DNA of 64,000 nt from Eledone cirrhosa (GCA_964016885.1 OZ024741.1:299770001-299834000), one strand, 5' to 3'. Counted from the stretch's first letter, positions 1 to 64,000 are shown. Numbers and translations are program-made. The notes: generated by a model from the sequence alone, not told the origin.

Positions 1-391
1 ATATCCTAATTATTTAAATCTACATAGCGTCTAAAAATAACGTTTTTTCAGCCCTATTCCTCAACTTCATTTGCATACTCATCTTAATAATTTGAAATAT
101 TTGACTTTTCTTCTCTTTCCCTTCTTTCCTTCACTATCCAGGAAACACTTCAATCGTTAAGTTATTTTGTCCTGGTTATGTCAATATTTATAAAACAAAC
201 TTTGTAATTTATCTGAAAGTGTTGGTACCCTTGACATATATATAATAGAATAAATATGGTTTTATAAATATGGTTTCCATTTATTTAATATCATTAAATA
301 TTATACTCCAGAAAACTTGTCGAGTGCTTTGAATCAGTTATAAACATTTATATTTGTTGAATTACCAACAAATTAAATATCCCTTTTGCAT

Positions 392-419
392 TATATATAT
401 ATATATATACATATACATA

Positions 420-497
<78 letters not shown>

Positions 498-515
498 TAT
501 GTATATGTATATATA
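392..515. repeat. (TA)n microsatellite with mirrored interruptions (palindrome)
   Basis: TA tract; CATATACATACATC (410-423) is the exact reverse complement of GATGTATGTATATG (494-507). Confidence 0.9.
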
Positions 516-1324
516 CATATATTTGTTTTGCAAGGTTTTTGATATCAAAAGTGTGTTGAAACAAATATTGTTATATTTGGGGAGGGTCGTATTGTTGTTA
601 TATTGCCAGAAATAATAATTGGTTTGCGTTGGTTTTCGTTTCTGTATCGTTTACATCTGCATCTCCATAGTTAATTCATCTGGTAATCTATGTTTGTCAT
701 TGATTGACCAACGGTTAAAAATACAGATATAAATATATAGTCTATGAAAGTTCCTTCGTCACACATCTGTGAAATCATCAGTGGTACACTTGTGTTTCCT
801 CCCGTTGTTTTGCAATGCCTACAGCATTTTTATTTTATTTATTTATTTGTTGTAGTCTCTGTCTCTGTTTGCGCATGCATTTGCGTGTTTGTTTCCTGTT
901 TGGTGTGTGTTTTTGTATTCTATCTTTGTTCACTAGTTAGTGCTTATGTGTGTTTGTTGTTATTGTACATGTGTATATATTTATTTTTATTTCCCTTAGT
1001 TCAGTATTGTTTGTTTGGTTATGAACAGAAAGAACGATGGAATAACAACACCAACCATACCCAAATATAATATATATATATATATATTTATAGTGTAAGA
1101 TAGTAATATGGACGTAAACAAGAGGAGAAATCCTTCATCAGCTGTTAACTGCGATCATAGATGTTTCGGCGTTTAAAACAGGACATCGAAATCGATCAGC
1201 AGCGCGCCCAAGGCCTTTTATCGAGGCCTTTTATCGAGGCCTTTTACGTATATTCCTCTCTGTGATTACACAGGGTATAATAAGGTTGGCCCTTGAATTG
1301 CAGTTGCAGTCGATCTGACAGACA

Positions 1325-1470
1325 CCCAAACAGTTTCCGTGAACCCACATTCACTCAAAAACCCTAGGTCGTTCCGTGATTATGATAAATGACACCAGTC
1401 CAGGATGCTACGCAATGCGATATAACCCGGAACCTTTTGATTGCGGAGTGAACTTCTTAATCATTCGACT
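1325..1470 (-). mobile_element. Decayed tRNA-derived SINE
   Basis: Minus strand has a degenerate tRNA-like head (GGTTCCGGGTTATATCGC) and a GAGTGAATGTGGGTTCACGGAAACTG body resembling the copy at 26.4-26.6 kb. Confidence 0.4.
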
Positions 1471-4312
1471 ATTATTTATCCAACACGCAAACATAATTAA
1501 TTATGAATATAGAAGGCGTTTGAAATAGATCGATTGACACCAATTGTTTATAGGATAATCGACTCATTAAAAAATATTAATTCAATAATCGAAACCTTTG
1601 TTAACAGCTGCTCCAACTTTGATAACTTTGATATTATTCTTTTTATCTGGTGTTTTTTAGCAAACTTTTAAGTTACTCGGAAGCAGTGTTTAGTAGAACA
1701 GGTGAAAATTTCATCGAAAAAAATATTTTGCTTTAAGACCCATAGTCGTATATTAATGCAATGTTTAACGAAAGGCGGATCGACTTCAAGATTAAAGATG
1801 AGATTTTTGTTGATATATTTTTTAAACACAGTTAATCTCAGTCGAAATATTTTCATAATTATATTCTAAGCTTAATAAATAAAAAAATAATTAGATAGTG
1901 GATGGAATGTGTCTCTGTATTTAGCGGAGTCTCGTCATATGCTGCACTGAAATGTTATGGACTGTTTAATTTATATTTAGCTACAGCTAGTTCGTGGATT
2001 CTGTTTTAAAATAAAAGATTCCAATACGCACGCTAGACGAGTCGTGGTCGTTCTTATGATTTGAAGTGCAGTGAATTGGGTTAATCGGTAGTGCGTCGTT
2101 CCTGACATTGACATATTGAGGTCGATTCTCTTTACGGGATTGATAAAATAAAGTACCCGTAAATCATTGGTGTCGATTTAATCAACTTTCCACACCCCTA
2201 AACATTTTTGGCATTTTGCCTAAATCAGAAACAAATATTACAATGTAAAAAAAGGTGGATTGGGAGATTTATTAGAACATCTTGGCTTATAACGTTTTGA
2301 GTTAAGATCCTAGCGAGGTCAAATTCATATTTTATTCTTTCAAGGTCGAAACACTGAGGTTGGTTTTCTTGTCCCCGCACCAATATTTCTGACCTTGTAA
2401 GTTTGATTATATCCCGACTAAAATATTTCAAATATATTTTTCTCCTTCTTTACAAGATACCTTAAATCTTTCGATATATTTTCAGTATTCATCATTGTTT
2501 CCAAACATTAATTATTGTCATCGCTTATGGTACGTTAATAATATACAGTTGCCTCTACAGAGACTTTAACGGAATTTGATGTAGAAACACATGACGTTCT
2601 TGGGACATTTTTGAAATCTGGCGGGGCCCATCATCCCCTATGTGTGAAGACAGTCCATTTCTTCCAGAGAAAGGGAGAGTGATATTGAAGAAAAGAAATG
2701 GATATATAGAGGAACAATCGAACCCGGTACTGGACTTGCGTTTTCTATCGAACTCTAAAGGACGGAAGACAAATTGGACGACGGAGGGATTTGGACTCAA
2801 AGCGCTGAGTTCCGTAATGAATACTGCAAATCTTTCTTGTCGACGTTCTAACGCTTCTCGTAATTCACCGACTCGATTTACGCATTTAAAAAAATCCATA
2901 ATATGTATTATTCATAATGTATTATTTACACGACAGAAATTCTCATCTTCGTAGTTAAAGTGTTTCAAACGCACTACTCACATAATGATTGCATTCAAAT
3001 TATTAATTAATGCACCACACGTTTTAATACTTAATGCGTGTTAAAATGTACGAGGGCATTTTACCGGATGTGTATTTAATATTTGTCCTACAGACCTCCT
3101 GCGAACATATACCTGTTTAGTAAATATTCAGATTGCTAAATCATGTTCATCGAAATGAAAACAAAATATCCTTTGTAAATAACAAAATAGAAGCATTTCA
3201 TTGTAGTCGTCGATTTATTAGAGGTCAAGATTCTATATTTGCAGCAGAAAACGCCACAGTCTTGACTGAATTTTCGATTAAGGCGGTAGATAAACATTAT
3301 TCTTAAAGTGATTATTATATATGAAAGGATCGGATGCAGGAGTATGTTAATTATATCTCAGAATCTGTCTCCTTCAACGATCTCCGATTCAAGGAGGCGA
3401 ACAAAGGGAATTTAGAATCATCAAATGAAATGTTATAATAAGATGACGATGCGTCCATCGATTGATTTGAGACTGCTTTGAGGTATTATTCCTTTATCGA
3501 ACGGAGATTGCTTTAGTGTCTTATTCTTGCATAAAGATGTGTCTTGTGTAGCGACGCATATGACACCTAAAGCTGCTATTCAAAATTGCATACTTCCTGC
3601 TCGTAACAAAGAAAATCGATACATCTTTATGCGCTGGGGAAAAACCTTACAAAGACGCGTTTTCAGGATTACAAGGGAATGTTGTTGAAGGCTCTTTTGA
3701 TTTTCATTATATCACGATTAACTTCAATTTTTTTCCCCGAGTTCCCAAGATACCATAAAACTATTAACCTTTTCTTCAGTTACTTTTTCAGTTTGCATCG
3801 TCTTCTAAACATTAATTACTTTTCATGGCTTTCGGTTGTTTTAATAATATACAGTTGAATATGCAGGAATTATCACGAGAATTGAAGTAATGTTTTAAAA
3901 TTAAATGGCAGATAATAACTTGGGTGTTTCTAAATTGAATCAACATCGAATTTTGTCCTTTAGAAATATTCAAATAATTTTGACCATCAGATGTCTATTA
4001 ATATATATGTATGTAATTTGAATATGCCCCAACAGTTTAGATAATACGTGTGCATAGTGCAAAATGCATCCATCATAAAAAAAGTCTGTAGCTAGGAGGC
4101 ATTTCCGCTCTATATGCATGAATGAGGGGCATACATTGAAGAAAGCGATAATATGAGGGCTTAAAATCCATAATAGAAATTGTTAACGAAACCTGCAGCA
4201 TAGTAATACATATTATGATTAGAGTAAAACAGAAGTCGCATATAGCATTTTATACAGCCATATATTTCATTCTATATGTATATTTCTACTTCAGCAATCA
4301 ATATTCACCGTA

Positions 4313-4560
<248 letters not shown>

Positions 4561-4951
4561 TGCATATGTAACTATATGAGCATGAGCATCGAGGAAGTGG
4601 TTTCCTAGACCTGCTAGTGACACACCCCTGGTAAGCAATATCGTGTATTACAAATAAACGTCACATATCAAGCGATGCCTGTGCATGAAGGTTTTTAAAT
4701 GAGGAAAAGCTTTGCATGGAGCTAATCCCACCCTTTGAAAATCGCATACATTTACCCAAATGGAAGAATTGTTCTAAATTATTGGATGCAAACGAAGGTG
4801 CAGGTTTTATATTAGAGTGACCTTCTCATAGATAGATGTCTATGAGTTTCTTCTGCCCTTTGATGGTTTTTGTGTTTATCCCGCAGAGTGTCCAACATCA
4901 TCCTCCTTAGAGAACACGCCTGGTTGGGTTGACAGTTTAGTCTCCGACGAG

Positions 4952-5017
<66 letters not shown>

Positions 5018-5228
5018 GTATAATACCTGCCAAAAATACAATAATAGGGTATATATGTGTATAGTAAAGAAATATTTCGTTGAATAATTGTTTGATTTCA
5101 TTATATGAGGACATTTGAAGCTGCAAGTTTTATTTGACCTTCATGAACTTTAACCTGTCATATTTTTATTTTAGGTAGCAAGCGAAGGAGCAGAAACAGT
5201 GTTAGTAGCAGTAGCAATATATGTATTG

Positions 5229-5244
5229 GTAGTAGTAGTAGTAC

Positions 5245-5298
<54 letters not shown>

Positions 5299-5308
5299 GA
5301 GTAGTAGT
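5229..5308. repeat. (TAG)n microsatellite
   Basis: Directly visible. Confidence 0.95.
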
Positions 5309-5831
5309 GGCTAAAGTAGCAACTGTAGCGTCCATGGTAGCAACAACAACAGTGCAGTAATATACGTGATAGTCATAGTAATGCTAGTGTCCACATCAAC
5401 AGCACTGACTCAATACTATGCACTCGGTGACATTTCTAGTAGTCTTCCCCGTAGTAGCTATACTACTCTTCTCAGAAAGACGATAACTAGGTAACGACAT
5501 TTTTTGTTTTATTTTTATGTTTTCATAAACCTTTCTAGACATGCATTTCATTATGTTTTATTATAATGATGATATATATATATATATATATATAAATGGA
5601 AAAAAATGAAATGAAATGAAATTTCTCACTCTGAGTAGGGCTGATACTTAAATATAAGTATGTTCACATACATACATATATGTATACATACGTACAGTAT
5701 ACAGACATGCACACATATATATGTACGTATGGGTTTACCGAACATTTATTATCATGTTTGGTTTGTTTGTAAACAAACAGCACGAATTAAGCCTACATAG
5801 TTCGGCAACCATCGACACCAATTGTCCAACA

Positions 5832-5900
5832 CTGACAAAGGAACGATGAACTAGTTTCAAGCTTATTAGCTATCGTCAGCATCGTATACCTTCCTGTAAG
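5832..5900 (-). ncRNA. Type I hammerhead ribozyme
   Basis: Minus strand: ACGATG CTGACGA T AGCT AATA AGCT T GAAA CTAG TT CATCGT; mirror of 6453-6521 with one change in the distal stem I. Confidence 0.85.
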
Positions 5901-6452
5901 ATGATTGAACGTTTGAAAGTATATACTTTCCTTGTGCATATTAACGGCTGAGCAGCCTAATTTGGATATCGGGTGAGTTAGTCGGCCGGGCGTACCGAAA
6001 ACGATAAATGGAAAATAATGAAATGAAATTTCATTTCTCACTCTTAGTACGGCTGATGCTTAAATATAAGTATGTATACGTACATACATATATGCATACA
6101 GACGTACAGTAGTATGTATATATATACATACATGCACACATATATATATGTATGTATCGGTTTACCGAACATTTATTATAATGTTCGGTAAGCCCATACG
6201 TACATATATATGTGTGCATGTATATATATATATATACATACTACTGTACGTATGTATACATATATGTATGTACGTATACATACTTATATTTACGTATCAG
6301 CCGTAATAAGAGTGAGAAATGAAATTTCATTTCATTCTTTTCCATTTATCGTTTTCGGTACGCCCGGCCGACTCACTCACTCGATATCCAAATTAGGCTG
6401 CTCAGCCGTTAATATGCATAAGGAAAGTATATACTTTCAAACGTTCAATCAT

Positions 6453-6521
6453 CTGACAGGAAGGTATACGATGCTGACGATAGCTAATAAGCTTGAAACT
6501 AGTTCATCGTTCCTTTGTCAG
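6453..6521 (+). ncRNA. Type I hammerhead ribozyme
   Basis: Stem I ACGATG/CATCGT (extended by CTGACA/TGTCAG), core CTGACGA 6474-6480, stem II AGCT/AGCT, GAAA 6495-6498, palindromic stem III AACTAGTT, GUU cleavage predicted after 6504. Confidence 0.9.
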
Positions 6522-6788
6522 TGTTGGACAAAAGGGTGTCGATGGTTGCCGAACTCTGTAGGCTTAACTCGTGCTGTTTGTTTACAAACAAACCAAACAT
6601 GATAATAGATTTTCAGTAAACCTATATATATATATATATATATACGTGTGTGTGTGTGTTTGTGTTTGTATGTGTGTGTTCGTGTGCGTTTATGTGTGTG
6701 TGTGTGTGTATTTTAATGTTCACATTTAAATGTATAATATATTTACATATTAGCAGATACACTTGAAAATAGATTTAGGTATTTACAC

Positions 6789-6935
<147 letters not shown>

Positions 6936-7489
6936 GCATTTGTATTATACAACGGCTAAGTATGAATATAATTAATAGATCTGAGATTTATCAAGTTATA
7001 TATAAATTAATACTTCAGGCTCATCTACTAAATTATATATACAATTGAACTATATCTGTTTTTGTAATCATTCAGCTCTATGTATATACGTTTTGTTAGT
7101 AATGTTGTGGTAAGTATAAAGTATACAATTCTGTGTGATGGCGGGTATACATGAGCTCATACGTCTGCATGCATTTGATTGTGTTGTAATGCCCATGGAT
7201 GCAAATGCCAGCTTATATGATGCAATCGTATGTATGTATAAATAGGTTGTGAGCATGGAGAGCTTCATCTTTTGCAGGGTGGGACTGACATGTCCGATGG
7301 GCTAAATAGGCATGCGTGTGAATACGGACTTGATGGTAATATGTGTGTAGAGGTATATATGTGTGGTATATATGGGTGTTGTGCATGTAAACATGTATTG
7401 CATGGTGGCTGGAGTCGTATGTGAGTGTATGTGTGTGTGTTTGTATATGAGAGCAAAGATGAAAAGATGTTATAGAGACTGAGTAAAGG

Positions 7490-9120
7490 TAGGGGCAATT
7501 GAATTAATTCGGTAAAGTAATTTCAATCCGTGATGTGAAATTATTCTTGAGAGAGAGAAGTATTCAGTAGAATGGTTAGGAGAATGGAAGTGACGATGAC
7601 GTGGGTGCTGTTTCCACGTCGTAGGTCCCGCAGTTGTTCTGCAAATGCCTCGTCAGACGGGGACCTGTTTGTGCGATGTATAAGTAAAGAGAACACCGGA
7701 GGGCATATACGACGGTTGTAGAAGTACAGGGAAAAAGTGGCGAATTTGAAAAGAACAGTTCGTACTTCTGGAACTGGTTATGTAGGGAAAGGTATTACAG
7801 CGAAAGTGGGAGAGGGACAGAATCACTGTCGAGTCTTGGGGAAGGCAGACAGGAAACTATGTACCAGAAGATCACCGAGATTACGGGCACGCTTAAAGGT
7901 GGTGTTGAGTGGGGGAGGATATAAATGTGAGGTGACGCGTTCAGAAATGACAGTTCGAATGCAAAGAAGGAATCAGTGACATAGAAGATGGTTGTTAGAT
8001 GAGAGATAAGACAAGCCGGCATTGGGGGATCACTGGGTGAGAGGCTTGTGGTGCTGTCAGTTTCACGGGCGCAGTGAAGGGCAGTTTGGATGAAACTGGG
8101 AATATATCCTTGCTGGATGAAGCGAGTTGACAAGCTTTGGGACTGGTTCTCGTTGTTGTGGTCTTGGCTGTAGAGCCAACAAAGGCAAGGGAATTGGGAT
8201 TTGGGTATGGATAGTTTGGTATGATAGGTGTTGTCATCAAATTTGGAGTGAGAATTAATAGGTTTGTAGCAGATGGAAATAGAGAGGATGTGGTGTGTAT
8301 ATAGTTGATATAGATAGAAATCCGACGGAAGATTCGGAGGTGGTGGTGGTGAACATATGTGTAGGATGAAACGACTCGACGAAGGAAAGAAATGAGTCAA
8401 ACTGTTCACGGGAAAGTGATGGTGTTGGTACACTCGTCGATATAACGACTGTATATATCAGCAGTGGATCCAGTGTATTGGGAGAAATTCTGTGTCTCAT
8501 CTTATCCAACGAACACGTTAGTAAGGTTCGGGCCCATTCTTGTTCCCATGGCTACATCAGAGATCTGCTAGGAAAACTTCGGAAAATAAAAAAAAACAAT
8601 TGAGAGTAGGATCAATCTTAGCAAGGCGGGGGAAATGTGGATGTCCTCTTTCAATGGGGAACTCGCAAGCGGAAACGATAGGACGGCCAGAATATTAATG
8701 TTTATGTATCTTGGGCAGGAAGTAGATGATGGTAGTGCGAGGTGTGCGTACTATAAGATTTGAGCCAGTGGGATGGTGGGAGATGTGGACATCAGTTGGC
8801 AGATGGTATATGGCAAGATCTGTTGGTAGCCTGGGGTGGGATCAGAAGATAAAGACGCTTTATGATTATGGTGTGGGGACTTGTAGTCCGCACAGTGAGA
8901 TTGGTAGAACGAGAAGATTTATTGAAATTGAAGTGGCTTAATGTACATCTTCACGTGTCCATGAAGGAGTCGAGGGCACTGAACTAGCCGAAGCTCGGTT
9001 TCACTGGTCACCGGTCAAGACAGGAATATCTTACTTTGATTGTATGAAGGTTAAAGATCTGATAGTATGTGAGCTAAGATCTACTTTCCACCATTAGATT
9101 TAACACCCAATGAGAAAGGT
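7490..9120 (-). mobile_element. Decayed Penelope-like element (Neptune-like RT + GIY-YIG)
   Basis: Manual minus-strand translation: IYFLPKIHK*YSGRPIVSACE (~8660-8730), VAMGTRMGPN (~8525-8555), RYIDEC (~8430-8448), SIPKSQF (ORF 7795..8433), CTSTTVVYALRC..LYIAQTG (~7660-7730); many stops and frameshifts. Ends approximate. Confidence 0.8.
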
Positions 9121-9149
9121 GTGGTGAGCCAGATTTTGGCTATATTTCT

Positions 9150-9780
9150 ATTTTTTCCTATTAGATAATGGAATATATCCTTTCGACAAACCGGCATTGT
9201 GTGAGGCTGTGTTATAATAGGGTTTAACCTATAGAAAAGAGTTTGGTTTGAACAGAGGCTAGAGATCTACTTGCTAAAGTTCATAGCTAAATTTTGTGCC
9301 AGGAATATACAATTATCCCTTCTGCATAAGAAACAGAACCCCCATGTATATGGATGCTCAAGTAAAAACTCTATTTCATACACGCTGGATACACAATGCA
9401 GCACCCCAGCCATAATATACGAAGCTGAGGTCTCTTGGTTGAGTCATCGCCACCAAAATGTATCCTGGAAATACGTCAGTATGTCATAGAGCCGGTCTAA
9501 TAATCACTTCCTTAATCATGAAGCGACCTTCAGATACTCAAATAAAAGAAATACGACAAATTTGGCGAATAAAATACGGCAAGTGAAAGACAAGAACATG
9601 ACCTCCCCATTTAATATAAGATACTGGAAAAATTTCGATCCTATATAAAGAGGCCCAAAGGCTGCAGATTATGCAATGTCGAGATATGGGGGATAGTGAA
9701 TGATCTTCAAAACAAACACCTTAACAAATATACACAATTTTTTCACAACGTTTTCACGTTTTTAAGTATTCAATATTGAT
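9150..9780 (+). mobile_element. Decayed PLE 3' fragment (Nematis-like GIY-YIG)
   Basis: Translation across frameshifts: LDTQCSTPAIIYEAEV...KYVSMS...NHEATFRYSNKRNTTNLANKI...GCRLCNVEIWGI...HLNK, matching the EN layout at 16.1-16.5 kb and 53.5-53.9 kb. Confidence 0.7.
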
Positions 9781-11124
9781 TTATTTGTTCCCACAAAAGT
9801 ATATCTTAATTTATTGAGGAATTGCTAGTCTCCTCTAATCTACTGGGTAGTTAGAGTTTGTGCGCATTTTACTTTTAAAATTGTCTACCCTAGACCAATT
9901 ATACCATTATTTGCCGTTGGTTAGGGCTCTCCTATTTTTCGTTATTTTTTAATTTCCGTGCTGAGTAATCATTTTCCGTTTCATAGTCATCAACACTGTT
10001 TAAACAAGTTATTACCTCTTACGAATCTTTACGTTCTGATTGCAATGCCTGGGACACCATTGCTCCCAAATTGTATTGGATTTGACTTTCCATTATGCAA
10101 GATAGGCAGTGTGGAGTTGAGAGATTTCCTGCATGAGCAACGGCTTATTTTTCGTGATCCTTAGTTTTCTAGTATATAGTTGCTATTGCTAATTTGATAA
10201 GTGGATTACTTCCCTCGTTGTCGTTTTTGGAAATGATGTCATATTTTTGCACATATATATTTGAGCAGTAATTCTATATTGATAAAGTTATTTTAATATA
10301 TGAATTCAGAAGAATCCAATATGCATGGCTTGTGTGTTCATCAAAGTGCATATTCTTTTTACTAATAAAGGCATAAAAAACATGAAGTGCTTTACTCCTT
10401 CAAAATAACATGAAAATTGATACAACATATGACTTAATCACAGCTTAAAGCTGTGATTCGCCTTTGTTGATCTCTAGTTTCTGTGGAATTGAATTATTTT
10501 ATGTCTCTATAACCACACAATTCTCCATGAACGAACAGTCTAGGATATGACCTGAAATACCGTCTACTTATAGACAGTTAGCATTTCGTCATTGATGAAT
10601 GCAAATCATAGATAAGACTCGAATAATACGGATCAGGATAGAATGTCAAAGATATGTGATAGTTTAAAAAATTATTATATATATATATATATATATACAG
10701 ATAGAGAGAGAATGAGGAAAGTAATTGGAAGAGAAACTAACTGTTATTCGATCATTTACGATCCAACAATTACAAAGAGGAAAATGTAAAGAATGCTTGC
10801 AGAAATATTGTTTTTACATTGTAAATAGAGCTGACGCCATAAGATTGACTTACTTTAAACGAGCTAAAGCGAACTTTAGGAAGTGCAATAAAATAAAAAT
10901 AATACATTACTGGATACAATAATATATATTTATGTATGTGTGTGTGGTGTGTGAGTGTGCCTGAGTGGGTGTGTGTGTGTACGTATGCACGTATTCATAT
11001 ATAGAAGCAAACTTAAAAACAAATACAAAAAAAGTTCAGTGATTCCTTTCTGCATGTGGACTGTAATACCATTCACATTGACAGAAGGTAGAATTTGAAT
11101 ATTGCAGTCATTCTACTATAAGTA

Positions 11125-11227
11125 ATTGTTTCTACTTTAGGCACAAGGCCAACAATTACCCAGTGCATTACTGGTACTTTATTTTATCGATCCTGTAAGG
11201 ATGAAAGGCAAAGTCAACCTCGGCGGG
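11125..11227 (-). mobile_element. 5'-truncated SINE with 15-bp target-site duplication
   Basis: Reverse complement of the SINE core GCCGAGGTTGACTTTGCCTTTCATCCTTAC..GATAAAATAAAGTACCAG; TSD ATTCTACTATAAGTA at 11110-11124 and 11228-11242. Confidence 0.85.
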
Positions 11228-12470
11228 ATTCTACTATAAGTATTGATATCTTCTCGAGAGTATTGTCTTCCTCTTACTGATTACAATGTTATCCATGTTT
11301 ATGTATCGTAGGCGGTGGTGTAGCAAAATCTTTAACCTTCTTTATTTATATTATTTATCCTCTGATTTCATGGCATGACTAGATTGTTTGACTTTTTAAA
11401 TACCGGTAATATAAACCGAAAACAATCAATCGACTCCACTCTTCTTTTATTTTATCTCCATGTGTACACAAAGAAGCATTTAGAAAACGGAGCTAGCAAG
11501 ACACAGTCGTGCTATATTGCCGGATTAAATATATTATAGAATGCCTCTTCTCAGTTAATATCATTTCTCGTCTATGAAGTTGTGCGTTAACACAATATAC
11601 CTCAAGCATAATTTGAGATCCTCGTAGAAGACATCATTATAACCCACATAAAATAATTATGTAAATATAATTTCCATCTAGTTATAATCGATATCTTTCA
11701 TGTGTTCATTACATTCGATTATTATGCTATTTAGTTATGTATATGGATGAGCCATAACTGAAATAGTTAAACACTAATTACATTTTGCGATTTCTATTGG
11801 AAACTTGCAGTGTTCTTGACTGTTCGATTCTCCAGTCACTTTGTAAAACGTAGAAGTCACAAAATAAGTTCAATGTATTCAACTTAAATTCCTGTAAGAT
11901 GGTGTGTGAAACACTTAGCGTATCAGAAGATTTTAAACGTTTGGTAACTTATCCTGTGATGTGTAGATGGGAGTCATTATATGGATAGTGTAACACACAG
12001 TCTATCGGGCAATTTGAAGAACTACATTTGTGGAGCAGAAGATCGGTGATAGAGGTAGAATAGACAGAGTGAAGAAACTGTAACTTTCTGCTTAATTGAT
12101 ACTAATTGTTGGGTAACTTTGGCTGAATCTTCACCAAACCTAGAGAAATAATTTCTGAATTTGTTCACCTGTTATGTGTGTGGAATTCCATGACAAACTC
12201 AGACATCGATCTGGTATTCAAAGTTTGTTTTCGGATGAAGATTGAGGTATTTCAGGTAAGTTAAAACATGGTAGCGTGCGATACAATTTTGGGCTGAATA
12301 GGTATCGATTCCTTTAATTATGTTTTTAATATTATTATTTGCATTGTAGTGATGAAAAAGCATTGCTTATTACTTTTCTTATTGTCCATTCTTGATAATA
12401 ATAAAGATATAGACATCTGCGTTTATTCTCACTTTCTGGCATATAAATAATCGTACTTAAGAATGTTATC

Positions 12471-12532
<62 letters not shown>

Positions 12533-13694
12533 AATATGGAGGAGCGTAGGGTTGGAGTAGTTTTTTCGTAGGGGTATGTCATCGGCTATAAAATATTGAA
12601 GTATAGTGGACTTTTGTAAAAGTCTTACCTTGTATGAATTACACCACTCTACCAAGATAACATAAAGGAACTTACTGCAAATGCTTCCTTCATAATGTCC
12701 CTCACAAGTGTTATGTCAAAACAAGAGTATATTAGATCTAACCCCGACGACTTGATTCCGAACAGAATGTCTTATCCACGTGACCATGCCTTCTTCCATA
12801 ATTATCAGTCACTACTCTGACGTGAATTATTTTGGGGATAGATCTATTTGAACGAATATATCGTATATTGAATAGTTTGGCCATGCAAAGTATATTCCAG
12901 GATTTTTCATATGAGAATATGATTCGTATAACGAAATCACACATAATGATTTAAAGAGTGTTTGTGATGTGTAAATACCTTTGACCTTCAGCCATGTTGA
13001 TGTTTCTATAATTCTATAATATATTTATTATTTTTCCCAGGAAAGGCATTTATGAGTTTAGGTATTAACAGAATATCTGTGAAAAATATTTCCTTTACGT
13101 GACTTGCATTCCAACGTTAGATTTAAATACGAAAATACTGATGAATTAAGTATACTGCCTAGCTTGTAAACTAAGTAATAACGTATAGGAAATGATTACC
13201 GCATGAAGCATTTTATAGTTAGATATATTAATACTTCTTATGAATGTACTAAAGATGTTTCGTAGAGGATCTCCAGGGAAATAAAATGTATTTGTTTTAT
13301 CGTTACAACTCGCAAAAAACACCAAAGAAAATCACCCTATTAATTCGAATAAAAAAATGAAGCTACAATGCAATCGGTCGGATATGCTTGAAGTAGCAAC
13401 CGAATGCTTCTCAGAAAAGACCATACATTATTTAAGCATTTAAGAACGCATTGGATAATATAATCAACGACACGTTTCAATGAAACGATGGCTCAGGCTA
13501 GTACGTTTTAGAAAAAATACTCAACAACTTGTTTAAGTAGACGAAATATGCTTGGACGTCCACTAGAGCGGACAGTCCTCTTAATGGGTGGTAGATTTAA
13601 ACCGATCTCTGTTTTAGCACTACCACCCCTCCCTTACAAGGCGTTAGTGGAGTACACTCTGTTACAAACATTCAGTCCAAAACGGTTGTCTAAT

Positions 13695-13970
13695 GATGAT
13701 TTTCCTCTTTTTCCACGACTCTAGATGACCTGAAATGGTTTATCAGTTGGTGTGCTCTAACTTATCTAAGCTATATACAACACTACAACGAAATCAACTG
13801 CTAATATCCACCACCAATCTTCCATTACCCATAGCTAACCTTTATACTTTCGTAATAATAGCAAATTTATAGGGGGTGGAATAAGATATGGTGGTGGAAT
13901 AACTGAGGGAGTTAGAATAAATAGCGGGGAATACGTATGGGATGAATAATCGTGAGGGTTAGAAAATTGA
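13695..13970. mobile_element. Possible decayed MITE / fold-back element
   Basis: Nested complementary blocks: TCCACCACCA/TGGTGGTGGA, TCTAACT/AGTTAGA, CACGA/TCGTG. Confidence 0.3.
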
Positions 13971-14040
13971 CACTTTTAGAAAACCAGAATTAGTCTTTCG
14001 TTTACATATTGAGACCCCAACCCATCCTCATTATTTTTTT

Positions 14041-14132
14041 ACTTTGCCTTTCATCCTTACGGGGTCGATAAAATAAAGTACCAGTAATGGACTGGATAAT
14101 TGCTGGCTTTGTGCCTAAAGTAGAGACAATTG
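14041..14132 (+). mobile_element. SINE 3' fragment (same family as 15780-15958)
   Basis: ACTTTGCCTTTCATCCTTACGGGGTCGATAAAATAAAGTACCAGTAATGGACTGG...GTAGAGACAATTG. Confidence 0.8.
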
Positions 14133-14207
14133 TTTTATAACGCATGTGATTACTTGTAATATTCCTGTGTTGCCATGTATACTGTTTTGTAGGAATTCTA
14201 CGATATA

Positions 14208-14591
14208 TCTATATATTGCTAAAGGTCTGTGCTTGCTTGCGTGTCTGTAATGTAATACAGACAAAAGGGCGCAAAATGGGAAAATATTTTGAATGGGAAT
14301 TGACAAATGGAACAAAACAAGTTTCGCGTAAATCGGACCACACGGGTTACCGAGGTAAGGGTTTTTTTCCGGATACCTTCATAAACAGAGAGATAGAGAG
14401 GGAGAGAGAGATAGAGAGAGAGAGAGAAAGAGAAAACGATAGTGAAAAAGAGATAGTGGTTGTGAGAGAGTAGATTGAAAGAGAGGGAGAGGAAACAGAT
14501 AAGGAGTATGGAAGAAGGAGAGAGCTCGTGTATATATATGTGAATGTGCGTATGTGTCTATGACCAGTGTATATAGACCACAGACACCCAC

Positions 14592-14632
<41 letters not shown>

Positions 14633-14864
14633 AACATATATATACATACGTACACACACATTTATATATATACGTACACACACATGTATATATATATATA
14701 TATATATACGTAAACACACCTATATATATTGGCCTTCAAGTTTAATTTCACATCGTATACATGTCTGTACATGTATTAATTAATTAAAAATTATTTTTAA
14801 GTGAACATAATTTAAAAAGAATATTTTGAAGTGAACCAGACCCAACGGGTCACGGGTGCTCTAG
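14208..14864 (+). mobile_element. Putative non-autonomous Helitron
   Basis: Starts A|TCTATATAT with a CTGT-rich head; ends with GC-rich CCCAACGGGTCACGGG followed by CTAG|T; internal (GA)n and (TA)n. Confidence 0.5.
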
Positions 14865-15313
14865 TTTAAAATAACATATCGCCGGGGATTGATTAGCAAA
14901 ATGTAATAAGCTGAGTGCGGGTGGGGGTTATCTGAAAAATTAATAAGATGTGGTGGAGGAGGGTTTCGATTATTCAAGACTCGAGAGTAAGGTAAAACCA
15001 ATGTTGTTGTTCTATCACTATATTATAATTGAAATACAACGGTACGGGAGATAGTTTCAACTCTCTCAACCTACACAAAAGGGAATATTGCGAGATCAAA
15101 TAAGAATCATTCGAATACAAAATAAATTATCGTATTCAAGTAATATATAATAGTTGGCCAACTGTGGATATTAAATAACATATATTATGAAATACGTCAA
15201 TTTATCGATACAGAAATTATTTCTTATTGGTATGGAGATGTTTTTTTTTTTTTTGGTCTCCACTTACACAAGCGGTAAATAACTGTATACTTATATATAT
15301 ATATATATATATA

Positions 15314-15763
15314 AAGAAGAAGTTTATGAAACGGAAATGCGGGTATAAAGAATTTATTAGGTAACAATTGTTTCTATAGGGTATGGGTTACCTATATCTC
15401 GCTATTTGTATAATATAAAAATATTATCATAAATCGTAGGTACACTGTAAGAAAACACACTATGTCGTCAGACCTTGGTGGTAGAATGATATGAAAATAT
15501 TTTATACACTAGATATAAGAGAAATAAGGAGGTAGGAAGGGAAGAGGAAGAGGGAAGCGAGTAAGGGGGAGGGAGTCTTAGGATTTAAGACTGTCAGAGT
15601 AGTAGAGATTGTAAGGAGAAAATGTTTTGGCAGCAGTTAGCTTAATGAGGCGTGTTAGGGTTGGCGGGGGAAGTAAATTCTTCTAGTGGTGTTGTTTGGA
15701 CAAAATTTAGTTAAAGGGGTCAAAGTAGTACAGAATTACAGACAAGTTATTGGGGCTATTATA
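15314..15763 (-). repeat. 3' pseudo-LTR of the Nematis-like PLE
   Basis: Near-identical to 18514-18962. Confidence 0.92.
15359..15475 (-). ncRNA. Type I hammerhead ribozyme with long stem II insert
   Basis: Minus strand: AGGT CTGACGA C ATAGTGTG ... TACCCTAT A GAAA CAATTG TT ACCT; palindromic stem III AACAATTGTT; GUU site. Confidence 0.8.
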
Positions 15764-15779
15764 GTAGCAGGTTATTTCT

Positions 15780-15958
15780 TGGATTGGCAGTATCGGTAGA
15801 GGGTCGGACGCCATACTTTCCAGCATAGTTACGTCCCTTTACGATCTGAGTTCAAATCCTGCCGAGGTTGACTTTACCTTTCATCCTTACGGGGTCGATA
15901 AAATAAAGTACCAGTAATGCACTGGGTAATTGCTGGCCTTGTGCCAAAAGTAGAAACA
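15780..15958 (+). mobile_element. Near full-length tRNA-derived SINE nested in the PLE 3' UTR
   Basis: Head TTGGCAGTATCGGTAGAG, B-box-like GAGTTCAAATCC, core CCTTTCATCCTTACGGGGTCGATAAAATAAAGTACCAG; candidate TSD GTTATTTCT at 15771-15779 and 15959-15967. Confidence 0.8.
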
Positions 15959-16073
15959 GTTATTTCTAAAGGGGTCCAAAAAACAGTGTTTAGTATTATT
16001 ATTATAGAAAGCCATATCGTGTGTATAAACATATAAAACATAAATTTGCAAACGGTGGTGTAAAAAGGTAACA

Positions 16074-18351
16074 TTACATGCATTTAAAAATAGAAAAAGT
16101 CGTTTTCAAACGATGGTTACAGTAAATTGAACGTTCAATTTTGTGGTTCAAAAGTTTGTTTTCCGACGTTAAAATGCAGTATATCTCCATATGGCATAAT
16201 TTACAGAATCGATGATTTTGCTTATATGCAGGCGCACAACAATAATTTGCCAATCAAGGGAGAATGCTTGATTGTTCCTCCGAAGCTGCAAGACTTTATC
16301 GGCGAGGGTTGTTACGGAGCGCATTTTCTCATGCATGATCGAAGATCGATGTTGGTATAGGCGAGCTTTGAAAGATTTTGCGGTACATCCGACGTAATAC
16401 CATTTGTTGGTTCCGGAATTTATTGTACATCGGTAGACAATATTGCGTGCTAGGCACTGGTTATTCAGTTGGCACGTACATGGTTTGGTGCAGTTACAGT
16501 TATTTTTATGTTTTGCAGTAGTATCCTGGATAGTTTGGTGGATTGTAGTTGCGTGTTAGTGCGTTGTATGTCGCTATGCTGGTGCGCTGTGTCATTAGGG
16601 ATGTACTTATTTAGTATTGTTGAGTTGAGTTTTTTAATTAGTTGTTCTATGTTAGGTGCAGTGGAGTATGAGAGTCTAATGGTGCGCTGTTTAATATTGT
16701 ATAGTATTTATGTGAAGTTGTAAAGTGTTTATTGATCAGTGTATAGAATTGTGAGATAATCTTAGTGCTAATAGAAATATTGTACACGGGGTTATACCAT
16801 ATGTACTCTCTACGTCTGATTCTATTTGTTGGTTTGCACCTATTAGTATGCCTATTGATGTGTCTGTGTGGAGCAATACTAGTTCGACTTAGATGTGGTT
16901 TATTCATAGTACCTATGCGGTTATCATCTAGATATTCTCTTTTCTCGCAGTAACCAGCTTTTCTAAGTGCGTCATTATAATATTCAGCATGCTCGTTGAA
17001 GATCTGCAAATTAGACGACAGTCGGGAGATCCTTATGGATATATTTTTAGGGATAGATTTAATAATGGAATGAGGATGGTTCGATTTTACATTAACGTAC
17101 TTGAGATTTTCATTAAGTTTGTGAAATGGCTTTATATTACCGTTATTAAGGTTGAAGGTGACATCCAAGAAGTTGACCACCTTAAGATTGTGTTCGAAGG
17201 TAATATTAAGCCCTAGTTCTAAGAAAAGTTTCCTAATGTTTTTACGTCGCCTTTCTAGGTTTTGTTTGTTCCTATTCTTGACTAATAGAAGTGCATCATC
17301 GCGGTAGATTCCACTGTGGAGGTCAGTAAATTCGCTCTGGAGTCTGTGGGCTATATAGATACCACCAGATCCGTAGCCTCCGCCGAATCATTAGAACCCA
17401 TCGTAATGTCAAATTCCGAGGGTCTATCTCTGCGGACCCAATAACTATTTTCAAAATGAACTACTGTGCGCCTAGCTTCAAGTATAATATTAATTTCCTC
17501 GTTTGTGAGGTCCGAGTTAGCCTTAGCGAATGAGAGGGCCTTATGCAGAGTTTCAGGTGAAATAGAGGAATAGTATTCATCTATATCGAATTGAATAAAA
17601 GAAGATTTGTTTTTGTCACTGATGTTATTGAACCATCTTATTGCCTGTTGAGTATTACCCCATAATTTAATATCTACCTTAGCCTTAACTTGGGGATAAT
17701 ACGATCTAATATGTACTTACTGATTCTACCTATATCAGACTTTGAAGGACATATTAATCTAATGTTAGGGTTAGTATCGAAGTTAGCCATATGGTCCTTC
17801 AGATTAAAAGTCGGTGTAGCTGGAGATAGGGGTACCGTTCTGTCGTCGATTTTCAGTTTCTTAACAATATCACATGCTGCGTTATTAATGTTGGTTAGTG
17901 TAGTTGCGTTTGTTTTTTTGTACTTCTTATGTAATTCCTTACGTATAAAATTATTATATGTTTCTACATCCAGGGTGTATAGATTCGATGTTTTGTCTGC
18001 CTTTATGATAATTCCTTTAGTATTTCTCAGGTTGTCGAGTAGAGTTTTAATATCTCGTTGCAGTTCGTTTTTCCTTCCGTTTGTAAATTTGATTCCGGTT
18101 ATCATTTTCATTAAGTCCTGCTCGAAAGAATCCAGAAGAGGGTTAGCGGGTGGGTTTTTGAAGGATTTGAAACCAAACTTATCGTTGTTGGTGTCGGAAC
18201 TTTGTGTAATCCTGTTCCTATCGAAGTGAAAGGCCTTCCATCTAATCCGCCGAATAAATTCGTTTGTCCTTTGTATCATACCAAGAATGTATTCTTTTTT
18301 ACCCTGAATGGGTATGTTTTCTAAGGACATACCACAATGATGTTTTTCCAT
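16074..18351 (-). pseudogene. PLE reverse transcriptase-GIY-YIG endonuclease ORF, frameshifted
   Basis: ORF 17674..18351 (IKADKTSNLY, RLICPSKSDIG), then FIQFDIDEYY, FDITMGSNDSAE, GIYRDDAL, FLDVTFNL (ORF 16647..17180), CQLNNQCLARNIVYRC..YYVGCT, FCKLCHME..CNH; several frameshifts. Confidence 0.9.
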
Positions 18352-18513
18352 TTCTGAGACGTAGGTTGATAGGTTACTCGACTGTAAAGTAGTGTGAAGA
18401 ATTAATAAATCTGTATTCCAATGTTACTAAGTAGTCGCATTGGATGGAGTCAACCGACGTCGGAGATTGCTCAACGTATAATAAAGTGTGTTTTAAAATC
18501 CGGAGAAAATATG

Positions 18514-18962
18514 AAGAAGAAGTTTATGAAACGGAAATGCGGGTATAAAGAATTTATTAGGTAACAATTGTTTCTATAGTGTATGGGTTACCTTTACCTC
18601 GCTATTTGTATAATATAAAAATATTATCATAAATCGTAGGTACACTGTAAGAAAACACACCATGTCGTCAGACCTTTGTGGTAGAATGATATGAAAATAT
18701 TTTATACACTAGATATAAGAGAAAGAAGGAGGTAGGAAGGGAAGAGGAAGAGGGAAGCGAGTAAGGGGGAGGGAGTCTTAAGATTTAAGACTGTCAGAGT
18801 AGTAGAGATTGTAAAGAGAAAATGTTTTGGCAGCAGTTAGCTTAATGAGGCGTGTTAGGGTTGGCGGGGAAGTACATTCTTCTAGTGGTGTTGTTTGGAC
18901 AAAATTTAGTTAAAGGGGTCAAAGTAGTACAGAATTACAGACAAGTTATTGGGGCTATTATA
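18514..18962 (-). repeat. 5' pseudo-LTR of the Nematis-like PLE
   Basis: Near-identical to 15314-15763; upstream of the ATG at 18351. Confidence 0.92.
18559..18675 (-). ncRNA. Type I hammerhead ribozyme (second pLTR copy)
   Basis: AGGT CTGACGA C ATGGTGTG ... TACACTAT A GAAA CAATTG TT ACCT; stem II fully paired if G-U is allowed. Confidence 0.85.
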
Positions 18963-19000
18963 TATATATATATATATATAAAATATATATATATATATAT

Positions 19001-19396
19001 ATAAAAACAGTCTTGGCGCAAAATCAACTTTTTACATTCACATGACCTCTACCGACCAATCAAAATTGTTTTGACCACAAGCATTTTTACAACACAAAAA
19101 TAACGCTGGAGCCATTTTTTTAACATAAAAACAGGTAGAATTCCCAAAACTAATCAGATCAGAGCAAACAGCACGGACACTCTATCTCAAAATTATTTTT
19201 GAAAAGCATTTAGAAATGCGCAACCGGTAAAAACTTAAAAACTTAAAACCACAACTGAATACTAACCCATACAATCACTAATACTCTTTTATTCCTAATT
19301 AAACCATTTTTCAACTGTGAACAATTTGTCAGCATTTTCTATTCCGTTTACCAATATATAATAACTTGTGTGTTACACCTCTATTCTTTTAACTAT
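19001..19396 (+). repeat. 5' pseudo-LTR of the Neptune-like PLE
   Basis: Essentially identical to 23825-24221 (one extra T in a homopolymer seen). Confidence 0.93.
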
Positions 19397-19421
19397 CATA
19401 TCCTCACACGAGATACAGAAA

Positions 19422-20733
19422 ATGCCAACAAAAACGGATACAACCCTCATCAACTCAAATGAAGAGATCCTACAGGAACTCAAGAAAATCAACACCAACC
19501 TATCTTTGCTGGTCGACAAACTTGACTCCACAAATAAGGAAACCGCCACCGGATACAAACACTCCGAAATCGGCGACAAACTCCAAAACCTTTGCGATAC
19601 TATCCAAACTATGTTCACTACTACCAACCCAGGAAAAACCAACGAAGAACCATGTGAGATTGATTCACACAAAATGAAAATTCGAACAATTCCAAAATGG
19701 AACAAATCCCTCAGAGACAGAAAGTTCTCATTCTGGAAGATGATACAAAATCACAACAAAGCAGAGATATATGAAAAATGGCTTAACTCAACCCCTCTAA
19801 CTCTCCCCCGTAAACTACAAATAAAGTCCATTCCAAATGAACCCGAACCTCAAAGACACCTTAGGGAAAGAATGGCATTGGAAAAAATGAAGACAGAAAT
19901 TGAACTTCTTAAACTGAGGGCCCAGACAAATGAGGAAAAAATCAAAACCATCGATGAAGAGATCCTCCTGGAAATCAACAACAAAACTGAAGGCCCCAAG
20001 GTAGAGAAGATCTCCAAATTATGGAAAGGGGACTGCAACAGAGAAGAACTGAAATCCCTTCAACGCTGGGAAAAAAGTGCCGCTTGGTTCCTACACTATG
20101 AATAGACTTTTCAAATTTTATTACACCTCCAATAACCCGTTCATAAAAATAGGAAAACCCATAACTGAACCGCACAACAACTTCTCAAACCCCCAAGCCT
20201 CAAACAAACGAAGAAGGAAGCACCACACCGAAGATGAACTTCCCAACCTCGCTACCATAAGAAGGAACAAAAACCCAAGAAATCATCTCCCCCAGAATGA
20301 CATTTACAACTTTCCCCCTTCAAGGAGACACCATACCAAATCACTCAACTACTACGCGGATTCCTCATCGTCAAACATAGGGAAAAGATACCACCGCCAT
20401 GATAGATGCAACAACTTCCCCGCCTCAAGGGGACAGCAAGGTAATTACCATTTTCTCAACTCTCACTTCAACAATACACAACAAACCCACACCACACGAT
20501 ACAACCAACAACGTAGGCCACTTATAACACCACAATACAACATGGCACATAGAAACACACACCCATACTCGCAGTACAGGAACACCCCATTCAATCTACA
20601 ACCACCAACCCGAACCACATTTTACAACAACAAGGAATATAACAAGCACAGGAGACCGCTTAACATCAGCAGACAACCCCTCTACCCCAACCATTTTTTA
20701 GACACAGCACACAGATACAGGCAAACAAAATAA
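19422..20733 (+). pseudogene. PLE ORF1: predicted coiled-coil then basic Asn/Arg/His-rich region; one stop/frameshift near 20105
   Basis: ATG at 19422 just after the pLTR; overlapping ORFs 19368..20105 and 20077..20733; heptad-like RERMALEKMKTEIELLKLRAQTNEEKIKTIDEEILLEI. Confidence 0.7.
20694..20700 (+). promoter_or_regulatory. Candidate -1 ribosomal frameshift heptamer T TTT TTA
   Basis: Phased as X XXY YYZ in ORF1 (CAT TTT TTA GAC); the -1 frame runs into the RT N-terminus, which has no preceding in-frame ATG. Confidence 0.55.
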
Positions 20734-23017
20734 CACAAGACAGGGAGGAGAAACCGATAGTAATAAAAATTATCAATCTTACTAGTGCAGAACCAACACC
20801 CAACCTTATCAACTTACTCTCCAAAGGTCTTAAATTCACACCGACCCCACTACGTCCTAACTACTATGAAATGAAGGAAGACATCACAGACTTCTGTAGA
20901 AAGTTACGACTTAGTGAACAACTATTCGACCAGTACAATGAGGATGAATCATTAGCCAGAAATAGAAGCAATTACACCCCTTCAAAAGGTAGAAATAAAA
21001 TCCTGGACGAATTCTGTGAACACATCACACACTTCCCTTACCAACACTTGCACAGACAAAAACACAAGCCAAACCTCAACAAGAAAGAATGGGAAGAATT
21101 AAATAGATTAAAAACCGACAGAACCATTACAATTAAAGAGGCTGATAAAGGGAGTACAGTAGTCCTAATGGAGACAGAATTCTATATCAACTTAGCGCTC
21201 TCCACTTTGGAAAACGAAACATACTACGAAAGGCTGAACACTACAATCAACAGAAAATTATGAGAAACCTAAAAACTCTAATCAACCAATACAAAGAAGG
21301 ACTCACTAACAAGGAATTCAGCTTCATCACAGACTTCACAAGTAAATCCAGCCTTTTCTACGGTATCCCTAAAGTACATAAAAGCGAATCAATCAGTAAG
21401 GCATGCAAGGAAGCCACAGACATAGTCATCAATGTCCCCTCACCCAATGATCTCAAATTAAGACCTATAATAGCAGGCCCCGCTTGCGAAACGCACCGTC
21501 TTAGCAACTTCATTGATACCCTTCTCAAACCCTTCCTCAAGCACATCAAAAGCTATATAAGGGACGACCTAGATATGCTCAATCACCTCCCTAATATGCC
21601 ACTTTCTGAACAAACCCTACTAGTGACGTTCGATGTAGTCAACCTATACTCCAACATCCCCCACAACCTAGGAATAGAAGCTATCCAATTCTGGCTGGAT
21701 AACTTCCACAATGAACTCCCACAACGCATCAAAAAAGAATTCGTGATAGAGGGACTCAAATTTATCTTGGAGAACAATTACTTCGTTTTCAATAACAAAC
21801 CCTACAGGCAGAAATCTGGGACCGCTATGGGAACGAAAACAGCCCCTACGTATGCCAACCTAGTCATGGGATACCTGGAAATCACCCTCTACACTAAAGT
21901 CCTAAACAAATTTGGAAACACCCTCCACTTACACATTGAAAGGAACTGGAAGCGATATCTTGATGACTGCTTCATCCTTTGGCACGAAAACATCGAAAAA
22001 CTTAAAGAATTTCACACCCTTATAAATGGGCTCAACACAAATATTAACTTCACGATGGAATACAGCCATCAACAACTCCCCTTCCTCGACATCCTCATTA
22101 AGATCCATAACAAAAAAATAGAAACAGACATATACTACAAGCCCACAGACTCCAAGCAATACCTCCCCTTCAACTCTTGCCACCCTAGACACGTTAAAAT
22201 TAATATTCCCTACAACTTAGCCAAGAGAATCTGTACTATAGTCTCCAATAAAAACATCTGCTACTTACGGCTACAAGAACTAAAGGACACACTCATAGGC
22301 AGGGACTACCCTGCATCACTAATTGACAATGGAATCCAACGTGCCCTAAAACTCAGTACCCAGGACCTTAGACACCCTAAAGTAAATCAACCAAAACTAA
22401 AAGCTCTTCCATACATCTCCACACACAACCCCCTCAACAACGAGGCCTTTGACACCATCCTCCAGAACATCCCTGTATTGAAAAAGGACCATAGAATGAA
22501 CCAAATTCTACGAACACACGATATCATAAAGAGCAAAAGACAATCCAAGTCAATGAAAAACATCTTAACACATGCCAAAGTACTGCCAACCACAACAACG
22601 AAACCCACAGTAAAAAAATGCGATAGACCCAACTGTGGCATTTGCATCAACCTAATAGAGGGTTCGGAATTCTATTTCAAAGATGGACAACGTTTTATAG
22701 TAAAACACAATTTCACATGTGCATCGGAAAATTTAATATATGTATTAACTTGTTCAGGTTGTCGAGAACAATACATAGGCCAGACCAAAAACAGCCTCCG
22801 CCAACGCATGACTGTCCATAGATCCCAAATTAAAATACGGGAATACAGGAAAATACCACTGAGTGAACACATTGATACCTGCGCCGCCCAAAATCATCCC
22901 AACTTCAGAATCTTTCCCCTCTACAAATTTAAAGATAATGCCACCCACACCCAGCGCATCAGCAAGGAATCTTACTTCATTAACAAATACGGACCCCGTC
23001 TAAACACTTCTCCCTAA
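20700..23017 (+). pseudogene. PLE RT + Cys linker + GIY-YIG endonuclease, one frameshift near 21240-21260
   Basis: KIINLTS..LLSKGLKFTPTP, KEADKGSTVV, YGIPKVHK, LRPII, FDVVNLYSNIP, GTAMGTKTAPTYANL, RYLDD, LPFLDI, CDRPNCGIC, NLIYVLTCSGCREQYIGQT, terminal LN. Confidence 0.93.
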
Positions 23018-23195
23018 GACGAACCCACAACATACACACGTCAACATACATACCTACATCAGCACACATCTCTACCCACATATAAACACAATGACACACG
23101 TAAACACACATGCTCTATGGTGCAATACAAAAAAATATATGTGCATATATATGTATGTATATATGTATATATATATATATATATATGTAGTGAAA

Positions 23196-23246
<51 letters not shown>

Positions 23247-23646
23247 GTGAATATCATTTCACACCTTTTATTGTTAAGATTGTTGATGTTCTATTAAGAG
23301 AACCGATTTTACTGAAAAAATCGAATAATGTACACCATTTTACCAGGGGGGAAAAAAATACTGGTCCACCCACACACGCATACACACACACACACACATA
23401 TATACACAGACACATACACACGCGTACATCAACATACAAAGAGACTTATACACACACACACACACACACACACACGCACTTCTCCGTATAAGACAAAAGC
23501 TGAAAAATATCTTTTGACCTTCGAATGACTCTGCTGTGTGTATGTACGCACACACACACACACACACACACACACTTATCTTAATAGCCATTTGACGCAC
23601 ATCGCTGGTGGCTATTGTCGCAGCATCGAACACCTTACTACTACTA

Positions 23647-23698
<52 letters not shown>

Positions 23699-23824
23699 TT
23701 GTTGTGAAAGAGTCATTTCTCAATCTTGGCGCAAAACCAATTTTTTATCCACATGACCTCTACCGACCAATCAAAATTGTTTTGACCATAATCTTTGCTG
23801 GAGCCACTTTTCTAACATTTTAAC

Positions 23825-24214
23825 ATAAAAACAGTCTTGGCGCAAAATCAACTTTTTACATTCACATGACCTCTACCGACCAATCAAAATTGTTTTGACC
23901 ACAAGCATTTTTACAACACAAAAATAACGCTGGAGCCATTTTTTTTAACATAAAAACAGGTAGAATTCCCAAAACTAATCAGATCAGAGCAAACAGCACG
24001 GACACTCTATCTCAAAATTATTTTTGAAAAGCATTTAGAAATGCGCAACCGGTAAAAACTTAAAAACTTAAAACCACAACTGAATACTAACCCATACAAT
24101 CACTAATACTCTTTTATTCCTAATTAAACCATTTTTCAACTGTGAACAATTTGTCAGCATTTTCTATTCCGTTTACCAATATATAATAACTTGTGTGTTA
24201 CACCTCTATTCTTT

Positions 24215-24221
<7 letters not shown>
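23825..24221 (+). repeat. 3' pseudo-LTR of the Neptune-like PLE
   Basis: Copy of 19001-19396, preceded by a diverged ~110-bp subrepeat at 23721-23824. Confidence 0.93.
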
Positions 24222-24245
<24 letters not shown>

Positions 24246-25334
24246 GCTCTTCATGAAAATATTGGGAACTCAATCACAATTCGCTGCAGTACGATTGCCG
24301 GATTGTTCTTTTGCATTGGAACATGAACTCGCATTCTTTTTATAAGAAAGAGGCAATCCTATAAGTTTCGAAGTTCACTGCTTTTAGCATTTAATATTGT
24401 ATCTAGATATGAAATTAAGTTCCATATTGGTAGTGTAATATGTGTGATGTCACTCTATGTTGTGACTACTGATATAACAGAAATGACTTGACATAAACGT
24501 AGTGGTATAAAATTTTATAGTATAACTGTACAGGAATTAACGCAGGGATCATTCTACTGTTATAGTGTTAAAGTGATTTGGTTATACAAATGTTTCCTCA
24601 CCAATGAACTTATAAGAATGTGACAATGGCTGTATGACTATGACATTGTGGTGATGCTGTCATTGTTAAGGGGATGTGATTGTCATAGTGTGATTGTAAA
24701 TAGCTGTAGTGGTATATTGGTGATGTTGATAGTAGAAAATATGACACAAAATCGCAGTATATGTAGTAATAGACCTATAGCGGAGTATTGACAATGTATT
24801 AGTGAACAAATATTTATTCAAAAACATTTGTTGTTTTAATATTTAGAAATAATTAATAGTGAAGGTGGATAGAAATGATAAAAGTGAAAACTTAAGGTGT
24901 TCTGCTAAATAGATTTATGTTCCGAGTTCAAATCGCCACTGTCTTCTAAACTTCCAGGATAGTAAATTAAGACACTAATATAGAAATGGGAGCAATTTAA
25001 TCAATTATATTCTATTAAGAATTTGGTGTCATTGGAATTGCTATAAATATTATAATCTTAAAATAAATAACGGTGGTGGATAATAAACATGTGAGAACGT
25101 AGTACAAAGCTCCTTTCTGAATTTACGTAGGTCACCGTATGTTTCAATTCCAAATTCCTTGTGGTTAACTTTGCCTTTATTGCGTAGATAAAATAAATCC
25201 CAACAAGAATTTGATTCAATCAGCTAGACTTTCGTCTATAATTTGTGTGTATTTGCACCTTCATTGCAATTGAATTTTTATTGTACTAAAGATTATTTAA
25301 TTATTTCTACGTATGTAACTAACCTGACCACACT

Positions 25335-25640
25335 ATGAATGAAGAAGTCATGGAGATGGCCCGGATGAGTAAACTCTGGGTTACCATAAGCTTACAGTGA
25401 TGGATGTTGCATGAAGACATGCTACGTACCTTCAGGAAGAGGGGAGTGAGTGCTTACCTCGAAAGGAAAGCAGAAGGGTGCATGGGACACAATTCAGATA
25501 CGTGAAGATTTGGTTGAGGTTGGAGGAGGAATATCTGGTCGACATGGGCTAGATGGCTGATCCGTGACATATTTTGCGACTGTGTGGAATGGTTGATAGG
25601 GGCTCAATGCTCCATGGAGAACAACATGAACTAAAGGGGA
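25335..25640 (+). mobile_element. Old RTE-like LINE 3' remnant
   Basis: NEEVMEMARMSKLWVTISLQ*WMLHEDMLR resembles the RTE C-terminal NEEVL...RRW..GH.LR pattern. Confidence 0.4.
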
Positions 25641-26404
25641 AGATATATGTTAGTGAAGCCCTTCTTGTGTCTACTTATCACATCACCCATATGCACCTTT
25701 TCTCTCAATAAATGAAGAAAAGCAAACTGTAAGGAAAGAAATTCTGACAGAGGAGAGTATTTTATAATCTATCTCCTGTAGCACTATCTAGCAAAATACT
25801 ATCTCATGTGAGTTGGCATCAATATATGTCAGTTGATCTCAGTGCTCATCAAGGGGACTTTTACATGACCCCTGAGGCTTTTGAGAGAACAGTCAAATTC
25901 CTTTTCATTTCAGGCTTTTATATGAAGAATATGTTTGTTAATGGAGTTCCTGATACAAGACAAGGCTGGATCGTTAGGAGTGGAATGATTGATACCATAG
26001 CGTTCTTTCATCAATATTGATCTAGGGCTCAATAACTATAAGTTTACTTCAAACAAATGAGTGAAGGACTCGTTAGGAATGCTAGAAATAGCAGCCATAT
26101 TTGTTTCCTGTCAGAACCTAAAGTCATAAATTACAAATTGGAATATTGGATAATGTAGTATTATATATCGACAGAGAATATGGTTTCTCATGGAATGATT
26201 TCCAAGAGGTACATTAACAAAATCTGGCTTTATCACAACAATATCGAATGGATATCCATCTGCTTCCACGAATATTGCTCTAGCGTTCGGTGAAGAAAAC
26301 CGCCTGCACATGAAACTAAAATGTATGTGGCTGAGAAATTCCCAGACACATGAACACATTACGTAATTTTGAGTGAGAGTATGTGACCAGACTGACCCTA
26401 TGAA

Positions 26405-26577
26405 TATAACTGGGATTCACTATAGTTTCCGTCTACCCGATCCATTCAAATACCAAGGGAAGATCGGACGCTATGGTAAATGGCAGTTGCCTAAGACGTC
26501 ATGCAGGGACGTCACCAGATCGAACCCGGAAACTTATGATTACGACGTGAAATCCTTACCCATTTACCGAATCCCGA
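26405..26577 (-). mobile_element. Decayed tRNA-derived SINE
   Basis: Minus strand: GGTAAATGGGTAAGG, GGGTTCGATCTGG, TCTTAGGCAACTG, GGGTAGACGGAAACT. Confidence 0.55.
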
Positions 26578-29500
26578 TACAGCTGACATTAATTTAATAA
26601 CTTTCTGATAGAAAAAATCCTAAATAGCAGTCACATTATGTAATTCGTTTAACTAAATATACCCGGCTATATATTTATGAGGGGTTGTATTAATGTAGAA
26701 AATCAATACTACAAACCAATGATTGCGATGTGTAGATAGAAACAAACATGCTCCCGAGAAAATGCTTTGGGTTATTTATATTTGTTTTTCAACAACCTGT
26801 GTTCCATTCTTCTTTCTCATGTAAACGAATTAACATGAAGTGCAATGCAATCGATTATATGCATCTCAGCATGGCCAAGCCTTGAATGTATTTGATCATA
26901 TTTCTGCTCAATCAGAATGGATATGGAACTAAATAAGAAGAACAAGAGCAGCGGCAGCAGTAGCAGCAGCAACGAGAAACAGAAGAACAATAAAAACAAC
27001 AGCAACAATAACGTATGAAAACCGATTAGTATTCATGACTGAATTGAATTCTCTTTAGATCCATGCTGTAGTCTTTGTCATACAAAGGCATTCAAATTTT
27101 ATATAAATTAATAGGATTTTGCTTCCGTACAAATAGAAATTTTCGATACAAGAATCCATGCGATAAATATTGCCGCATAACTGGAATTTTCCTGCAAACG
27201 TAGTCTGAAGACCGATCAAAAATCACATTTGTAATGATAGTATCGCACTTCTCATCGCTAAATTTGTAATTAACTAAGGAAAGCATATAAGATTCACAAA
27301 CTGCCATTTTCCTTCCATCAACAACTTTTATCTGAGATTAGAAAGGTTGTCTTTTTACAAATCTGTAATCTAATACATATTTCTGATTCTGTGGATTTAA
27401 GAGATTGACGGATAGATTTCCTTTCAATAGAATACTTGGTTGTTGCAAATTAGCTTTATCTCATTTAAGCGGAAAATGAACTCATCAATGTAAACTAACA
27501 AAATATATAAATACATGTGAGTGCTATGATCTTGTGGCTAGGATATTTCTTCTAGTGCGGTGCCTAGGAGAGTGGATATTGTAGGTATCTAATATGTTGT
27601 AACAATTCGGACCGAGCATTTGTACTTTTCATACGTGTTTTGTTCATGTTCTGTTATCGTTTGTGTCCCGATTTTGGAATCAACGTACAATGTGCATATT
27701 GTGTATGTAATGGACATTCTACAGTGAGTGGTTTTAATATGTAACTATGTACTTAATGTGTTGAGGAAAAGTGTTTCCATAGCATCAGCATTATATAGCA
27801 TTATAATATCCCAAAATATATTTTTTGTTATATTTGTGTATCTGTTACCATTACTGCTCTTGAAGGTTTCGTGTGGGAAATATTTAACATTCGCATGTTG
27901 GTAATATTTTGTGCAGACACGGAAATCCGGGATGAATGGGGTGCTATTTTCATTTTTATTTCGTACTACCTCTTGTAATTTGTATTTGAATACAAATTTG
28001 AATGCACTGTTGAAATACTATGCTAGGGTTCTTTTTTTTTTTTTTTTCGATACGTCTAAATATTATGGTGAAGTGCATTTACATTTATATCAATCCTTTA
28101 TAAGATTCCTCCAAAATCATCGCTTGTAGATTTATTATGTATCCGATGATGCATCACGAAGTACACTGCCAGTTTATATTTGTTACATTGTATACTTAGA
28201 TCTGTTTTTCAAGCGTTGATAGTCTGTCTTTACGTATGTTATATTTTATTCAACGTTAATGTACCTGATGTATTCAATTGGTTACGGAACGGACAGTGTT
28301 ATGTCATGCAGAGTTGATTTTCAAAGATGCTACCTCGATGGCCCGATGACGAATTAAGTATAAAGACACCCCCACCCAATATATATATATATGTGTTTGT
28401 GTGTATGCGTGTGTGTGTGTGAGTGTAGTGGGTAGATTTTCTTGGTGAAATGTGTAGGCAGTTATAGATATGTGAATACTTTATACAAGTGGTTGTTTCA
28501 TTTACAACAGCTGTTTGGATGTGACTTCTAACTCTTTATTCGGGAGAGTATTACCTCCTACTTATGGAGAGTATTACCTGCTACTTATTACCTCCTAATT
28601 AGGAATCTAATCGTATTGGTGATAGAATAATAGAAATTCGAAAGGAATATGGAAACTTGTATATAATATGTCTGTTGATGATAAACTTTTACTCAATACA
28701 TGAACAATTGAATCTGTTTTTTATTTCAGTACATAAGTGCAATATTGTAAAAAAGTAATTTGATTTCATTATATTCATGACAGCCGGATATTACACTTTT
28801 GGATGTATTCGTTTTATGTCATTCCATAAGTATATTCGCAGTGGTGAAATAAGTATTTCTTTATACATACAATTACGGTGGTCTGTATTTTGATCATGAT
28901 TAAAACCAGTCCTTATAATGAATCTATCATACGTTTTCTGGCGTTTTACTATGAAAATATATGCAAATTGTTTATTTTAAACAGGAATCAGGAGAAAAAA
29001 AAAAAGTAAATTTTACAAATGATAATCTTTTGAATTCCCGGCGTATTATATTACAAAATAACATATAGATATTTCAGTACACTTGACAGATTTCTTCCAT
29101 TAACGAAATGTTTTGTTGGAAACGTTTATAGTTATCTTAGTTCTTCTCTTTCTAATGATTTTCTAGAATTGCTACGAAAGGCATGTGGAAATTGCATTTT
29201 TTGTCTACTTTCCGTACATTTACATAAATTTAAAATATTCCATATACCCAATAAAATATTTCCAAACTACTGTTATTGTATACGTTTTATTTGCAAATAT
29301 AACTATTAAGGAGTTGGGTAACTTTGAAAAAGAAACAAGGAAACATTGAATAATGTTTCGGTACGAATGATTAACATTAAATACCACCATAAGTAGGTGA
29401 TAATGTTGTCACTTTAAACAGTATTTACAATTTGAAAATATAAATCAATGTTTTGGAGATATTCTTGAAAATGAAAACAAAACCAGCTAATAATGCTTAA

Positions 29501-29699
29501 AATATGTTCCGATACATATAAATGAGATATATTAGTCTCTTATTTTTTTGCAACACACCTGGGAGATGTTGCTTCATGAAACCGTGGACAGATTCGCAAA
29601 TGAGTCATTTCGGATGATAGTTGGATGCGCTGAAAAAGGCATTTCAGCTAGTTAGTTATGTCATAATTGCGAAGAGAAGGTTGTTCGAGAAGCAAAGGC

Positions 29700-30100
29700 A
29701 TTTTCAGTGCTATGTGATCAGTGATAAAGTCATGTAAGGGCAACCAGTACGTTGTTGGATTGCAATTTTTAAATTGTCGAGTTAATTGTATTTTGAGAAA
29801 ATATTTCTGATGGTCGTATCCTGGATGGTGGCCTTATTGGCGCAGAACAGGTTTATTATGTTGCCCTCTAGAGAGAGTTGAACAGATAGGTCTGCGGATT
29901 AAATGCCAACTTAGATTAAGCTATTGTAAGTAACTTATATGTTCAGATTGTGTTAAATTTAGCAATATTGTGGAGAACCTCGATGATAGTGAGGTGCCAG
30001 AGGTTCATTGCTGAAAGGAATTCAGTGCTAACCTAAAGACCGAATGCCAATGCCAAGTAAGAAGAGGCCCTGGTGCAAATCAGTATCATGAAACTAGGAC
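29700..30100 (-). mobile_element. Old LINE AP-endonuclease remnant (CR1/Jockey-like)
   Basis: Minus translation LEGNIINLFCANKATIQDTTIRNIFSKYN resembles the APE C-terminal N.LDL.F.N....SDH.L pattern; heavily decayed, ends approximate. Confidence 0.35.
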
Positions 30101-31299
30101 TTACGTATCTTATTTACACTGAATAACTATATAGAATTCAATGGGTCAAAGTGTCTGGCCCAAGAAAGAGGTGGTGTGAAATCTATATGGCAGCTTATAT
30201 GTAATGAAGCAATTTTTTAACAAGAAGCGAACCGGATTCGCGTCAACCCGTCTTAGTTTGGCTCACAGTCGTTTCTAGCTTGTAAATCATATATCTAAAG
30301 GTCAATTGGAGAGTAGAGTGGATGAGAGATTTGTGAACTGAGAATTAGGCCTGTTTTAGGTGGAGGCCACAATAGCCTCTGTATCCTAAATGGCACCGAT
30401 GGCTTCGTAGCCACGTGATTATTTTTTTTAAATTCGCGCTAATACATTTAATTGAATGCCAGTATTAAAAATCCACTTCGTAACATATTGTTCATGCAGT
30501 TATTATCTTTGCTTTGAGTTTCTGTCGAATTAATAATCTAACAAGATTTGTATCATTGAAACTTATCTGCGGTTCAGCTGGAAAAAGATGGAAAGATTGC
30601 TACATTATATTTATAACTAATATTCAACATACCTTTATGTTCAATATATGTTTAAACCATGTTTTTTTTTAACGCACGAGTGGAGTATAATAGCATTTAG
30701 TTGCTCACAAAAGAACTCATTTGTTGGAGCTGCAGCTTTTATTAAGATATCATATCCATCAGATATGCCGTCGAAAATATAACGAGTATCTGAAATGTAT
30801 TATAATCACATTGGATTTCATGGATTATATTCATACAAAATACAAAAAACCTTTCCATGATGATTGACGAAAATTGTGTTCATTTATTTACAAGAAATAT
30901 AATATGTCATATTGCAACGAGCTACCGGCCATATCTTACAAACACCAAAGCACTCATGTTTATTCTTGTACTATATATAATTTCCTGCGACCAAATGTAT
31001 ATGTAATTCTGATTTTGTGTTTTTCTTCACAAAATATCTGAATCATCGTTCCTAAAATTATACGCTTTCACTTTTTAAAAATGGTCTCTCTTCCACGCCA
31101 ATTAACAACATATTTGAACGTCAATAAAAATACAAGGCTATATATATTATTACATTAGCGTTATATTAGAAATAATTAGTATATTATTAACAATTACAAT
31201 GGTATTCAATATTTTATATTTATTTCGAGTAATTTGATTACCTGTTATTTCCTGCACTGAAATATACGCCCATACCAACACTGCCTCTACATCTATCTA

Positions 31300-31500
<201 letters not shown>

Positions 31501-32100
31501 CCATCTATTTAAATCTCTATTTATCTCACATACATAAGCATAACTGTAGAATATTCTATTATATAAGCGAACCAAGTAGCTCCAATCCAACAATAAACAA
31601 TAATTCAGATCGATACCGTCCATCCATATATATCTGACATAAGCTTCCGGATACATACCACACACATTAGACATACATTTAAAAAGAAACGTTAATCACC
31701 ACAATCAAAATTACACCCAAAATATACATCTGCATGAAAATAACCAAACCTTTACTGGACCGTCATATTACGTGATTTTTGAATATCAGCAGTGCTCATT
31801 CCTCCGTAATGTAATCAGATTCACCCTCAGTTAACCAATTCCAACCATATATAAAAACAATGGATCAAAAATAAATTACGATGTGCTGACTGGACACATT
31901 TATATTAGAAGAGCACTAATCTAACACCAAACTATCTTAATGAAACTAACAAAACAAATTCCCAAACGTATATATATACAGACAGAAATTACATAATCAT
32001 ATTTATTATCACACGTGATGTCATCAAATGTTAATACAATATGTCGGTGGATCTAAATTTTGTTGGCTAACTTGGCCATCTTTGCGACAGTTTGGAGAAC

Positions 32101-32137
<37 letters not shown>

Positions 32138-32203
32138 TGCGAGTATATGAATATGGATATATATGTATATATGAATATATATATTTGTATGCATGAATAT
32201 ATA

Positions 32204-33255
32204 TATATATAAAATTGCAAGTTTGTAGAATTATTAGATAAAATATATCCAGTCTTTCCTTCCCCTAGTCCGCAGAAATCAACAATATAAATAATCATTT
32301 AAACGAGGCTATAAGTTTAAAATGTAACCATGAAGAAATAATAGACAAATGATACAGACTATCTTCCGCGAGGAACAGTCAGATAAAATTTATCTAGCTC
32401 TGATTAATAATTATTTACTTACCGTAATTAATTTTTTTTCATTGAGCCACCCCGTGAAAGGTGGCCACACTCATATATGTATCTGTGACTATGTCTAAAT
32501 ATATATGTCTAAATATATACATATATCCCTATGAATTTAATATATACTCCCGTACGGTAGAGTAACACTTTAGGCCGTATCTGGCTGCACTCTCTAGCAG
32601 CCAGCCTACTCGCCGCCTGGCCACCATTCACAACCTTCTATCTTGACCACTAGCCATGTGATGATTCTTAGCCATTTTTTAATTCACTGGTGGTGATCAC
32701 TGTAGAAATGTTAGTCCAGACTTGAGGAGTCTCTTGATGAGCTCGTAGCCTCATGGATAATTCCAGGATCGGATATATCCACAAAGAACGAGCGACACTG
32801 TTGACAGTCGGGACTAAAGGAATTTTGGTAAAGTTTATATGCATTTTTCTTGTAACTTATATTTTAGACCTAGCTTTGTTTAATTGATTATTTGTCTAGT
32901 TAATTTCTACGGGCTAAAAGGAATGACTAGATAAATTTTACCTCACTCTTCTTCGCGGAAAATAGTCTGTATCATTTGTCTATTATTTCTTCATATTTAC
33001 ATTTTAAACTTATAGCCTCGTTTAAATGATTATTTATCTGGCAGATGTCTGCAGACTAGGGAGAGGAAAGACTGGATATATTTTATTTAATAATTCTTCA
33101 AACTTGCAATTTTATATATAGCTCTGATTAATAATTATTTGCTTAATTGAATATTTTCATTGAGCCACACAGTTAAAGGTGGCCACACTCATATATGTAT
33201 CTGTGACTATGTCTAAATATATGTCTAAATACATACATATATCCCTATGAATTTA

Positions 33256-33263
<8 letters not shown>
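32204..33263 (+). mobile_element. Non-coding 724-bp unit, partial tandem with 5' inversion and decayed HHR, in (TA)n
   Basis: 32395-32546 repeats at 33119-33263 (offset 724); 32204-32397 is the reverse complement of 32927-33120. Confidence 0.8.
32728..32815 (+). ncRNA. Degenerate type I hammerhead ribozyme
   Basis: AGTCTC TTGATGA GCTCGT ... ACGAGC GACA CTGT TG ACAG TC GGGACT: all three stems pair and the site is GUC, but the core has C3U and A14C. Confidence 0.7.
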
Positions 33264-33351
<88 letters not shown>

Positions 33352-33510
33352 GACACATACATTGCGCGCGCTCCTGAGTATTTGTGTGTGTGTGTGAAGA
33401 TCCACATTTGTTCTCGGTAGGGCGAACTAACTGTGGTGAACTACTTCTACCAAACTCGTACCATGGACTGAGTGCTCTACTACTTCAGTTATAACACTCC
33501 AGTGTTCTAC

Positions 33511-33541
<31 letters not shown>

Positions 33542-36500
33542 ACGCATATATATTTATGCATACCTATTGGTGTCCTATGTTAAAAAACCATGCTTTAGTA
33601 TAGATGCATATAACAAGACATATTTTTAAACAATTCTCTTCTCATTAGTTTAGTACTATTTGATATATGTATAATTTATACGTTGAAATTACAGATAATT
33701 AATATATCTTGCAACACTTCTTTCCCAAAAGAAATTCTCATTATTTCACGTCTATATCAAATCTCCCCATTGAAATTTTGAGTTATTTGTGCAAACCTCA
33801 AAACAACAGGCACCTAATTATATTACCATTTCACTATTTTTTTTTTCTTCTGGTGAGGCAAAATACATAGTGCTGGTGGGGGAGGGGGCGTTTCAGACAT
33901 ATTTCTACTCAATCTTTATGTATAATTTCGCAGACACAGTGTATGCAATTGTAAACCTAATTTCAGTGTTGTAGAAATACATATTCTTACATTTTCCAAT
34001 ATAAGAGTTTATGCAATATCTATCCTGAATGTAATTTGTCAGATTTCCTTCAATTTCAATATAAATATTAGGGTTTTTTTTATTTGTTTGTTATTATATG
34101 TATGAAGGCCTTGTTATTGGCAGAATTCGTACAGCCTCGGGCAAATTGATTTTAGGGTAAGTAGTTATGAATGTTACATCCTCTCGTAGTCAACTTTGTT
34201 TTCGCCCTTCGGCGGTCGACAAAATAAGGCATAAGTAGAGTAATACATTGCTTTCATAGTATTTTCTTCTGCCAATTTGCTGCCATTGTACCAATGTTTG
34301 AAAGAATGATATGTATCATCAGGTTTTACTAGATACTGCTCTAATTAGTATAACAGGTTATATGTTCAGGTGGATCGTTATTATATCCGTCAACTCCGAC
34401 AAGTTTATTTGGTAGTGAATCCATCGCTCACTCATACATACAGAGGAGATGGGCGCTATATTTTTCTAGCCCTGTGTGAGTCATTTCTATAACTATAATT
34501 TATATATATATAAATGATATTTGCTGTTATTACTACAGCCTTTCTCAAAGCTGTCACGTTCAACAATTTCTTCAGCATATTCGACTTGTAATGTAGATAT
34601 TTCTTTGTCCAAAGGCCAAATTTTATCACTTCCACGTACACATATTTCAGATTATATTTTTAAAACAGAATATCAAGATGTTAATGGAGATCTTATTTTT
34701 TTTCTATCGGAATTCGATTTTAAGTTGTGGAATGGTTTCCTATGCTGAATGAGGATGGAGTATTGATATATTGTATAAAGCGCCAAACAAATTGACTTAA
34801 GCTAATAGGTGTGTTACGTTAGATCCGTAATTGGAATCCTGCCACGAATGACCAAATAGTTCCAGTCATGTACAGACAACTACGAACTCCACTGTTCACA
34901 GCATAGATATGTGAGGCCTTGTGTCAATATTATAAATCAATATTTTCTATTCAGTTTCGAATATCTCCTCATGACTCTTAAAAATACATATGGCATATGC
35001 TTGTTATTCTATTATTTCTGGAATATTTCAATATGTTTTAATTAACATATTTTAGTGTTACATTTCATGTGCTATTAAGTTTTATATTTCAGGTATATAA
35101 CACAGACACGGCGAATTTAAATTAGATATAATATACAGAATTTTAGGTTTGAAATGTAAAACGGACGTGCGAAACCTGTGTAACAAAATCTAAATATGTA
35201 TGCTAAAAGATTTATCTAATCGGAAATTTCAAACCCAATTGCATTTCATGCTTTCGAGCTAATATATGTACACACATATGTGAGATGATACGTTGTTTAA
35301 CAGCTAACAGAATGTCAACATCGTGAATGAAAATGTTCAGTAATCCACTGACGTATATAGATTAAACAAAGAAATGTGAGATCAGCAATTTCAATTTAAC
35401 TCATTTTCTTACTCTGGTCGTCTTTTGTAACTTCTGCAAATACATGTGGAAGGCGGATATCTAATAAAGCAAATAAAAACTGAAAACTAGTGTCAAATGC
35501 ATAGACACAAATGTGAAATACAATGGAAAGGCACAAATCAAAACGTTTGAAAGAAATAACATTTATCAGTAAGTTTCGGTGATCCACAGAAATTACAGAA
35601 GCCACAAAATAAATTTTAAATTAATATGAGGTTCTAAAATAAAGATAAGGCTGAACCAGAATATGCAATTGTAAAGAAATATATAACGGTAGAAATAAAC
35701 AGACGTTGCAGCAAGCGTATGTGTGCTGATTATGTGGCAGAATAGAAGAAACTATCAACCGTATATAGCTTTTGATATATAGCCCAATGGCAAAAACAAA
35801 TGTAAATGGAATATACAAGAAGACATTACGTGATGTGGAAATGGAGCACAGAGGAAATAAATTCAAGAGGAATAAAACACCAATACAAACCAGACGCTAT
35901 TGAGAATACATTTTCCGAGAACGTGTACTATATCTCGCTGCAAATATGTACAGAATCACAGTGAGCAATCAACGTCATAAAAGAGAAGAATGTATGTAAG
36001 TTTATAAAGTTGTTATGCCGTACGATAACAGAATCAAATCAAAATGAAAATAATTCACTAAATCCTTTAAAAACATGTAAACCAGCACTTAACATAAAAT
36101 AGCTGGTCCGAATAATGTAGTAACTTGTCAGTCTTGCATCTATTCTTGAAGAATACTTGAAAAAACACTTTGAGCTTAGAAGACGATCTTTCAATAGTTC
36201 GCCAGACATTTGCATTGACATACTAAACGTGAAATGTAATAATGAAATTGCTATTATTGTAATATTAAATGCGTAAATGACAATTTAAATAATACTTCAA
36301 ACACAGTGAGTAAATATGGAGTAAAAGTGTACATTATCAAGATGTCCAATGAATAACAAAGGGGAGAGATGAAAAGCTCACAATAATTACACAAGCGTGA
36401 CTACTGAAAAATTTGTCAATAAAACGAATGACTCCTAGCAACTAGCAGTCTCCTTGTATTAACAAAATACGCACGGTTAAGGTTTGTAATTAGTAGACAA

Positions 36501-37085
36501 AAAGCACCACCCTTTAGATTTCAACAAAATTCTAAAATATCCAGAGTAAATATTGGACAGTTTAATAAAAAAAATTCAATATAAGAAACGAACAAGCAAA
36601 ACGTTCAAAAATTATTCAACCAGCGAAAACAAATCAAACAAAGCATAAAGCATAGACCTCCTTTGACCTAGCATTGTTTACAGAATGTGTATATAAAACC
36701 AAAATATCTATAAATTCAAGCCGTCTGTTTGATCTATAAAAGTGTAATAATTTCCTGTCCTGTTGAAAGAAGTATTTCAGATTCCAAGAACAACTATTGA
36801 TAAACAGAACTGATAATGTAAATGGCACGACAAGTATAAAGTATAGCATAAATTTATAACAGAAAAAAAAATCATTCAATAGCATTCTAAACACTTGGCT
36901 ATTAGAGATATTGTACTTTAAAAAACATTTCCAATACGTTAAAAATATTTATGTCTATTAATCCCATCTTTGCAAATGAAAGATTAAATATACTTACATC
37001 TGCTCAGAGTTTCAATAGGTTTTATTTAATATCTATTATTTCTATTATTCCCGAGGGTGTAGAGAGTATCAGAATATTGGAATGC

Positions 37086-37178
37086 ATGTATGTATGTATG
37101 TATGTATGTATGTATGTATGTATGTATGTATGTATGTATGTATGTATGTATGTATGTATGTATGTATGTATGTATGTA

Positions 37179-37213
<35 letters not shown>

Positions 37214-37277
37214 ATGTATGTATGTATGTATGTATGTATGTATGTATGTATGTATGTATGTGTGTATGTATGTATGT
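37086..37277. repeat. (ATGT)n microsatellite
   Basis: Directly visible; abuts the 3' end of an RLE retrotransposon. Confidence 0.95.
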
Positions 37278-38734
37278 TCTTCTGGTTTTATAATTTCACA
37301 AAGTTTTACCAATAGAGAGAGAGTCGGTTTCTAACATAAACACAAGACTCTCTCATTGGAATTTACACAACATCAACTAGGTAGATATGTATGTATGCAT
37401 GCATGTGTAGATATGGATGTTATTGTATGTGTGGATGTGTATGTTTTGAGTTGTATGTGTGCATGTGTATATGCTTTGTATCTGTACATGTGTATATGCA
37501 GTTATTAGATGCAACATTTTTAGAATGTTTTACATATTTTTACTGTTCCATTAATGTATTGTACTTGTAGTTTCCTAACTAGTTGTGTTCTTTCTGTTCC
37601 TGTGAAGCCTAGCTTCTCAAGATTTGTATTGAGGCAGTTACTAACATATCCCAGTGCCCCAATAATCACAGGCATAAATCTGAAGGTGTAATCAGGGTGG
37701 AGTATCTGCAGATTTCTCTTCAGTTCTGCATAAATATTCTCCTTTTCACTAATCTTTGATATTATATTGGCATCTGCTGTGCAGCTAATTTCCACTTCTG
37801 TGCATGTTTTCTTCTCCCTGTCCGATATCATAATATCTGGTCTGTTATGCCTGCATTTTATTGGGGTTTTTACTGGAACATTCCACCAGTACTCTTTCAG
37901 ATTATGTACATGGATGTCTTCCACATTGTTGTAGCTTTTAATGTGTTTATTATCGGGGCTATCGTTTTTACGAACTGCATTGTACAGTGTTTTGGCCACT
38001 AAATCATGCCTCATAGGTAGATAGTACCGCGATGACATCTTTGGGCAGCTGCTGATGACATGGGTGATATCCTCGATGTTATTTCTGCAGAGCCTGCACT
38101 TGTTATCACATCTAGGTGTTTTGCCTGCATCCCTATCTCTTTTGTGAATCAGGTATTTCGTGCTAATCTCCTGTTCTTGGATTGCAAAAGCGTATCCTTC
38201 AAGTGGGAGCCAATATAGCGGTTCTTGGTCCAAGATAGACTACTTTCCTTATCTATATTACTCTCACTCTGGAGCTTCCTGGCAACATATCCATGCATGA
38301 TTTTTTGCTGATAGGCATGCAGTTTTTCATCCATGGATTCACTGCGATACTGTTTTTGATTATCACACAGGGAATATCTCTCAAGGAGTTCCTTCCCAAC
38401 TCTCATGATCTCATCTGTTTCATGCAGATAGACTTGCTCGAGAAGCGGGCTCCTACGCTTCAAGATTCGTAGATGTTGTCGGAGAGATATGATGCGACAT
38501 TCAAATGTTGTCTGGACTGATGTTAGGCCTCTGCCTCCCTGCTTACCTTTCAAGTAAAGGCGGTCTATGTCACTGTTGATGTGGAAGTTTCCGGTGTTAT
38601 TCAGTATTTTTCGAGTTCCAACATCAACTGCTCGGATTTCGTGTATTGTCCAATTGAGTATTCCAAACGTTGGTGTTAAGACAGGCACAGCAAACACATT
38701 GTGAGCCACTGTTTTGTTTTGCGCAGAGAGTTCC
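37278..38734 (-). mobile_element. 5'-truncated R4/Dong-like non-LTR retrotransposon (RT thumb + CCHC + RLE)
   Basis: DRLYLKGKQGGRGL, MHGY, EGYAFAIQEQEISTKY, CRLC..HVISSC, RHD, HNRPDI..VEISC..KENIY; bounded by (ATGT)n on both sides. Confidence 0.88.
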
Positions 38735-38814
38735 GTATGTATGTATGTATGTATGTATGTATGTATGTATGTATGTATGTATGTATGTATGTATGTATGT
38801 ATGTATGTATGTAT

Positions 38815-39385
38815 CCCAGTACAACCTGTCTCATGGTCGGGTCGTTGGCGACTAAACTGGCAACCCCACCAAGGTTTCTTGGTGAGGAGGGTGACTTTGG
38901 ACATCCTGCAGGACTAAAAACAAGACCTGTCAAAGGGCAAAGGAGCTCTTAAGAGTCAATGGCCATCCAAAATCACAGGGAGAGATGACCCCTTAGCCTT
39001 TGTCAAGGCAGAATTCTAGGAGAAGGAAAACTCTGATATAATACCTGCAACCCTGATGGTATCCAATGATGTTGACTTGTTCTTCTTTTTGGTAAATATC
39101 ATCTTGGTTAAGAGAGTGGGACTGGCTTTGTGCAGTGCCTTTGCTCACTATAAAAGCTTCACGGCACAGGCATTGCTTTATATCTGGAGATATCTCTGCA
39201 CTTGTCATCACATGTACCATGGGCCCAGCACTATATGTCAATAATGGTCACAAGTGGGGTGTTTGTGCCAGATTTTTCAAGTCGCTGGCTGGACTAAAAA
39301 GTCACACTCGTTCAGCGCATCGGTAGGGGTTCTCCTACATGGATATAAAGTAGTGGCCGTACTCGAAAACGAGTTGGCAGCCACC
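38815..39385 (+). mobile_element. Internally deleted RTE-like derivative (5' UTR + 3' end) between (ATGT)n tracts
   Basis: CTAGGAGAAGGAAAACTCTGAT motif recalled from RTE/BovB-related 5' regions; terminal zinc-finger remnant HKWGVCARFFKSLAGLKSHTRSAHR*; short 3' UTR then (ATGT)n. Confidence 0.55.
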
Positions 39386-39413
39386 ATGTATGTATGTATA
39401 TATGTATGTATGT

Positions 39414-42400
39414 TTTCTCTTTCTCTTAATTTCGAGTATATTTTTTTGACCGGCCACCTTCCTGGTGGCAAGGTTGTAAAAGAAAAGAAATTGTCATCCC
39501 TTGAATCGCAAGAATGTTTTGCACATTTTGAAGGTGCCAGCTATCGCAGCCATTTGTAGACTATGAATTAGGGAGCTGCGCTTTTTGTCCGCAAATCCAA
39601 GTTCAGTCATACTTTGGTCCAAGCGGGTTGGTATATAACCCGTAGCTCCAATAATGATAGGTATGAAGCTAAAGGTGTATCTTGGATACTGGATTTGTAA
39701 ACTCCTCATCAATGGTCCATAGATGTCCTCCTTCTCCCGTATTTTTCTGACAACGTTTACTAGAAGTGGGCAGCTGATCTCCACAACAGAACACGTTTTC
39801 AATGTGTGGTCCCAAACAACAATATCAGGCCGGTTGTGCTTTAATTTGGTGGCAGTTTTTATTTTCAGGTTCCACCAGTATTACTTAGTGCCATCTGTCT
39901 CAATATATTCTTCCTCCTTTGTTGTTAATTTTGTTTTCCGAAGTGCGTTCCAGATGGTTCTAGCTATCCCATCGTGTCTCATGGGAGGTAGTAGCGAGAT
40001 GACATTCTTTCGCAGCTGGCAACAATGTGGCTTACATCTTGGATCTTTGTTTTACATAGCCTACATTTATTGTCAGCTGCTGGCCCTCCCATTTTGTGCA
40101 GCAGATATTTGGTAGGGAGTTCTTTTTCCTGTATTGCATAGAGATATCCCTCAAGGTGCGATGTCATAAACTTGTCGGAACTCCATGCCAGGATTTTTGA
40201 GTGGTTTATCCCCTCTATGGTTTGTGTTTTACGCCTCAAGTATCCATGCACAACCTTTTCTGTAAATTGGTCAATTTTTTTTTATCTTGTTTGAACATTG
40301 AATAGGATCTTCCGATTTCTCTGGGTGAGAGATTTATATCGCGCTTTATTCCATATCTCTCCTCCAGATCAGTCGCTATTCTAATGATAATTTTTTTTCA
40401 TGCTCATAAACCTGGGCAAGAAGGTTGCCAACCATTTTCCTCTGTTGAAGGTGTTGCTTCAGTGTCACTATCCGGGTCTCATATGTTGTTAATATTGATT
40501 TTAGACCCCGGCCACCATCCTTGCGTAAGAAGTATAGCCTATCCACCTCACCATGATGTTAAAGTTCCCAGTAACACTGAGAAGTTTTCGAGTTCTAACA
40601 TCCATCTCACTTAGCTCTTGCAATGACCAGTTCAGCAGGCCAAATGTTGGCGTTAGAATTGGCACAGCATAAGTATTGTGGGCAATGTATTTGTTGTATG
40701 CTGACAGTTCTGATGACCATATTTTCTTTACTCTTCTGAGGTATTCAGTTCTGGTTCTCTCCTTATTTATGGGTCCATCATATCTGACATTCTCATCCTG
40801 TCCAAGATATCAGTAGTTGTCACCTGACTGCAGAGGTTGTATTGTCAGGCCGTTCATCTCTAGATTTCTAGAGGAGGGCACAGCTCTTCCACGTTTTACT
40901 GCCAAATATGCACACTTGGACTCACCAAATTTCATTTTGATGTCGATTGAAAATTGTGTAATGAGGTCCAATTGTTTCTTGATGTCATTGATATTTGGCC
41001 CATACAACTTCAGGTCATCAACAAAGAAAATATGGGAGATACTTCTGGGCCCACTTCTTTGTCTACCTTGTTTCCTGAGTAGGTAAGATAGTGGATTCAG
41101 TGAGAGAACGAAGAGTAGCACTGACAAGCTATCACCCTGAAAGATGCCCTTCTGGTAATGTATCTTATCAGTCTTAACCTGCTCTTTCTCACCTCTAAGG
41201 ATCAAATTGGTGTACCAGTTCTTGGTCAGGCGTTCAACAGCAGCTACCAATGGTTGTGGGACTTTAGTTAACTGTAAAGCCTTAATAGTCCACCCATGAG
41301 GTACACTATCAAATGCTTTTTGATAGTCCAGCCACACCACAGTCATGTTTCTGCGATTCTTTGTTGTTTTTTTCCTGAATCATTTTGTTAGTTAGTAGGT
41401 GATCTATGCAACACCACACCTCCCTCTTTCCACCAGCTTGCTCAGGTGTTATGATGTTGTTGGTAGCACAGTGATCCTGTAAGAACAGGTTAAGGCACCC
41501 AGTATATAATTTATACATGGTGTTTTGGCAGGCAATTGGGCGGTAATTTTTAGCAAGGGTGGTTTGGCTATTTTGGGGAATGAGGAGAGTAGTGGCAGTT
41601 GATAACCAGCTGGGCAGTTCTTGTGTGCCCTTAATGGTTTCTGTAAACAGCCGTATGAGATCTTGCCGATAGAAAGTGAAATTCTTCAACCAGTATCCTG
41701 TAATGAGGTCTGGGCCTGGCGATTTCCTATTCGACATTTTCTGTAGAACTGTTTCCAGTATTGACCCATCTATGTCATATTATTTTGTCTGGACATGTTG
41801 GAAGTAGTCCTGTTCCAGTTCTTTTAGCCAATTAGCTTGTCTTTTGAATCCGTCATCCGTTTCCCATACAGATCTCCAGTAGCTGTCAACCTGTTCTTTT
41901 GAAGGGGTGTCATTTACAGGGATTGAGCTTTTGCCACCGAAGCTGCGATAAACTGATTTAGGATCTCTGGCAAACAATCTATTTAGCACTTGTCGTTTAT
42001 GTGCTGTTTGACTTATATTTTAGTATTTCTGTTGTAGCTGTGAGTTGTTGTTTCAACTGGTGTAATTTGGAGTTCAAAGTTTAAAATTTTGTATCTCCAA
42101 ATCGTCTCTCTAACTTTTTCTTAAGGTCTTCCTGGTGTCGTGTGAACTTGCTCTCTATGTTGCATTTCATAACGACTGCGATGTGTGTGATACTTCGTCT
42201 CAGGGACAAAATTTTGGTTTTTAAATTTCGCATCCACGCTGGTTCAGGCTTTCTGTTTGTATCTTGATTGCGTGGTTTTAGATGTGTGTTATATGATAGC
42301 AATGTGACAGCTGAAAGATATAAAAAAACATTAAGCGTTTCAAATGTCGTTTCTACACCTTTAGATCGTATAGCCTTCAGATAATTGCCAGCTATTTCGT

Positions 42401-43640
42401 TCACCGCTTCCAATTCCAATTTAGTGGGTTCTGTACTGATTCTAGTGTTGTATGGTCTGTCACTCACATTCAGGCTGTGTATCTCTTGAAACATATCGTT
42501 CCATATCACTTGTAGGTTGTCCACAAGTTTTTGGTGCTCTGTTTGTTCAGTAGAGTCATGAATTTCAGCCTCGTTGTTGATGTGGTGACAATTACTACTA
42601 GAGTTAGCTGACCTTTCTCGCTGTTCTTCAGTGGAAGTGGGATGGATTTCAGCAAAATTGTTGGTGAGCTGTTCACTGTTAGATTTAGCTGACCATTCTC
42701 TTTGTCTGTCAGTGGAGGTAGGGTGGTTGTCTACAAGGGCTGTATTTGTAGTATCACTCAATTCCGTTAGATGTATCAATTTACATCTAATGATACGTTT
42801 TGCCTGTTCATTTAAATGCTTTGGAGAAAAGTCTAATTCTGTGTGTTTGGAGTTCCATAAAGTTTTTAGTCTTTGCATAAAACCGAACTTTTGGGGTTCA
42901 GATTGTTTGTATGCTTCATATAATACTTTGTTAAGCTCGTAGCTCCACTGTGTAGAACGGTTGTAGTTGCGATTTGGTCGAAGGAGACTTGTACTTTTTG
43001 CCATGATGAGTTCGTCTATTCACTAATATTTCGTATTTATTTTTCAAAATAGTTGATGATCTTCTTTAAAAGTTTCGACAAAGTTCTGTCAGAATCAAAT
43101 TTAAAGTTATTCGCAGCTTGGGTAATATTTCTTTTCAGTTGGTTTTTAATTCTACAACTGTGTTTTAAACGTTGTTCTTGAATCGTTTGAATCGAGAATA
43201 AAAAGAACCGTTACTTAGTATATTCCTTTATGAATGTAATATAATATAACAACGCTGTATTTATATGTTAAGGTTTATGTATCATTCATATAAATAACTG
43301 TTCTACAACTTATTCACAACATATTCACAGTTCAAACACTTATGTTTTTATTTCTGAATCGAAAACGTTACTTGTATATTTCTTTATAAATGTAATATAA
43401 CAACGTTGCATTTATATGTTAAAGTGCATGTATCGTTCATATATCATAAGTGTATGTATCTTTCATATAAATAGGTGTTTTACAACACACTTACCGTTCA
43501 AACACTTATGTAGAATTATTGTATCTAATCTTACCGCGTAATGTAGCTCAACTTTTTCCAATATATGGTATGTTGCCTTCATGTAAGCCGTAATTACACA
43601 CGTCCGATTATCGGACACTGACCACAACGGTCGCTATTTA
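39414..43640 (-). mobile_element. Full-length but frameshifted R4/Dong-like RT-RLE retrotransposon
   Basis: ATG 43004 to stop 39494 in fragments: KSPGPDLI, NYRPIAC, WLDYQKAFDSVPH, GIFQGDSLS, FVDDLKLY, CRLC..HIVASC, VVEISCP..KEDIY; (ATGT)n at both ends. Confidence 0.92.
39494..43004 (-). pseudogene. RT + restriction-like endonuclease ORF, multiple frameshifts
   Basis: Collinear ORF fragments 42081..43004, 41780..41989, 41309..41737, 40810..41346, 39979..40251, 39494..39802. Confidence 0.9.
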
Positions 43641-43701
43641 TGTATGTATGTGTGTATGTATGTATGCATGAATGTATGTATTTATGTACGAACATGTATG
43701 T

Positions 43702-44100
43702 TCTTCTGGTTTTATAATGTTATAATGTTTTACCAATAGAGACACGAATATTTCAGTGGAATTTAGACAGCATCAATTATGTAGATATGTATGTACAGCT
43801 GCATGCATGCGGGTGTAGGAATGGATGTTAATGAATATGTAGATAAATACATATGATTTAAGTTATATGTATGCAGGTGTATATGGTTTGTATATGTACA
43901 TGTGTACTTACAAAATTTGTCAGATTGGCTTGTAGCCGTTCTCCGCTTTACATTCATATATGAACACTTATCCTGGTAAAACTCCATTCTTATATCCTTT
44001 GAGAACGTGGGTACGGGGTCAAGATTTTTCTTCATCCCCTTTATGTTCTTGGCATAGAGTTTGAATTCATCCACAATAAAATTAGGGGTTACATTCGTAT
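43702..44100 (-). mobile_element. Internally deleted RLE retrotransposon copy related to 37278-38734
   Basis: 3' UTR TCTTCTGGTTTTATAAT...TTTTACCAATAGAGA...GGAATTTA.ACA.CATCAA matches 37278 onward; joined directly to RT remnant VDEFKLYAKN..FSKDIRMEF..DKCSY. Confidence 0.75.
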
Positions 44101-44136
44101 TTCTCCACTCTACAGAAAGGTTTTCTGTAGCACTTA

Positions 44137-44910
44137 TCTATATATATAAAACTGTGGTTGTCTGTCTGTCTATCGATTTTTGACACACATCTCCTCTTAG
44201 AATCTCTCACGGAATTGCACCGAAATTGCTATACTTGTACATTGAGCCCGAGCGAAGACATCGAAAAAAAAAAATTTCAAATTGACCCACCCTATGTGAC
44301 GAAATCGAATATAATGTATCGATTTTTGAGCGTAAGTTATCAGTTATTTCCCTTTGTTCTGTTTACATTGAGCGTCTTACGTAAAAAATTACGCTGGCTT
44401 TCTCAGCGTTTAAAATGACATTAACACAATACACGAACATTCGAACACTAAGCTTCCGTTTTGCTTCATTTCCATTTAAAAGCATTTTAAAACAATATTT
44501 TTACTTGAAAACAAGTCTATTTAAAGACTACGTAAAACAAGCAAATATTTCAGGCGTGCAGACAGACAGTCGTGCAGAGAGGTGATATAGCCGTGCAGAC
44601 AGACATAACTGATAATTTGGTTACGCTAATGTTTTTCTCTGCGTTGCAGTGTTTACATTTTCGATCTTTGTTAATAAATAACCAGTGCAGTTTTTATCCC
44701 CAGCATCCTCTTTTGTTATAACATTCGGGTTATCGTTATGTTTTCTTAACTTCATAAGGCATATTGTTGGTTGAGGGAATATTAATCAAAAACACCACAT
44801 GCAAGTCTGCACAGTAGACACTACAATTTTTAAGCCAAAAAAGAAACTTAACATTGTAACTTTAACACAGCTACTGAGCGACCCCGAGTAACGCCGGGCT
44901 TTACTGCTAG
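44137..44910 (+). mobile_element. Non-autonomous Helitron (774 bp)
   Basis: A|TCTATATATATAAAACTGTGGTTGTCTGTCTG start; subterminal CCCGAGTAACGCCGGG hairpin; CTAG|T end; no TSD. Confidence 0.85.
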
Positions 44911-45495
44911 TATATAATATAATTACTGTTAAGTGTGTTAAAAATTTGATTCAAGTAGATTTTACTGTATTAAGTATACGCTATTTATATGTTACAATGC
45001 ACATCTTCCTCCCTTTGTTTATACGATTTAATTTATTTTCCTCTATCTATCATTTCATCATTTCTCCCTTAACTTGTTCCTACGATCAAATCTCCTTCCT
45101 TTTCTCTCTTTCCTCATGATTTGCTATCTCGATCTCTTACTTCCACTATCTACAACAATGGGGTATGAATATATTATTATTATTTAAATGTTTAACAGTT
45201 TATGTATTATATATTAATAGTTATTCATATATCTTTATACACATTCTCATACGCACCTTCTGAATTATATGTAATTTTTCATGTTTCAACTTAAGGTATA
45301 TAAATATCCAGTTTTGTCATCACTAATCGCTGCCATGACTAAATTATAACCATCAACATAGTCAAGGTATGTCAGGCATCAACTGATTTTATCTGATGTG
45401 GACGTACTGTTGAATTAGTTCAGTACCTCCGAAATATGTATAATAAAATATATGTTGATCACAAGAATGTCTATATTTATTAATATTTTGAAGTA

Positions 45496-45514
45496 ATATA
45501 TATATATATATGAC

Positions 45515-45597
<83 letters not shown>

Positions 45598-45610
45598 CAT
45601 ATATATATAT

Positions 45611-45685
<75 letters not shown>

Positions 45686-45689
45686 ATAA

Positions 45690-45746
<57 letters not shown>

Positions 45747-45750
45747 GATA
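45496..45750. repeat. (TA)n/(CA)n microsatellite
   Basis: Directly visible. Confidence 0.95.
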
Positions 45751-46312
45751 TATAAAACATATATATGTGCGTATGCGTGGGTGACGTTATATAAAATGAA
45801 ATTTGTTTAATTTTTTCACTAATGGAAAGTGAATCATTTAGCTTACAACTTATAACATAACTTCTGAATAACAAATTTCTTTGATGAAGATATTTATTTT
45901 GTTTTTGACACACCATTTAACGAGGAAATTGACAATTAATGGTTATTGCATCATTTAAAAAATATATAAGGTTGAATCATACCGTTGAATCATTTCAATA
46001 CTGTGAGAAAGTTTTTTCGAGCAGATTCCAGGCGTCAATCCAAATCTCCGTTCAATAATTGTTTCTACATAAGTTAAATAAATACTAACTATTTCTCATT
46101 TGATATTATCGGTATTTATTCCTTGATATATTATTTAACGTCTACAATTCTCGTCTCGAACTATTCTATTGAGACATAATCGGTATATAGTTTTTTTATG
46201 TATGGATTAAATTTAAATTTAAATTGGATACATATATATACACATATATATGCATATACATATATATATGTATATATACTTATATATCTACTATATATGT
46301 GTGTGTATGTAT

Positions 46313-46361
<49 letters not shown>

Positions 46362-47064
46362 GGGTGTGTGTGTGTATGTATATATACATGTGTGTGTCTG
46401 TGAGCTTGTGCGTGTAAGTGCGCGTGTATATAAAGTTATATAAAATGAAATGTGTTTATTCACTCTCTGTGGGAAAGTAAACATTTTAGGTTGTAACATC
46501 AAAATAATTGTTTTTTTCCCTGTAATAATTAATTTGTTGAATTTACTTCTTATAAATGTGATGCGTTATTTAATGATGAAATTGGCAATTAATGATTATG
46601 GCATTAGTTTTGTAGTAAATAAAACCATTGCAGCAATGCATTATCTCCATTGCTCTGGGAAACATTTGAATCTTTAACTCTAATTTCTGTTCAAAGTGTA
46701 CGTAGTTAGACATCAACATTGTATTATTCATATATATTGTTCATACGAAGTCAGAATATTTCTCGCACTGGTATGTTAAAATATGTTACATTATTTGGAT
46801 TTAACTGAATTCTGTTCAGCGATTCTTCTGAGTATGACATTATTTCATTCCTTGTTAGTGTAATGAAATACCCGTAAGTCTAATAATAACACTTGTCATT
46901 ATATTCACTTTAAATATATATATATTCATATATGTATACAAATTGTGGGTAATATTAAATATTATCCGATTACAAGTATAAGAGTAGCTAAATGTAAAAT
47001 AACAAATATAATGCAGAGCTGAAACACTTTATAAATAACAATCAAAGAGTGGTTAAGAACATTT

Positions 47065-47155
47065 AATTACTAACGATCGTTTCATACAAGCATAAGGCCC
47101 GATAAATCGGAGTATAAATCAAAAGTTAAAACAGATGAACTTCTCAAAGAAAATT
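47065..47155 (-). ncRNA. Heavily decayed hammerhead-like motif
   Basis: Minus strand: AATTTTCT TTGAGAA ... TGTAT GAAA CGATCG TT AGTAATT; palindromic stem III intact, CUGANGA box has two changes. Confidence 0.35.
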
Positions 47156-47683
47156 CTGGAGATACCACATATGGGAAGAAAGCAAAAATAATAGGTATTA
47201 ACATTGATATAAGAGGGGAAAGCAAGAATCATATGAAAAGCATAATCATATAAATAAAATTACGAATTAGCCCAGGTAGAAGCAGGAAAACCTTTAAAAC
47301 AAGGTAGTATAAAAAGAAATGTTGCTATAAGGTGTTTAGGCATAATGCAAAGTATATAATATAATAATAAATATACATAAAACATAAGCATTACACAGGT
47401 CTATAAAAACTAGTGCATGGATCAACATTTAGAGGATGGAGCAACTATAAATTTAAGATACAACGATACATATTCAATGTATATTTTTACTATATCTGTA
47501 ATTAAAATTTCAACTCCATCTGTCAGTCTGAAGTATGTAGATAATAGCCAGAAATAGCCGTCGAAACGGGTTAAGATCTGCCGTGGAGGTCTTGAACTTT
47601 CTCCGATTACCCACTCTACTACCCTAAGTATTGAGAACTCTGGTGCATTATGGTCCACCTGGTTCCTTCCCACACTTCCTTCG

Positions 47684-47709
<26 letters not shown>

Positions 47710-47721
<12 letters not shown>

Positions 47722-50700
47722 CGGTAGATGTCTGCCTGTGTGTGTGTATGATGTTTATGCATTTCCACATTTCTCTACCGACAGGACAGGTCAACGCGTA
47801 ATTACTTTTGCCAAAAATGTCCTGCTTCTATGAGGAAAAATCGATAGAGCTAAATACATGCTGTAACCATCTCTCTTACACGCTTCATTCCTCTCACTAT
47901 CCACAATCTCCTCTGCAAATCTCTTTAAAAGGTTACTGCCTCCATCTCCACTACAGTTTAGAACAACGACAAATCTTCTCTCTCTATAATAGATCATTCA
48001 CCCTCTTCGTTCGTCATACATCAAATATCAAAGTTTAAAAAGCCGATAACACTAAATACATATTGCTCTCTCAACGTTACATTTTACATCAAATAACAAA
48101 TATTCAAAAGCAACAGATGAATTTATAAAACAACAAACGTAACAATAACGACGCTTAAGCGTTCATTTACTTGAATCTCAATAAAGACATTATATTTTAT
48201 TGTTGTACTTTTTGTAATTTTTTTCTTTGTTTTTCTCAATATGAGACAAAAAATTAATGAGAAAACTGTTTTAACGTACGTCCGATTTCAATGGTATATT
48301 TTCCAGTGTACTCCAAAATAACGCCCCTGTTTACTCTCTTTTGTGCTATAATTCAGACAGGCTTGGCTTACAGGTTTGACCTATTATTTGACGTGCATTC
48401 TTCATAGGTCTTACTTAGTACTCACTTTCCACTTACTCACCGTTCAATTGAAAGTTTTGGCTACTCCCCCTTTCATGCTCCCTTACCTGCATACATATTT
48501 ACGTGTTCGGTCCTGCTACAATATAGTACTCACTTTAAACTAATTCAAAGTTCATTTGAAAATGTTCGCTACCAAACACATTCTTTGAATCTACGGTCAT
48601 GCCACCCCAAAAAAGACCACGACTTAGTGGCCAAACTAAAGCTGCTTCTGCTGCCAACGAAGAAGAGCTACAGAGTTGTCCGTAGAAAAGTTGACTCGGT
48701 TGTCACAAAATGCAACTCGAAATGCAATTACCCGGGCAACCGAGACAGAAAAAAAAGAGGAGCATCCGCCTTTCCGGAAATGCATGTGTAATTGCAGTTG
48801 CACGTGCAGCGCAAACTGATGAACAGCATTCTCGACGACGAAGCAAAATGCGGCCTCCACCGCTGAGGCACGTTACGGTGAGGACGAAGAACACCGTACA
48901 GTCGACGACGAAGAGATGCCGCCTCAACTGCTGCGTCACATCTTGCTGACGTAGAAGGGCAGCGTTCCAGACGTCAACTTACGGACGCCGCTTCAACAGC
49001 TTCCGTTCGCGCATCAGAGACTGCGCAAATTCTGTTACAAAGGCTAACTGCCAACGCACTCCGCAGGAGTGCTAAACGAGGTACACAAAGGATCAGTTGC
49101 ACTCAGTGGTCTCATAAGGCTTTCCACTATGACCCAACAGTAAACTATGCAGTGATGCCAGAAGTTCAGATTGGATCCTTGTCTGTCATTTGCCATTATT
49201 GTCAGGCAAGAAAATGGCCTGGGGAAACTTCAAAGATGTGCTGCCCTGACGGCAAAGTGAAACTGCCTCCTCTACAGGAACCACCACAACCTTTGAAGTC
49301 TCTACTGACCGGTGCCCCAGCGAAGGCGGAACACTTCCTTCAATGTTCCAGGAGATACAACGCTGCCTTCCAAATGACCTCTTTCGGAGCTAACATCATA
49401 CGCGAGGACGGCTTCATGCCTACCTTTAAAGTTCAAGGAAAAATTTACCACAGAATCGGTTCGCTACTGCCCACGACAGACGGACAGCCCCAGTTCCTAC
49501 AGCTATACTTTGTCGCTGACTATTTGGACCAAGCGGAACGACGTGCTTCAATTTCGCCTGGCACAGACATGAAACTTCTGTTGCAACTCCAGAGAATGCT
49601 GCGCGAAATCAACAACTACATTCGCAGTTTTAAATGCGCATTGGAGGCTGCTTCGTCGCTTAATTTTGATGTTATAATCGACGCTGATAGGAAACCACCA
49701 GACACCCACGCCAGACGTTTTAACACTTCCACGTGCAATGAAATAGCTGTGCTTCTTCATCATGATTCAGTGTAGGGACAATAGTCTGCAACGGATCAGC
49801 AAGAGGCATAGGTCCTACGACGCATTCCAATATGCCCTACTTTTCCCATTTGGTGTCGACGGATACAACTTTGGAATTTCTTTGTGCAACAGCAACAAAA
49901 CTGTTTCTTCTATGCAATTCTACACCTACCGATTCATGGTCCGCGAATTCTGCTTTAACCAACTCCACCGTGCAAGAGTACTCTTCAACCAGCTTGCTGT
50001 AGACGCGTGCGCAAAGATGGAATCTGAAAGGTTGTGCTACATAAGGAACAATCAAGCATGCCTTCGTTCGGACAGCTACATTCACTTACGGGATGGAGTA
50101 ATGAATGGCGTCGATCCCGAGAACCTAGGAAAACATTGTATCCTTCCGTCGACCTTCATTGGGAGTTCCCGATACATGAGTGAACGGACACAGGATGCTA
50201 TGACGTACGTCCGTCTCTACGGCAGACCGGATCTCTTCATCACTTCAACATGCAACCCTAAGTGGAATGAAACTACCGCGGAATTATTCCCCGGACAAAG
50301 GGCGTCAGACAAACACGATCTTACGGCACGAGTCTTTCACTTGAAGTTGACAAAACTTATTGAACTCCTAAAATCAGGTAAGGCCTTTGGACCTGTTAGG
50401 TGCTACGTATACACCGTTGAGTGTCAAAAGAGAGGCCTGCCACGCTCACCTACTCATGTGACTGATAAAGAAAATAAATGCAAGCAGCATAACAGTATCA
50501 TTTCAGCAGAAATACCCAACCCAAATTGGACTGAGAACTCCACAACATCGTCACTGCTCACATGGTTCATGGGCCATGCGGAAACGGTTTCAACATGAAT
50601 TCACCATTCATTAAAGAAAGAAGGTGCACCGAGAGGTATCCTAAGCTATTCCTCCGAGAAACTCGGACAGGTAGTGACGGTTATCGATTATACCGCCGCA

Positions 50701-52092
50701 GGGAGCCAGCGGACGGAGGAATTGTTGCGAAAACACCACATCACAACGTCGACAACCGGTGGATTGTATCCTACTGCCCACTTCTGCTTAAATTGTTTAA
50801 CGCCCACATTAACGTTGAATTCTGCCACTCCGTCAAATCGATAAAGTACGTCTGCAAGTATATCAATAAGGGGTCCGGTGCTGCGTCCTTTGGTCTTACA
50901 ATGGAGAAAAACCGAGACATAGTAACTCAATAACATGTCGGCTGATACATCAGCAGCAATGAAGCGTTCTGGTGATTCTTCCACTTTGCAAGACACCATA
51001 ACTACCCCCCCCCCCCAATCAAACAGTTGGCGGTGCATCTTGAAAGCGGTCAAAGACTCTACTTCACCGCCTCCACCGCTGCTGAGATAGCAGAGGAACC
51101 CAAGGACACCTCACTTACGGCATTTTTTAAGTTATACCGAAGCAATCCCTTCGGCAAGACCATCTTCTACTCTCAGGTGCCATCATACAACACATGGAAC
51201 ACAGACAACATAATTTGGTTAAGAAGGGTGAAAGGACATCCCGTTGAGGGACATCGAGACATTAAAATGTCCCCTACTCTTGGGAGAGTGTAGACCATTC
51301 ATCCTAACCAACATGAATGCTTTTATCTCCGCCTTCTACTGCATGACGTGGTAGGACCGACATCTTTCGACGATCGTAAAACAATCAACGGAGAGCTTTG
51401 TACTTTATTCCACGCAGCCTGCCTTAGACGGGGTATACTGGAAGATGGCGCTCAGTGGGATTCGACATTGGCGGAGGCAGCTACAATACGTTCAGCGCGA
51501 ACTCTTCGGCAACTCTTTGCGGTGCTACTGCTGACATGCGAGTTAAGCGACCCTGCATCCTTATAGGACAAGTACAAAGAGGACCTTTCCGATGACTATA
51601 CACACCAAGGACAAATGCTACTCCCCCATTCCGACGTACGAGTCAGCGACGAATTCTTCAACAAAGCTCTCATTGATATCGAGGACAAAATCCCAACTGC
51701 CGGCAGAAATGACATTCCATTCTATGGACTGCCAAAAGTTCAGCGAACTGGCTCCGACAAACCTCCGACGGGCATAATTCAGGAAAATGCCTACGATGTC
51801 CACACACTCGAACTGTTCATCAACGAAAACGAGCCGAAATTGTTGCAGGACCAACGACAGCGTATGACACAGTTTGCACTTCCATTCGTCAACGCAGAGG
51901 AGGTATCTTCTTTTTGAACACCAAAGGAACTGGTAAAACATTCGTCAATAAACTCCTCCTCGACAAAGTGCGACAGCAGAAAGGAATCGCCCTGGCTGTG
52001 GCTTCTTCTGGCATTGCCACAACTCTGCTGCCCGGAGGTAGGACAGCTCATTCCGCATTTAAACTTCTATTCAACACGACTTCAGACGACAC
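47710..52092 (+). mobile_element. Autonomous-type Helitron, decayed and 3'-truncated
   Basis: TATATAT..GATGTCTGCCTGTG head similar to the element at 44137; RepHel coding remnants; no CTRR terminus seen. Confidence 0.85.
48599..52092 (+). pseudogene. Helitron Rep/PIF1-family helicase (RepHel), many stops and frameshifts
   Basis: MPPQKRPR start; CHYCQARKWPGE..CC..GK; YNAAFQMTSFG; YGRPDLFITSTCNPKW; VECQKRGLP; HINVEFC.SVKSIKYVCKYINKG; GTGKTF; ASSGIATTLLPGGRTAHSAFK. Confidence 0.93.
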
Positions 52093-52550
<458 letters not shown>

Positions 52551-52594
52551 ATATAATATATAAGAACAAAAGATAGTTAAAAGAGTTCCATGTA

Positions 52595-52660
52595 TTTTAT
52601 TATGCGCATTTCAAAAAAAGTATCATCATGCAATAATATTTGTGTTTTCATCAGATAAAA
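52595..52660 (-). ncRNA. Type I hammerhead ribozyme
   Basis: Minus strand: TTTTAT CTGATGA AAACACAAATATTATTGCATGATGATACTTTTTTT GAAA TGCGCA TA ATAAAA. Confidence 0.78.
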
Positions 52661-53518
52661 CATGAAGACATGATATGAAGGTTAAAAAACACTTGTGGAT
52701 AGTTCAGTTTTAAATCCACATATGAGAAGTTGTTTTAGATTGATGTGTGATATTGGGAAAAATATTTTATTTAGAGGGTGGGCGGTTGGAAAGGATGAAA
52801 AAGAGGAGGAGATGAGAGTAAAAAGTGGAGAGGGAGGAGTATAATGAGGAAGGATGAGATAGGAGGAGAGATGGGTGATAGAGAGAGAGAGATAGCTTTT
52901 ATAACTGAGAAAGATATATTGTTTTACATAGAGAGGTTGAAAACCGTTGGAAGTTAATGAATAAATTAAAAGAATTTGAAAATTAACGAAGAGAAAAATA
53001 ATGTAAAGTTAAGGTTTGTATATTGAGGGGTTTGATAATATGTGCGATGAAAAAAGAAAATGTTAATATGTATTGAGAATAATGTTTAAGGGTTTAATAA
53101 TATGTGCGATGTTAAGAAGATGTTGATATGTATTATTAAAAGGAACAGCAGGTTATTTAAGTAAGGAAATATTGTAAGATGAATGAGTTAGATGAAAGGG
53201 AGAAAAGATAATGAATTGAGGATGAATAATCTAACGTCAAAAAAATGTATATGTTTACGAATGATTTTTACAAGGTGATATAGAGTAAGAATGTATTGTA
53301 TTATGTAATAATTGATTCTATGTTAGGCAAGAGTGAGACAAGGTACATATTAGGGTTAGACATTAAAAGAAGAAGAGAAGAATGAGTAACGAGTATTATA
53401 GAATGTATAATAACCTTTGAAATAAGGTAGAAAGATGGGTATATTTTTAAAAGAAGTGTATATATATACATATATGTGCCTTTGAGAAAAAGATTCTAAA
53501 TTGATAAAGAATTGAATA

Positions 53519-54395
53519 TTAGCTGTATACTTTGTGAAATGTTTTATGGAATTTATGCAAGCAGATAGAAAACAAGTCAGTGCGTCTATTTATTATAGAA
53601 TCTAAATTAGAAATAATGGTAAATTTTTCATTTAGGCACAGATTGCAAATGTTGGATAGAGAACTGGACGCAGAAGAAACCTTCTTCCAAAAGATGCTAT
53701 ATTTAATATTTTTGTCTTTCAAGGACCATATGAGTTCTGAGAGAGCCGTGTTGGTTCTTTTAAGTTTGTATTTAAAAGACGAATGATGGTTATAAAGACG
53801 AGCTTTAAAAGAGGTGGAAGTAGAGCCAAAATAGGTGAAGGAATTGGTGTCAGTTATAACTTTACATTCGTAAATTAAGTTTTTATCAAGACAATGGTTG
53901 TTGAGAGGACATTTATTTTTAATAGGGCAATCGCAATAGCGATTAGAGAGATTATTAATGAGTGACCTAGTGTTATCTATAGAAGGAATTGGATTGGAGA
54001 AGTTATTTGCGATAGGAATAATAGTTTCTTGATTTAGAATGGGATTAAGAACATTTAGCGAAGTTGTGATTGACGTTGTATTTGGGTTTGTAGAACTTAG
54101 CCTAGGGTTTACAATGACGTCGGGAGTACTATTATTATGATATTCAGTGTTGGAAGGAAGAGATTTAGTATTTCGTATTTTATTGTTGTGTTTAGAGATA
54201 ATGTTGGAAATGTTGGAGGATGTAAAATAGGAAAATTTCATAGTGTGTTTGTTAAATATTTTACTATAGATATGTGAGGGAGGGAAGCATTTATTTAAGG
54301 CACTAAAGAATAATTTAGGAATATTGTTATTAATAGAGATGGAGAAAGGAGCATTATACCAGATTATGTTTTTGTAGCTAGGTCTTTTATTAAAG

Positions 54396-54396
<1 letters not shown>
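53519..54396 (-). pseudogene. PLE C-terminal region with GIY-YIG endonuclease (open frame, 5'-truncated)
   Basis: IIWYNAPFS, CDCPIKNKCPLNNHCLDKNLIYEC, TYFGSTSTSFKARLYNH, TALSELIW, CNLCLNEK, SICLH. Confidence 0.9.
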
Positions 54397-54431
<35 letters not shown>

Positions 54432-54578
54432 GACAATATATAAACTACCTTCCGGTTTTCGACCCAACCAGCCAGCCAGCCAACGGGAAACGTATAATAA
54501 TTTGAAGTGAAAAGCAAGACCCTCCCAAAGTATAACAATACATATATATGTATTCTACATACAAAGACCCCCACCCCA

Positions 54579-55318
<740 letters not shown>

Positions 55319-55324
55319 GAGTTG

Positions 55325-55645
55325 TAATAGAATGAAAACGAAATTCCATTTCTCACTCTTAGTACGGCACTTACTTAAATGTAAGTATGTATGTAGACGT
55401 ACATACATATATGTACGCATCAGTTTAGCGGACGTTTATTATAACGCCCACTTTGTCCGTTTGTAAACAAGCGGACAGCCTGAATTTATGCCGTACGGTG
55501 TGTTAAGGCAACCACGTCACCTTTTTGTTCAACACTGACACCGTACGGCATAAATTCAGGCTGTCCGCTTGTTTACAAACGGACAAAGCGGGCGTTATAA
55601 TAAACGTCCGCTAAACTGATACGTACATACATGTATGTGTACCTG

Positions 55646-55687
<42 letters not shown>

Positions 55688-55740
55688 TGCTACTGTACGT
55701 CTGTATACATATATGTATGTACGTATACATACATACTTAC

Positions 55741-55745
<5 letters not shown>
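55325..55745. mobile_element. Diverged fold-back copy of the 5.6-6.6 kb retrozyme-like family (HHR core absent)
   Basis: ATTTCTCACTCTTAGTACGGC, TTTGTAAACAA, GGCAACCA and CAACACTGACA are shared with 5.6-6.1 kb; 55538 onward is the reverse complement of sequence ending at 55501. Confidence 0.8.
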
Positions 55746-55806
<61 letters not shown>

Positions 55807-55844
55807 TAATATGCGTATATTCATACACGAATATATATATATAT

Positions 55845-56578
55845 TCTAAGGACCTACCTACCCTTATTGAGTGCTTTGCTAACTCATTCCTATTGTAGGT
55901 TGACTGTGCTTGGCCACAGCCAAAATTTCGATTTTACTAAGCTTCCACTTGTATTATTTTCTGCTAGATTTAATAATTAACTTATTAATTTAATTAGACA
56001 ATTCTGTTGATTCATTAATTATTTGTGTTTGTTTAATAACATCTAGTTGAGAGCTTTTATTCGGAATGTTTGAACGGAAATTATAATATTTCCCTTGTTA
56101 ACACTTTGAATTTACCCGCCAAAAATCAGGGGTTGCTTCCCTTGTTTGGAATAACATGTGACAACGAAGCGTTCGTTGGCTGTCTTCTTAGTGGCCGCAT
56201 TTTGTTTGTTCATACCGGTTTGAGGTAGAACAGAATCCCTGTTGATGAAATGAATCCTCTGTTCGATCATGGTATACCACGAGCGTGCGTGTTACGTAGC
56301 TGGGTAAATGATTTCGTATTCATACAAACATTTTAGACTTATATCGTTTGATTTGTCCAGGTGTATCTTTTAACATGTTAGTTCTTTCGTTATTTTGGTA
56401 GTTTGTGGTTGGGTTTTGCCTACCGCAATGTTCAATTTGGCAAGCTATTTAAACGTGTGTTATTACTCTAAGGACCTACCGTTATTGAGTGCTTTGCTAA
56501 CTCATTCCTATTGTAGGTCGAATTTACCACAGCCAAAGCTTACCCACAGCCAAAGCTTTTACTAAGCTTCCACTTGTC
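55845..56578. mobile_element. Non-coding element with ~110-bp terminal direct repeat between (TA)n tracts
   Basis: TCTAAGGACCTACC..TTATTGAGTGCTTTGCTAACTCATTCCTATTGTAGGT..TTTTACTAAGCTTCCACTTGT at 55845-55952 and 56467-56577. Confidence 0.6.
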
Positions 56579-56907
56579 TATATATATATATATATATATT
56601 GCTGCTATTTCTAGTGGCAGTACATTGACCTTTCCGTCCTAACCTTATATCTTTACACACGGCACTAGACAAGATTGTTTCTTCATCATACACTCTCATC
56701 CGGGAACAGTTCTGTATGGCGCCAATTCGTGATTTGAACAACTCGGAAATGTTATATTCTCCGAGTGAGAAGAACCCTCTGACGAAAGTCTTCTTCTCAA
56801 TAGATTTCTGCATGGATTATCCATTTATTTTGAGACTTGAAACCGCGCGGTAAGGGTAAATATAGTAGGTACAGTAAACTTTTTAAAATTTATTTTAAAA
56901 CTGCTTC

Positions 56908-56925
56908 TCTATTTGCTAAATCTTG

Positions 56926-56973
<48 letters not shown>

Positions 56974-56991
56974 CAAGATTTAGCAAATAGA
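56908..56991. repeat. Perfect 84-bp palindrome centred on (AT)21
   Basis: TCTATTTGCTAAATCTTGATT-(AT)21-AATCAAGATTTAGCAAATAGA. Confidence 0.95.
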
Positions 56992-56995
56992 TTTA

Positions 56996-57062
<67 letters not shown>

Positions 57063-57688
57063 AGTATAAATTCAGCGAGAATCGCATTTAGGCAGGTAGA
57101 AAAAGCGAAACGTAAGGCAAATTCCGATTCATACTGGCAAGCGCTCCATGGGCTAAATAAGACAAGAGCAATAAACATAGGTTATATATATATACATACA
57201 TATACCCTTTACTGGTTTCGGTTTCAACAAAGAGACTACGATCAAACTGTTTCAGCGACTAATTTCAACCGATTAGATTTTCAATATGGCTCTTTTATCA
57301 ATCTCATCTTTATTGAACTCCTAAATTCGCAGACATAAAGAGACACAAACTCAAACGTGGCCATAGACACGAAACCAAATACAAACACACACGCATATAT
57401 GTGTGTTTCCATATATATTCTACATGTAGCGAGTACTGTGGGCATTCCCTTCATCGGCCATCTACTGGACACCTTTAAGTGTTCGGACCTATATTGGTGT
57501 AAAACACTCACATTATTATTGATGCAACGAGTCTACATTGTCTAAGCTGAAGCATAATTTTCGTAGTTATTTACGCCGTAATAAACAGTACCGCAATTTT
57601 GTAACCATTCATATAATTCACGAATTTTAATTTTTACCTTTTCCTTGTTTTTACTGTCACCACTGATGTGTCTCCGTAAATAACTTTG

Positions 57689-57948
57689 CCTAGTAGTAAG
57701 GGTGTTGGACTTACGATCATAATCTCTTTGTTTCGATTTCTGGGCTAGGTCATGAGTTATGATCTTGGGGAAAACACTTCATTTCACATTTCTCCAGTAT
57801 ACTCAGTTGAAAATGAGTACCAGCAATAGCTGCGGTTTAACCCCGCTATGGATTGGTGTGCTGTATAGTGGGGCGTCTTCATAACAGACAATCGGGATAA
57901 GCACTGGTCTGATGAGCCTCCTGGCTTCAGATAGACTTTAGACTTTAG
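57689..57948 (+). mobile_element. tRNA-derived SINE (different family)
   Basis: A-box-like CCTAGTAGTAAGGG, B-box-like GTTTCGATTTC, TCTTGGGGAAAACACTT, AAATGAGTACCAG, tail (AGACTTT)n. Confidence 0.6.
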
Positions 57949-59055
57949 ATATCCATAATAAAGCTTTTTTCAACTTCTCCAGTTCTTGAATCTCGTCCTT
58001 AATTTGCTTTCCAATCTAATGCCAGCCATGGAGGGCGTGGTAGAACTAGACCACACACCACGATATTCCACGGGACGCAATAAATGCTGCCATCCTCAAC
58101 CCTCATATGACTCATTAATGTATAGTTTTTCAGGTGCCTATTCTATATTGCCTTCAAAATGCCCGGTCCAATCATTATTCAGGACTTATTTATTTAGTCA
58201 AATGATGCTTTACTATACGGGTGTAATTCTGTTATTGCAATATGACTTGTGAATGCAAGCAGTTGGTTTAAGCAAGCCTATACTATTCCATGATTGCTTT
58301 GTTACAGACACCTTGGTACGAACGCACAGTTACCCCCTCCTGCGTTATAACTTTCTACCCACCTTGTGGAAGACAATACTAAAATACAAACTAAAATATT
58401 GGTAATACAATTTCATATTACAAATTAGTTAAATTGATCAAATGTTATTTCTATACCGGGTGTACTGTTTTCTATACGTTAAAGAAACATTATTTCAATG
58501 TGATTGAAGCATTTAAGAAAAAAAGCGTTCTCAGTACTGAATAATACCGTTATCTCCCGTTCCTTTGAAATGGCCAGTCAAAGCTGATTACTTTTCGTTC
58601 GTACTGTTTAGTATATTTATATTTGGCTGTGTGAACAGAAACATAAGACTATTTGTCTATCGATGTATGATCAATTAGCTTGTAAAATATTCAAAGGTAA
58701 TCGAATATTCGTCTGTGTAAAGAAAGAAATAAGAAATTGTCACTGATAAACTAAATTACATTTATCATATAATTGATAATTGCAGGTTTCTTATAAATAT
58801 GTGCAGCAAAAAATGCAATTGCATCACACATTATTATCAAGCATTGAGAGATAATGTTGAGTTTTGAAATAACAATATAACGAAATATAATTAATTACTG
58901 TTTGATATTTAGTGCCGTTCTCTGGATCACGCAAACTTTCGTCTCATGAACAACTATGTTTTATTACGTGCCATATTTTAACAGAAGGGTATATTTGCAA
59001 TTGTGCAATTTTTTGTCTCAATTTCATTATTAATATTCTTGTTATTCTTGACATT

Positions 59056-59174
59056 CTGATTTCATATCCCGCCGAGGTTAACTTTGCCTTTCATCCTTAT
59101 GGGGTCGATAAAATAATGTACCAGTAATACACTGGGTTAATGGCTGGCTTTGTGCCAAAAGTAGAAACAATTAT
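59056..59174 (+). mobile_element. 5'-truncated SINE (same family as 15780-15958)
   Basis: GCCGAGGTTAACTTTGCCTTTCATCCTTATGGGGTCGATAAAATAATGTACCAGTAATACACTGGG..GTAGAAACAATTATT. Confidence 0.82.
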
Positions 59175-62100
59175 TAACATTCTTTAATAGAGACTGTTTA
59201 AAATTGCTTAGATAAATGTGTGTCTTCTGTTGTCATTGAATGATGGGTATTGCTGATTAGGTCAAATCACACCAAATCACACATGACCGAGCATATTTAC
59301 AATACATAATAACACTGGTCTTGACCATCCGCCCATGTCTTGGGCATTTTATATCTATAACAGGATTACCCATGTTAAGTTGGCAGAGACTGATGTGAGA
59401 TTACTTGACTGAAATTCTAGCAGACTTCATGACCATATTATCGAGACTGACTCGTAGACTCCATTATGATATGATGGAATCGGAATGAACAATGTGGTAT
59501 TTTGAGCTCCCTCTCTTATAAGATATGAATGTATATCTATAATGATTTTTCTAATATAGTATATTTCGGGTTTCCTAAGTTGTACACGTTTCCAATTGTC
59601 TCATTGGGGTTCTTTTTAAATCATCTTTGAGAAAGTTTATTACGTTTGCTGTTACTCAACTTCAAATTGGTACTGTTTAGCCGAATATCCGATTTCTCAT
59701 AGATGCCTTATGATAAAGGTCATTCCGAACCCGAAATGCCCAACCGTTCCTTCCCCTGGTATTCTATAATTTCAATTACATTATCAAGCATGTATCTTCC
59801 TTCCACGAAGGTTAAGACGCCTTTTGCAGTGGATGGGACTGCTAATTTTTACAGGTCCGGTCATCATTTAGAGGTTCTTTCAATCTTTAACAATTGTGGT
59901 AATGAAAGTAGTTGATATATATTAAATTTCTATGTAGTTTATTCTTTATTTATTCATTTAATTAGAGTTTCCTGACGTCAAACTACTTCACGTCTGTACA
60001 TCTTATTTGAAAGCTTCAGGCATTGTAAAAGCAATTATTATACAATGTCACGTCCTCAGTTATTTGCAAACAAATGAAATGTATTATTATAAGTGAAGGA
60101 TCAATAAGCCCATCATACGACAGACATATTTAGTATGAAGACTTCCGTACTTGATATGAACAATACAATCTAAATTTAGTTATTCTTCAGGTTACATTTT
60201 TCTGGCTGAATTTCGATCTTCTAGCTAAGTCGAGGTTTTTTTTTCTATTAAACAGATTAAGTGGTAGAATATTTTAAAATAACTCCGTGAAAGAGTTGAC
60301 TATACGTTTACTTTAATAACGTTTTTCATTATAGATTACACTATTTCATTCTACCTACCTTCTGTTATATATATATTTAAAAACATGATGTTTCTTATAA
60401 TTTACTATCGTTTTGATAACAACTTATCATTTGTTTTAATCTCCCTCGTTTGCATTCTTCATATAACCCTGATTAGTGAAGTACTTGACGCAACAAACCA
60501 TTAATGATGTATTCAGTGATTTTGAACGACTTTTAAGATAAAGTATGGACCAAAGGGATAATAGAGACAACATGCAAAATAAAACCTGAGAGTTATAGTT
60601 GTTAATATACATATATACATATATACATTTACGTACACGCATACACACATGCAATCGCATACTTACAGGCAGAGTAACACGTTTTAATTCCATTTACATT
60701 CATATCAGATATTGTTGTACTATCTATATTCAGCATATAGAATATATAATGCGATAGATATTTCTTCTACTATCAAAGATTCATTCAAAACATATTGACA
60801 CTGCTGCTTAGTCTATTAGGTTTCAACAAGAGAATCGTGAGGTCAAAAGCGATCCAGCCTTCATCATACAATTTTTCGGTCTCCAGGAAGGGATTACTTA
60901 ATGTGTCACGTGGTTATAAATAGTAGTGTATGACTTAAGTTTTCGCTGCTCTGTTTAGCGATTCGAAATACAATGAAATGTTAAAAATCCGAAAATTCTG
61001 TCAAATGTAGGTAAAAACAACATATCTATTAACAGGAGTGGGCCTACCTTGATGGAACAAGTGATACCTTGGTGTAATTGTTGTTTTCTTTAATTTCATC
61101 CAACTCTAAATACAACCTTACCATTGGAGTTAGAGCTTAATTAAATTGCCTGCGCTTGCTCTCCTATTTGGTGAGATTAATACGCTTGATGATTAGCTTC
61201 AAAATCTATGTTTATATGTTTATAACAGGAAAACGTAAGGAGAACTTGGTTTCTACACAATGACAGAAGGAGGGAAGATAGGGATATATGCGTGGATTGG
61301 GGAAGGGAACACGGAAATAATAAGAGAATGAAGGACGAGCATTTCAGCAGTGTCAGAGTATGAATTTATGCACGAAGCTAGCTCATGGGACCAGACATCA
61401 TTTTAGTAATGGTAGAAAGACAGGTCAAAAAGCCAATGCCTTGATATGAGAGTCGTTAGCATTCCTTTATTTCAATGAGGTCTGAAATCTTCTTGTGTTT
61501 AGCAACAGCACTGTCTTATTAGATTTTGTGTCTCACGTAAGCATTGTAGGAACTTTTCTGATCTGTATTAATTTTTTTTTCTAGCAGATTCGTTTGTATG
61601 GAGATGTATGTTCTATATAACGAAAAGAAAGAATAAGAAAATGAGAGAAAGTTATACTTGATGGCACAAAGAATGATAGATTCGGCATTATAGCAGCGAC
61701 ATATACTGCCGTTCATGCAATGACTACATTTCATTCTCCTCCATCATTGCTTGCTTATTGCTAAAACTTTTGACGGCATAAACCCTCTACCAATTTACCA
61801 GTTTATCTTGATTATATGTTCCGTTACGGTAGGTATTCTAACTATAGGTGCGTTGTTTGATATAAACGACTTATAATCTAACGTTAGTGGAAGATAGAGG
61901 ATTTATGTTTTCATATCAATAATAATTTAATCTATTTTTTTATTTTAATCAATTCATATGGATTTATTTCATGTTGTTTAATTAATTCTATCCTACATGT
62001 TGTTATAATCTAGCGTATTTTCAGATGTCCTGTTACGACCCATCCACTGGTCAGAGAATCTACAGTAAGCATTTTATAGCTGCCTCGCTTTATCCCTGCT

Positions 62101-64000
62101 TCACAATGAACGTCTATTAACAGTTCTGAAATACAGAAATTGAATTACAACCCCATTTATTTAATCATCGTTGCGTTGTCAAAAAAGATCTTCAAATAAT
62201 ACCAAACATTACTAATAGTAACTGTGAATATGTAGAACATCCGGTGTATTAATTCTTATATTAAAGAGATGTGTTATATTATAGACACAATAACATTTAT
62301 TTTATCAAGCACTCAAGTATAACATGGTTGACATCCAGCAAACGTAAGCAGGTGACATCATACAGCTGTAGACGAGCAACAGCTGAATGGCATGGAAAGA
62401 TGTTTAGCAAAATATGGTATGTGTCTACATATGGTATGTGTCTACATTTTTCCTTCCTTCTAAGAAAAAAATATTAGTCAATCCTACTACAGTGATGAGA
62501 GGAATAAAACGACGAAGTAAGCTTATCGCGTTCCTAAATCATTTGAGAATGGTGTAGTAGCCATGTACAAGATGATATCCTCAAAGCATAATCATGGATG
62601 TACAACATAACGTTAATATAAAATTTTGGATACATAATTTGACAAGGTATTCCTAGTTGAGATTGTAAGATCACGTATTCCTTATCATCAAAGAAGAAAC
62701 CTGTGAAGCAGCACTACACACAGGAATTAGCATATAGTTTATTTGCTGCGTTAACTGCCAGCCTCTTCAGAAAAACCCGGATATATGAAAATAATGCACT
62801 CATTATTAATTGAAGAATTCCTTCAATGAAACGCGAACAAACTTGGTGAGAAAGTACATCAAATCTCTGAATAGTTAATATGGACAAATTGATGACCTTT
62901 AATATTCGGAATCGGAGAATGTGACAGTGTGATATTTAAATACATTCTTATGGGCAAATATTAAATGCTGAGAAGAGCGCTTTCATATCCTACTCCATGA
63001 ATAATTGGATACAGAAGATAGCATATAAGAATTAATGGGGATGAAGCATCGTTGGAGACTAATAACAAATAGTTTTCATTGATATGTTATGGTTGAGAAA
63101 CATTGATATCACGATACGTCAACAAAAAAATTGCAAGGAATGTTGTCACCTATAATATTTCATTAATTACCTAGGAATCATACACATATTTTTAGTCACA
63201 AACTTTTTCAACATGTAAAACAAAATAATAATACACGAAAAGATCATTAAAAGGGCCAATGTTGAATTCCTGGCGAGAAATACGACTGTGGTAACAAAAT
63301 AATGATTTGATAAACAGATCCGCTAACCCAATGTCATTATAGATGTCATGAGATGTAAAACAAACACAAGATGAGACAAACTGACAAAGTAACGAGTAGA
63401 AAAGTAGGCATACAAAATCGGTTAGTTCAAGCTGAACAATCTGATTCATAATAATGCGGATATGATTCTAATCAAATATGGACCTTGGAAACATTATCAA
63501 ATAACAATAGTACATTTTCAAAACATAAGAAGCGAGATATAAGTATGAATATAATGAAGAGTCAGCAAAATTGCTAAATGTTTAGTAGAGCATATAGTAG
63601 AATAGAAGCAGGCTAGATTCACTGGCAACAGCATTGATAAACTGTCAAAGTGCACGTCAAATACAACGATCAAACTTTTGATTACTAAGTGATGTCTATG
63701 AATTTAATGAAGGAATTTAGAGTCATATTTTCTCCCCTTCCAACTTTCTTACTTTGGTATGGTAGTCCATTTTCTCTCATTTACGGCATGTATAAACCTT
63801 TCCAATACCGCTTTCTTTTAGGGTATTTTTAAGCAAATAGAAATTGTTTATATATTTCGTAATTTTCTAAACGTAAAACAAAGTACAATTAATGGTGTAT
63901 CAGTGAAATAATCGACACACTAAGGATAGATATGAGAGGAAAAAGGAAAAACGGATCGACATTTTTCTCACTTAAAACCCTGATTTCGCAATTTGCAAGT

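Follow-up and report, generated by a model that had tools for sequence, protein, structure and literature searches.

The window analysed is a 64,000-nucleotide stretch of the Eledone cirrhosa genome (GCA_964016885.1 OZ024741.1:299770001-299834000). Within it a Penelope-like element (PLE), complete in extent and flanked by (TA)n runs, lies on the plus strand between two pseudo-LTRs (pLTRs) at 19001..19396 and 23825..24221, which form a direct repeat with 100% identity over 121 + 282 nt. A (TA)n run (18959-19003) stands immediately 5' of the first pLTR; the second is followed by (TA)n and bordered on its 5' side by a partial diverged repeat (~23721-23824). ORF1 (19422..20733) begins at ATG 19422, ends with TAA at 20731-20733, and encodes 436 aa in unbroken copies; it is broken here at 20103-20119. 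The RT-EN frame (20664..23017), opened by the TAA at 20661-20663 and 784 aa long from stop to stop in unbroken copies, gave profile matches to RVT_1 (E 2.8e-7) and GIY-YIG (E 7.2e-6). It overlaps ORF1 by 70 bases and is in the -1 frame relative to it. In the overlap ORF1 reads CAT TTT TTA GAC, and a -1 slip at the heptamer T TTT TTA (20694..20700) enters the RT frame, which reads F-F-R-H-S...IINLT...LLSKGLKFTPTP. The conserved N-terminal motif, IINLT...SKGLKFTP, is located at 20769, and the first ATG of the RT frame (20871) lies behind it. An earlier sequence-only reading of the window had proposed these same features (about 1.3 kb of ORF1 ahead of RT, a stop opening the RT frame, a first ATG past the motif, and a heptamer leading exactly into RT), and direct reading of the DNA agrees with it on these points.

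Several marks of endonuclease-bearing (EN+) PLEs are present: the pLTRs, a PLE-type RT with a C-terminal GIY-YIG endonuclease (22733..23002), and the CCHH motif, with two Cys between GIY and YIG and two His behind (LIYVLTCSGCREQYIG...H...H). RT is joined to EN by the CX4CxxC linker CDRPNCGIC (22619..22645), an instance of the CX2-5CxxC mark of Neptune elements, common also to Nematis, as defined by Craig et al. 2021 (PMC8557442); the linker occurs as well in a sister family (C, below). Compared by eye with alignments in the Craig supplement, the long spacer past the linker and RT3/RT4 resemble the Neptune rows, and the endonuclease Cys/His layout was set beside the Neptune rows of Fig. S2; the same source treats Neptune as paraphyletic (PMC8557442). 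A search for a hammerhead ribozyme found no CTGANGA...GAAA core in 18950-24260, and Rfam returned only microsatellite noise, although minimal forms may escape such a search. The element is a damaged copy of a young PLE with 375 junction matches in the genome, and the linker together with the by-eye comparison suggests that it is of Neptune type. The pLTR at 19001-19396 was far deeper in the sequence runs than the body of the element (summed contig depth ~100-fold higher in run X1, depth not being copy number), a hint that solo or non-autonomous copies of the pLTR are numerous.

Other elements lie in the window. A second, broken PLE at 16172-18423 is on the minus strand, head to head with the Neptune-type element, with direct repeats at 15309-15763 / 18509-18962. 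PLEs of the Hydra group are described mainly from cnidarians. The RT3 (IQFDIDEYYSSI) and RT4 (FDITMGSNDSAE) of this second element, which has a weak GIY-YIG match, are similar to the Hydra rows in Fig. S1 of Craig et al. 2021 (PMC8557442). A Helitron fragment occupies 48882-50930 on the plus strand (Helitron_like_N, E 2.8e-47), and a broken non-LTR retrotransposon occupies 37523-43019 on the minus strand (RVT_1, E 4e-18; weak zf-RVT); a KPDIVV-like motif of a restriction-type endonuclease was recognised in it by eye.

Two reading frames as the state of the family

The window copy carries two private breaks. The first is a TAG (20103-20105) with one extra base near 20116, absent from 21/21 other covering copies; the second is one base missing at 21229, absent from 29/29 other covering copies. 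Two such lesions had been read from the sequence at ~20105 and ~21250; both exist, and the second is at 21229, not ~21250. The heptamer and the -1 offset were found in 30/30 near-identical loci, the window itself included. Because this set had been picked by junction likeness and is biased, the junction was also searched for with 4-9 free bases at the T run, giving the 375 matches, of which the first 100 listed were counted by hand: 88 had exactly T6, 3 had six bases with a substitution, 5 were one base shorter and 4 had T7. A set of 150 copies chosen through the RT N-terminus most often had an open frame of 784 aa; the longest, 956 aa, was in a 5'-truncated T7 copy. Fused copies with T7 exist (L031), and a 1183-aa frame was present at one further locus of this family (family A). 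The comparison of genomic copies suggested by the sequence-only reading thus found T6A and the frame offset kept and the window's breaks absent elsewhere; T7, which would have given one continuous frame, accounts for 4 of the first 100 matches listed. A split ORF1/RT layout carrying T TTT TTA is what this family normally has, not a lesion, and it departs from the single ORF of canonical EN+ PLEs.

The heptamer recurs in the same phase, with RT offset by -1, in three sister families (B, C and D) and, with G as its last base, in a metagenome contig (L096). The RT frames of these five families (A, B, C, D and L096) are 39-73% identical to one another in their first 200 residues, and the same heptamer phase in four families besides A is more than chance would provide. 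Family B reads CAT TTT TTA GAC, with RT at -1, in 30/30 loci, and its ORF1 stop comes 20 codons on. Family C reads CCT TTT TTA GGG in 19/20 hand-picked loci (four of them picked for long frames), with the ORF1 stop 19 codons past the heptamer Leu; the -1 offset was present in 12/20, six others being fused and one shifted via an unstable C run downstream, and the last having lost the heptamer and become fused. Family D has T TTT TTA in 5/5 loci, with the next G replaced by A in one. L096 reads CAT TTT TTG TGG and the contig ends inside RT, so that its endonuclease part is not covered. The point of entry is pinned in D and L096, where a single codon separates the opening of the -1 frame from the heptamer. 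Searches of the octopus's own genome with distant ORF1s added only family D among the loci retrieved; candidates among viral contigs yielded 0/227 and among metagenome contigs 1/71.

The C run belongs to a sub-lineage of family C (e.g. L064-L083), in which a G-to-C change has left ~8-22 C just downstream of the heptamer. Some of these junctions fuse ORF1 and RT into a single frame of 1138-1181 aa, and about half of 100 vary in length. When 100 junctions were counted by hand, 49 had the modal length and the rest fell 12/18/21 over the three frames, a spread that looks like instability; the length in 18/100 would fuse the ORF1 and RT frames.

The ORF1 protein family

A query of the first 227 ORF1 residues matched 581 clusters at 50% identity, and the best 150 of these were analysed. 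Adding P0002 gave 151 proteins, of which 95 with at least 290 aa were kept and 56 shorter ones dropped. All of the best 150 of 581 clusters are 541 aa or less, with no fused homologue among them; when fused homologues of greater length (829-2365 aa) were sought, 0 of 4687 candidates qualified, which is weak evidence. Word-index protein searches returned 2 and 4 matches, and the one named relative was an Octopus bimaculoides protein, 66% identical over 22% of the query, which by itself would make a cephalopod host likely. ORF1 consists of a helical N-terminal part, a conserved core (~aa 76-240) and a disordered tail rich in N/Q/R/H. In the structure model pLDDT was 92-98 over aa 91-240 and mostly <50 past aa 250, with an all-helical core. 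Structure searches gave a best Foldseek E of 0.38 and a best Z of 8.8 (rmsd 6.5, 124 aligned), the matches being helical bundles; no Pfam family matched and the sequence contains no CCHC zinc knuckle. ORF1 thus represents a conserved helical family that lacks annotation, comprises at least 581 clusters and is probably not homologous to Gag. The description of it as gag-like survives as an analogy of arrangement only, given the missing zinc knuckle and Pfam match and the generic nature of the helical-bundle matches.

The C-terminal end of these proteins appears to retain the heptamer. Phe-Leu (FL) occurred within the last 40 residues in 73/95 homologues, vs 7 and 6 in two preceding control windows; FF occurred there in only 5/95, which indicates that the T run keeps its phase. 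The amino acids K, E, Q, M and W lack an NNT codon. Not one of these five stood before FL in the 75 homologues that have the pair within their last 45 residues, against a background of 22%. The FL context is probably the protein trace of NNT TTT TTR; outside the five families compared as DNA, both the heptamer and an RT behind it are deduced from the amino acid sequence.

In B, C, P0002, P0003, P0004 and P0013 a Trp (TGG) stands exactly at the position of the kin's ORF1 stop, within a D-T-R-W-like motif that is kept with synonymous changes. Stop to Trp is a one-step change, and one may speculate that it arose as a reverse-transcribed A-to-I edit of TAG.

Probable slippage at the heptamer and what may promote it

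The heptamer fits the X XXY YYZ pattern in the ORF1 frame, inside the overlap, and is conserved; in family A no start codon precedes the first conserved motif of the RT frame. On this comparison of copies and families we regard programmed -1 frameshifting at U UUU UUA, joining ORF1 to RT-EN, as likely, with a probability of roughly 85%, and the join proposed from the sequence is to that extent well supported. One mRNA would be made from the pLTR, and a minority of ribosomes would slip back one base at U UUU UUA, by tandem slippage of tRNA-Phe and tRNA-Leu, to produce an ORF1-RT-EN fusion; the majority would terminate on reaching the stop of ORF1, and the ORF1 protein, made in excess, may be a structural or RNA-coating protein.

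The sequence-only reading had seen no obvious stimulatory stem, and folding bore this out: over 50 and 70 nt downstream none of the five families folded better than shuffles (z 0.1 to 1.2, none <0, with a program that has no pseudoknot model). The first 50 nt gave 0.0 kcal/mol in A and D; at 90 nt these two reached z -1.6 and -2.2 through a hairpin >50 nt away, and family B has a small hairpin 7 nt downstream of the heptamer. A different regularity, not noted in the sequence-only reading, was found in the position of the ORF1 stop (20731..20734 including the C at +4), a candidate pause site at which a halted ribosome would keep the one behind it on the heptamer. This stop falls exactly 10 codons after the Leu codon in A, D and L096 and in each reads TAA-C (A and D being kin). 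Among the 75 homologues the distance from FL to the stop was exactly 10 in 27, 11 in 6, longer in 41 and shorter in 1; a geometric null expects 3-4% at exactly 10 and 43-58% sooner, the rows being related so that p-values are overstated. The 10 residues between Leu and stop share no common motif. On a quick tree the 10-codon state occupied 31/88 rows in both halves, with 11 changes. That the spacing is a by-product of the RT-frame Ile-Ile-Asn codons was considered and rejected, since A, D and L096 stop well before that motif (B and C stop inside it).

A stop at 10 codons with a near-empty class below it matches the spacing of queued ribosomes. In vertebrates such queues give peaks every 11 codons with a 30-nt period, and C at +4 is enriched at collision stops (10.1101/710491); in E. 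coli reporters a ribosome stalled at a stop raised -1 slippage of the trailing one, with a peak at 9 codons (PMC6815119). If a ribosome paused at the ORF1 stop, the next in the queue, 11 codons behind from A-site to A-site, could likewise be left on the heptamer. We consider collision-driven stimulation by a ribosome at the ORF1 stop plausible, at about even odds. In longer-tailed lineages slow motifs (Pro-Pro, Pro-Asp, Trp) at the same register may replace the stop. Among 59 longer tails, 17 had Pro-Pro, Pro-Asp, Asp-Pro, Arg-X-Lys or Trp at the stop register, compared with 8 and 9 at the overlapping neighbouring registers and 0-6 elsewhere; the motif set was chosen after the data had been seen, and the Trp and Pro states come from few clades. 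The wider proposal, that across an EN+ Penelope lineage of hundreds of ORF1 clusters the -1 stimulator is a ribosome paused at a stop or slow Pro/Trp motif one ribosome length downstream, we would place slightly short of even. Five ORF1 tails of one clade (P0046, P0065, P0087, P0110 and P0119) have Gly-Gly-Gly or Gly-Gly-Thr at +9 to +11 after FL, a candidate for a further pause or for a G-rich fold at the same register.

The stop spacing may instead have no part in slippage. The -1 shift could be real and depend on the heptamer alone, on a weak fold or on a trans factor, with the 10-codon stop inherited or kept for the ORF1 C-terminus or for mRNA stability; this would displace only the queue step and not frameshifting itself. 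We hold it to be a serious possibility, at somewhat less than even odds. U UUU UUA needs no stimulator to be slippery. Against the queue, 47/75 homologues stop beyond 10 codons, as do B (20) and C (19), and the B hairpin would suit a fold. A stop can also act by position through refolding of the stimulator, as described for SARS-CoV-2 (PMC8168617). The stop nevertheless keeps one register across 10 residues that lack a common motif, although the linker in the RT frame ranges between 20 and 24 residues in length, and only 1/75 falls below 10 codons; a weak fold is opposed by the 0.0 kcal/mol of A and D and by the lack of any z <0 at 50-70 nt.

Other routes to RT, and known systems

The AG that ends the heptamer's context (TTTTTTAG, AG at 20700-20701) had also been read as a possible splice acceptor, in which case splicing would attach an exon with an ATG, lying upstream, to the RT frame, while genomic copies would keep the intron. 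Several features lend themselves to this. Of the 17 bases ahead of the AG, 13 are pyrimidines, a higher number than at any other of 15 AGs examined; the base next to the heptamer is G in A, B, C and the majority of D copies; and, by protein letters, a codon starting with G follows Leu in 50/75 homologues against a background of 19%. In family A, and in this family only, an internal RT-frame ATG and a fair donor, AAG/GTAATT (20406..20446; ATG 20406, donor at 20441), are in the phase needed, as are ATG 19216 and a weak pLTR donor at 19228, and PLEs are known to retain introns (PMC8557442). As a general account, however, splicing probably fails: L096 (T TTT TTG TGG) has no AG, the residue after Leu is unable to supply one in 17/75 homologues, and B, C and D have no donor scoring at least 3 with an in-phase ATG, by a rough donor matrix. 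The best donor in ORF1's own frame would remove a 261-nt intron and stay in the ORF1 frame, and an acceptor needs neither a fixed phase to ORF1 nor a stop at a fixed distance. In contigs of runs X1-X5, which cannot show absence, 0/9 joints listed ended at 20701. We consider this route improbable.

Polymerase slippage on the T run could add a U, or the rare fused copies could be the working ones and the split form a dead lineage; T7 and other fused copies do exist. Either version is very improbable. T7 (4 per 100 copies) is no commoner than shorter runs (5), the C-run variants of family C occupy all three frames beside the modal length, and the T run keeps one phase to ORF1 that a polymerase would not need; the split form recurs in five families, with no fused homologue in the best 150 of 581 clusters. 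Least probable, and barely credible, is separate translation of ORF1 and RT (from ATG 20871, a non-AUG codon, or re-initiation past the ORF1 stop), to which the RT-frame ATG between heptamer and motif in family C and the two-ORF EN-minus PLEs described in PMC6431247 lend something, but which places the first ATG of A behind the conserved N-terminal motif, finds no ATG before the motif in B, D or L096 (bar one Met inside the L096 motif), and leaves the heptamer unexplained.

If, as we favour, RT is reached by frameshifting from ORF1, the single-ORF picture of EN+ Penelope elements, which are sister to telomerase RTs, would change, and a family of ORF1 proteins so far without annotation, at least 581 clusters in size, would be added. 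It would also explain why RT-only consensus models of such elements lack a start codon. Should the stop spacing work as proposed, this would be collision-driven frameshifting occurring naturally in animals, the precedent having been seen only in engineered bacterial reporters, and RT output would rise with ribosome load. The literature searched, outside whose scope lie most subscription papers and Repbase, yielded no account of programmed frameshifting in Neptune elements; we think it rather unlikely that their ORF1 and frameshift have already been noted somewhere in print.

The conserved two-ORF layout in an EN+ Penelope lineage is real. Published sources agree with the sequence-only reading that canonical EN+ PLEs are described as single-ORF: Craig et al. 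2021 call them so (PMC8557442), and PMC6431247 assigns a single ORF to EN+ elements and two to EN-minus ones. In the present element a separate 436-aa ORF1 overlaps RT in the -1 frame. The legend to Fig. 1 of Craig 2021 describes an ORF1 separable by a frameshift with a pseudoknot, the clade being unnamed, and the supplement includes two Chlamys elements of Chara in which a Gag-like ORF1 lies upstream (PMC8557442); in the available portion of PMC3846280 frameshifts are mentioned only as defects. The two-ORF elements of that legend would share with it an upstream coiled-coil-type ORF1 set off from RT by a frameshift; unlike them, the present element has an endonuclease, internal (TA)n targets and no predicted pseudoknot-like fold.

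The PLEs with a pseudoknot frameshift are probably the EN-minus Athena/Terminon elements. U UUU UUA is also the slippery heptamer of HIV-1 gag-pol. As in HIV-1, the heptamer lies in the upstream frame and the enzyme would be a minor -1 fusion; in contrast to HIV-1, there is no stable downstream stem, ORF1 shows no resemblance to Gag, and LTR, protease and integrase are lacking. The arrangement proposed here is also like that of the E. coli reporters of Smith et al. 2019 (PMC6815119), in which a slippery heptad precedes a slow stop by one ribosome length with no RNA stimulator; theirs are synthetic and bacterial, with an optimum of 9 codons, whereas the present case is natural and eukaryotic, with a predicted spacing of 11 codons from A-site to A-site.
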